A stretch of 63,535 nt of DNA, filler included, from Octopus bimaculoides (Eukaryota): the NCBI RefSeq assembly GCF_001194135.2. It is 6 parts of 6 records of this genome, joined end to end, with 100 filler letters (N's around TTAATTAATTAA, not from the genome) between each part and the next. Parts side by side here need not be neighbours in the genome. Positions count along the whole stretch, not along the records: positions 54,990 to 63,535 come from NC_068981.1; 5 more parts are not named here. One strand, given 5' to 3'. A program made the translations under genes and the position numbers. This document shows, one piece after another, positions 1 to 63,535 of this stretch (the first letter of the stretch is position 1; every line of letters starts with the position of its first letter). Below the pieces are notes generated by a model. It was not told where the DNA came from. It worked only from the letters and a program-made list of their open reading frames with translations, and did no database searches.

Positions 1-59
1 TACATAAATGTGTATATGTTTGTATATATATATATGTATATAATGTACGTAGCTAGTGG

Positions 60-970
60 CCCTCTCTCACATGCCCTCTGCTGTTCAGTAAGCCAATCTG
101 ACCAGTTATGCTGGCGACACAAAATATGGCAGGCAGTTAGAAACACAGAGGACATCATAAAACTGCAGAAAGACCTGAACGAAATCTACAAATGGGCTAG
201 CAAAAATAACATGCTGTTCAATGCCATGAAATTTCAGGCACTCCACTATCGGTCCGACACCAGGCTCAAATCGGAATGCATTGGACCAGAATGTAATATG
301 ATCCCAGAGTCAGAGTCGGTGCGTGATATGGGGGTTAACATAAGCAATGATGCAACATTCCAGGTCCATATTACCACGATAGCAACACTGTGCAGGGGAG
401 TGGCTGGATGGATTCTAAGGACATTAAGAACCAGAAAAATGGAAGCACTGCTGCTCCTATGGAAGACTTTCCTTCTCAGCCGCTTGTACTACTGCTCCCA
501 ATTATGGTCCCCAGAGAGTGTAAAACAAACTGTGGGACTCGAAGCCATGCAGCACCAGCACACAAAAGATATTGACTCGATGCAAAAGATGGGCTACTGG
601 AAGAGGCTAAAGGAGCTAAGTCTCTATTTCTTGGAGAGGAAAGATGAGAGAGATATGCGGTGATATATATTTGGAAGATTTTGGAAGGTTTAGCTCCTAA
701 TTTGGAACTGACTGCTATAGTAATTCTCGATCTGGATGGCACTGCGTCATACCAAAGTTCCCGTCTTTCCCATCTAAAATAAGGAAGCAGTCCTGCAATA
801 GTCTGGGTTTCAAGGGCCTGCAATTGTTCAACATCACTCCAAGCAATCTTAGAGATCTACATGGTGTTGATGTGGAAATTTTCAAGGAACGTCTGGACAG
901 GTGTCTATCTGAGATACCAGATGAACCACATCGCGGTAGGAGACGCAAAGACGCGCCGCACCGTTCAACC
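60..970 (+). mobile_element. 5'-truncated, frameshifted CR1/L2-type LINE fragment (reverse transcriptase C-terminal half and 3' end)
   Basis: Degenerate YADD motif (tat gct ggc gac aca = YAGDT, 107-121), then a frameshift into ORF 10..663 (LQKDLNEIYKWASKNNMLFNAMK...RDMGVNIS...WILRTL...YCSQLWSP...YWKRLKELSLY). Continues in ORF 824..1087 (FKERLDRCLSEIPDEP). Confidence 0.9.
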
Positions 971-987
971 ACATTGAAAAAACGGAC

Positions 988-1066
<79 letters not shown>
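988..1066. repeat. Compound (TA)n(GA)n microsatellite
   Basis: Read directly from the sequence. Confidence 0.95.
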
Positions 1067-1069
<3 letters not shown>

Positions 1070-1070
<1 letters not shown>

Positions 1071-2366
1071 GGTCATTCCGTAAATAATGCAGTTTTTTCA
1101 TACTTTTCAAAATTGAGATAAACAAAGTTCTTTTTTAATCTGAAGTATACTCTCCTTAATTTTCCGCAATGCTCTTCCATCTATCTGGTAGACTTGCACG
1201 GTCCATCTTTAAACATTCACTTGTCTGTGATGAAAAATACTCCTCCAGCACTATTCTGACCTCGTCTACAGAATTCATACTATTTCAGTCCAAATGGTTT
1301 TGAAGATTGCCTAATAAATGAATATCAGATGGGGCAAACCCCGGCGAATATGGTGGGCGGGACGTCGTTTCCAAGTCAAACTGCTCCAGCATTTGGAATG
1401 TCATCGTTGCTGTATCCTGGTGGGAGAATACCTTTAGTCTTAAAACCAAATTATCCTGATGGGAGAACACCTTTCGTCTTGAAACCAAAGGGGGTCGTTT
1501 TTCTTCTTGCACTGAGTTAAACCGCTCAAACTACTCGCGGTAGATATCCTTTGCTATCGTTTGGTTTGGGTTTAAAAGTTCGAAGTGGACTAAAACTTTT
1601 ATATCACAGCAAACAGATAACACCTTACATGCGTGAAGACCTTCTTTAGCCTTGGATACCGTCGATTCTCCTTCCCCTATCCACTGTCTTCAGTGCTTGA
1701 CATTTTTATAGAGAACCTATTTCTCGTCAGCAGTCACCATTCGGTAGAAACAAGGTTCATTTGCGAGACCTGACAGCAAAAAAGAGCACACATTCACTCT
1801 GCCTGTGATTAACCTCAGAAAGTTTGTGAGGAAATCATTGACCCAATTGCAGTCGTTTCTGATGGCGTGCAAATGTTCATTAATAGTTGAATGACCAAAT
1901 CTAAGCTTCTCTGCTAGTTCCTCAACAGCTAGAATGGGATTTTGTTCCAGCAGGGTTTTCAGGACGTTCCCGTCGTGCTCTCTTGATCTTCCAGTATGAG
2001 ACTCATCTTCTAGTCATATTTTCCGACTCGGGGTTTCTGGAACTACCGTTGACACTGGCTTACACTTATTGTCCGATCCCCATTTACTGCATTAATATTT
2101 CTTAACCATGTCGTTGTGTTGTTGGTTGTTGCCTTTATTGAAGTCATAAAGCAAAATGTGCCAAAGATTCTCCTTTGTCACTTCCATTACAACTTCAAAA
2201 AATAACTGTTAAAATCGAAATGCACACTTCAAAATTTGCACTAAGAATAAGGACAAGGTAAAATCACTACCTGCTTTTATAGCAAGCTGATGCAGGTAGT
2301 CTGTCTCGGCTCCCTCCGACTTTTATTTCATGCAATAGAAAACATCGGACTATGTACGTAATGACA

Positions 2367-2367
<1 letters not shown>
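1070..2367 (-). mobile_element. Near full-length decayed mariner (Tc1/mariner) DNA transposon; transposase pseudogene at about 2187-1135
   Basis: About 1.3 kb long. Degenerate TIRs: gggtcattccgtaaataatgcagtttt at 1070 versus the reverse complement of the right end, gtgtcattacgtacatagtccgatgtttt. The minus strand gives MEVTKENLWHILLYDFNKGNN (ATG 2187), an HTH region (KTLLEQNPILAVEELAEKL) and PPYSPGFAPSDIHLL (YSPDLAP motif), with stops and frameshifts. Confidence 0.9.
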
Positions 2368-2420
<53 letters not shown>

Positions 2421-3597
2421 CGTGTTTGTGCGTGTGTGTGTGGGGGGGCGGAGTGTACACCTTGTATTTGCAACAATATAAAGTATGTAATTAAAAAAAC
2501 ATAACGAATTCATATGAAGAAACCGAGCACAATCTCCTCATATATTCCGCCACATACACACATGCGCGTACGCGCGAGCACACACGCACACGCACGCACA
2601 CACACATACACACACACACGCGCACCCACACCCACTCTCTCTCTCTCTCTCTCTATCAATACACCGACTGCAATGAAAAGTAAAAGCATATGAATTATTG
2701 CTCAAAAGCAGTATATAGTTACATCGTAAAATAATACCAGTTTGAAAGCGATATTTTGTACATACATATAGGTTTTAAACTTTGCCTATTTATACACACA
2801 TGTATACACCAATGACTATTGAACAGATTAATATGTCGTGGTTAATACCAAGGCCTTACCTTGAAATTTAATTACTTTTATGGCACCACGCTGTGCCAGA
2901 ATATTTTCCGTTTGTACATCGAATGAACTATTTAGTTGAAATTACATTGCGAAAACGGATATTAGATTTAAAAGTAAAATTGTTACAAATGTAAATCCTT
3001 GCTCCATATTTCTGTCCTGGCCTGCCATTATGGAGTAATTATAAAATGTGTTGTGGCTGATTATATCATTCATATCTCCAAAATATTTCAAGGTTTCTAG
3101 ACTGTAGATTTTGATACATCTATATGCATTGTATTGAAGATTCCGTCGCCCGTCTCGTGTTCTGGAAATAAAAATGCTACCAATTGTCTCCTTAATCACT
3201 CCTGAACGAGAAATGTCTTCATTTGTTTATAGTTATTTGCTCCGTACGTATAACTGGTGTGTGAAGTTTTGGCCTATTTGTGGGAATAGGTTTTAATTTT
3301 TTATTTCTTATACTTACCAACAATAATGCAGTGTGATTCATTATCTGAGAACTGAATATGAGAAAATAGCCAGACAGATGGTGACACACATACTCACACA
3401 CACTCAGACACACACTCACACACACACATACACACACTCATACACACACATACATATATACATATAGATATGGACGGATTAAGTCAGACATGACATGGGT
3501 TTAATTTTGTTCGAAATCTACCAAAGTTTATCTCAGCAAATGTATGCAGCCACACTCATATATTCACACATACGTACGGATTTTTTAAGTGCATGTA

Positions 3598-6340
3598 TTA
3601 ACTTTGATAACTTTGATAGGTTTCGGCGAGTATAGGCTCAGGCCAGGTCTAACTTAATAGTGCCACCTGGTGCAGTTTTTTAGTCATATATGGCGTGCCA
3701 TGGCCCACTTTAGCAAAGGGTTATCATTGTTTGGGACAGGTACGGGTGTAGGAGGCTGGTCCAGGAATGTTTTGAGAAATTTATCCAGAGAACGTTTGAA
3801 TTTTATGGTATCCGTTTTCATTTTGACGACTTTTGGTATGATATTAAAGAGCTGGACCGGTCTAGGTAAAGTAGTTGTGTCAAAATGTTGTTCTGTGTCC
3901 TGAGTTCGATTTTTGTAGTGGGCGGGTAGCACCGGAACCAAGACTTGGGTGTATTTTAAAGTTGATGTCAACATCATTTGTGCAATATTGATGGAATATT
4001 TCTCCACATCACGCAAATGATGCAGCACTCCCGTCAATGCCTGTCATGCCATCTATCTTTCTTGTTATTGACCTCTGGAATGCTTCCACTTTCATAATGA
4101 ATTGCTTCGTGTAGGGAGACCACAGTGGGTAACAATATTCAAAGTGGAGTCGGGCAAAAGTAGAGCAGAGAAGGATGATGGGGCGGGCATCTCTACACCG
4201 AAATGTTCTCAGAATCCAGGTGCACATCTTGCGGGTCGAGTCAACTTTGCTGTTTACGCGGGAAGTCCAGCTTAGATTGTTATCAATAATTACTCCAAGG
4301 TCTCTGTTGTTGTTGGATGGCAATATCGAGTCGACAAAGGGAAGGGCATATGGCAGTTTCAAAGTATCCTCTTTTCTAAAGTGGATCAAATTAAACTTAT
4401 ATTCATCTAGAAGCATATTGTTCTTTTCCGCCCATTTGGCAACAGCAAACACACCCGACTGAATGTATGTTCGTTCTCCCATACTGTTTATGGTCTTCCG
4501 GAGTTTGGAATCATCTGCAAAGATTTTCAGTGTAGAAAGTTTGATAACGTCTACTATGTCATTGATGTAGATAATGAAGAGCAGTGGGCCTAACACAGTA
4601 CCTTGTGCGACATCACTATTGACTTTGGCTGAACTTGATCGGATTCCATCAAACACAGATATTGGGTTCTGATCGTCAGGAAACACTTTATACCCTGCAG
4701 CAACTTTCTTCAGACTCCAATGTTGGAAGTTTCTTCAGGAGGAGTTTGTGGTCCACTCTGTCAAATCCGTTACTGAAATGAAGAATATGACGTCAGTGCT
4801 GAGACCTTCTCCCAAAGCTTTTAAAATGTCATCAAAATGGTACAGAAGCCGCGACAGGACAGGCAGTCCCTGTCATCATGGAAACCATGCTGGCTGGTGT
4901 TCAATGGAATGTTGTCTACGAGAAAATGAGTTATTCGCGATCTCTACCACCCTCTCAAATACTTAATGAAATGAGAGGTGAGTAAAATTGGACGACAGTT
5001 CGCTGCAAGAGCATTGTTTCCCTTTTTGAAAACTGGTACGATAGACTGGAAAAGAAAATGATCAGGAATGTAGCTAGCTTCATGTGATTTACTCCAGAGC
5101 ACAGCTTGAGGGGCTGCAATTCGATGTCGACACACCTTCAGGACAGTGTCCGGGAATTTATCGGGACATACTGCCGAGTTGTGTTTGATCTTATTTATAT
5201 CTGTTAGGATATCAGAGGCACTAAATGGTATGTCAGATATAGTTAGTTGAGGGTTTACGTCACTGATATTAGCCAGATCAACCGATATAGCGTTACTGAC
5301 TACAGAGCAGTGTTGTTTCTGCAGTATCTCGCACATGGATTTTGCATCATTATGTAGAATGTTTTTCTCATCAATTAGAGGACCAACGGTGGAAACAGCG
5401 ACTTTGTTTTTTTGCAAATTGAAAGAACAGTTTGGGTTTGAGTTTTATTTTCTCAATGGCCCAATTCTCCTTAGCTGCTCTATTTGTTAATGATGGTCAT
5501 CATACGTTTTGGAGGTTGTGTTTTTTTTCGATTCGAGTGATGCAATGGCAGTCGAATGGGTGCGTTGCTGCTGGCAGAATTCAAGTTGGTTGATTTCATT
5601 TTTATTGTTCTTTTTATTTTTCTGATAATTGCTCTTCTATTTCGTGGGATTCTGTGCTTACATTTGTTTACTGATCTTAATGGGGTGTGTATTGCGCACA
5701 TATTTGTCACTGTATCTACAAATGTCTGCCATGATATATTTATGTTGTGGGTGGTGGTGCCTGAAGGCCCAATAAACTTGCGAAAGATCATGAATGATCG
5801 CATCTCATTCAGCGTTATGAAGATCCATAGTCTCAAATGGATGGGCTGGAGACATATCATTGGGTTTAATCTTTAGATGGTAGAATCTCAGATCACAAAG
5901 AACCATGTCATGGTCTGAGAGTAGTGGTGTTTTTTCCTCTGCAATATTGAGGATAGTGTCAATGCGGTTACTGAATGCTAGGTTCAAGATGTTTTTCTGA
6001 GACATTGTTGATTTGAGAACAAGTTGTATCAGGAAAAACTCATCCATGAAATCAAAAAGCAATTCCATTGCTTCCTTATCGGAGTTGTGTTGGAAAAACC
6101 TGGTTTCCAGTCGTTTGTGGATAAATCAACACTGGGAAGTTCGAGTTTCCCATAATTATGCTGTCAGCATGGCACCGATGGATGAAACACTTTATACCGT
6201 TGAAGCCTTCCTCGAAGCGTAGTAAAAGAGTAAAGGGTGGCTTATAGAGCCCTACTACGATTAAATTTTTGGTTTTACTGCACACAGAACCTGCTTCACA
6301 GTAACCATTGGTAAATACTTCCATTGCTTAAGCCGAAAAA
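3598..6340 (-). mobile_element. Decayed CR1/L2-type LINE: partial AP endonuclease, reverse transcriptase and 3' tail
   Basis: Minus-strand ORF pieces: IVVGLYKPP...GNSNFP and SDHDMV (APE, 6324-5805); SIVPVFKKGNNALAANCRPILLTSHFIK (pre-RT); VAQGTVLGPLLFIIYINDI...KIFADDSKL (RT, 4009..4686); FKRSLDKFLKTFLDQP (C-terminus). Short tandem tail (atcaaagtt)x2 near 3600. Confidence 0.92.
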
Positions 6341-6949
6341 GATATCGTGCACCAAAATTGCGTTCCCACTCTATGTGTATGGCTATTTTAGTGGTGGTAA
6401 TTGTTGGTTCTGTTGTTGTGATTCTTATTGCTATAATTGTTCCTGCTGTTGTAGATTTGATGGGTGGGAAAAAAGCTCAGGTCTAATGGGTTGTGAACAG
6501 ATGGAAACTGAAATGTTGATCGTGTCATTAAGTAGGTCACCAATTGTGGATGAAGCAAGGAAAGTTAAAGATCGAGGCTGAGTCTATTGTTGTTCCTGCT
6601 GTGATGGCCGCTGCTTTTTTCTTGTTGCTGTAGTGGCTGTTGTTGCTGCCGAGGTGGTTGCTGTTGGTGTCGTGGTTGTTGTTCTTGTGGTGGTGGTGGT
6701 TTTAGTTGTTGCTATAGGACAGGATTTAAAGAGAAAATATGTTGGAGTTTTTCAAAATGTCTTTTAATTAATTTAAATGTCACTTCAATTTGTTTTGAAA
6801 TTGCTTCGCGGACAGATTTCTTAGGAGTAGAACTCTATGTCTGACTATTCGGTTCCGGCAAGTTGTGTCTATGATCTCCGTTTGGGCACGACAGTAGCAT
6901 GAATTTATTAGAAGGTCTATTTCATTCTCAGACCATTTTAAAAGTTTTA

Positions 6950-8389
6950 TTATCGGCTTCTTTATAACTAGAATTTTATTCTTTTTTCAATCAGTAACAC
7001 GTGATCGATTTTCTTTGACTTCGGTGGTCATGTTTTGTCTTTTTCCGTTGTTTCAAGAGAAAATTTCGAGACGTTCTTAGAAGACTCTTCACCGGCAGAG
7101 ATTTTCTTTGTTTAGGTTTGTATTATTCTTTCTATATCCCTAAAGGTTCATCGTCACTTTCCTTCTTAAAAAAGCTTCTATGACTGTGTGACTTCTATAG
7201 ACTTTCGGAATATCATTTTATAATTTTTAGAGTTATTTAAGTGTAAATTTCAATACTGTACTGAGTGGAACTTTTGTGAAGAAGTTAAAGTTTCTTTTCT
7301 TTGTGATAGTCCGGCTAGCTTAGTTTATTACAGGGACTGAATATGAATCTCTGTAATTCAGAGTTTGTTGTAAGTAGAAAAATAAAATCAATTAGTTTCG
7401 TGTGAGTCAGTTTCATTATTCCTAATAATTTTTTAATAACATTTTTCCTGTGGTCTTTCTGTATTTTTATGCTATCCGATTCATTTACGGTTTGTCCTCG
7501 TAATATGAATTTGATTTTGTCTAAAATTGCATCTCTACTCTCCATGTTGGAACGTGTCCTTATATTGAGATCCATCAATTCAGTTGCATCCAGAATTTCT
7601 TGTGTTCCCTTTATTTTGGATCTTGCTTCTCCTAAGCTTCGGCCTCCTCTCATATGTACAGGTTTATGAATGCCGATGAGGTTTTCTAATTATGACTTTT
7701 AAAAGATTCTATTTAGCTTGGTTTGCTTTTATCGTTGATATTTGGGGCCCTTCGCAGACGTATTTCATCACCGATTTATGCATAACATTTACCGTTGTTG
7801 ATTTCCTTTGAAACTGGGTTTCAGGCATGTATTCTAAAATTGTTCCTGTGAGTCAAGAAGCCAATTTTCACTTTTCTATCATTTTTATATGACATCATTT
7901 CGTGGTTTGCGCTCTCTCACCTCCATTGAGCTGTAACTTTTTCTGTAATATATATAGGAATCGGTTAACCAACGTTTGTAAATTTCAGATTTTTTTTCAA
8001 TTTTACATTAAGTTGATGAATAGTTCCAATCCGTTTCCAATTCTTTACATTTATATTATTGCAGTTTGATCATGTAACTTCTCAGTATATCGTGTGGTAT
8101 CTTTAAATTTTCAATACATCGTTCCAAAAGTAAATGTTCATGAGATTTTTTTGCGTATATGTTTTGTTTAGCGTTTTAGAAGAGTAGCAGATATGTGGGT
8201 ATTATCAAGTACATTCCTTAGCTTTTGAGTGTGGAAGAATTATTTGGTATGGATTTGCTAATGTTCTTTCAGATTTTCTTCATCTAAGTTCTTAAAGTAT
8301 TTTTTTAGTTTCCGGCTGCATTTTCGCAAATTTGAATGGTACGTTTCATTGAAAAATTTAAATGAGCCACATGATAAACTAAGATTCAT
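6950..8389 (-). pseudogene. Heavily decayed reading frame upstream of the LINE ORF2 (possible LINE ORF1 or unrelated pseudogene)
   Basis: ACCATG start at 8389. Stop-interrupted but protein-like minus-strand text (MNLSLSCGSFKFFNETYHSNLRKCSRKLKKYFKNLDEENLKEH*; HEHLLLERCIENLKIPHDILRSY), plus ORF 7315..7653. No family recognised. Confidence 0.35.
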
Positions 8390-10170
8390 GGTCTTATTGC
8401 AGTAAGTAAATATAAAAGTAAAGAATCGAAACTACGCTGAAACTTTTTATCAACATTCAAACTATGTCTTTTAATGTCTCTCCATAATTTCAAATATTAA
8501 TGCACAACAAAACACAAATATTTTTCCCTAAGACACTCAATAATATATTGGTTTCATTCCATACTCACCGCATTCACGATATCATCAAATAGTTTTATAT
8601 AATTTAAGTTGATTTTTTTTTTCTCATTTGAAAAAAGAAAGAAACGAGTATACAGAACTAAAATACGTACGTCTCATTCCGATAACAAGAATTGAATCAT
8701 AATTAATAAAGTATATGCATTGATATGAAAGACACTAACAGTGTCTTCTAAATATAGTCTTCATAACTCTACAAAGCAAATATATTACAACTCTAAGTTT
8801 TGTTTTGTTTTTTAACAACTATTTTGCCCGCATGAAAACGAATGCAAATGCATTTTTATTGAACCTATCACAAGTTTGGACTTAAATAAAGAGATTTCAA
8901 GGGACATTACCAAGGCTTGTCCATTCAAAAGGCAGGCTTAATATATTTATTTCAATTAAATGAGATTATTTTATTTTGGCTGATATTTGTATTAGGAAAT
9001 ATATTTTATAATTATTTGAAAGTAAAATAGAAAAGAATTTTGAGTGAATGTCTTACTTTATGGAAAATCTCGCGCAAATGAACAAGTTTAAAACTTTTGT
9101 AAACAGTATTAGCACTGATATCTAATGCACTATGGACTATAGTAATAACAAACTTCAGTTCTAAAATATAGAAGGAATAACAATAAATAACTTAAAACTT
9201 GTCTTGCCATTTATATTTACTGACACCCGACAATACCTACTATACGTATCAGATAATTCTAAAGTTACTTCAATTAATATTTCATATGACACAGTGAAAC
9301 GAATGTACAAGATTCTCTTGGGTTCCCAAATATCGATGCTTTACATTCTAACAACAACTGAATTCAAACAGCGGAAAAAATTGACATTCAACAGCTTCTG
9401 AAATATTCAAATAGTGTTTTGACATATATCTCAACATGTAACAAACATTGCTGACGTCTTTGCTATTAAACTTCAAAGCGTACCGGCGTTACTTCGAAAA
9501 CAGAAAAGGTAAGGTGTCGGCATACATTAAATTTCTAAAAGTAAAATTGAGTCAACATTAAAAAAAAATATGGCGATAGGCGCAAAACAATGATTGGAAA
9601 GTACGGATGTGAGGATGAAAATATACAATCGTCTGGACTGAGAAGTATGCAGTTATTTATTCAAGAGGGAGGTATACTCAGAATTATGTATAAACTGTTA
9701 TGCTGTTATTAAACTGTCATCGATACTTAAAATTCAAAACGATACTGTCAGCGTTACGTTAACCAAAATGGTGAATTTTTGGGAAAAAATATCATTCACA
9801 GAGGATACTTTACAAGCATGCAGAATAAAATATTTTTGGAATTTATAAACAATACTTAGCAGAAATTGGGTGATTTGTTTAAACTGATATAGCATTATTA
9901 TATATGATATAATAATATTACATCTGCACATGACATATCTTTAATATATTCCCTAAAAAACGATACTATATTCCATTCCATTTGTTTACATGAACATCAA
10001 ATTAGGCACTATTGCTGAATGATATGAGAATAATTTGTTGCAATTATTTGTTTCTTATGATTAATAGTTATTCGAAATTGTATTTATTAAAATTTAAAAA
10101 ATCATTTATGGATGTAGATGAGTGTGTGTGTGTGTGTGTGTGTACCCAGGTCCAATCCTATATATATATA

Positions 10171-10430
10171 TTCGTTTATTCTTTTACTTGTTTCAGTCAT
10201 TTGACTGCAGCCATGCTGGAGCACCGCCTTTAGTCGAGCAAATCGACCCCGGGATTTATTCTTTGTAAGCCTAGTACTTATTCTATCGGTCTCTTTTGCC
10301 GAACTGCTAAGTTACGGGGACGTAAACACACTACCATCGGTTGTCAAGCGATGTTGGGTGGACAAACACACACACACACACACACATACATATATATATA
10401 CATATATACGACGGGCTTCTTTCAGTTTCC
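10171..10430 (-). mobile_element. tRNA-derived SINE, family A (3' two-thirds; cut by a gap)
   Basis: Reverse complement of the 3' part of the copy at 21501-21900 (ccatgctggagcaccgcctttagtcgagcaaatcgacccc...gacgggcttctttcagtttcc). Confidence 0.9.
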
Positions 10431-10530
10431 NNNNNNNNNNNNNNNNNNNNNNNNNNNNNNNNNNNNNNNNNNNNTTAATTAATTAANNNNNNNNNNNNNN
10501 NNNNNNNNNNNNNNNNNNNNNNNNNNNNNN
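10431..10530. other. Assembly spacer: 44 N + TTAATTAATTAA + 44 N (also at 23919-24018, 32886-32985, 43587-43686, 54890-54989)
   Basis: Five identical 100-bp constructs. The 12-mer is palindromic and has a stop codon in all six frames. Confidence 0.95.
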
Positions 10531-11369
10531 ATATATATATATATTATATGTATATACATATACCTATATAGTTGATCCTCACTACCTGATTAAATCTATG
10601 TATGTATGTGTATATATATATGTATATTCGACCCTTCCAGAAGCATGAAGTAGTAAGGCTCCCATTAGGGGCCTGCGAAACTTGAAGTACCACGGAACGG
10701 AATCAAATTAGACAATAAATGTAACTCCAACTAAATAAGTTGAGTGCCCTTTTCTTTCGCTTGTCCACTCACCCATACACACACACACACACATATCTCC
10801 TCGTACTCACACATACACATATAAATGTGTAGATTGCATGCATACGTAGCATAATAACAAAATATAATATTAAAAATTCAATGGAATATATTATTTGAGT
10901 GACTTGATTCGATGTGATACTTCGAGGAGCATGTGTTTTGTGAGTCGCATTAATCAGTGGCGCTCATTATTCTAATGCAAAGAATAGAATCAGACTCAAA
11001 CGAACGGAAGTTAATCTATTTAATAAATACACTTGAGATGTAGAGTTATAAAAGAAAAAAAAAACATGCTCATATAAAAGTATTTAAATACGCGCGCGCG
11101 CGCACATACACACGTACACACAAACGCACATATACATATGCGTATTGCGTGGGTGCATATGTGTGTGTTTCATAATTATACAAGTGGAGAATGAGTGAGA
11201 GAGGGAGAGAGTGAGAGAGAGTGATAAACTTCTATACATGTATATATACCTTAACACATGTGTGTGAGTATATATATATGTATATATGTATATTTACATA
11301 TACATGTGTTAAAGTATATGGGTATAGAAGTTTATCGCTCTCTCTCTCTCTTTCAATCTCTCTCTCACT

Positions 11370-11410
<41 letters not shown>

Positions 11411-11501
11411 TGCATATACACATGCATACGTATTGATACATTTTATTTATGTAATCATATATGTTTAGGTATATACATACACACACACACTCTCACACAC
11501 A

Positions 11502-11543
<42 letters not shown>

Positions 11544-11919
11544 AGTACACACAGACGTAGGCACACACTCACGCACATACTGACACATGCACATGTATGT
11601 ATGTGTGTGTCTGTGTGTATACATATATATATACATGTTTTGGCTATAATGTAAGTTCAACATTATCTCTTTTATTCCACCTTTAATTCCGTCAATGACG
11701 CCACCCTCATCTCACAGCGATGGAAATCAACATTTCTATTAACTTCGTCGCAACGAACTCGACACATAAAGTATAATATCGCATTCCGTGTAAATTCTTA
11801 CTCAAGAATATCAACACAATTATTTGGAGAATCAACCACTGCAACAACAATAATTATTTTATATGCGTGTGAAGTCACAACAAACATGGAGAGCGCTCCC
11901 TTCCTATCCCCTCAAAAGG

Positions 11920-11978
<59 letters not shown>

Positions 11979-12369
11979 AATGTGTGTGTGTATGTGTGTG
12001 TGTCTGTGTGTGTGTGCGTGCGTGTGTGTGTGTATGATATGATATATATATTATATATATGTGTGTATATACATATACATATATATACATAAATATATGT
12101 TTATATATGCATATATATATATACATATGTATATATACATATTTATATACATATATACATGCATGTGTATATATATACATACAGAGGCAGACACGCATAT
12201 ATATAAACGCACACATTGCTACATGGATACATACATGCATACATGCACATATACATAGTTGTGTATTTTATCGTTTTCTTACCTGCCTGCTTGTTTTATC
12301 CGCTAGGTAAAGGATCTTGTTTTCGGCGCCTAAATCCACACACACTACAAAAGTAATAAAACAACAAAT

Positions 12370-12734
12370 AGAACTACGACGACGACGACGACGACGACGA
12401 CGATACGAGAAAGAACGTCAAGCGGAGAAGCTGTTGGCCAGGAATCCACAGCACTTAGGAAACCATCAAAACCACCACCGTGAACTTTTTTCTCCCCCCT
12501 CGTCCTTCTATCTTCTTTTCCCCTTGTGTCGGCTCTCCTCCGCCTTCCACTCACATGCATTCACTATCTCCTTTGCCATCCGTCTTTGGTGATCTTTCTT
12601 TACGGAAGCGGCGCTTGTAAGATAGGAGATGCGGCGTCTGAGGCAGCAGCAGCGGTAGCAACAATAAACGGCAGCACTTGCAGCAGTAGTAACACTAACA
12701 ACACTAACAAGGTGAGCAACGGCCACGACAACAG

Positions 12735-12772
<38 letters not shown>

Positions 12773-12774
12773 GC

Positions 12775-12826
<52 letters not shown>

Positions 12827-13196
12827 GTAATAATAATAATAGTAATAATAGTAATAATAATGGTGTTGGTAGCTAGCAACCGAAACAACAGCAACAACAG
12901 ATAACAACTACAAGAAGGAAAAAAGTCTACTACAAACAACTATTGTAAGTGCGACAGCAGCAACAAGAGCAGCAGCAAAAGCTAATACTATAACAACAGC
13001 AGCAGCAGCAGCAGCAGCAACTACAACAGCAGCAACAGTATATAAGTGATAACAGTTGTAATGTTAGCAACGACGAGGGGACTGATTTAAAAGGGAAGGA
13101 AAAAAGATATTAATAAAGCATTATATATTGTATAAAGAAAAAGAAAGTGGACATAAATGAGAAGGAGAAAGAGAGAGACAGAGGGAGACAGAGAGA

Positions 13197-13274
<78 letters not shown>

Positions 13275-13504
13275 GAGAAGGTGGAAGAGTATGAAGAAGT
13301 TAATATGCTAGAATAAGAAATACCTGAAACATAATAGGAAAATGAAAGAAACTAAAGAGTAAACACACCGAGAAGAGTAACGAAGTAGCTGCGATTATTA
13401 CAGAAAGAAGTCGATAACACTTTAAAACAACAACAAAGACGACGAGGAAGACGACAACAACACCTGCAGCAACACAACCGTAGCAATGATAGGGAAACTG
13501 AACA

Positions 13505-13540
<36 letters not shown>

Positions 13541-13800
13541 GAAATGATAATTTAAATTATAAGTCTGCAACTATAATTAAGATTTGAGCCACAGCAGCAA
13601 CAATACAAACAGCAGTTATTAGAGGCAGCGGCATCAGCAACAACAACAACAACAACAGCAGCACAAGCAGCAGCAGCAGCAGCAGAAGTAAGAACAACAC
13701 GAAAATTATCAGCAGCATTAGAGGCAACAACACTACATGCAGCAACAAGAGTAGAAGCGGCCGCAGCAGCAGTGACATCAACAAGTCTACTTGTAGTTTA
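12370..13800. repeat. Mosaic of trinucleotide tracts (GAC, CAA, AAT, CAG) plus a long (GA)n tract
   Basis: Read directly, e.g. (CAA)n/(AAT)n at 12735-12860 and (GA)n at about 13170-13275. Confidence 0.9.
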
Positions 13801-14615
13801 GTATAGGTTGGTGTTGGTTCTACGATCAGTGTGATCGGAACTGTAGTAAAGGAAAGGTATTTGCTACTAATTTCATGCTTGTAGAAAATACTATGAAGAA
13901 GGAAGACTTTGAAAAAGGTTGATAGGAATGACAACTGACGCAGAATGGAATCTAGAAGGCTTTTTTTTTTTTAAAAAGTATATAAAAAAAAAAAGACAAG
14001 AGATTTTGGAAATAAAGATGTCATTTTGTTTCTTTCTTTGCCTGACTTTTTGCCTGGCTATCATTCTCTGCCTCATACACAATACCACGTATACTTTCTT
14101 TCTTTCTGTCTGTCTTTCTTTCTTTCTCTCTCTCTCACTTTCTCTCACTTTCCATTCCTTTCACTCTGTGTATATGGATCGGCACCCTGTCGTTACAATA
14201 TCAGTATAAAATTTAATCTATTTCTACTTTACGTTTTCTATATTTGCCAATGTCGTTTTTGCTATTGTTGTAGTAATTGTTTATCAATGTTGTTTTATTT
14301 TTACATTGAAAACAAGCCACACAATAAATTCAGGTGAATGAAGCCTAACATAAGAGCACTTGCTTTAATATATTCCACTCTACTAAGTATAAAAGACTAT
14401 TACGTATGTAGAAGGATATAAGTTATATATAGAAGGTCACATTAAATTGTTATGATATTTCTGCGTTCAGTCATTGTTCTTGTTCAGCTCCCAGACAACC
14501 TTGATCTGACAAACCTATGATCAAAGTCATTCCAGGCATGACCATCTGTTATTATTATCATTATTATCATTATTATTATTATTATCATCATCGTCATCGT
14601 CATCATCATCATCAA

Positions 14616-14660
<45 letters not shown>

Positions 14661-15027
14661 ACGTATTTATCTTTTTTGGAAATGGTAATGTTGGGATTGC
14701 GGAATGTACAGTGACCATTTCTGTCAGGTTTAGACGACCCGTAGAGGAACAATTTTTCGGTTAGGTATTGAAATGTATATAATACTGCAAAAAAAAAAAA
14801 GAAAAAGAAAAGAAACGAAAAACGTATTATATGATAAACTAAAACACACATCCACATTAACAAATTGCTATGGTTCAAATGGCCGAAAATTCAATGTCAC
14901 TATCAATAACATCTTTGTTTAAGAATAATATGTTTGTACACAACAAAAGCAAAGAGTAACTCAGCAGATTTAATGTAAAATTGTTTCTTTTATAACTGAA
15001 CATAAAAACAAATGGTAACTCAACTTT

Positions 15028-15088
<61 letters not shown>

Positions 15089-15725
15089 NNNNNNNNNNNN
15101 NNNNNNNNNNNNNNNNNNNNNNNNNNNNNNNNNNNNNNNNNNNNNNNNNNNNNNNNNNNNNNNNNNNNNNNNNNNNNNNNNNNNNNNNNNNNNNNNNNNN
15201 NNNNNNNNNNNNNNNNNNNNNNNNNNNNNNNNNNNNNNNNNNNNNNNNNNNNNNNNNNNNNNNNNNNNNNNNNNNNNNNNNNNNNNNNNNNNNNNNNNNN
15301 NNNNNNNNNNNNNNNNNNNNNNNNNNNNNNNNNNNNNNNNNNNNNNNNNNNNNNNNNNNNNNNNNNNNNNNNNNNNNNNNNNNNNNNNNNNNNNNNNNNN
15401 NNNNNNNNNNNNNNNNNNNNNNNNNNNNNNNNNNNNNNNNNNNNNNNNNNNNNNNNNNNNNNNNNNNNNNNNNNNNNNNNNNNNNNNNNNNNNNNNNNNN
15501 NNNNNNNNNNNNNNNNNNNNNNNNNNNNNNNNNNNNNNNNNNNNNNNNNNNNNNNNNNNNNNNNNNNNNNNNNNNNNNNNNNNNNNNNNNNNNNNNNNNN
15601 NNNNNNNNNNNNNNNNNNNNNNNNNNNNNNNNNNNNNNNNNNNNNNNNNNNNNNNNNNNNNNNNNNNNNNNNNNNNNNNNNNNNNNNNNNNNNNNNNNNN
15701 NNNNNNNNNNNNNNNNNNNNNNNNN

Positions 15726-15757
<32 letters not shown>

Positions 15758-18437
15758 TATGTATATGAATACATACATGTATATATATGTGTTTGTCTAG
15801 AATTATTTTTTGCGTATATATATGCATATATACATATAAGTTTGTTTGTGTGTGTGTGAGATTCTTGCAATGGATTACGAAAACAGCTATACGTTTTGAG
15901 TGCATCGAGTATGTATGCTGGAGGATCAGAACGAAGTTTACTAGGAACGCGCGATGTGACCTTTTGAAGATCTTTTGATGTATTACTTTAGCCTTAAATA
16001 GCGTCATTCATTCCCCAAACATATTGTAATATCTATAATCGTACACAAGTTCTTCAAAAGTCTTTGGATATCACGTTAATATACAAATCTAATATTTACA
16101 TCATCCCTTCCCTTTAATGAAGATCCAAGCCATAGACTTCCCCACATTATGCGAAAGTGAAAGTATTTTCGTCTTTATGGATTCGCAAACTATAATCATG
16201 AGGATCTATAAATACCGATACACAATTTTAACAACCCATAGTCTACATACCTTCCGGGTCGAGCTACTATCAATGTTTCCATAAAGTTTGGTGATTTAGC
16301 AAACCAGATTAATTATGAAAAATTATTTAAAAAATGAAGAAGAAAACCATTCTGGAATACTTTCTTTACTTAAAAGTTTGCTTACTAACCATAGCTTTTT
16401 TTGCCTATAAGTATATAAATATAAAAAGGGTGTGTTGATTGTTATTTTCACCTCATTACAATCAATATATTTGAAATTAATTTTGAAATAATTTACACAG
16501 AATTCAGTAAATCAATGAATATTAAAACAAAGAGGATTTTCATTATAAAAAGAAATCTATTAACTTTTAATTACGAAAGCAAAATTATTCCCTTATAGAG
16601 CCAAGAACGTTTAGAAATGTTCAACTACTATCATTCTGTGTCTCTGCACCAACTCCACTGCATTTTATTTTTCAAGGAGTTAACAAAATAATTCTTATTT
16701 TATACCGTTTAATTTTTGATTGCTGCATATGTTTATATTTAAAGAATGAAAGTGTTCGATTATAATCCAAGTCTTTAAAGGACGAATGTATTTGATAATG
16801 AAATTATTTTGTCCGTAATTTGGCTACTTCAGTATTCTGGAAACTATCGGTAAATTGAACTTTAGTAAGAATGAATTATGACCTTCTACCCTTATATTCT
16901 ACCCTTCTACTCTTCTACCCTTATATTCTAACTTACATTAAAATAAAAAAAGAAGTTGGGAAATCTTTATGTTCCTTTTAAGTATATTATTAGGGGAGTA
17001 ATTAATTTCTAAATAGCTTCTTGGATTTTCCGGAAAATGATGCTCATCTGTGTCTGGGAAAATCAGAAGGATGGGGAAGTTTATTTACTGTTTGTAGCGT
17101 AGAATATAACAGTTCGTTTCCCTTGTTCGTCAGATGACAGTGGAAAGAAGAGAGGAAAATAAAACTGAAAGGTGGAATTGGTAAAGAGATGGCTAAGCAA
17201 GAAGGGTTGTGTAAAAGAATAAGAAACCAAAAGAGATGAGAAGAATAAGAAAGTTCAAACAGTTGGACAGCTCAGTCGATAGGTACATTAACTCAAATAA
17301 CCACATGTAGCGAAACATCTAAAATTGCAGAATAATGCAATTAAGTGCATGTATAGGGTTCTTGGATGTTGTAGGAAGAACTCCATAAATAATCCACACA
17401 GTTATAACAATAATGAATAATTAAATATTTTGGGGTGGATGGAAATGGGTAAAAAAATAGATAGAAGCATTCATGCGAATAGTTACGATGAAAGATTAAT
17501 TTATTATGAGTAAAAGCGAAAAGAGCGGGTGGGGGTAACATATTAGAAATACACTATTAAACCCATATTTATATTCACACGAATATAAACAACGGCGTCC
17601 ATATTTCCACACAGTTACATACGCGTACATGTTTATCTCCACACACTTTCACATTAAACATTAACGAATAAACTGAATTACTACGCAGTTTGACAAGGGT
17701 TAGAGGCATATTAAGTAAAATTTTTAAATAAAATAACGTCTTCTAACTTTGAGTTTGCTCATTATCTGCTTCATAAAAACAAACATCTCTTTTGCCAAGT
17801 CATCGAGAATTAATTAATTAATTAAAATAAAAATTAACGATAATGAGTTAGAAAACAGTGAACTAACTAAAGAATTAAAGTACTTTATTAACTAACGCAT
17901 GATATTATTCATATCGTTTTCTTCTTATTATTTGTGAAACCAAAAAGTATTTTTCTTTCAAATAACAGACAACGTCCTAAAGTACAACTTCAAACAAGAT
18001 CACTTTGAGGAGTCGTTTTCTTAATGCTATGGCGAGGATATGCGATGGAACTACTTACGAAAATATGTTTGCAGCGAAAATATATACAATTATTAGCTAA
18101 AGAGTATTGATAGCGAAAAATACACAAAAAATAAAACAAAATGAAGTAAAACTGTAGAACAACACCTGTTTCATTAGCCTCGCTAAAACCAATAAAATCA
18201 CTGATATCAATGGCTGCGTCGCCACGTGGCAAGATTACAGTTTCATGAAGTGTGTTTGTTTGTTTGTGTATGTATGTGTGTGTATGTGTGTGTTTGTATC
18301 TGTGTTTGTGTATTTGTGTAAGTGTGTGTGTGGGGAGGGTATATTTTATCGAACACCATCATTATTTTATTTTGATATTTCGTGTTTCATCTACATTGCC
18401 CCACCATCGAATATATGTCAGAATCAATAAAAACTAA

Positions 18438-18612
18438 GGCAGAACCGTTAGCATGCCGAGCAAAATGCTTAGCCGCCTTTCACCCATCTTTACGTTCCGA
18501 TTTCAAACCTCGCCGAGGTCGAGTTTGCCTTTCATCCATTGGGGGTCGATGAATAGGGTATCAGTCGAACACTGAGATCGATGTAATCAGCTTACTCCTC
18601 CGCTAAAACTGG
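18438..18612 (+). mobile_element. tRNA-derived SINE, family B (diverged)
   Basis: ggcagaaccgttagcatgccg...tttcaaacctcgccgaggtcgagtttgcctttcatcc...gggtcgat matches the copies at 42401 and 52165. Confidence 0.8.
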
Positions 18613-18759
18613 TAAATTCCTGATAAACACATGTTTATCTTTTTCATTACCTGTAACCTATGAGGATAATATGCTTACATATGTATGTCGAGGGCTGGCA
18701 ATTATACCGGTAATATACGTGGTATTATTATCCCTTAGACCGTTATTCCAGCCTCTAAC

Positions 18760-18917
18760 TCTACTAACCTATAACTATTTCCTCGCGTTCCTTTCTGATG
18801 AAGAGCGGAGGCTCGAAACGAAAAACCTTTCTCACTTTCCCGAGCGTTAAACTAATACACATGTTTGTTGTTCATACACCTGTCTTCGTCTTTTGTTTTT
18901 CTGTAAAGTTCAACTAT
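18760..18917 (+). mobile_element. Penelope-type terminal repeat (solo pLTR-like) with a minimal hammerhead ribozyme core
   Basis: CTGATGA (18795-18801), A, GAGC-ggag-GCTC stem, GAAAC (18815-18819). Downstream gagcgttaaactaatacac is shared with the copy at 20251; a further decayed copy (60131) follows a Penelope GIY-YIG ORF. Confidence 0.6.
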
Positions 18918-18957
<40 letters not shown>

Positions 18958-18995
18958 GTACACACACACACACACACACACACACNNNNNNNNNN

Positions 18996-19049
<54 letters not shown>

Positions 19050-20000
19050 CTTTTTCATTTTGAAGACAAACACTGATAGTGACTTCGTAACCTCGAAGTT
19101 TCTGCTTCCTACTTGACGTCAAACTGTATTACTTTAAACTTCGTGGCTTGAAATAATTTGGGGAAGATTGTATGTTTGTTAGTGAACTTAGCCAATTCTT
19201 GGAAGTCACTGTGAATGTTTTCTTGAAAAAATTGATAAAATATGTACCCTGCTGATCCTTTAATCTACTGTTAAATTGTTTTTATATATAACTTCATGCA
19301 AATACAATTATGTACATGTATGTATTTATATGTGCATATAATACGAGAAAGTGAACAAACGGAAGTAGTACCCATCACATATAGCTGGAGTGGTATCTAT
19401 TGAGTAGCTGAGAATCTTCAGGCTACTTAGGAGTTCGGGGAAGGCGGGGAAAAAAAGAAAAACATAAATAGCTCTCCATACGCCGTGGTGCTGATCGTCT
19501 CATTTTTACCTCTATGAAATTTAGGAAACATGAGAATCTATGTCACCGTGTTACTCTCTCTCCCTCTCTTTATACATACATATATATACAAACCTACATA
19601 TATACATACATAAAGGAATGGATATTAAATTATATGTAGAGAGTGAGTAAACATATTATATGAAGAGACGTATGAAAGTGCAGGTGGATTTTTGTAAGAG
19701 GATGTATAAAAAGACATTCAAATACGAGTAAAATGTGTTTGCAGCTGATCGAAGTAATAAATATATGCAAACTGTAGAGTGATAAGTGTAGAAAATGCTC
19801 AACACATACCGAGAGTCCTCTTACTTGACTACTATTTGTGTAGTCCATTCCCTTAGAAGCTTTTTGGTCAAGTGTTTAACCTTCGAATAACTTCATCGTT
19901 CCTTCCAACAGTTTTGGACGCCTGGTACAGAGCTATTCCCCACAAGGTGCTTAGAAAACTATAGCTAACGCGCAAATAACAAATGTATTATGTTATCTTT

Positions 20001-20190
20001 CATCTTTTTACTTGTTGCAGCCATTAGACTGCGGTCATGCTGGAGTAACAGCTTGAGGAATTTTAGTCGAACAAGTCGACTCCAGTGCTTATATTAAACA
20101 TGGTACTTATAGTAGCCCCTTCGGTTTAACAGCAAAGTTACGAGAACTTACACCAACATCGGTTGTCGACCAGTGGTAGGAACATACACG
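20001..20190 (-). mobile_element. SINE family A, 3' fragment (old)
   Basis: tttacttgttgcagccattagactgcggtcatgctggagtaacagc...caccaacatcggttgtc aligns to the reverse complement of 21720-21900. Confidence 0.7.
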
Positions 20191-20224
20191 GTATAAAGAT
20201 ATATATATATATATATATCTTATT

Positions 20225-20360
20225 CTTTCCATTTTTCCTCCCGTCCCTTTCTGTCGAAGAGCATAGGTTCGAAACGTCAAACACTTTTCCGTTCTTCTCG
20301 AGCGTTAAATTAATACACCTGCTACTTCCTTCAATTTCTTTGACTTTTGTTTTCTTGTAG
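20225..20360 (+). mobile_element. Second copy of the Penelope-type terminal repeat with a degenerate hammerhead core
   Basis: ttt-CTGTCGA-A-GAGC-atag-GTTC-GAAAC-GTC-aaa (20248-20281), followed by gagcgttaaattaatacac as at 18840. Confidence 0.6.
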
Positions 20361-20383
20361 AAAGAAAGGAAAGAATCTCATGA

Positions 20384-20422
<39 letters not shown>

Positions 20423-20449
20423 TGAGATTCTTTCCTTTCTTTCTACAAA

Positions 20450-20572
20450 ACCGACTCAAGAGACTTTGGTGAGTGAGACACTATAGTAGAAGATACTTTC
20501 TAAGTTGACACATAGTGAAACTGAACTCGGAACCATAGTGGCTGAGAAGTAAACATATTCCCACACAACTAC
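20450..20572 (-). mobile_element. SINE family A, 5' fragment (old)
   Basis: actatagtagaagatactttctaagttgacacatagtgaaactgaactcggaaccat is the reverse complement of the family A head. Confidence 0.6.
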
Positions 20573-21453
20573 GATTTATATTTTCTGCTGGAAAAATTTG
20601 TAACTTGGACAAATTTGAAATATTTCACGCAAAATTACGTGAGAGAATATAACAATTGATGGGCCTCTCGTCAAGTGACCAGTGTCCGTTTCTTCTGCGA
20701 GAAACTTTCATCCGTATTTTTTACATAATATTTGTGGTTTTAATTCAAGGATGGGAATTATTCAATTTTCTGGTGGCACCCCCGAGTTTAGCAGTCCTGT
20801 CAATAACCTATTTGCTCAGTGAGTAAAATTACCACTGCACTGACTCACATGAACTATATTGATCAGTTATATATATCACCGCTTTTAAATATATATTTAA
20901 ACAATTTGAAATGTGCAGAAAAATATGATATAAGGTATATATATGCTACTAGAAATGTATGTTGATATATAACATAGACACAATGCCAGAAATCTGAAGC
21001 AAAAGCGAACAGTATCATACACCAACATACACATTTGATTAGTCTTTAATTGTATTAACTTTAGAAAAATTGGAAAAATTGAAACCTCGGTGGTTTTGAA
21101 CCCCTGACCAAATACATATTTCGATTCTAAAGTTTTCACATATCCACATTTTTTAGTAGGAATTATGTAAGAATTTGAATAGTATTGCATAACATTACTT
21201 AAAAAATGGCCTACTACTATATGAAGAAATATGTACCCAGGTGGTTAGTATAAGAGAAGTATACTGAAATACATTGTATCAACTATTAATGTATGCAAGA
21301 GCACGTGAAGAACAACTATGTAGAGGTAGCTTCTACACAATTTTATAAATGTAACATAAATTACATATAAATTACAGGTAGGAGGAAATATGTACACCAA
21401 TTTATCAATTCTATAGATACATATGTATATATGTGTGTGTGTCTGTGTGCGTT

Positions 21454-21500
<47 letters not shown>

Positions 21501-21503
<3 letters not shown>

Positions 21504-21900
21504 CGCAGGAGTGGCTGTGTAGTAAGTAGCTTGCTTCCCAACCATATGGCTGTGGGTTCTGTCCTACTGCATGGCAACTTGGGTAAGTGTCTTCTACTAT
21601 AGCCTCGGGCCGACCAAAGCCTTGTGAGTGGATTTCGTAGACGGAAACTGAAAGAAACCCGTCGTATATATATATGTATGTATATGTGTGTATATGTTTC
21701 TCTGTCTGTGTTTGTCCTCCCACCATCGCTTGACAACCGATGTTGGTGTGTTTACGTCCCCGTAGGTTAGCGGTTAGGGAAAAGAGACCGATAGAATAAG
21801 TACTAGGCTCATAGAAAGTAGGTCCTAGTTTCGATTTGCCCGAGTAAAGGCGGTGCTCCACCAAGGCCGTAGTCAAATGACTGAATACGTAAAAGAATAT
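21501..21900 (+). mobile_element. Full-length tRNA-derived SINE, family A
   Basis: tRNA-like head with A/B-box-like motifs (tggctgtgtagtaag...gggttctgtcc), conserved body (cttgggtaagtgtcttctactatagcctcgggccgaccaaagccttgtgagtggattt), internal TA/TG microsatellite and tail gtcaaatgactgaatacgtaaaagaata. About nine more partial copies occur in the window. Confidence 0.92.
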
Positions 21901-21907
21901 ACACGTT

Positions 21908-21969
<62 letters not shown>

Positions 21970-22993
21970 CATATATGCATCCACATGTATATGTGTGTGT
22001 GTGTATATATATATGTATGTATACACATATGCATCACACATACACACACATGTATATATAGACATATATAGAATATGTATATGAATTGTAATTTGGATTA
22101 TAAGAATTGGCATGTAAGTAATGTACTGCAAACAAAAGTAGGTAAAGTCGTATGCAGCATCATGTAGGTTAGATATACTTGGACATAAGGAAATGTGGTG
22201 TATCTTCCTGGATACATATATAGTTAAATCAAAAAATATGTGTTATCATTTGGAGAAGTTTAGAGAAATTGTTGCGGTGGAAATAACCAAGAAATATAGG
22301 CAGAGTTGATTTTTGCACAATAATATACGTTGATAATTACCTAGCTAAAATGCGTTTTATATATCCTTGTATATCGAAGAATATAGCTACAGTTGAACAG
22401 CTGCAGAATTACAGTCGAGGCCACATTTTGTGAATAAAGAGTTGTAAACTTCTTCAGATATGTCATATAATATACGCTCACACACACACACTGCGAGCGC
22501 GCATAAACATATAAGCATAGAAATATATAACCTTATATATATATAAATATATATATNNNNNNNNNNNNNNNNNNNNNNNNNNNNNNNNNNNNNNNNNNNN
22601 NNNNNNNNNNNNNNNNNNNNNNNNNNNNNNNNNNNNNNNNNNNNNNNNNNNNNNNNNNNNNNNNNNNNNNNNNNNNNNNNNNNNNNNNNNNNNNNNNNNN
22701 NNNNNNNNNNNNNNNNNNNNNNNNNNNNNNNNNNNNNNNNNGTGTACGTGCAATTGTGTGCGCGTGTTTTGATGAAAAATACATTTTGAAATGCATCGAA
22801 TCAATTAGAGTGTAATGTTTACTGTCAGGCTTTAATGGAAATCTAATTATAATGATATGTTGAACTACTATTCACCTACAAGGTATATATTTATCTCTAT
22901 TATGCAATGACTGAAAAGGAAGACGGTTAGGAGGACTCATAATTATACCTTTAGGGAAATATTCCCTTTATCTCACTTTATTATTGTGTATCC

Positions 22994-23064
<71 letters not shown>

Positions 23065-23864
23065 CATAAATATATATCTGTCTGACTGTCTGTCCACCTG
23101 TCTGCCTGTCCGTCCGTCCGTCTGTCTGTAAGTTTGTCTGTATAAGCACACACACATACACATACACAAACATATATACTTTTTCCTTCTTTTATTCGTT
23201 TCGAACATGCACACACACGCACGCACATATATATTAAGATAAGTGCTTTTTGTGTTTAATTGAGTCGTTTTTTTAACTCTGCTTTCTAGCAATGCTCGTA
23301 TTATTTTGTATCCTTGTTTATAAATTTGCCTGTAACTTTTAATTGCGAATGGGTCACACACACATATAAACACACACAAACACACACATACCAATACATA
23401 CACAGACACACACAAGCTCACGCAAACACACGCACAGAAATACATACGCACACACACAAACACAAACAAACATACACACACACACACACACAGACACACA
23501 CACAGACACACACACAGACACACATATGCCTACATAAGTGTATCTAGCTACCTATACCTTTCTTTGTAATCTTTTCGGAATTCCTTTCATAAGTATGAGG
23601 TTATAACATGTCTTGATGTAAATGTTTATATTCATTCATATCGAAGCGGCTGATTATCCACTTCCGACGTATGGAATCGAAAACAGACAGGTTGGAAATC
23701 GAACTTACTTTGTGCAGGAATGTAAATAAATACCACAATGTCTTTTTCTATTTGTACATACATACATACATACATACATACTTACATAGATAGAAGCATA
23801 TATACATACATAGATGTGTATATATATATGTATATATATATATACATATATATATATATGTATG

Positions 23865-23905
<41 letters not shown>

Positions 23906-24573
23906 GTATGTATATATANNNNNNNNNNNNNNNNNNNNNNNNNNNNNNNNNNNNNNNNNNNNTTAATTAATTAANNNNNNNNNNNNNNNNNNNNNNNNNN
24001 NNNNNNNNNNNNNNNNNNTATATATGTATATGTATATGTGTGTATGTATGTGTATGTATGTATATATGGATAAGTATACTGGTAAAGTGTATGTATGCAT
24101 ATGTATACGGGTAAAGGAACGGGTAATATAGTATAGTACAACGAAATAAAACAAATAAATTAATCTAGTGGAAATTCACAGGAGAGCAATAAAAATAAAA
24201 AATCAAGGAGTTATCTCCCCTATAATAACAGAAAGATAAACTGTAACGGGACTTTAATAATTTAATGATCGTTATGTATGTGTTTTTTCGTGTTTTGTTC
24301 CGATGGTAACCATTCCTGAAGAAGTGCTAAATGTCAAAATCCAATGGACCAGTCACTGGATAAGTTTGGCACAGAAATGTTAACATAGAGTGGTGAATAA
24401 ATCGATATATCGAGTTTGAAGTCTCTGTCTCTTTCGAATATGAAAATTTAAAAGTTGAAACCTTATAATATAAATATAAACTGTGAGAACGACCCTTAAG
24501 GAATCTAGTTAATGATCCCCTAAGGTAAGTTCTTATGCTATATTGGTAACGGTTGCTACATCCTCTGGAAAAT

Positions 24574-24610
<37 letters not shown>

Positions 24611-25369
24611 TTAAATAATGAGGGTAGAAATTAATATTATTAATTAATATCAATTTAGACCGGTGGCATGGCATACTTAAAAATATTCGAAGACTATAAA
24701 TTATATTAAATATATAAATATGTACCTATGTATGTATGTATGCATTCATATATTGATACATACGCACATATACATGCATATATACATATGCATAAACATG
24801 ATTATTACACTACACAAGCTCCCCACACAGCTGCAAGCGCACATGCACACACACACTTATATATGCATATACAAACATATATTATGATAATATAATATTA
24901 AAATATAATTCATAAAACTGCATCCAGTGATATCCTCATCTTAATTTATTTACATCTTAATCTACTTTGTTAGGAATACCTTGAACTATCCTTATTATTT
25001 ATATACTTATTATTGTTTTATTTTTACTTTTTGTTTTCAATTTTGATCTCTTGTCTTTATAAATTTTTATTAATTTCATTTCTTATATTTGTATGTTTTT
25101 CTTATTAATTTTTTATTCTTTATATTATATTTTTATCGTATATTCTTAAATTTTTTTATATATTATTAAATTTTTATATCTTTCATTCCTACCTTCGCAT
25201 ATACTGGTGTAACATTCTATGAGTCGCGGAGTATGTAACAGCTTCTCTCCGCAGAGACGTGATGCAATATGGTACTTAAACTGATATCTTTTCAGTTATT
25301 TATAATTACACTCTACAACTATAATATATTCTTTATATAAACGTATATATATATATATATATATATAAT

Positions 25370-25501
<132 letters not shown>

Positions 25502-25884
25502 TTAGAACAGTAAGTTGTCAAAATAGAACTTGGACTTTTGAATGTCGGAGTAAAGAGCTACGATGCATTCTCGTCGGTTATTAATGGCAATAGACGCTAT
25601 GAAAAACCGTTGAATGAAAGGGAAATTACTTTAATAGGTAGAAAAAGAAAAAAGGAAAGATAAAAATACATGCAACCATACATAGACATAAACCTCCTGC
25701 GTTCATAACGTCTACGTATGTACACACTCGCACAAACATGTATGCGTACATGCACATACAAACACAAACATATATGTCCATATATGTCCATGTACGTACT
25801 CATAAATACACACATATCTACACAACAATAGCATGAATTTAACGTCTGATTTGTGGAAGTAGTTCGTAATACACAATGCCCTTC

Positions 25885-26960
25885 CAATCCCACCAGATTC
25901 AACAACATGGACATGAACGTACAGTTCACTATAGACCATCCCGACAACACTGGATCACTATCGCTACTTGACTTCTAACTGAAAATAACGAAGAAGGAGA
26001 GATCCACTCCGAGCTCTACAGAAAAACAGTAGTGATGTTTGTTCAGTACAGTTCAGCACTTCCACTCGGTGCCAAAATAGGATACGCTAGAAATGAACTT
26101 GCACGCATCCAGAGCAAGTGCAGCAGAACAGAGGACAAGGTTACCCACACTACACGCTTCCTGGAGATATTGAAAACCAACGGGTACCCTATATCCATTG
26201 TAAATCAGCTTAAGTACCCAAGACGACAAATACGCCGAACACACAGAAAACCCAGCAACACATGCTTCCTTAAAATACCCCATTTTAGCAAGAGGATAAC
26301 TACAACCATCCGAAGAGCCATAAGAAGAGGACTAGACATACAACTAGCCCACTCCAGCCCCGCTCTGAGAAGACACCTCGCAAAGAAACGAGCAAGGGAC
26401 AGCAATCAATGCATACTGCCCCATCCGTGACACAGCTTTATGCCAACGGGTAAATATTGTGTATAGAATACAATGTAACATATGCAACAAGTTCTATGTG
26501 GGTAGCACAAGAAGACCATTACACATTCGCATCAAAGAACATCTAAACACGTGAGCCTCCTCCTTCAAAAAAACATCTGGATAGATGTCGGAACACCGAC
26601 AAAAGCATAACAGTCACAACTGAGGCCAATGAAAGAAATTTGAGTAATCTAAGAATTAAGGAGGCTATCCTCATAGACAGACAAGGGCCCCAAATTAATA
26701 ACAGGCTGGATGCGTGTAAGTTCATTTTTGATAACATGCTCATGTATTATTTATAAAAACAAAAGAAAGAAAGAAAGGAAACTGCACGTATAATACATAA
26801 CTTAGAAGCAGCGTCATGGATGTGCCAGCACGCACGAGCTTGAGACATGGCCGCTCTCACGCACCTCTTATGAGGAATTCCGGAAGGAGCTTCGTGAGAC
26901 CACTGCAGAGACGCTTCCAGAAAAAAAAAACGTTGGAAAACCGATTATAGCAGTGACTCG
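25885..26960 (+). mobile_element. Penelope-like retroelement: RT C-terminus, GIY-YIG endonuclease and 3' region
   Basis: RFNNMDMNVQFTIDHPDNTGSLSLLDF (RT end); ORF 26032..26430 (LYRK...SSALP...LKTNGYP); IVYRIQCNICNKFYVGSTRRPLHIRIKEHL (GIY-YIG, about 26456-26546); LRIKEAILIDRQGPQINNR. Contains stops and frameshifts. Confidence 0.92.
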
Positions 26961-27155
26961 ATCAATTCCTAGGGATATCTGAAGAAGGAATTTTTGTATT
27001 ACGAAATATTATATCATATCAGACTATGGATGATTAAATTATAACAGTTATTAAAGTCCATTGTTGTTATTATAGTGCATTGATGTGCCATTCAAGACAC
27101 ATCATATTTTACAAACAATACACAATGCTTCAAGTTACCAACAATATAAATATAC

Positions 27156-27205
<50 letters not shown>

Positions 27206-27888
27206 GCATACATTCATACTCCCGCATACACGTATATATATATACATGCACACTCACACACATACAAATATATGCAGTATATATGTGTGTTTGTGCGCGC
27301 GCCTGTGTATTAAATCAAGTGACAGGATTTCAATCTTTATTGATTCTTATTTCGTATCAGAGGAATTAAATCTAAATATGTCTGGATGTTAAACTGATTC
27401 GTTTATCAAATATATTTTTCGATGTCTCTACAGATTTCTATCTCAATAAAATTTTCATTGCAAACATTTGTCATATTATCTCTAGATAATATAAAGGATA
27501 ATAGAATCGGATGGATGTGACTTTCGCTGTTAATTGATTTCTACTTGTACTTTGAATCAAAACATTTTTGAACGCATCTCTTCAGAGCAGAAGAGGGGAA
27601 TTGAAAAGTATCGTATATACATGAGAACCATTCCTTTATAGCAGAATCTCGTCCAAATTAGAATTATCTGACCCTAGATTTAAAGTAGGATATCGCAGAG
27701 TTACCTGACGATCCACCCTAATTCATAACCTAAAATTTTATCTATGTGCAAATAGTGTTTGCCACTCAAAAAACTCACAAGGAAATTTGTGTATGATTGC
27801 TCGACCTTCTAGAAATATTTGTCATGTCGTCAAGATGGACATGTTAGTTAATTTAGTCCTAAATGTACTATGCTTGAAATCCTATGAC

Positions 27889-28260
27889 AGAACTGTCAGT
27901 GAAGTAGTTGTATGCTGTCAACTTAATGTGACAGTCCCCTGAATGGAATAATACTACTGTTGGTTAGACCTAGGAAGCTGCACCGCTTCCTGTCGGCCTT
28001 GACACATTTCCTGACACATATCTCTGAATGCAGGCTTAGCTGGGTGGAGGTGCTTGTCTTCCCCTTGTAAACATAAGGACACAGGAAATGTGTCAAGGCC
28101 GACAGGAAGCGGTGCAGCTTCCTAGGTCTAACCAACAGTAGTATTATTCCATTCAGGGGACTGTCACATTAAGTTGACAGCATACAACTACTTCATCGTA
28201 TCACTACTGCATAAATCTCTCTGAGAGATTTAGAAATGTATTATTTCTAGAACTGTCAGT
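27889..28260. repeat. Foldback insertion: perfect 114-bp inverted repeat (27900-28013 / 28082-28195) with a 68-bp spacer, flanked by a 12-bp direct repeat (agaactgtcagt)
   Basis: Base-by-base comparison shows the right arm is the exact reverse complement of the left. agaactgtcagt occurs at 27889-27900 and 28249-28260. Confidence 0.95.
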
Positions 28261-28719
28261 ATTATAACGTCGTTAATCATAAGTCTGCTCAATCAAGCCG
28301 ACACAGTTTTTAATACATCAATGGCAATGTTTGTTTTTTTTACAATTCACAATAACTAAATACTATTTTGAACCGCTCACATTTTTTTACTGGGAAAGGT
28401 TAGTTATTCAACATGCAAAGGAAAAAGCAGTGTCCATGACACCTTTAATGGCATCGGAGAATGGTGGGAGGAAGAAAGTTATCCTCAGCCCTGAGACCAG
28501 CATGCAATGATGGCAAAAACAAAATAGACTCCATTAAAGGCGCCCAGTGGAGTGATCATGGTGTTAATCGGGACAAAGGCTTGAGTTTAACATCTGAAAA
28601 CGGATACTACGTATTGTACAATAATCATCCCAAGAATACGGGCTATGATCGTAAGAGTCATGTGATTTGTGGAAACGCGCGTAGTGATGTATTAAAATAT
28701 TTATAAATTCCATTCATGG

Positions 28720-31700
28720 ATTATTATTATTATCATTATCATTATTTTTTTTCTTCTTTCTTCAAATTTTTTTCCATTTCTCGCCGAGTGTTTTCCGTAC
28801 ACCTAGGGCAGAGAAACTTATTGTATGCATTCCCAGTTTACACACGCAAATTCACAGCCAAAATATGTATTTTAAAAAAAAATTAATAAATAAAAAAATT
28901 TCATGAATGGATGTTGTTTTCACAGCGATAATGCTCTTCTCAGTACATGAGTCGTTCCAGTTAACACGATATTTTGCACTTCCTGTAGGGATGGTAGGCC
29001 TGGTATCATTTTCAAATAGGTTTCAGTACCCTTTTTTATTATTCCTAGAGACTCTACAATCACTGGTACGGTAGTCGCCTTGAGATGCCAATTTCTATTA
29101 GCAAGTCTTTATATTTACTGATCTTGTCAAATTCTTTCGCTGCTATATTGTGATCACAAGGAATACTCATGCGTATTCTCTGAGCTTTTGCTTGAACTTT
29201 TTGTTTAAGTGTTTCATTCGCTGGCATTAGTTCTTCTCTTGTTGAGAGTCCATATTTTCTCACAATCTTCCTGCCTTTTCTTGATCTTACACTATTTCCA
29301 GAGATTAGTTCAATTAATATTGATATCTCCCTTCGCAATGATTCAATCTCAGTTTCAATTCTACTCCTCCAGTTTGATTTTCTTTTCGAATTTGGTATTG
29401 TTGCCTTTTTGGGTGTTAAACAGCGTCTTTCGATTACCTTAGCAACAGAGTAAATAATTTCATTTAACTTATTAAGATCGGGCTTTAGTTGTTGTATGAT
29501 TTCTTGTGTAACGCAGTTGCCAATTTTTATTTGTGTTTTATGTTAGTGTGCATTTGAGAGTTTATGGAGTGGTTCCCTATCATTCATATTTGTATGCCCT
29601 ACAACTGTAATCTCATTCAGAACTTCCTGCTTCATTTCAATGATAGATTTTCTGTGTTGTTCAGCAAATATGTGGTCTTCAAATTCTGTTTCGACATCAT
29701 TTTCCTGACTGTTTTTTCTAGGGTCATTATATATTCCTTTTTCTTCAGGCTCTTGAGTAGTTTCGGCAGATGGTCGCCTTTTAGTCAATGTTTGTGGTCC
29801 AACATTCCTCTCCTCTACTTCGTTATTTCTTTCCTGACTTATATTTAGGTCATTCTCTACCACTATTTTTAATAGAAGTTAATTTTGCATCTGTGAGTCT
29901 GGTATTTCTGAAGATATCTCTTCTAACATTTGCTAATCTGTTTTCATCCAGGTTTGGTCTGCCAGCTGGATTCCGGCTCCTCCAAATTCTGTAGGAGTTT
30001 GCGGTATGTTTCTCTTGGATTGGCCTACTTAATGCAAAGTAATAAGCGTATATTACTTCTTTATATTCTTCCCGGTTCCATTTAGTTCTTTTACATTTTT
30101 GATTTTGTGGTCGCTGTGGTGGTGAACTTTGGAGGCTTAATTTGGGACAAANNNNNNNNNNNNNNNNNNNNNNNNNNNNNNNNNNNNNNNNNNNNNNNNN
30201 NNNNNNNNNNNNNNNNNNNNNNNNNNNNNNNNNNNNNNNNNNNNNNNNNNNNNNNNNNNNNNNNNNNNNNNNNNNNNNNNNNNNNNNNNNNNNNNNNNNN
30301 NNNNNNNNNNNNNNNNNNNNNNNNNNNNNNNNNNNNNNNNNNNNNNNNNNNNNNNNNNNNNNNNNNNNNNNNNNNNNNNNNNNNNNNNNNNNNNNNNNNN
30401 NNNNNNNNNNNNNNNNNNNNNNNNNNNNNNNNNNNNNNNNNNNNNNNNNNNNNNNNNNNNNNNNNNNNNNNNNNNNNNNNNNNNNNNNNNNNNNNNNNNN
30501 NNNNNNNNNNNNNNNNNNNNNNNNNNNNNNNNNNNNNNNNNNNNNNNNNNNNNNNNNNNNNNNNNNNNNNNNNNNNNNNNNNNNNNNNNNNNNNNNNNNN
30601 NNNNNNNNNNNNNNNNNNNNNNNNNNNNNNNNNNNNNNNNNNNNNNNNNNNNNNNNNNNNNNNNNNNNNNNNNNNNNNNNNNNNNNNNNNNNNNNNNNNN
30701 NNNNNNNNNNNNNNNNNNNNNNNNNNNNNNNNNNNNNNNNNNNNNNNNNNNNNNNNNNNNNNNNNNNNNNNNNNNNNNNNNNNNNNNNNNNNNNNNNNNN
30801 NNNNNNNNNNNNNNNNNNNNNNNNNNNNNNNNNNNNNNNNNNNNNNNNNNNNNNNNNNNNNNNNNNNNNNNNNNNNNNNNNNNNNNNNNNNNNNNNNNNN
30901 NNNNNNNNNNNNNNNNNNNNNNNNNNNNNNNNNNNNNNNNNNNNNNNNNNNNNNNNNNNNNNNNNNNNNNNNNNNNNNNNNNNNNNNNNNNNNNNNNNNN
31001 NNNNNNNNNNNNNNNNNNNNNNNNNNNNNNNNNNNNNNNNNNNNNNNNNNNNNNNNNNNNNNNNNNNNNNNNNNNNNNNNGATATGTAAATTTGTAAATT
31101 TCTTAACTTATTTTGAAGGGAATTTTAAATACTCACAGGATATTGTAGATATTCCAGTCTTTGAGAGTTATTTTTTCCCCGTTGTCCTGCTGGGTCATAT
31201 TAGTGTTTCTATGGCTTTCAGCTACTGAATGGTCAGAGCAGCGAGGAACACGTCCAGCCGCTGTCAAGGCTGGTGCTCATTATTATCATTATTTTCATTT
31301 TCAACTGTTGTCTTGTAATCATAAATATGTGGTTGTTGAAGGAAATAGTTGGGTAACAGCTTGGTGAATTGATCATATTCTACAGGTCTATAAATAGATT
31401 CGGCAGATGGTGGGGAGGTCAGCCATAGAGACAAAAGACTCTTCTCAGCCTTTGGGTCACCAGAGGCCAAATGTGTTTACTACTACCAGTGACTACTGAG
31501 AGCGCTCTTTTGACCTTGAAAAGAAGCAATTCAACCTGTTCTATTTGTAATTACTGGTAGAAAAAACAATAATGATAATTATGTATATGTACTGATATTC
31601 ATGTCGTTGAATCTTTGAATTTCTGAATTCAATTCTTTTGTTGCAATAAAAGGTGTGTTTACGTATTTGTGTAATATATTACAGTTTTTAAGCTTTCTTG

Positions 31701-32728
31701 AGATGTTCGTTTGTCTTGTCCAGTTGGAGAATACAGCAGGACTTTTGCAATGAAAAGGATGTGTACATTTTTAAATACTCGGGGAGAAAGGAAAGGATAG
31801 GTATTCACACAGTAGTTGTAGATATTAAAGATTTTTTTTAAAGCTGATCGTTTGTGTGTTCGAAAGCTGTAGGTATGTAAGTTTCCTAACTTATTTTATT
31901 TTGCGGAAGATTTAAAATATTCACAGGAAATTGTAAATATTCCAGTTTTGGGGAATAGTAAGAGGAAGAGATGTTCACCTTGTGGGATTTTTGAATTTCT
32001 GAATTTCTTTTTCTTTTGGAATTTTTCTTTTCTTTTTAAACGTTTTTGTAGTTGTGCAGTATGTATATATTGGTAGGTGCTTACTTCCTTAATTTGTTAT
32101 CGTGCATTTGTGTTTTTGCAATAAAAGGCATGTTTACATATTCTATTAGTCAGGGAAGAAGGAAAGATAAAATGTTCACACAAAATTGGAGATATTAAAG
32201 TTTCTAAATATTTTGAGGTGTTCGTTTGTACGTCCGTTCAGAGAAGACTGTGGTGTTTTTTTGCAATAAAAAGGATGTTTACATTTTCGAATATTCAGAG
32301 AAGAAGAAACGGAAAGAAAAGGAAGGTAAAATTTTTTCACAGAAAATTGTAGATATTAAGGTTTTAAAATTTACTGGAGATGATTTTTTGTCTGTCCGAA
32401 CAGAGGAAACTGTAGTGTTTGGAATAAAGAGGATGTTTACATTTTCGAATACTCAGGGGGAAAGGGATGGATAGGTATTCACAGAAGTTGTTGATATTAA
32501 AGGTTTTAAAGCTAATCGTTTATGTGTTCGAAAGCTGGAGATATGTAAGTTCCTTATCTTATTTTGAAGGAAATTCAAAATACTCACGGGAAACTGTAGA
32601 TATTCCAGTCTCTTACAGTTATTTTTCAGTTGTCCTGCTAGGTTATATTAGTGTTTCTGTATCTCCAGCTGCTGACAGGTTAGAGCAGCGAAGAACACGT
32701 CCAGCCGTTGTCACGTCCAACCGACAGC

Positions 32729-32730
<2 letters not shown>
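28720..32730 (-). mobile_element. R4/Dong-type (restriction-like endonuclease) non-LTR retrotransposon, internally deleted and lacking RT, with a modular repeated 5' region
   Basis: N-terminal KWNREEYKEVIYAYYFAL...YRIWRSRNP...LDENRLANVRRDI (about 29900-30090). KQKVQAKAQRIR is fused at 29170/29171 to the C-terminal MSIPCDHNIAAKEFDKISKYKDLLIEI...WHLKATTVPVIVESLGIIKKG...IPGLPSLQEVQNIVLTGTTHVLRRALSL* (stop 28920-28922). (AAT)n tail near 28720. A gap covers 30152-31080, so linkage of the 31081-32730 block is inferred. Confidence 0.82.
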
Positions 32731-32780
<50 letters not shown>

Positions 32781-33249
32781 GTTCAAGCGAATGGACGTGT
32801 CTCCCGAAGCTCTGTAAGTTGTTGACGTTTTTACCCGGAAATCTTTTGAAATCTGTTTTAAATTTTATATATTGTTGTAGCCAAGNNNNNNNNNNNNNNN
32901 NNNNNNNNNNNNNNNNNNNNNNNNNNNNNTTAATTAATTAANNNNNNNNNNNNNNNNNNNNNNNNNNNNNNNNNNNNNNNNNNNNACATAAATATATACA
33001 TATACATTAATCTATATATACATGTACATTAATATATATATATACATAAATATATACATATACATTAATCTATATATACATGTACATTAATATATATATA
33101 TACATATACATTAATATATATACATATATATATACATATATATATACATATATATATATACATATATAAACATGTATATATACATATATATGCTTCCGTG
33201 CATGCATACATACATAAATACATACATACATAAATACATACATCTATAT

Positions 33250-33352
33250 AAGACGGGCTTTTCTCACTTTCCCTCTGCAAAATCCACTGAGAAGCCTTTG
33301 GCCAGACTGAGGCTATCGTAGAAGGCGTTCAACGACTTTATCACGCCAGCGT
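33250..33352 (-). mobile_element. SINE family A fragment
   Basis: gacgggcttttctcactttcc...aaatccactgagaagcctttggccagactgaggctatcgtagaagg. Confidence 0.7.
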
Positions 33353-33684
33353 GCGTTATTTCAGGTTGAAAATTGATGAAGAATAAGGAACCTTCTGTGT
33401 TATCGTTTGTATATCCACTGTACATTTTGTTCACTTATTATGTAACGGATCTTCTGTTTCTGTCTTCACTCATTTTTTGCACTAAATATACGTTCTTCTG
33501 TTCACTTCTGCATTCATTATATAGTTTTACTTTACGTTTGTGTATTTACTATACACTTTTCCCTCATATATCAGAGAATGTAACGCACCCTTTTTATTTA
33601 CAGCTATGTGTGTGTGTCTATGTGGGTGTGTGCGTGTGCGTGTTTGGGTGTGTGTATGTGTGTGTGTGTATGTGTTTGAGTGTA

Positions 33685-33812
33685 CGACGGGCTTTATTCA
33701 GTTTCCATGTACGAAATCCTCTCACAAGGCTTTGGTCGGCCCGAGGCTATAGTAGAAGACACTTGCCTAAGGTGCCGCGGTTGGGAGTGAACCTGAAACC
33801 ATGTGGTCAACA
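33685..33812 (-). mobile_element. SINE family A, 5' half
   Basis: gacgggctttattcagtttcc...cacaaggctttggtcggcccgaggctatagtagaagacacttgcctaaggtgcc. Confidence 0.88.
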
Positions 33813-36766
33813 GATAAATAAATAGCATTGATCATATTATTGTTAATAATCTTGCTTTAACAACTGCTTCTGAAAAGAGGACTAGTACTAATTCCTTAAC
33901 TATGAGTACTGCATACAAGTGAAAAAATGCCTTCGTAATTTCAAAAAGAAAATGAACATTCCTTTAGAAAATCAGTGTTTGAGGATACAGTGTATCTATA
34001 TAAAGTCATTAGTGGGGATCTACGTACTATTACTAAGGTAATATGAAACACCATGAAGGAGAAACAGTAATGTATATTCTTTTAATTATTTTTTTATAAT
34101 TTTTGCATATTTATTTTATTATAAATGCAAAACGACACCACGGAATAATCGACGTACGCTTAAATAATAAAATAATGGGCCGTGATAGGTGAATCGCGAT
34201 AAGGCAAGGGACAGCTGCATATANNNNNNNNNNNNNNNNNNNNNNNNNNNNNNNNNNNNNNNNNNNNNNNNNNNNNNNNNNNNNNNNNNNNNNNNNNNNN
34301 NNNNNNNNNNNNNNNNNNNNNNNNNNNNNNNNNNNNNNNNNNNNNNNNNNNNNNNNNNNNNNNNNNNNNNNNNNNNNNNNNNNNNNNNNNNNNNNNNNNN
34401 NNNNNNNNNNNNNNNNNNNNNNNNNNNNNNNNNNNNNNNNNNNNNNTATATATATACATACATACATACGTACATACATACATACATATGTATATATATG
34501 TATGTACGTATGTATGTATGTATGTATATATGCATATATATATATATATATATATGTGTGTGTTTGTGTACAAATAAATTCACCTCAAAATACAAATAAT
34601 CCTACTGTAAGGGTTTACTATCATACATTATGCAAGGTTTGTTTACTTCGTAAAGCATAACACAATTTTTGTTTGTTTTAACCGATATTCAGCTTACCAG
34701 GGTTTTGCACATATGTCTGTCAAACCTTTTAATATTTTAAACTAATGTGTCAATACACATTGCAGTTACAGTTATACATTTTAACCTATAAGAAAACTGA
34801 ATTTTAAAAAAGTTAAGGAGTGGCACTCGGCTTGACAACCGAAGTGCTGTAGATGTTATATTTACGTTTTTAGATTGTCATGAGAGTTTACATTTGGATC
34901 TGACCCCGGTTATAATATTTTATATTAACAACTTGTGTGTGTCCTTAGGTATGTACTATCAATGTATTATAAATCCATGCAGATATTACGCTCAATGAGG
35001 AAATCTTTATTGCCATTCTCGTAAAAGCACATATTTTCATTTATCATAGCACACTTTACAATACAACTCATATGGCATTCATCATCTTTGATATGGCAGT
35101 CGTCGATATTTACCAGTATCAGTATGGTTATGGTGATTATGATCATTTGGAATGATTCGTATCAGTAATAACCTCTTCAGCATTAAATATGAACACTTCT
35201 GTCGCTTCTAACGTTGCTGTCATCACCTTTACCGTGGTCGTGGCCTCCACCACCACTGCTACAGCCGTCGCCTCCACCCTCACTTCCACCAACACCACCA
35301 CCGTTGTCTTTCAATTGTCTTTTGTTGACTCTTATATATTAGAGTTGAAGACAATCTATTACATTCGAAATCAAACCAAGATGACATTATGGGAAACACA
35401 CATGACACAAACCGGATATGGTTACGTTTATGCTAGGAGTCTTTTCAATTGTTTCCAACCATCAACCAACTCTAGTGAATTATATTCGCTATTTGAACTA
35501 TCTAGTGGATTTCGCATTGTCTTGTTTCCCTGCCTTTATAATTTTTATTCTCCTTTTAATTTTTGTTTACTTTATATTTGTAATATGGTTTAGTATCAAT
35601 TGGTTTAATTTCCTTATCCATTAACTAACTAACATTTTATATAAGGATGTATTATCACTCTTTCAGTTAACAATAGACATTGACAAAATGATACTTGAGT
35701 GGCTGTGGCTAATTTATTTAAACAAATTCTATGCTGAAACTCTCTCGTATTAGTGTTACTAAGAAAGTTGCCGCTAATGTTCTAGCATAACTGGTAACTC
35801 CCACCGAGATAAAGTCTGAAGGATCAAACTACAATGCAATTCATTTCAGATAATTGAATCGGATAATCTATTCCCTAAATTTCATAAAAGTTGAAATCAT
35901 TTCATTTCCCTCCCATAGAAATACTGAACGTTTGTACAATGTAAATCCAAAACAATGTCTGTGTTGCATTGCTAGTGATTGTTTTAATAAGTGATACTGA
36001 ATATAATATTATTCTAAACATTTCTCTTATTATAATTGCTTCAGAAACAGCCATCATATTAGATGAAAATATATGCACTATTTCCATAATTTACTTTCCA
36101 AATATATAACTTAAATTCACATGCAATTAAATTAAGTAATTTGGAAATAAATTAAATGTGAATAAGAATGAGGATGATTAAAGATGTATCAAATATTATT
36201 TTAGGGAAATAATATTTATTTGTAAAGGTCGTGCGAATTGGATATTGTATAACGGCTATATGATAATTAATTTTGCTATTAATTACTCCGTCAGATACAA
36301 TTGCGAGAAGCGTTAAATTTTTAAAAAAATGAAATGTTTCCTGTTATTTATACTTCACATCAAGCTTGGAAGTTTAGTTTTAAAGTGCCAAGACGTAAGC
36401 TAAAGTAATGTTATCAGCGTTCCACCTGCTGGGAACAGTTACGATTACAAAAGCTGATGAGGAAAATAGTTTGAACCTGTGGTGAGCTTTCAGGTTTCAC
36501 TATGAACTCTGGAAATATTGCAATGTATGGCTATATTCTGGAACATAAATAACAATAGGAATTGATAAGGTTATATGGGCATGTATCATGCACATATATG
36601 TTTATTCTTGAAACAAATTAAATGTCATTGTTGCATTAGCCAAATGTAAGACAATATCACAGGAATGACATATTGAATTCATATGTTGCAATCTGCTTCT
36701 CAGAGAGTCTTGCCCTACATCACAATCAGAAGTGATTGTGCATGTCTGCGTGTGAATAATCATATA

Positions 36767-36783
36767 TAGATAGATAGATAGAT

Positions 36784-36832
<49 letters not shown>

Positions 36833-36852
36833 TATAGATAGATAGATAGAGG

Positions 36853-36907
<55 letters not shown>

Positions 36908-36911
36908 TATA
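36767..36911. repeat. (GATA)n tetranucleotide microsatellite (others at about 22990 and 49405)
   Basis: Read directly from the sequence. Confidence 0.95.
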
Positions 36912-37585
36912 TNNNNNNNNNNNNNNNNNNNNNNNNNNNNNNNNNNNNNNNNNNNNNNNNNNNNNNNNNNNNNNNNNNNNNNNNNNNNNNNNNNNNNNNN
37001 NNNNNNNNNNNNNNNNNNNNNNNNNNNNNNNNNNNNNNNNNNNNNNNNNNNNNNNNNNNNNNNNNNNNNNNNNNNNNNNNNNNNNNNNNNNNNNNNNNNN
37101 NNNNNNNNNNNNNNNNNNNNNNNNNNNNNNNNNNNNNNNNNNNNNNNNNNNNNNNNNNNNNNNNNNNNNNNNNNNNNNNNNNNNNNNNNNNNNNNNNNNN
37201 NNNNNNNNNNNNNNNNNNNNNNNNNNNNNNNNNNNNNNNNNNNNNNNNNNNNNNNNNNNNNNNNNNNNNNNNNNNNNNNNNNNNNNNNNNNNNNNNNNNN
37301 NNNNNNNNNNNNNNNNNNNNNNNNNNNNNNNNNNNNNNNNNNNNNNNNNNNNNNNNNNNNNNNNNNNNNNNNNNNNNNNNNNNNNNNNNNNNNNNNNNNN
37401 NNNNNNNNNNNNNNNNNNNNNNNNNNNNNNNNNNNNNNNNNNNNNNNNNNNNNNNNNNNNNNNNNNNNNNNNNNNNNNNNNNNNNNNNNNNNNNNNNNNN
37501 NNNNNNNNNNNNNNNNNNNNNNNNNNNNNNNNNNNNNNNNNNNNNNNNNNNNNNNNNNNNNNNNNNNNNNNNNNNNNNNNNNNNN

Positions 37586-38334
37586 GTTGCCTGCAGTATA
37601 CTTCGGCCGTGATTGATAAGCTAGATTTAATGAAATCAAAATGGACCACCAGATGCACACCATCAGCTTCTTTTGATGAAGTTTGCGTTTTGACTGTGCT
37701 TTCGCGGCTCGTCTTTGTCCAACATTTGTGCTGAACGTTTACCGTTGTTGTATTGGATCCATTTCTCATCACATGCTACAATTCGATTAAAAAATGATTC
37801 ATTTTTGGTTCGAGAAAGTAGCATAATCCAGGCTTCCAAATGTTGCTGATTCTAATTTTCCTTTAGTTCATGTGGAACCCAAATTTTCTAAATTTTTCAC
37901 TTTACAGATTTGAACTAGGTGAGTCAATATTATTCGCTTGCTAACACCAAACATCAACGATAATTCATGGGCACTTTGAGATAGATCTAACTCGAGGATG
38001 CCTATCAGCTCGTCATGATATACCTTTGTTTCTGGTCGACCGCGTTGCTCACCTGTGAAGTCAAAGTGACCAGAACGAAATTTTGCAAACCAATGTGATA
38101 CTGTCTGCTCTCTAATAAAATTAGAATGAAATAGTCTATTAATATTCCAAGCTGTCAGCAATGGTGTATTTCCAAGAAAGAAGCCATATTTAAAAACTGT
38201 ACGAATTTCAGGTTTATCCATCTCTAAACAAAAATAGCAAATAAACGATTTATAAATACTTTATACCGCGCAAAATGAGCAGCTGTCAAAATTTACTATA
38301 TACCTTATTACAAATTTAATAGTTGACGGCCTAA
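37586..38334 (-). mobile_element. Mariner transposon, 5' half (the rest is lost in a gap)
   Basis: ORF 37868..38221 (MDKPEIRTVFKY...TVSHWFAKFRSG...RGRP...) is followed by a WVPHEL-like segment and IVACDEKWIQY (TCDEKW motif). TIR-like ttaggccgtcaac with a TA at 38335-38336. Confidence 0.9.
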
Positions 38335-38450
38335 TATATATATATATATATANNNNNNNNNNNNNNNNNNNNNNNNNNNNNNNNNNNNNNNNNNNNNNNN
38401 NNNNNNNNNNNNNNNNNNNNNNNNNNNNNNNNNNNNNNNNNNNNNNNNNN

Positions 38451-38510
<60 letters not shown>

Positions 38511-41396
38511 CATTTATTTTGTCATTTCTATACGTATACATATCCGAATATAATGTTGATAATATTATGCACATAACTCTTAGGAGGGAACGTTTGATGA
38601 TGTAAATCGCTTCATCTGAATAGTAAGAAGGTTTTCTTCATGGCTAGTATATGTATGGAAACCATCCTATTTTGTGACAAAAAACGTCTTGACACATCAT
38701 TTTGTTTGTGTACAAGTGCAATACAAGAAAGAGTTATTACTAAATTACTAAAGTTTAATATTAAATTGTGCCACAGTAGCAAAAGCTTTTCATCCTGATC
38801 CTTATGTGATTACATTAATTATAAGGTGCATAGATCATTTTCATCAGGTTAATCTTCAATTTCCCTTCATTTTAACTATGGTTGTGATTATCTTAATATT
38901 AGCATTTGAAATGTAGTAGGTTCATCAAAATTTTTAAGGATTTCATCCCGATGGAATTAGCAAAATTGTTTTCACTAGAATTAAAATCGTTAACTTTAAA
39001 GTCGATTATACTTGTTTATTTATAAATCTTTTCTTTTTTTTTTGCTGAACAAAATTGCTGCCTGTTGAGTTGTTCCGCAACCCGAAATCTGACTTCCAGT
39101 TCTACGTTTCACGCCCTGTTATTTTCCATCTCGTCTTGGCAATTGAATTCTGCATCACATTTTATCAGTAAAATATAACATTCTGATAAGTTACACCTAA
39201 TTAATTTGAAAGATTAAACGGTATATGCGTGAGGAGCTTTTTTGTATGCCCGTGTATGTCTGTAATATGTGCGTATGCATACAGGCAATATTTTAAAAAC
39301 TAATTGTCCGTATTTACACGCTGTGTTGAGGAGTATCTACTATTTATTAGTTTCCCTTACAGATGTTATGCTGTTTTGCCTTTATTGGAATAATTGTTAG
39401 CTCACGAAGATAAACAAGAATTGGAAGAAGATGCGTATATTGGACTAATTCTATAGCTTTAAAAGGGGCCAGGCACAGCGCATTAATCATCCCACGAAAA
39501 ACGGTGCCTCATATTAATATAGAGTGTTAGTAAAATATTTTGTCACAATCCTCAAAGAAACATAATACGTAAATTCCCTCACACACATTTGTATATACAT
39601 TATCATATTTGAAAATATATGTATTAGTGCACATGTTTGTCTAAATATACAAGCATTAATACGAAGAAATGCATAATAAAGGATACTTTAACATAGGTAA
39701 ATTCCCCACGTTGAATTGTATTTTATTGTTTTCGTTTTGATATAGAGATCGTGCACATGACCTTCGTAAGCTTCCAAATGTCAATGATATGAATGTCAGT
39801 ACGTTCCTCCAGAACTGTAGCAAAATTAATCCTGCATGAAAATCAAAATCTTGTGTTGAGAAAGTACTTCAATGAAAAGATTTTCTCGATACAAAAAAAA
39901 AAGAATCGTGTAGAATTCAGGATATTTGCAATGGGCCAGCGATGATTCGAAGAGATCGAGAATACTACTCAGCTAAGTAGCACATGTAAGAAAGCTATCA
40001 TGGAATCATTTAAATTAAGTAAATTGTTATTTATTTCAAATATGCTTACTAGAATAAACTTGTACTCTTGGAAGATACTTCTGAATTAATTGGTAAAATG
40101 TTGCTCGTTTATATGTATATTATCTGCGTCATATACATAGCATCATTTGATAAGCGGCTGAATCAATAATGTCAACACACATATTGCTACCTATACTGGG
40201 TCTGATATAAAATAAATATAGATTGGAACAGTAATGAGAAATTGAGGATTCTTCATGCAATTTGACTCTTCGTGTAATTACTTAATTATGTCTACGCAAA
40301 TATGTCCAAATTTTTTTATTTGAAAAGCAGCTCAAGAACCCATAATAAGTTAATGTTACTTCTCACTTCAATTCTTTCAACGCCTTCACAAAAGCACCAT
40401 GCCTACACTTTTGTATATATTTGTTTTCAATCTCTTCTCGCCTTATTTATAGCTAGCCATAATTATTACTTCTTCGTCTCTAATATTATTTCTGGCTAAT
40501 GAATAGACATGTCTACGAACATTGAAGTATACCAATGAATAAACTATAATACAATAAATTGTTCATTTCAGGTGAAGCACTGTAATGTGTATAGATATGG
40601 CAATAAATTCAATACTAGTAGAAGCATTTATTTAAAACACTAATATAATGAAAGCAATAGATATGTCAGTAAAATTAGAACTATGGCTCTAAATATCATT
40701 TTCTAATATTGTCTGTGAAATGTGATTTAAATATTGAGTATTGTTGCAAAAAATATTTAGAAGAAATGATATATGAACTATGTATATATGAGAGTAAACA
40801 TTAAACCTATTTAGAAAATAATGAGATAGATGGAGATGAAACGAAAGAACTTGAAAAATCAAAAGTCAACAGTCTAGACAATGATTTATGAAATACGAAC
40901 TTCCTTGATAAATGTCAAAAGATAGCGTAAAAAATTAAGCTAAGAGATAAAATCATATTCTGACTGTTACAAAAGTATACTTACAATAGCATATGCATTC
41001 GTGTACACATACGTAGGAACATACATACACTCATACATACAGATTCGCATATATGTATGTTTGTAGCTGTGTGCGTGTGTGTTCAAGTACATGTATATAT
41101 GTCCGAACGCTTTTATGATTGCGTGTTACTGGTTGATCAACTTACTGTAGGAAAAAATGTTTTTTGAAGTAAAAATATCCAAATCCAGAGAAGGGACAGA
41201 AGTGGTATTTACAGTTCTCGGAATACAAAAACAGCCACTTAAGCGTTGTGTAGGTATCTGAGTGTACAGTCAAGAACAGCTCAATTGCTTAGTAGCCTCA
41301 AAACGTCATCAGGTTTAGAAAAATTACGTCTCCCTTGAAGAAACAATTATGAATGTTAAAAACCAGTGCACGTGAATTAGCATCAAATACATTGTA

Positions 41397-41453
<57 letters not shown>

Positions 41454-42400
41454 TGTGTGTGTTTGTGTGTGTATGTATGCATGTATGTATGTATGTATAT
41501 GTACGAGGGCTCGTAGAAACATTCTACTGTATATGCAGACGGTCATATCACATACACATGCAATGAGGGTCGCCGAAAATTCAATTGTTTATTCCGAGAG
41601 AAGTATTAATTCAATCTGCACAGTGATGTTAATTGTGTTATTATGTATTTTCACTTTCAAGTTCAAATTGCACTGGTGTACATTTACCGTATCGACCTTC
41701 TGAGTCGAAGACTACACTTACTGCTACGCACTTATTTGACAGAACTCATATTTTTTTCTTTCTAATAGCACGAAATATAATTATGCCTGACGATAATTTC
41801 TATTTCAATTTAATTTTAATTTTCATCATTTCCATTTACTTTATTGTCGCTTTCACTGTCTACATAGTTCGTTAGTTCGTAATTCAATAAGGCAAGAATG
41901 CATAATAATTTCATTTCTGTAAATAAATATAATTTGTTTGATTGGCAGAAAACACAGGGGAACCACTATCTACTGTATGAAACAATCATCTTTCAAAATA
42001 CGGCTGAAGAAATTCCAAAATTTTCCCAGAAATCTAAATGCAAACCAATTTTTTTTTTAAATTCCTATGGTATATACAAGACATGAGAATGTGATAGCAT
42101 GCAGAAGCGTTATAAAATATATTTTGTAGTTATTAAAATTATATTATTCAACGAAAATTTTTAATTATGTTTTGTTTCTTAAATTTTCAAGAGGGAAAAA
42201 TAATCAATGAGTTTCTGATAATATTATATAACACAAAATAGCTTTTAATTCTTATTTTTCATATAATTAAGAATTTATACTAAAATAGAAACAAAAATCC
42301 AATGAAAATCATTGAAAATCAGAAGAAAAAAAAATTTGGAAACAAAGAGCAATATGGTAACAGTATCAAAAACATCCCTCTTAATATTCTGCCACTATAA

Positions 42401-42826
42401 AGCGGCAAGCTAGGAGAAACTTTAGCACGCCGGGTGAAATGCTTATTGGTATTTCGTCAGCCGTTACGTTCTGAGTTCAAATTCCGCCGAGGTCGACTTT
42501 GCCCTTTATCCTTTCGGAGTCGATAAATTAAGTACCAGTTACGCACTGGGGTCGATGTGATCGACTTAATCCCTTTGCCTGTCCTTCTTTGTCCCCTCTA
42601 TGTTTAGCCCCTTGTGGGCAATAGAGAAGTAAGAAACGTTAGCACGCCGGGCCGTATTTCGTCTGTTGTTACGTACTGAGTTCAAATTCCGCAGAGGTAG
42701 TCTTTGCCTTTTGTCCTTTCGGGGACCATAAATTGAGTACCAGTATTGTGCAGTTGTCGATCTCATCGACTGGTTCCTCCCAAAAACATTCGGGCCTTGT
42801 GCCTAGAGTAGAAAAGAAAATAGAAG
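42401..42826 (+). mobile_element. Dimeric or nested SINE family B with an 18-bp target-site duplication
   Basis: Two homologous units (ttagcacgccggg...gagttcaaattccgc...gcctt...ataaatt[a/g]agtaccag) with different tails. aatattctgccactataa occurs at 42383-42400 and 42827-42844. Confidence 0.92.
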
Positions 42827-43687
42827 AATATTCTGCCACTATAATGAAGGAAATGAATACGGCATGATATAATGTTCAAGAGACGGTGTAAATATACATC
42901 ACTAAAATGATAAACGTCTTTGTTTAGCTGATAGACTCATGAAGAACGATCCATAGTTGAGTAAAATTCAAAGGAAATGCATATGTGAGGAGTACAAGTA
43001 GACGAATAATTAAGATAAAGAAATTCAATGAAAAACCTCAATTTCTTAAGGTGAATGCGGGAACTGTACAACATGTATGTGTGTGTATGTATGTATGTAT
43101 GCATAAATGACATTCCTCAACGAATTAAGCCTTCATTTCTCTCGGTAATAACTAACATGTGTCACACTATACCTACTAGTGGTTACACACAAGAACAAGT
43201 CAGTGCTTGTCTTTCGACATATGAACGGTTTGGTCTATACGACTTCCGAAATTAAGGAATCGCACCATGTTGTTTATATGTGTCGAAGACATTCAATACC
43301 CAGTTTAAATATATATTGATGCATACATACATGCTTGCAGACGACGCATACACAAATACACATACATGGATCATATGTTATTGCCAAAGAATTCAAACGA
43401 AAAACTTCACACCCAGAAGTATGCTAACGCGTATGTGGTCGCGTGTGTGTAGAATGATGGGTAAATAAATACATTTAGGAGTATTTATACGGTAGAAAAT
43501 GTATTAAATATATGCCAATGTTCCATAGAGACTCAATATTGCATATATCCTTTCTTTGTATATCTCTCACACAGGTATATATATATNNNNNNNNNNNNNN
43601 NNNNNNNNNNNNNNNNNNNNNNNNNNNNNNTTAATTAATTAANNNNNNNNNNNNNNNNNNNNNNNNNNNNNNNNNNNNNNNNNNNNA

Positions 43688-43720
43688 TTATTATTACTAT
43701 TATTATTATCATTATTATTA

Positions 43721-43751
<31 letters not shown>

Positions 43752-43793
43752 CATTATTATCATTATTATTATTATTATTATTATAATTATTAC

Positions 43794-43838
<45 letters not shown>

Positions 43839-43877
43839 CATCATTATCATCATTATTATTATTATTATAATTATTAC

Positions 43878-43950
<73 letters not shown>
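43688..43950. repeat. Long (ATT)n/(ATC) microsatellite
   Basis: Read directly from the sequence. Confidence 0.95.
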
Positions 43951-45139
43951 GCTGTTGTTGTTGTTTTTGTTTTTGTTGTTGCAGTTATTATTGTAGGCGT
44001 TGCTTTTGTTATGATAGTTATTCATATTGTTGTTTGTAATTGTATTTGTTTTATCTGTAGTTGTTTCAGTTTAAACAGTTCTCTATGTATTTTTTGTATT
44101 TAGTCGGCTAGTTGTTGTATCTACAGCTGCTATTGTCGTTGTCGTTAATCTTGCTATTGTTGTTGTGTTTACAACATGTCTTCTGTTCTTATTCTCATAG
44201 CACACCTCAGCTCTGAAAACTGTTCTGTGTAGCTTAATATTGCTTTGTTACGATTTAGTATCATACTCGCAACGCGGGGGCAACAATGGTTGAAACGTTG
44301 AGAATTTCGTTTCATTATCATGGGATTTTCTGTTCGATCCAACAGCACGTTACCTTAAATACTAGTCCCCTATTACGATTTAGACGGAAATTAGGGAGCC
44401 TAGAAGTGTATTCAATCCTATTTTAGGGACCGTATTTTTTCATGTTTAAAGAGCTAGCCTGCTTTTGCCAGAGAATTATATTAAAACACAAATGTTTGCG
44501 AAATATTCATTTGCTTATAATTCAATGAGTTTGCAGATATTTATGTGTACATTACGCACACACATTTTTTATATTTATATATAATGATACTACCCAGGTG
44601 CCAAAACCATGGCGATGTCCTTTTGGTAGCTGAAGGCAAAAGGGTTAATTACGATTGATTGCGAATTTCTAATAACTTAGTCATGTTATTCTGAGTTATC
44701 CTTCATTCTTGTAAAGTGGGAAATGTTTGGGGACTTATAGATTGCTATTATTTGGTTTTCTTCGTAGGTAATCAGATTAGGTTGTTATAACGCTTAGTTA
44801 TCGGCGTCCAGCTTTGGGAGGCTTCTGTGGAATATATATATATATATATANNNNNNNNNNNNNNNNNNNNNNNNNNNNNNNNNNNNNNNNNNNNNNNNNN
44901 NNNNNNNNNNNNNNNNNNNNNNNNNNNNNNNNNNNNNNNNNNNNNNNNNNNNNNNNNNNNNNNNNNNNNNNNNNNNNNNNNNNNNNNNNNNNNNNNNNNN
45001 NNNNNNNNNNNNNNNNNNNNNNNNNNNNNNNNNNNNNNNNNNNNNNNNNNNNNNNNNNNNNNNNNNNNNNNNNNNNNNNNNNNNNNNNNNNNNNNNNNNN
45101 NNNNNNNNNNNNNNNNNNNNNNNNNNNNNNNNNNNNNNN

Positions 45140-45152
45140 GCTCTTCCGATCT
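45140..45152 (+). other. Probable Illumina adapter remnant at a contig edge
   Basis: GCTCTTCCGATCT, the 3' end of the standard Illumina adapter, begins exactly at the first base after an N gap. Confidence 0.85.
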
Positions 45153-45797
45153 ATGTATATATATATAAGAGTTCCAACTCTGTTTTTTTATATTTTATTT
45201 ATATTCTTATAAAATTAATGTGGGATATAGAATATGGAATATATAATATAAATAGTAAAATGAAATGAGGCATTGAATGTCTTATTGAATATATGAAATG
45301 CTGAATATTAAATATATATAGGGGCTAGTATACTTTCCTGCTTCATAGCAGTCATCAAGGTCCCGTCTGACAGATGTACAGTACATGCATATACACGTTC
45401 ACATATACACAGATGTAAACGGACACTACATCTATCCCCTATACTAGGTGTTTCAGCTGTTCAAACAACGGAGCTACTCCACAGAAAACATGTGTACACT
45501 CTACAGACGACATGTGTACATTTAACATCACAGGGCGAATAAGGCGTCATATAATATGCGGAGAGGTTGACCCTTATATATTACAGGTACAGTCAATCAA
45601 ACGAGTTCCAAACAGTTCCGCCTACGCAATGCTTTGCTCAAAAACACTTACACAAGATACCACCTTGTGGAATAACACCTGGGATCTCGTGCTTTTACAA
45701 TGAAATTCTCAAAACATTTAGCAACCAGATATAAAGAAATATAAATACATACTAACACGCACACATACACACATACAAATACACATATGCACATACG

Positions 45798-45843
<46 letters not shown>

Positions 45844-45937
45844 TATATATGTAGTTCGCAGATGAGATCATATGTTGTCCGTATAGGAGACACTAAACAT
45901 ATCTACCCGTGTATCTGCTTATCTATCAACATACATA

Positions 45938-46020
45938 TGGTTGTGTAGTAGGAAGCTTGCTTCTCAACCACATGGTTCCCGATTCAGTCTCACTGAGTGG
46001 CACTTTGAGCAAGTGTTTTT
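45938..46020 (+). mobile_element. SINE family A head only
   Basis: atggttgtgtagtaggaagcttgcttctcaaccacatggttcccgattcagtctcactgagtggcactttgagcaagtgt. Confidence 0.75.
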
Positions 46021-46796
46021 TTTTTTTACTGTAGCATTCCTTATTCATCTGTCACCCTTCTTTTCTCATTCGTAAACACAAGAGTATTATTATAGTAGAT
46101 TATCTCGGTAACGATGGGAGCTATGAAAAAAATACAAAGACCAGCATCGCCACCGGATCATTCTACACATCTGTGTAATATTTCTCGCAGTTCCACCCAG
46201 CCGTTTGAGCGTGAATCCTAAGACACGAAAGGATCACCCATGTCAAATTTCAATGGCCGGATAACTGAAGAGATGTTGGCGTGGACTCCCACCCTGGCAT
46301 CCGGAACTCGGAGTTTTATCATGGCTACTGAATAAGTGTCACTTATTATTTGCAGATAAATTCCTCTATTTGCATAATATCGAGGTCTCTTTCTTTCTTT
46401 TGTTGTCCTTACTATCAATATATATAAGATTACGTCATATGTAAACAAACAAATTTGTTTTTGAAGCGTTAAAATGCATTGTAGAACAAGGCTGGTTGCC
46501 GGCAAATTTTTCTGCTCTTAAACTGATTTTATCTTTATATATACTGTTCAGTATTTACGTGTAGAAAAAAATACCTTTCTACTTGTTCTNNNNNNNNNNN
46601 NNNNNNNNNNNNNNNNNNNNNNNNNNNNNNNNNNNNNNNNNNNNNNNNNNNNNNNNNNNNNNNNNNNNNNNNNNNNNNNNNNNNNNNNNNNNNNNNNNNN
46701 NNNNNNNNNNNNNNNNNNNNNNNNNNNNNNNNNNNNNNNNNNNNNNNNNNNNNNNNNNNNNNNNNNNNNNNNNNNNNNNNNNNNNNNNNNNNNNNN

Positions 46797-46829
<33 letters not shown>

Positions 46830-47228
46830 TTACATGTATATTATTTATCTAAATGGCACAGTACATGTTGTAAAACGCTACTAATAGTTTCATATGTTGA
46901 GAAAACTCAAACATATCCTTCAAGCACAAACCACATATCATAACGAAGTAAAAAAACAAAAGAATAAAAGAAGAAACGTGAAAAAACTAAGATAGCAACT
47001 TATAGAAAACGCAGAAAGTAATCAACGGAAAGCGAAAACAATAACTAAGATGTAAGAAATAAAAGTTCGCCGGACCTGTATTGTTCCTATATTGTTTTGA
47101 AATGTCATGTATCATCTGATGAGAGCGGTTCTTTTAGTTGTAATGTAGTCATTAATATATTAAAGGAATCCACTGGAAATAGCTGTAATGAAGTGACACG
47201 TATCTATATTTTTATTATTTATTTACTT

Positions 47229-47390
47229 AGGAGTGGCTTAGTGGTAAGTAGCTTGCTTACCAACCACATTTTTCCGGGTTCAGTCCCACTGCGTGGCACC
47301 TTGGGCAAGTGTCTTCTACTATAGCCTCGGGCCGACCAAAGACTTGTGAGTGGATTTGGTAGACGGAAACAGAAAGAAGCACGTCGTATA
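47229..47390 (+). mobile_element. SINE family A, 5' half (young-looking; runs into a gap)
   Basis: aggagtggcttagtggtaagtagcttgcttaccaaccac...ccgggttcagtcccactgcgtggcaccttgggcaagtgtc...; CpGs retained. Confidence 0.92.
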
Positions 47391-48111
47391 AATGTATATG
47401 TATATATATATATATATATNNNNNNNNNNNNNNNNNNNNNNNNNNNNNNNNNNNNNNNNNNNNNNNNNNNNNNNNNNNNNNNNNNNNNNNNNNNNNNNNN
47501 NNNNNNNNNNNNNNNNNNNNNNNNNNNNNNNNNNNNNNNNNNNNNNNNNNNNNNNNNNNNNNNNNNNNNNNNNNNNNNNNNNNNNNNNNNNNNNNNNNNN
47601 NNNNNNNNNNNNNNNNNNNNNNNNNNNNNNNNNNNNNNNNNNNNNNNNNNNNNNNNNNNNNNNNNNNNNNNNNNNNNNNNNNNNNNNNNNNNNNNNNNNN
47701 NNNNNNNNNNNNNNNNNNNNNNNNNNNNNNNNNNNNNNNNNNNNNNNNNNNNNNNNNNNNNNNNNNNNNNNNNNNNNNNNNNNNNNNNNNNNNNNNNNNN
47801 NNNNNNNNNNNNNNNNNNNNNNNNNNNNNNNNNNNNNNNNNNNNNNNNNNNNNNNNNNNNNNNNNNNNNNNNNNNNNNNNNNNNNNNNNNNNNNNNNNNN
47901 NNNNNNNNNNNNNNNNNNNNNNNNNNNNNNNNNNNNNNNNNNNNNNNNNNNNNNNNNNNNNNNNNNNNNNNNNNNNNNNNNNNNNNNNNNNNNNNNNNNN
48001 NNNNNNNNNNNNNNNNNNNNNNNNNNNNNNNNNNNNNNNNNNNNNNNNNNNNNNNNNNATATATATATATATATACATACATGTATACACACACACACAC
48101 ATATATAAATA

Positions 48112-49275
48112 TGGGAAGGTCGTCTGAAAAGTTCACAGGTTGACCAATATATCGTCATGGAATGTGATCAAATGAGGTTTATTCGTTTCTTTTTGGAGTC
48201 CACACAATTCTTGCATCGGTGATGCAGTGCTTGGAACTCATTGATGAAGTTTTCATCCTGTTGATAAAAATTGTCATCAAGAACCGATATGACGTCATCA
48301 TCATACTTCTCAAACAAGTGTTTTTTCCATGTTTGAAGAACAGATGATAGTCAGATAGAACCGAATCAAAAGTGAGAAGTTGATTAACCAGTTCAAAGCT
48401 ACAGTCACGCGCAGCAGACACTTAAACTAACGACTTGAGTGCTGGAGCATTTTCCTGATGAAACAAGAACCCTTTCGTCAGTTTTCCTGAACGTTCGGTC
48501 ATAACAGCGTTTCTTTCTTAGCAAGTTGGCGTAATACTCTCAATTTATTACTTTAATACTCTCAATTGATAGCGTGGCTCTTATGAAGATAGTAAATAAA
48601 CACAGAGTAAATGTCTCTTGCATCCCCAAAACTGAGACCATCACCTTTCCTGCAGATGGAACGACCTTGGCCTCCTCTGGAGCAGGCGAGGAGGGGTGTT
48701 TCGCAGTATGCATTGTCTCTTTTTCTCTGGCTCAAAACGATGAACTCAACATCCATCCTGGGTTAAAGGTTCAAAGAAACAAGCTAGATCTACTTGAAAC
48801 AATGTGAGATTTACCCGTGATGTTATCAGCCTGGTGTGCTTTGATCAGGTGTCAGAAAATGTGGAACCCACCGAGCAGAAATCTTTGTTGTGCCAGGTTC
48901 ATTATGCAGAATACTCTCAACTCTCGCATGGGATATGCTAACACTATTGGCTACTTGCTTTATAGTCAATCGCAAGTGGGGAACACGATCAATGTTTTTC
49001 TCTCGCTGGTGGCATTTCTTCCAGTTCAGAACTTGAGTTATCTTCAAGACTCTCTCTTCTTCTCCTAAACTTAGCTGCCCTCACCTTTGCACTGTTAATA
49101 AAGCAGGAGCATTATTCCCTAATGTAGCAACCATATCGGCATGATTGTCCCTATGTTGGGGGGCGAAACCGTTTTTCTGCAGGTACTTAATAACGCTACG
49201 ATGCCAAATGTTGTCCATTTTCAAAAGAAATCGCTACTAATTAATTTTGAAGTCTTCTCTGAACAGCCAGATGCC
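48112..49275 (-). mobile_element. Decayed mariner transposon
   Basis: ATG at 49218 (MDNIWHRSVIKYLQKNGFAP); ORF 48826..49047 with ISARWVPHFLT; KVVPSAGKVMVSV; SDYHLFF in ORF 48179..48421; TIR-like ggtcgtctgaaaagttc at about 48118. Confidence 0.88.
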
Positions 49276-49969
49276 AGTTTACCTGGATAAAAGCAATGCA
49301 GTTATACATAAGAGGAGATGAAATGAATGCAGGAATTCACTGCTCTAACATCACCCCTTCATAATCAACCTATGAAAATTTCTACCCACCCTCGTGCACA
49401 AACTTCAATCTATCTATCGATCGATCTATCAATCTATCTATCTATCTATCTATCTATCTACCTATCTATATATATATATATACATGTACAAACACATATG
49501 TGTATATATATATATATACTCACACACTCACGCACGCACACTACCACAACAAACACAGACACATTCACACACGTGTATATGCGTGACTATTGGGTTCATT
49601 TAGGTGTAATTTGTGGAGAAATTGGTTGTTTTCCCATCCTAATAGTTATTAATTGGTTTCTGGTAGAAGTTTGGCCAAAATCTGCCTTAACGGATTACAT
49701 AATTAGAATTTGAGCCAAAAACGAAGTTTTATGTGCTTCCGGGTTGAAAGTCTTAAAATGCATTTCTGTTACACATTAATGCATCTATGTGGCTATAGTA
49801 ATACCTGTAGGAATGTACATACGTGCTTAGTGCTTATGTATGTGTTCTGTAGTGCCGTTGTATATGTGTTTATCGCTTCAAATGGTGCGTGTGTATGTGT
49901 GTGTGTGTGTATATAGTCAGATGGACAGATAGGTACATACATACATACATATGTATAAATAAGTACATA

Positions 49970-50019
<50 letters not shown>

Positions 50020-50242
50020 NNNNNNNNNNNNNNNNNNNNNNNNNNNNNNNNNNNNNNNNNNNNNNNNNNNNNNNNNNNNNNNNNNNNNNNNNNNNNNNNN
50101 NNNNNNNNNNNNNNNNNNNNNNNNNNNNNNNNNNNNNNNNNNNNNNNNNNNNNNNNNNNNNNNNNNNNNNNNNNNNNNNNNNNNNNNNNNNNNNNNNNNN
50201 NNNNNNNNNNNNNNNNNNNNNNNNNNNNNNNNNNNNNNNNNN

Positions 50243-50306
<64 letters not shown>

Positions 50307-51559
50307 CCGCGTGCGTGTGGGCACACACACATAGGCAAACACGTGCAATGATATGCAGACACAGAAATACAGACGCACTAATACGCAGAAACAGAAATTG
50401 AAGTGCAAAATCGCCAGCGCGAACACCGACGCACAAGCACACACGCATACACACACACATACACTCAAACACAGATACATACATATATACATACATACAT
50501 AGACTCCCACACACACATACACACACGCGCACACAGGCATGCACACACCTACACACACAAACACACACACATACAAGTTTAAAGACTCACAATTATGGAT
50601 CTTTAAATACCTAACTCATACTGCATATATACAGAGTGATTATCTAAGAGTTTCAGGAAGGGAATTTGTAACTTTGGTAGTACCGACCATTCTTGTAGTC
50701 CATTGTTTTACGGCAAACTTTAAAACATAAATTCAAGAACCTCATACATGCATGTATTCATACATATATACATGTTGTTATACACATAAATACATGCATA
50801 TGTGCGAACATACACATACACACTCACACATACATACATAAATACATATATAATACTAAGTTAAAATTTTAATTTAAATTCATAATCTAAAATTTATGTG
50901 CTGGGTATGTCCCTAGTAGGATACCGGTAAAGCACGTTCGCGGCTTATGGCTACCTGGCGTCATCTACAGTAATTGCACAATCGTCGCTGAATCTATATT
51001 AGGAATTCCTTCCTCTTCCGTCTCTATTGTTTCTATTATATAATAGCAATATATATATATGTCTGTATGTATGTATGTCTGTCTGTAGGTATGTATGTAT
51101 GTATGTATGTATATGTGCATGCGTGTGTGTGTGTTTGCAACGTGTATGTTTACTTATTGCTTCACGTTGTCACCCCGTATTTTATATACGGTGAGTCGCT
51201 GAACAGCACAACCAGTCATTGAACTATGACGGGAATATCATAAGACGGATCTGTCTCTCATGTCAGTTCGCTGTGTTTGTAATTTCTGGTCTCTGCTGCT
51301 GAAGAGGACATAACCACTCCGAAATGTATGCATCTCACATCTGGTTAGGGAGCTCTGTGAGCTGACTTGGTGTATTTAAACCTATTTGTCTACAGCGAGA
51401 AATGTTCCCCTTGACAAAATATAATGAAAGGTTTTATTACGGGTTCGAATATGTCTCAAGCATAATTGAACTAGTAACAAGTTTGTACGCATGCATACAC
51501 AGATATACACGACCTGCTTGTTTCAATTTTCATCTACAACATCCACACACAATACTTTC

Positions 51560-52010
51560 TTTGGCACGGGAATTTTACGTGGCACCATCACATGTGTTTT
51601 TTAGGAGGCACCATAACTGATTTTTTTTTGTGGCACCAACAGCGTCAGTGTAGCCGAGTACCTTGCACAACAAAACCCCTTCAACTGGGAGCGGNNNNNN
51701 NNNNNNNNNNNNNNNNNNNNNNNNNNNNNNNNNNNNNNNNNNNNNNNNNNNNNNNNNNNNNNNNNNNNNNNNNNNNNNNNNNNNGAGTTTGTGCCGGTTG
51801 AGAGATTTAAGGTATAGAAGGGGTAGAGTAGGTACATGGATACTCCAGCTGGAAAACAAAGGAGAGTGAGTTAAAGAGTAAGATAAAAAGAGTGATAATG
51901 AAAGAGGTGTTGGCGGAGTTGCGCTGGTACCTGCCACCAGGTGACACTGGGAGCAGGCAAAATAGGAGAGGTGGTACAGAGGTCTGGTAAACGAAACTTG
52001 CTCAAAGTGT
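51560..52010 (-). mobile_element. RTE-related 3' UTR fragment (gap inside)
   Basis: ttttacgtggcacc...gtaccttgcacaac and a purine-rich tract resembling the reverse complement of 61600-61850. Confidence 0.45.
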
Positions 52011-52014
52011 CGCG

Positions 52015-52076
52015 CTGTGAAACTGAACCCGAAGCACAGGATTGAGAAGCAAGCCTCCTACCACGCAGCCACAGTT
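52015..52076 (-). mobile_element. SINE family A head
   Basis: gtgaaactgaacccgaagcacaggattgagaagcaagcctcctaccacgcagccac. Confidence 0.7.
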
Positions 52077-52164
52077 TTTTTCCTTTCTTCTTCATTCTCT
52101 CTTCTGAATCGATAAGTTCTGAACCTACTCAGAATAAAAAGATTACCTCAGTATCAATAACGAT

Positions 52165-52395
52165 GTTGGAGTATTGATATTGGTTTCAAATTATGGCACA
52201 AGGCCAGCAATTTTGATGGAGGAAGCAAGTCGATTATATCGACCCCAGTGCTCAACTGGTACTCATTTTATTGACCTGACAGGATGAAAGGCAAAGTCGA
52301 CCTCGGCGAAATTTGAACTCAGGACGAATGTAAAGACGAACGAAATGTCGCTAAGCATTTTACCCGGCGTGCTAACAATTGTGTCAGCTCGCTAC
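52165..52395 (-). mobile_element. Full-length SINE family B
   Basis: ttggtttcaaattatggcacaaggccagcaatttt...atcgaccccagtgctcaactggtact...gatgaaaggcaaagtcgacctcggcgaaatttgaactc...cggcgtgctaac. Confidence 0.9.
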
Positions 52396-54619
52396 GTTTG
52401 GATTACTTATATTAGAATATTTCAATATGCAATCATACAATTTTTCTCTAAGTTATTGGAAACCTGTAAATATACTGCTACTAATTATTGCTTGAAAATA
52501 AAATAATAGAATACAGAACAAAAAATGAATTTCATTTAGACAAACACTAATAACATACTAGTAAAGCACTAATAATATATTCTACTAAATTATTAACAAT
52601 ACATATTACTGAAACATTAAAGCTAATAATCTTGTTAACAAGATTAAACCACGAAAAAAGTAAATCTATCGACAAGCTACATATCACTAATATAATTTAC
52701 AAATTTGATAGCAAATTTCATATGAAATTCAGATATATATGTGTGTATGTGCGTGTTTGTGTGCGTGAGTGTATGTGTGTGTGTACGCGCGCGCGGGCGT
52801 ATGTGTGTTCGTGCAAGCATATATAACAGTGTTTATAAATGTGGAACGGCATCTTCTATAGAACGTTGTTTCAGAGAAAAATCTCATAGAGAATTGTGCG
52901 TAAAAAAGATTAGGATTTCGTTCAGAACGGCGGTGGATCACCAGACACAGTGTTTCGGCCTGATTTCTTCTCCCCAGTAACACAGTGACCATCACCTCGG
53001 ATATCTGACTCACACGTTTCTCTTTTCTTTATATATATATATATATATATGAGCCTTCAAATTAAAATATTACAGCTAGTCTCCTTCCAAATCTGTTTCC
53101 ACATTGTAAATATCGTATCCACCAGTATGTCAATCTAAGTCTGTTTCAAGACTATGTGCATATGTGCACAGACACATACACACACACACACGCACACACA
53201 CATATGAATGTGTGTATATGTGTGTGCGCGTATATGCATATATATATATATATATATANNNNNNNNNNNNNNNNNNNNNNNNNNNNNNNNNNNNNNNNNN
53301 NNNNNNNNNNNNNNNNNNNNNNNNNNNNNNNNNNNNNNNNNNNNNNNNNNNNNNNNNNNNNNNNNNNNNNNNNNNNNNNNNNNNNNNNNNNNNNNNNNNN
53401 NNNNNNNNNNNNNNNNNNNNNNNNNNNNNNNNNNNNNNNNNNNNNNNNNNNNNNNNNNNNNNNNNNNNNNNNNNNNNNNNNNNNNNNNNNNNNNNNNNNN
53501 NNNNNNNNNNNNNNNNNNNNNNNNNNNNNNNNNNNNNNNNNNNNNNNNNNNNNNNNNNNNNNNNNNNNNNNNNNNNNNNNNNNNNNNNNNNNNNNNNNNN
53601 NNNNNNNNNNNNNNNNNNNNNNNNNNNNNNNNNNNNNNNNNNNNNNNNNNNNNNNNNNNNNNNNNNNNNNNNNNNNNNNNNNNNNNNNNNNNNNNNNNNN
53701 NNNNNNNNNNNNNNNNNNNNNNNNNNNNNNNNNNNNNNNNNNNNNNNNNNNNNNNNNNNNNNNNNNNNNNNNNNNNNNNNNNNNNNNNNNNNNNNNNNNN
53801 NNNNNNNNNNNNNNNNNNNNNNNNNNNNNNNNNNNNNNNNNNNNNNNNNNNNNNNNNNNNNNNNNNNNNNNNNNNNNNNNNNNNNNNNNNNNNNNNNNNN
53901 NNNNNNNNTACCTTCAGGAATTCTTGTGGAACGAATCGACCCCGGAACTTCTTTCTTAACGCTGGTACTTATACTATCAGTTTCTTTTGCCGAACCGCAG
54001 AAGTCACGACCATTTCTGGCAGGTACATTTGAGATGGTTTGATCTGGTTGCCCGCCAAAATGTCTAAGCTAAGAGCATTAGACCCCTTTGTAAGAAAGCT
54101 AGCGAATGTGTACAGCAACAAAGACAAAAAGACAAATAAACAAAAATAAACGGAGAACATGGTATACAATTACGAATACAAACAACAAGAAAATAACAAC
54201 AGGCGTCTTTCGACTGAGAACGAATCAAATTGAGCTGGCGTGTATGAAGTGAAAGCCTAAAGGCAGGAACATGGGAGATGGACACAAGAGGTGTTGACGG
54301 TCAGCAGTCAGACAAATAAAGAAAGATCATGGCTGGCCGGACACTGGTCACGTGGAAGGTGGAGAGATGGGTAGGGGACATACAAGAAATATAAATATTA
54401 TTAAAGATAATATTACTATCCAGCCAGAATAAAGCACCATAAAAGGTAGAATTATAATTTTACATTTTACAGTGCTTTATTCTTGATTGATAGTTATATT
54501 TTTTTTTTTAATAATACTTATATTTCTTGCATATCATTTCATTGATATTGGTTCTTATTTTGACTGGAGATTTCAGCCAAGTAAACAGGCTGAGATGGAG
54601 TGAATAGTTTAAAATTGGT

Positions 54620-54840
54620 CGTCAATGGTAGATTCAACTGAATAAAACCAATCGGATTCGCGCTCACGCACGTGATCCGAAAAGTGTGAAACTGCAGTAT
54701 TGAATTATCCTTGATTCCTCTAACGGTCTCCGTAGGGGTAAGACAGAATTTTCCTAAATTCACCGCACGCAACCATCTCTACCTGTAAACATTCAGTGAA
54801 GCTCTTCTTGCAATGATCGTACTTCGTGCACATCCGCCTT
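54620..54840 (+). promoter_or_regulatory. Candidate promoter and short non-coding first exon of the PARP14-like gene
   Basis: Non-repeat patch with 14 CpGs in about 220 bp, CCAAT (aaccaatc), E-box CACGTG, an IRF-like gaaaagtgtgaaact, an Inr-like gcagtatt and a strong donor GG|GTAAGA at about 54738. Function is inferred. Confidence 0.4.
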
Positions 54841-54849
54841 GTATATTTA

Positions 54850-54889
<40 letters not shown>

Positions 54890-55366
54890 NNNNNNNNNNN
54901 NNNNNNNNNNNNNNNNNNNNNNNNNNNNNNNNNTTAATTAATTAANNNNNNNNNNNNNNNNNNNNNNNNNNNNNNNNNNNNNNNNNNNNGCCTGCTACAA
55001 ACAGCAACACACTATCAACTCAGTAATACAATCCAAACAAAACACTCCACAAACACAAGACACATTCTACATAGCAAATATCCAATAAAATAAACAACCA
55101 TCAGAAGACTGGATACACAACTCGCATTACACACACAATACAAAATACAAACACTAATACAACAAAAGACTGCAACCAGACCCCATAACAAAAAAAACAA
55201 ACAAACTGATACAATATAATACTGGAAAGAGTTTACACTCTCCCAACAACAACAAAAAAGAACACACAATGCTGCACACACCTCAGTAACACGTGGATGT
55301 AGCAGGTGATGCAGTAGAAATTTGCCTGAAACTACCAAATGTTTAATAATAATAATAATAATGATG

Positions 55367-55421
<55 letters not shown>

Positions 55422-55514
55422 TAATAATAATAATAATAACCACCCTTACATTAGCATGTAAGAGTTAATATTGCTATAATAAATCTTACTGTGATAACAA
55501 TGTTTTAATATTTC

Positions 55515-56215
55515 AATGATGTTTATGCTGAATAAAATAAGTACCAGTGGAGCACTGGGGTCGATGTAATGGACTTTGCCACTCTCCTGATATTGCTGGC
55601 CTTGTGCCAGAATTTGAAACCAGAATTCCAGTGATGTTTATGGTCAATAAAATAAGTACCAGTTGAGCACTGGGGTTGATGTAATTGACTTTGCCACTCT
55701 CTGGAAATTGCTGGCCTTGTGCCAAAATTTGAAACCAGAATTCTAGTGATGTTTATGGTCAATAAAATAAGTACCAGTTGAGCACTGGGGTCGATGTAAT
55801 TGACTTTGCCACTCTCCTGAAATTGCTGACCTTGTGCCAAAATTTGAAACCAGAATTCCAGCTATGTTTATGGTCAATAAAATAAGTACCAGTTGAGCAC
55901 TGGGGTCGATGTAATTGACTTTGCCACTGTCCTGATATTACTGGCCTTGTGCCAAAATTTGAAACCAAAATTCCAGTGATGTTTATGGTCAATAAAATAA
56001 GTACCAGTTGAGCACTGGGGTCGATGTAATTGACTTTGCCACTCTTCTGAAATTGCTGGCCTTGTTCCAAAATTTGAAACCAGAATTCTAGTGATGTTTA
56101 TGGTCAATAAAATAAGTACCAGTTGAGCACTGGGGTCGATGTAATTGACTTTGCCACTCTCCTGAAATTGCTGGCCTTGTGCCAAAATTTGAAACCAGAA
56201 TTCCTCTGATGTTTC
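55515..56215 (+). repeat. Tandem array of about 6 x 115 bp derived from the 3' half of SINE family B
   Basis: aataaaataagtaccag starts at 55531, 55646, 55761, 55876, 55991 and 56106 (exact 115-bp period). The unit matches the reverse complement of 52165-52275. Confidence 0.95.
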
Positions 56216-56420
56216 TATTATTTATTATAATTAATAGAGATTGTATTTACTTAGTATCATTTAAATGTTGATTATAATTTTCTAATTGCTAATGTATTAT
56301 AATAATTACATATAACTTTGTCTTCAAATACTTTTCTGTCTTGACCAACTGAACTCCCCATCTCACCCCTAATCCCCCACCAACGAAATGATTTTATCTT
56401 TTTATTTTTTCATAATTTAG

Positions 56421-57947
56421 TTGTGCTGGACGTTTGTAGCAGAGGTCATATACTGCAAAATGTGGAGTTGGATGTTCAGCCATTCTGGGAACCATCTGAA
56501 GAAAATACCATCTCAAGACAGCAAGTCTATGACTATTTAGTACCTTCCAGGTTCCATCTGACTTTTTTAAAGACACATAAAATCATAGTTAATGACCAAT
56601 TAAAGAAATGGGCTGAAGTTCTTTGGAGAGATTCCAAGTTTAATAAACTGAAATTAAATTATTCTGAAGGAAATTTTGAGGAAATTGAACAGTCTTTGAA
56701 AGATTTATTAAATTCCATTACTGTTGAAACTATTGATGTTCCAACCGATATTTTTGAAGACATTGTTAGAATATTTAACAGTCAAGTTGATAAGATGTAT
56801 TTTTATTTTGATTACCAAAACTGCCAAGCTAATATTTTGGGATTTAATAAAAGTAATGTGATTAAAATGAAAAACAGACTTTTGGATCATTTTAGAAGGA
56901 TATGTGAGTATGATTTAAATATTCATGAAAGACGTATTCTATCTGGTCACAGATTTTTTGAGCAGGCACAAAGACAATCTGAAGATCTACAAGTTAGAAT
57001 TCATGGTGACAAAGTTATTTTTGAAGGCCAGTCTTCTGAAATAACTAATTGTCAAAAGGATATGAATAAAATACTCCAGGCAGTTGTAAAATCTAAACTG
57101 TGTTTACCTTTAAATGCTGGAATGATCATAAATAAAAAACCAGTGAAAGAATATCTTGATGAAAAACTGAGAGGCAAGAAATGTATTGGTTCCTGGGAAC
57201 CAGGTAATGGTGATTCAGTATTACTTTATGCAAGTGATAAAAGACATCTTTCAGATTTGGAAAAAGTTATGAAACAAAGTTTTGTTGCCAATACATTGGA
57301 TTTTGTAGACAAAATTAAGGGTACTCCAAATCATGGAAAGTGGTTGACATTTGTTGAAAGTCTAAAAAAAGAGTTTCCAAATTCCCATTTTATTGGAGAA
57401 GATTCTATTGTTGCTGTTGATGCAATAATTAATGATATAAAAAGCAAAATTGATAACTTTGAGCAATCGTTAACTTATGAATCTTATATATCGATGCCTC
57501 TTGAACATTTCCTCTTTCTTAAAGAGTTCAAAGAACAGGAAATCAATGACTTTGGTGAGAAAAATAAAATGAAGAATGTGTGTCTCAAAGATAATAAGTT
57601 ACACGTGGAAGGAACACAAAAAAAAATTAGGAAAATGGAAACATTTATAGGAAATCTAAGAAAAGATATCAGCTCAAAAGAAGTAAACTTTGAAATGTTT
57701 GGATTTCAAGAATTTCTGGAAAGTGAAGCAGGAAAGAATTTCTTATGTGAAATGCAGAATGAATCTGAGAGTATAATATCATTAAATTCAGATTTAGGAA
57801 GTGAAACAGAAGAAATACTTAATTTTAAGTATAAAAACTGTGAAATAGTGTTGAGGGAAGGTGACATCACAACTCTGGACACAGATGCTATTGTTAATGC
57901 TGCAAATGGCAGACTGGAACACATGAGAGCAGCCATTGTGCAGAAAG
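56421..57947 (+). CDS. PARP14: Large internal exon of a macrodomain-PARP (PARP14/PARP9/PARP15 family): RRM C-terminal end, probable KH-like region, N-terminus of a macrodomain
   Basis: Stop-free 509 codons with a pyrimidine-rich acceptor (cataatttag|tt) and donor (aaag|gttagt), phase 1/1. The N-terminus GHILQNVELDVQPFW resembles RRM ends in this family. The C-terminus EIVLREGDITTLDTDAIVNAANGRLEH is a macrodomain signature. The symbol is a best family match; orthology versus PARP9/15 is untested. Confidence 0.88.
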
Positions 57948-57992
57948 GTTAGTCATACCATTTTTTATAGTTTAACGTTTCTTTTCAGATCC

Positions 57993-58150
57993 ATGTGTGG
58001 TTGAGAAGCTTACTTCCTGACCATGTGGTTTCAGGTTCAATCCTACTCATAGCATTTTGGACAAGTGTCTTCTGTTGTAGGTCAATGGTTGGCCAAAGCC
58101 TTGGAAGTGGATTTCGTTGATAGAAACTGAAAGAAGCTCATCGTCCTTGC
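57993..58150 (+). mobile_element. SINE family A, 5' half (intronic, CpG-decayed)
   Basis: gtgtggttgagaagcttacttcctgaccatgtgg...ttttggacaagtgtcttct...ggccaaagccttggaagtggattt...gaaactgaaagaagc. Confidence 0.82.
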
Positions 58151-58519
58151 ATACATATAAATATATATATGTATATATATGTGGAGGGGGAGTAGCAAGA
58201 TCTTGACAGCACACGATGGTTGTAAATGAACATCACCATCACACAAGTGATGTTGTGTCATTTCCAGTCTTCCATGAAAAACATGTCTGACCATGGGGAA
58301 ATATTCCCTCATTTGGAAACATGTGACACTTGGCTACAGGAAGGACATCCAACCATGGACAAGAAATTATGGTGGTGGTGATTTCTATTTGTGTAACAAT
58401 AATCGTTTATAGAGTTGAGACACTTGATCACTGACCAGTCCCTATAATCTGGATAATTATAAATGTTGAAGATATGCTGTGCTCGAGAAGACCTCACAAG
58501 CCAAGTGAGACCATAGCCC

Positions 58520-59126
58520 ATGGCCTATACCAGTGAGTAACCAGCCCACCTACGAATACCCTTCATTCATTGGACAATAAACTCTACTTGCAAAGACTTA
58601 GTGAGGCAAGTGAAACCCAAATCAAAATCGCTGACGTGGCCGATAACAGTACCGCCTGATTGGCACTCGTGCCAGTGGAATGTTAGAGGCAGATCTGAGC
58701 ATGATCGTTGCCAGGGCCTCGAATTGGCTCCTGTGCCGGTGGCACATAAAGAAAGCAGCATTCGAGTGTGATCGTTGCCAGCATCGCCTTAGTGGCACAT
58801 GTGCCAGTAGCACATGAAAAACAACATTTGCGTGTGGTCGTTGCCAGTGCCGCCAGAGTGGCTCCCATGCAGGTAGCATGTAAAAAAAAAACACCTTTTG
58901 AGCATAGTCATTGCCAGAACCGCCTGACTGGCCCTCGTGCCGGTGGCATGTAAAAAGCACCCATTACACTCATGGAGTGGTTGGCATTAGGAAGAGCATC
59001 CAGCTGTAGAAACTTTGCCAGATCAGATTGGAGCCTGCTGCAGCCTTCTGGCTTGCCAGACCTCAGTCAAACCATCCAACTCATGCCAGCATGGGAAGCG
59101 GATGTTAAATGACGATGATGATGATG
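58520..59126 (+). mobile_element. RTE-type 3' region with five diverged 66-70-bp hairpin units and a (GAT)n tail
   Basis: Units begin with g[a/g]tcgttgccag. The 3' end catccagctgtagaaa...catgccagcatgg...gttaaatgacgatgatgatg is shared with the RTE tails at 62100-62150 and 63410-63510. Confidence 0.75.
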
Positions 59127-59199
59127 TTGTCATCAACATTTACATTCCATTTAAATAAACTTTTGTCTGATGCAATGCTGGTCTCTTCTTCTGTTACAC

Positions 59200-60235
59200 A
59201 TCATTCCATACCACTCGTTTCTCTTATGCTTCTATGTAGTTGCTCATCCTACTTTCCCCTCTCTTATCTCCTCTCTATCATTCACACCCATCATTCTTTG
59301 CCATGTTACTCTTCCTCTTATCCTTATTCCCCCCTTTTTTTTTTCTCCATTTCACTCTTAAACTCTCCTACAATAATCAACTGCAAATGTTTGCCAAGTC
59401 CTGAACTACAATTCAAGAAATATTGTTGTTCAGGTTTGGAAAGCATCCCTTTCCTTCGAATGCACCCACAACCTACTGGCCTGTTGCTCTTTCCCCTATC
59501 ACATCACTCAGTCGGAATTCCTCCCTTTGCTCTTCCCTACACTGCCATACATGTCCCTTCTTCTCTAGCACCACCATATTCACTGGTGCCCATGACTGCT
59601 TCCTTGCCATCACTGATTCCTTCTCTGGCACCTCCAGTCATCTGATTTACTGCATCCTCTTCTCTCTTTGCCATTCCTCATACATTGGACAGACTGGTTG
59701 CTGCCTGGCTGACTCTTTGCTGACACCTTGGTCTTGTGCCATTACTGCTTGATTGGTCATTCCTTGCAACATCTGTCCATGTTCAGACTGGTTTTGCATA
59801 GAGGCTACCCAGACTCCTGTCTCCATCTGGAAAGGGAAATAATTCTCCCGCTCTGTAGTGGTTAAGAGCACAGGTTATTAACCCCAAGATTCCGAGTTCG
59901 ATTCCAGGCAGCGACCTGAATAATAATAAAAATAATAATAATAACATCGAAAATACCTTAGGAATGAGAACCCAGGTTCAAAATTTCCCCAAGACGCCTG
60001 ATGAAGGCTGGAGGGTATATCATGCGAAACGTTGTGCTAACAACAAACAAGATGAGGACAAATATCTGTCAAATGTAAATAATGTACTCTGACACATGTT
60101 TCTTCTTTTCTCTCTCTTCTTCTATTCTTTCTGTCAAAGAGTAGGCTCAAAATGGTAAACACTTCTATTCTCTCTAAGCATAAAGTTGATACACTATTTT
60201 CCTTTACCTCATCATCATGTTATTTATAATTTTTG
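59200..60235 (+). mobile_element. Second Penelope-like element (Cys-rich linker, GIY-YIG, terminal repeat), interrupted by a SINE at 59850-60086
   Basis: ORF 59423..59752: CSSLHCHTCPFF...ITDSFSGTSSHLIYCILFSLCHSSYIGQTGCCLAD (GIY-YIG), then HSLQHLSM...LHLEREII. A decayed hammerhead-type repeat ctgtcaaagagtaggctcaaaatggtaaacac lies at 60131. Confidence 0.8.
59850..60086 (+). mobile_element. tRNA-headed SINE (family C) carrying a minimal hammerhead ribozyme motif
   Basis: A box tagtggttaag, B box gagttcgattcc, (AAT)n linker, then gacgc-CTGATGA-A-ggctg...catgc-GAAAC-GTT-gtgct (59993-60038). Confidence 0.8.
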
Positions 60236-60253
60236 CACCACACACACACAAAT

Positions 60254-62150
60254 ATATGTAGGAAAGGAGTTGGAAGTAATTCCATTTGCTGCACCCAGTG
60301 TAAACCATGGAAACATAAGAGATGCTGTGGAATCACAGGTAGATTAACAGATAAAGTCGTCTTTATATGTGGCAGATGTGCAGGAACTATAAGCACTCAG
60401 AGCACACGGGGCTTAGATTCTTTCAAATATCCAGGAGGTTCTCTTGAGGTTGTAGGCAGTTTCTGTTTCCCAAGTGACCAAATTAGCCATGGTGGAGGAT
60501 GCTCTGGAAGTATTATTTCTAGAATAAGAATTGGGTGGAGGAAGTTCAGAGAGCCATTACCTCTGTTGGCAGAATGAAAGGTAGACTCTATGATGCTTGT
60601 GTTTGAACGGCTATACTCCATGGTAGTGGGATATGGGCTCTGAGTACAGAAGGCATGCGTAGACTGGAGAGAAATGAAGGCGGTATGCACCATTGGATGT
60701 GAAACAACAGTGCACATGTATGGCAAAGTGCAAATGTATTGAGAGAAAAATTGGGCATAAGAGGAATCAAATGTAGCTTGCAAAAGAGAAGACTACATTG
60801 GTTTGGACATGTGATGTGTATGAATGAGGACAGCTGAATAAAGAAGTGCTGATCATTGAAAGTGGATGGTGTCCACAGAAGAGGGAGACCCAGGAAGACA
60901 TGGGATGAAGTGGTAAGGACTGATCTCAGGAAGTTGGACCTCATGGAGGAAATGACAATTTACTAAGATGCCTGGCGATATGAAGTTCTTGAGAAGACCC
61001 AGCCACATCAGCAAAACTGAATTCTCACACACCCTACCCCAACAAACCAATCTGCATCTCTACATTTCTTCTCTTCCTCACATTACTGCTTCATGCCCTT
61101 GGATTACATCCCACTCCTGTCCCCTTGGACCTTTGTCACTGTATCATTGCTCTCCACTTGCTCCTGACCTGTGTGTCCTACCCACATGTCCTTCTTAGTC
61201 TATTATTGCTATCTGCTAGCCCCCGACCTATGTGTTCCACCCACACATAACTCCTTCATACATTATGCTTAGCTCTCACTCCCCAATCCTGTCCTCACAC
61301 CCGTTCCTCTGTATCATTGCTATCCAGTAGCCTCCCCCACCACCACCAACTCCATACATCCCCAGGTCTTTCACCACTTACTCGCACTTTTTAATCACAC
61401 TTACTTCACAATATCTTGTTACTTATATTATGGCATTTGAACCTCGAAGGTATGCCCTGGCACTTGCCACCATCTATACCTCTTTCTTCCTTTACTCAAC
61501 CATCCCATTTATATTCTGATCCCTGACCATTGTGAGTATGCCCAGCACTTTGCCACCATCTCCATCCTGCTGTCTCCCACTCTCTTTCCTTCTCCTGCAC
61601 TTCCCTCGGGTTGAGCAACCGTGTATTCTCTCTGTGGTAGCACACCTGTTTCTGTCTTCATTCCTGATCTCTCTCTCTCTCTCTCCGGCCAGGTAACTTT
61701 GTACTTCCTCTTCAGCTACACACCTGTATCTGTCTCGCTATAACCTTTTCATCATCACCTCCTCCAATGCCTCCTCCCCCTTAAAAGTTTTTGTCTTGCA
61801 AGTACTTGGTGACCCTGTCAGTGCAGATGCTACTTAAAAGCTTCCAGTGCACACTCTAAAGTCGTTGGTGCTCAGAAGGGCATCCAGCTGTAAAAACCTG
61901 GCCAAAAGTGACCTCACCTGTGCTTGTGACACACAAAAAGCACCACTCACCTCACCTGTGCTTGTTCCATGAAAAAGGCATTAAGTCCACTCTGCTGGCT
62001 GGTTGGTGTTTAAAAGGGCATCCATCTGTGAAAATCCTGACAAAACAATCACAGAAGTCTGGTGCAGGTTTTAGCTTCGCCAGCTCCCATGAAACTGTCC
62101 CATCCATGCTAGCATGGAAGGCAGACGTTTCAAATGATGATGATGATATC
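60254..62150 (+). mobile_element. RTE/BovB-type LINE 3' portion (RT C-terminus with Cys/His finger, long 3' UTR, (GAT)n tail)
   Basis: ICRKGVGSNSICCTQCKPWKHKRCCGI...FICGRC...RIRIGWRKFREPLPLL; KGRLYDACV*TAILHGSGIW; RRLHWFGHV...RRGRPRKTWDEVVRTDL; tail catgctagcatggaaggcagacgtttcaaatgatgatgatgat. Confidence 0.88.
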
Positions 62151-62670
62151 TTCATCATTTAATCTATTGTCCATGCTGGCATGGGTTGGACAGTTTGACT
62201 GAAGCTGCACCAGTTTCCAGTCTAATTTGGCTTGGTTTCTAAGGCTGGATGCCCTTCCAAATGCCAGCCACTTTACAGTGTGTGCTGGGTGCTTTTAACT
62301 TGGCATCACATGAGCGTTTACACGTGACACTAGTACAGGACTCTTGTAAGCCAATCTTTTCCCCCAGGGGGAGCAGCCTTAGCACTTCTGCTGAGGAGGA
62401 CAGGTCTTCATCAGCACAGGTATCTCGGTCCTTTGTCATCTCATCCTCAAGGTTCACCATTCTGAGGTTCTCCTTCAGTACTTCGTCCTATGTTTTCCTG
62501 GGTCTCCCTCTTCCACAAGTCTCATCCACTTTGAATGAACGGCACTTCTTTGTGCAGCTGTCAGCATCCATCCACATCATGTGACCAAACCAGCGCTCTC
62601 TTCTCTCGCAGACTGCATCCAATTCTTCTTCTGACGAACTTCTCTCTCAATACACTAACGCACTGTTGCA
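62150..62670 (-). mobile_element. Second RTE-type 3' fragment, inverted relative to 60254-62150
   Basis: The minus strand gives RWFGHMMWMDADSCTKKCRSFKVDETCGRGRPRKT and the tail gaagggcatccagcc...cccatgccagcatggac...aaatgatgaagat. Confidence 0.85.
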
Positions 62671-62874
62671 TATATATATACATATACACACACGTATGTA
62701 TGTATACAAGTAATGTGTTATAGAATTAAAATACAATATATATATTGATATAATATAACAACATGCATTTATAATAATATATATCTATATTAATATATAA
62801 TGTAATATATTACATATGTTAACATATATTAACATGTATTAAACAGGAACATAAGAAAGCTAATATCTTTGCAG

Positions 62875-63123
62875 GTGGGATTGGAATTCAAGCTGAATCC
62901 AATGAAATTATGAAACAAAGAAGGATTGAACTGAAACCTGGAGAAGTAGTGTCAACTAAAGCTGGTAAACTCAAATGCAAGACTATCATTCATGTTGTTG
63001 GACCTGTTTGGAATAATGGACGGAACCATGAAATATTTCACCTTTCAAGAGCTGTTCAAAATTGTTTGGCATTTCTTGAAGAAAAGTCTTACACGTCAAT
63101 TGCAATTCCTGCTATCAGTACAG
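62875..63123 (+). CDS. PARP14: Next exon of the PARP14-like gene: central macrodomain
   Basis: Acceptor tctttgcag|gt and donor acag|gtaaga, 249 bp, phase 1/1, in frame with the exon ending at 57947. Translation: GIGIQAESNEIMKQRRIELKPGEVVSTKAGKLKCKTIIHVVGPVW...AVQNCL...YTSIAIPAISTG (HVVGP and SIAIPAISTG macrodomain motifs). Confidence 0.93.
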
Positions 63124-63279
63124 GTAAGAATTTACCATTTTTATTCTGCTCAAATTATTCGGCATAGAAATAGTAATTACAATATTTAGCCAATAGTAAG
63201 GCAACTATCCTGTCCCTCTATCATACTCTAACCTCTCCCCTGGCACCCATCCACTTCCCTTGGTTTCACCCCCCCCCCT

Positions 63280-63512
63280 CAACTAAAATTCTTTGTCCTG
63301 CAAGTAACTTGACAACCCCACATTTTACGTGGCACCAGCACCTGTGATGGTGTCACATAAAAAGCACCCAGTGCATTCTCTAAAGTGGTTGGAATTCTCT
63401 AAAGGAAGGGCATCCAGCCATAAAAACTGTACCAAAAGAGAAAATTGGTGCCTGGGCAGCTCTCCGGCCTTGCCAGCATCGAAAACAGATGTGAAATGAT
63501 GATGATGATATT
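63280..63512 (+). mobile_element. RTE-tail-derived short element
   Basis: ttctttgtcctgcaagtaact...gtcacataaaaagcacccag...gaagggcatccagcc...tgccagcatcgaaaacagatgtgaaatgatgatgatg. Confidence 0.7.
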
Positions 63513-63535
63513 ATATATATATTATTGTAGAAGAT

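What the first reader, a model, noticed from the sequence alone, without database searches (positions are those of the whole stretch)
57860..57947. PARP14-like macrodomain lacks the conserved diglycine loop (clean 3-codon deletion)
The sequence reads GDIT...AIVNAANGRLEH-MRAAIVQKG. The family pattern is N-A-[AS]-N-x-x-L-x-H-x-G-G-[LVG]-A-x-A-[IL] (human PARP14 macrodomain 1 from recall: VNASNEDLKHYGGLAAAL). Between H and AI, exactly three residues including both glycines are absent, while the frame, splice sites and downstream motifs (HVVGP, SIAIPAISTG) are intact. This loop binds the distal ribose, and mutating it is known to impair ADP-ribose binding or hydrolysis. The result may be a pseudo-macrodomain or decoy in an immune gene family known to evolve rapidly. 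A-to-I editing of AGA (57926-57928) would restore one Gly; that is speculative.
Basis: partly seen in the sequence, partly recalled or inferred. Interest (0 to 1): 0.72.

Follow-up and report, generated by a model that had tools for sequence, protein, structure and literature searches.

The report
Octopus PARP14-like macrodomain missing glycine loop
One copy of a tandemly duplicated octopus PARP14-like immune gene has a very recent 9-base in-frame deletion that removes the glycine pair needed to cleave ADP-ribose, most likely an eraser-dead, decaying duplicate, not a new kind of domain.

Summary
The piece is Octopus bimaculoides chr CM046601.1, in the gene RefSeq calls PARP14 (XP_052829884.1). 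Exon 56421-57947 ends ...AIVNAANGRLEH-MRAAIVQKG and splices to exon 62875-63123. HMMER and MAFFT place a 3-residue gap where human PARP14 macrodomain 1 has YGG and bacterial homologues have GGG.

The deletion is unique. It is absent from 12 other octopus relatives, from 58 prokaryotic homologues, and from 424 other macrodomains in about 160 PARP14-like proteins. Human G832 maps inside the missing segment, and G832E abolishes macrodomain-1 hydrolase activity.

At DNA level the lesion is a 9-bp deletion plus an adjacent G>A change (GGA>AGA), so it is not a clean three-codon loss. The comparison copy is a tandem paralogue starting about 13 kb downstream of the fetched locus, about 96-98% identical, which keeps the glycines. 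The lesion is therefore very young.

AlphaFold keeps the fold (TM 0.91 to PARP14 MD1) with lower confidence at the loop.

Best reading: a real, recent lesion that kills the eraser activity in a redundant, fast-evolving duplicate. The gene model also lacks macrodomains 2 and 3 and half of the transferase domain, but the assembly is full of gaps.

An adaptive decoy role, an assembly artefact and a dead pseudogene are not excluded. Rescue by RNA editing is unlikely. Interest is modest.

The parts
56421..57947 (+). Large coding exon ('exon A') of the O. bimaculoides PARP14-like gene (XP_052829884.1). It is 509 codons with no stop. It encodes the region between the RRM and the macrodomain, plus the first 37 residues of macrodomain 1.
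   Evidence: ORF 56423-57952. The acceptor is ag at 56419-56420 and the donor is AAAG|gttagt. It is 100% identical to P0123/P0135.
57836..57947 (+). N-terminal part of macrodomain 1: strands beta1-beta3 (NCEIVLREGDITTLDTDAIVNAAN), the shortened loop 1 and the start of helix alpha1.
   Evidence: Pfam Macro E=8e-22. Alignment to human PARP14 MD1. AF2 model secondary structure.
57926..57928 (+). AGA (Arg) codon at the deletion junction. It is derived from GGA (first Gly) by G>A. The 9 bp that follow in the paralogue (GGAATTGCA, coding G-I-A) are missing here. The exact junction is ambiguous within 57926-57929 because of AG microhomology.
   Evidence: DNA alignments with the tandem paralogue L002 and three O. 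vulgaris copies.
57948..62874 (+). Intron of 4.9 kb, full of interspersed repeats.
   Evidence: Splice sites. Repeat matches scattered over L001/L002.
62875..63123 (+). Next exon ('exon B') of macrodomain 1: GGIGIQAES...HVVGPVWNNG...SIAIPAIST. The donor is ACAG|gtaaga.
   Evidence: It is 93% identical in DNA to the paralogue's exon and flanks.

Best explanation
This is a real and very recent germline lesion in one member of a tandem cluster of PARP14-like genes in Octopus bimaculoides. The lesion is a 9-bp in-frame microdeletion with 2-nt microhomology, plus an adjacent G>A substitution.

It changes the macrodomain-1 catalytic loop from N-x6-GG-I-AAAI to N-x6-R-AAI. That removes the glycine pair that packs against the distal ribose and holds the catalytic water in MacroD-type hydrolases.

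The domain should still fold. It should have lost ADP-ribosylhydrolase ('eraser') activity, and its ADP-ribose binding is probably weakened. These functional consequences are inferred, not shown.

The lesion is most likely tolerated because intact paralogues sit next door. It looks like a neutral or mildly deleterious step in the birth-and-death turnover of a fast-evolving immune gene family, not a selected new function.
For: **Locus.**
- The piece is identical to L006 70515-79060 on chr CM046601.1.
- Both the 2015 gene model and the current RefSeq model carry HMRAAIV.

**Age of the lesion.**
- The tandem paralogue LOC106880777 lies in a locus that starts about 13 kb downstream of L006. Its alignable exon and intron DNA is about 96-98% identical to the window's.
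- The 175 nt before the lesion show only 2 mismatches. The paralogue keeps GGA GGA ATT GCA.
- Three O. vulgaris copies also keep GGN GGN RTT GCN.

**Uniqueness.**
- Unique among 12 other octopus relatives, 58 prokaryotic homologues and 424 other macrodomains.
- Among 150 MD1-like domains, 114 have GG and 139 keep the second Gly.

**Function of the lost residues.**
- N(6x)GG[V/L/I] and G[V/I/A][Y/F]G define MacroD-type hydrolases. PARP14 MD2 and MD3, which are inactive, lack both motifs (PMC10470015).
- G832E, the second Gly of YGG by my mapping, abolishes PARP14 MD1 hydrolysis and raises cellular mono-ADP-ribosylation (PMC10499325).
- The loop glycines contact the substrate carbonyl and the catalytic water (PMC7050489).

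**Structure prediction.**
- The AF2 model has pLDDT 95.9 and TM 0.91 to 3VFQ, so the fold is kept.
- pLDDT drops to 91/87 over residues 31-50 and helix alpha1 is three residues shorter. The intact paralogue model gives 97/96 over the same residues.

**Selection.**
- The macrodomain N-terminus is constrained among O. vulgaris copies (dN/dS 0.09-0.34).
- The window copy against its paralogue gives 0.73 overall and 1.15 in exon B.
Against: - No reads, cDNA or population data could be examined. Reality and fixation of the allele are unproven.
- The reference is a gap-ridden short-read assembly, and the piece is bounded by N runs.
- The 509-codon exon is still open and every other macrodomain motif is intact. 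Some function, such as a reader or scaffold role, may therefore be preserved or selected.
- The dN/dS counts are small (36 differences in total). They cannot separate relaxation from positive selection.
- A Gly>Val change in OiMacroD cut catalysis only fourfold and left binding intact (PMC7050489). Loss of binding is therefore not certain.
Confidence: 0.55

Rival explanations
1. Adaptive loss of the eraser. The deletion is retained because a hydrolase-dead macrodomain 1 is useful. It could act as a pure reader or decoy that resists or traps viral factors. Alternatively it could make a PARP14-like writer that no longer removes its own marks, like human G832E, which increases mono-ADP-ribosylation.
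For: - The large exon is open and the other motifs are intact.
- The family is fast-evolving and tandemly expanded. The literature links PARP14 duplication and positive selection to virus conflict (PMC13224862).
- G832E raises cellular ADP-ribosylation (PMC10499325).
- Two O. sinensis copies also replace the first Gly (HWCG, HIDG), and one O. vulgaris model lacks IVNA. This hints at recurrent tinkering at this site.
Against: - The lesion is confined to one copy in one species and is younger than about 3% paralogue divergence. There is no evidence it has been tested by selection.
- The O. sinensis variants keep the G832-equivalent glycine.
- The gene model ends after 78 of 199 PARP-profile positions and lacks MD2/3. 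A 'hyperactive writer' may therefore have no writer domain.
Confidence: 0.15
2. The whole locus is already a pseudogene or gene relic, and the loop deletion is just one of its lesions.
For: - Models P0123/P0135 have a single macrodomain. They stop at ...CHKNGKYIFSKWQQ, inside the transferase domain (PF00644 at 22.4 bits, below the 26.7 cut-off).
- No further catalytic exon lies within 10 kb downstream.
- dN/dS against the paralogue is about 0.7-1.15.
- The neighbouring paralogue has itself lost 1.1 kb of the large exon.
Against: - No stop or frameshift occurs in 509+83 codons, and the splice sites are canonical.
- RefSeq models the gene as protein-coding.
- The missing exons may simply lie in assembly gaps. 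L006 has 30 N runs, including 79061-81006, 82963-83713 and 103964-105246.
- With only about 2% lineage divergence, an intact ORF is weak evidence either way (my estimate).
Confidence: 0.15
3. Assembly or gap-closing error, or a rare heterozygous allele of the sequenced animal, and not the species' sequence.
For: - The reference is a heavily gapped short-read assembly, and the 8.5-kb contig is flanked by N runs.
- The two gene models that show the deletion rest on the same contigs, as far as I know, so they are not independent.
- A nearly identical paralogue nearby could confuse local assembly.
Against: - The lesion lies mid-contig, 2.9 kb and 5.6 kb from the gaps.
- The sequence there is not a homopolymer or a long repeat.
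- Mixing reads of the two paralogues would give the intact sequence. It would not give a novel 9-bp deletion plus a substitution.
- The in-frame length and AG microhomology look like a genuine slippage or end-joining deletion (inference).
Confidence: 0.12
4. A-to-I RNA editing of AGA (57926) recodes Arg to Gly and partly restores the loop.
For: - AGA derives from ancestral GGA, so editing would recreate the ancestral residue.
- Coleoid cephalopods recode extensively (established knowledge).
Against: - The 5' neighbour is G, the least favoured for ADARs (established knowledge).
- The predicted local RNA structure is ordinary (z=-0.89), and the site sits in an unpaired stretch of the minimum-energy fold.
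- The edited product HMGAAI is still three residues short and lacks the G832-equivalent glycine.
Confidence: 0.03

Closest known systems
Human PARP14 macrodomain 1 (PDB 3Q6Z, 3VFQ) and PARP9 macrodomain 1 (9QYD): MacroD-type mono-ADP-ribosylhydrolases
   Same: - Best sequence match (E=2e-42 for 3VFQ, E=4e-28 for the single-domain 3Q6Z) and best fold match (TM 0.91-0.92, rmsd 1.6-1.8 A, 34-36% identity).
- It shares the Asp of DxxVNAxN, the Asn, the loop-1 His, HxVGP and the loop-2 GIFG.
- It occupies the same position in a PARP14-type protein, which has RRM_PARP14_3 upstream and a PARP domain downstream.
   Different: It lacks three residues of loop 1, including both glycines of N-x6-GG[VLI]. 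The second of these is the equivalent of G832.
Engineered hydrolase-dead mutants: human PARP14 G832E and Oceanobacillus iheyensis MacroD G37V (PDB 5LAU)
   Same: The same loop and the same glycines are hit. G832E blocks the active site and raises cellular mono-ADP-ribosylation (PMC10499325). G37V lowers catalysis but keeps binding (PMC7050489).
   Different: Those are single substitutions made in the laboratory. Here nature removed three residues and put an Arg at the first Gly position, and no activity has been measured.
Naturally non-catalytic macrodomains: PARP14 MD2/MD3, PARP9 MD2, macroH2A1.2 and macroH2A2
   Same: They have the macro fold without the MacroD catalytic motifs. PARP14 MD2 and MD3 act as ADP-ribose readers (PMC10470015, PMC13224862). 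macroH2A1.2 and macroH2A2 do not bind ADP-ribose (my own knowledge, Kustatscher et al. 2005; not checked here).
   Different: Those are old, conserved states with a loop 1 close to full length: 0 to +1 residue in most of the 426 domains, and at most a 2-residue gap elsewhere. This one is a young, single-copy 3-residue deletion in an otherwise MD1-type sequence.
Tandem PARP14-like gene clusters in invertebrates (amphioxus, sponges)
   Same: Clustered, fast-evolving duplicates (PMC13224862). Here the gene and LOC106880777 are neighbours on O. bimaculoides chr CM046601.1, and at least five O. vulgaris loci lie on one chromosome.
   Different: I found no description of the cephalopod cluster or of this lesion in the papers searched. 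That is a limited search, not proof of absence.

Membership tests
Macro domain (Pfam PF01661) | Profile match above the curated cut-off | tested here: met
   77.8 bits for the window-encoded part and 94.1 bits for the whole domain, against a cut-off of 22.
Macro domain (Pfam PF01661) | Three-layer alpha/beta/alpha macro fold | tested here: met
   AF2 model with pLDDT 95.9 and pTM 0.91. Foldseek TM 0.91 and rmsd 1.6 A to PARP14 MD1-MD2 (3VFQ). This is a prediction, not an experiment.
MacroD-type ADP-ribosylhydrolase (includes PARP14/PARP9 MD1 and coronavirus Mac1) | Loop 1 (catalytic loop) motif N-x6-G-G-[V/L/I] | tested here: not met
   The window has N-GRLEHM-R-A-A. The three gapped columns are Gly in 58/58, 47/58 and 57/58 homologues. 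The motif definition is from PMC10470015.
MacroD-type ADP-ribosylhydrolase (includes PARP14/PARP9 MD1 and coronavirus Mac1) | Loop 2 (diphosphate loop) motif G-[V/I/A]-[Y/F]-G | tested here: met
   STGIFGIP is present in P0123/P0135 and aligns to human SSGVFGFP (G924-F926). It is encoded by the next exon, outside the piece (L006 82600-82782).
MacroD-type ADP-ribosylhydrolase (includes PARP14/PARP9 MD1 and coronavirus Mac1) | Conserved Asn of NAAN, adenine-binding Asp, and His/Glu in loop 1 | tested here: met
   D(TD)AIVNAAN and LEH are present and align to the human DVVVNASN and LKH.
MacroD-type ADP-ribosylhydrolase (includes PARP14/PARP9 MD1 and coronavirus Mac1) | Hydrolysis of mono-ADP-ribosylated substrates | not testable with these tools
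   This needs a recombinant protein assay.
PARP14-type protein (RRM - KH region - MD1-3 - WWE - ART) | N-terminal PARP14-type RRM | tested here: met
   PF23085 RRM_PARP14_3 is recorded for P0135. The same family was scanned and found in paralogue P0131. The RRM exon lies outside the window piece.
PARP14-type protein (RRM - KH region - MD1-3 - WWE - ART) | Three consecutive macrodomains | tested here: inconclusive
   Only one Macro hit in P0123, and no MD2/MD3 exons were found in L006. N runs sit exactly where such exons would be expected (79061-81006, 82963-83713). O. sinensis relatives have 2-3 macrodomains (P0132, P0134).
PARP14-type protein (RRM - KH region - MD1-3 - WWE - ART) | Complete ADP-ribosyltransferase domain (H-Y-hydrophobic triad) | tested here: inconclusive
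   PF00644 scores 22.4 bits, below the 26.7 cut-off, covering profile positions 3-78 of 199. The model ends ...LWHGT...CHKNGKYIFSKWQQ. No later exon lies within 10 kb, but gaps are present.
Pseudogene | Frameshifts, premature stops or broken splice sites | tested here: not met
   None in exon A (509 codons) or exon B (83 codons), and the splice sites are canonical GT/AG.
Pseudogene | Neutral substitution pattern (dN/dS about 1) and no expression | tested here: inconclusive
   dN/dS is 0.73 overall and 1.15 in exon B against the paralogue, from only 36 differences. Expression is not testable here.

The most novel reading that the evidence does not exclude
The deletion is fixed and expressed in O. 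bimaculoides. It makes a natural 'eraser-dead' PARP14-like paralogue. Its macrodomain 1 has become a non-hydrolysing reader or decoy, or a writer that cannot reverse its own marks. It would be retained within a tandem immune-gene cluster as a regulatory or antiviral variant, the natural counterpart of the human G832E separation-of-function mutant.
Probability: 0.12. Interest if true: 0.6.

Novelty: new variant of a known kind. Interest (0 to 1): 0.3.

Why it matters
PARP14 macrodomain 1 was recognised only in 2023 as an eraser that limits PARP14's own antiviral ADP-ribosylation. A naturally eraser-dead copy would be a ready-made separation-of-function allele. It would also be an example of how tandem PARP14 clusters diversify in invertebrates that lack interferon.

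As it stands, the evidence points to a very young lesion in a redundant duplicate within a gappy assembly. Its main value is as an annotation caveat: the RefSeq 'PARP14' of O. bimaculoides probably lacks MD1 hydrolase activity. It is also a cheap hypothesis to test by PCR and a simple enzyme assay.

Tried and rejected
1. **Alternative splicing or a micro-exon restoring the loop: rejected.** In the paralogue and in three O. vulgaris copies the nine bases lie inside the same continuous exon.
2. **Alignment artefact, or the GG of QKGG compensating: rejected.** That GG aligns to the conserved downstream G-G/A-G (human AAG). phmmer, MAFFT and the DNA alignment all place the gap after His-Met.
3. 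**The two O. bimaculoides copies as mis-scaffolded alleles: rejected.** They differ by about 3% in sequence, by a 1.1-kb exon deletion, by tandem-repeat copy number and in their upstream exons. O. vulgaris also has several copies.
4. **First protein search with the last 243 residues: misleading.** It missed the identical protein P0123 and the paralogue, so absence from that word-indexed search cannot be taken as evidence. The second search, with the whole exon, found them.
5. **O. vulgaris locus L001: no use.** It did not reach the upstream exon.
6. **P0001 and P0123 could not be fetched as DNA**.
7. **Finding the missing transferase exons.** I searched L006 and L002 with an O. sinensis C-terminus and found nothing beyond the CGKN exon.
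8. **Independent transcript or read evidence.** None of the tools holds octopus reads or transcriptomes.
9. **Editing rescue.** I checked the sequence context and the RNA fold only.
10. **Literature search for cephalopod PARP14.** It gave nothing relevant.

Full report
**What is there**

The 8.5-kb piece (window 54990-63535) is identical to Octopus bimaculoides assembly GCA_001194135.2, chromosome CM046601.1 (locus L006 70515-79060). It is a single contig bounded by N runs.

It holds two exons of a gene that RefSeq calls 'protein mono-ADP-ribosyltransferase PARP14'. The current model is XP_052829884.1 (P0135, 1032 aa). The 2015 model is XP_014786360 / A0A0L8FW12 (P0123).
- Exon A runs from 56421 to 57947. 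It is 509 codons without a stop and ends at AAAG|gttagt.
- A repeat-rich 4.9-kb intron follows.
- Exon B runs from 62875 to 63123.

The spliced product reads ...NCEIVLREGDITTLDTDAIVNAANGRLEHMRAAIVQKGGIGIQAESNEIMKQRR...HVVGPVWNNG...SIAIPAIST. It matches Pfam Macro at E=8e-22.

**Checking the observation**

phmmer against all PDB chains gives human PARP14 macrodomain 1 as the best match. It places a three-residue gap right after the His, opposite 'YGG' of PARP14 and 'GGG' of E. coli YmdB.

A MAFFT alignment with 58 prokaryotic homologues (34-42% identical) shows the three gapped columns as Gly in 58/58, 47/58 and 57/58. None is gapped.

All 12 other octopus relatives found have H-x-G-G-[VI]-A-A-A-I. 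These are seven O. vulgaris proteins, four O. sinensis proteins and one O. bimaculoides paralogue (two models). There are two substitution variants in O. sinensis, HWCG and HIDG.

An exhaustive HMMER search of 1.84 billion cluster representatives gave 150 top hits, mostly long multi-macrodomain PARP14-like proteins. I realigned these and the octopus relatives to the intact paralogue's domain.
- Of 426 macrodomains, only the two models of this one gene have a three-residue gap in this segment. Nearly all the others have the same length or one extra residue.
- Of the 150 best-matching (MD1-like) domains that cover the loop, 114 have GG and 139 keep the second Gly.

**What the lesion is at DNA level**

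The nearest relative is the tandem paralogue LOC106880777 (P0131). Its locus L002 starts about 13 kb downstream of L006 on the same chromosome. Alignable exon and intron DNA of the two copies is about 96-98% identical, and the 175 nt before the lesion differ at only two positions.

- Paralogue: CAC ATG GGA GGA ATT GCA GCA GCC ATT.
- Window: CAC ATG AGA GCA GCC ATT.
- Three O. vulgaris copies read GGN GGN RTT GCN at the same place.

The simplest account is a 9-bp deletion (GGAATTGCA, with AG microhomology) plus a G>A change that turns the surviving GGA (Gly) into AGA (Arg). Because it sits inside a stretch that is almost identical between the paralogues, the lesion is younger than the duplication or last gene conversion. 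It cannot be shared with other species.

**Functional meaning (inferred)**

MacroD-type hydrolases, including PARP14 and PARP9 macrodomain 1, are defined by N(6x)GG[V/L/I] in loop 1 and G[V/I/A][Y/F]G in loop 2. Both motifs are absent from the non-catalytic PARP14 MD2 and MD3 (PMC10470015).

G924 and F926 fix the numbering of chain 3Q6Z_A. On that numbering, human G832 is the second Gly of YGG, which lies inside the missing segment. G832E abolishes MD1 hydrolysis and markedly raises cellular mono-ADP-ribosylation (PMC10499325). The loop glycines contact the substrate carbonyl and a candidate catalytic water. A Gly>Val change in OiMacroD lowered catalysis fourfold without loss of binding (PMC7050489).

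The remaining determinants are intact: the adenine-binding Asp, the Asn of NAAN, the loop-1 His, HVVGP and loop-2 GIFG. The last is encoded by the next exon, outside the piece.

AlphaFold2 comparison of the two copies:

| | Window domain | Intact paralogue |
|---|---|---|
| Mean pLDDT | 95.9 | 96.3 |
| pLDDT, residues 31-40 / 41-50 | 91 / 87 | 97 / 96 |
| Helix alpha1 | 43-49 | 43-52 |

The window model has pTM 0.91, and Foldseek gives TM 0.91 to 3VFQ and 0.92 to PARP9 MD1. In the model the Arg and the following Ala take the places of the two glycines.

I therefore expect a folded domain without eraser activity and probably with weaker ADP-ribose binding. None of this is measured.

**Gene and family context**

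The family is tandemly expanded. O. bimaculoides has two neighbouring copies. O. vulgaris has at least five loci on one chromosome.

It evolves fast. dN/dS is 0.63-0.96 over exon A, while the macrodomain N-terminus is constrained among O. vulgaris copies (0.09-0.34). The window copy against its paralogue gives 0.73 overall and 1.15 in exon B, from only 36 differences.

Polarising the seven exon-B amino-acid differences with the O. vulgaris sequences assigns two or three to the window copy and four to the paralogue. The window copy is not evolving unusually.

Both copies show decay-like features.
- The paralogue has an in-frame 1.1-kb loss inside exon A.
- The window gene's models have one macrodomain only.
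- They also stop after 78 of 199 PARP-profile positions, reading into what is an intron in relatives.
- No later catalytic exon lies within 10 kb downstream.

L006 contains 30 N runs, some exactly where exons would be expected. The true architecture cannot be settled here.

**Rivals**

- **Adaptive eraser-dead reader, decoy or hyper-writer.** Not excluded, but there is no sign of selection and perhaps no writer domain.
- **Pseudogene.** The truncated model and relaxed dN/dS fit. The open 509-codon exon and canonical splice sites do not. With only about 2% lineage divergence, an open frame is weak evidence either way.
- **Assembly artefact or heterozygous allele.** The assembly is poor, and the two models are, as far as I know, not independent. 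However, the lesion is mid-contig and in non-repetitive sequence. Mixing paralogue reads would not create a new deletion plus a substitution.
- **Editing rescue.** AGA does descend from GGA. But the 5' neighbour is G, the local fold is ordinary (z=-0.89), and the edited loop would still be three residues short.

**Verdict**

The evolutionary evidence points to a very young, copy-specific lesion in a redundant, fast-turning-over immune gene cluster. It does not point to an established pseudo-macrodomain class.

It is a new variant of a known kind, a PARP14-type MD1 without its catalytic glycine loop. Interest is modest until reads, transcripts and a simple enzyme assay are in hand.

Noticed in passing
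window 55344-55439 and 55510-56214: A (TAA)32 microsatellite, followed by a 115-bp unit repeated 6.1 times (93% matches), lies in the intron just upstream of exon A. The tandem paralogue has only about 1.3 units (L002 18515-18662), so the array expanded or contracted after the duplication.
   Followed up: partly
L002 18987-18990 (corresponds to window 56540-57651): The neighbouring paralogue LOC106880777 has an in-frame loss of about 1110 bp inside the large exon but keeps the glycine loop. Each of the two tandem copies carries a different lesion.
   Followed up: partly
window 57680-57745: This segment (EVNFEMFGFQEFLESE...NFLC) differs from the paralogue by two 9-nt indels. The paralogue's version (DGTFRSQ...) resembles other family members in O. 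vulgaris and O. sinensis. That suggests mosaic evolution by gene conversion within the cluster.
   Followed up: no
proteins P0126 (O. vulgaris), P0129 and P0132 (O. sinensis): Other family members also carry changes at the ADP-ribose site. P0126 lacks IVNA of the IVNAAN strand. P0129 has HWCG and P0132 has HIDG, so the first Gly is replaced and the second is kept. I did not check whether these are real or gene-model artefacts.
   Followed up: no
window 57948-62874 (e.g. 58466-59129, 60254-61003, 62000-62300): The intron is largely made of interspersed repeats that recur many times, on both strands, in the O. vulgaris and O. bimaculoides loci fetched.
   Followed up: no
L006 102026-102244 and downstream: Both gene models of this locus end by reading through a splice donor after ...CHKN, where relatives have CGKN followed by the next exon. 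This leaves the transferase domain half-finished. No later exon was found within 10 kb, but N runs at 103964-105246 and 111469-112244 could hide it.
   Followed up: partly
(tool behaviour): The word-indexed protein search with the 243-residue query missed the 100%-identical protein and the 92%-identical paralogue, both of which a second query found. Negative results from that tool should not be read as absence.
   Followed up: yes
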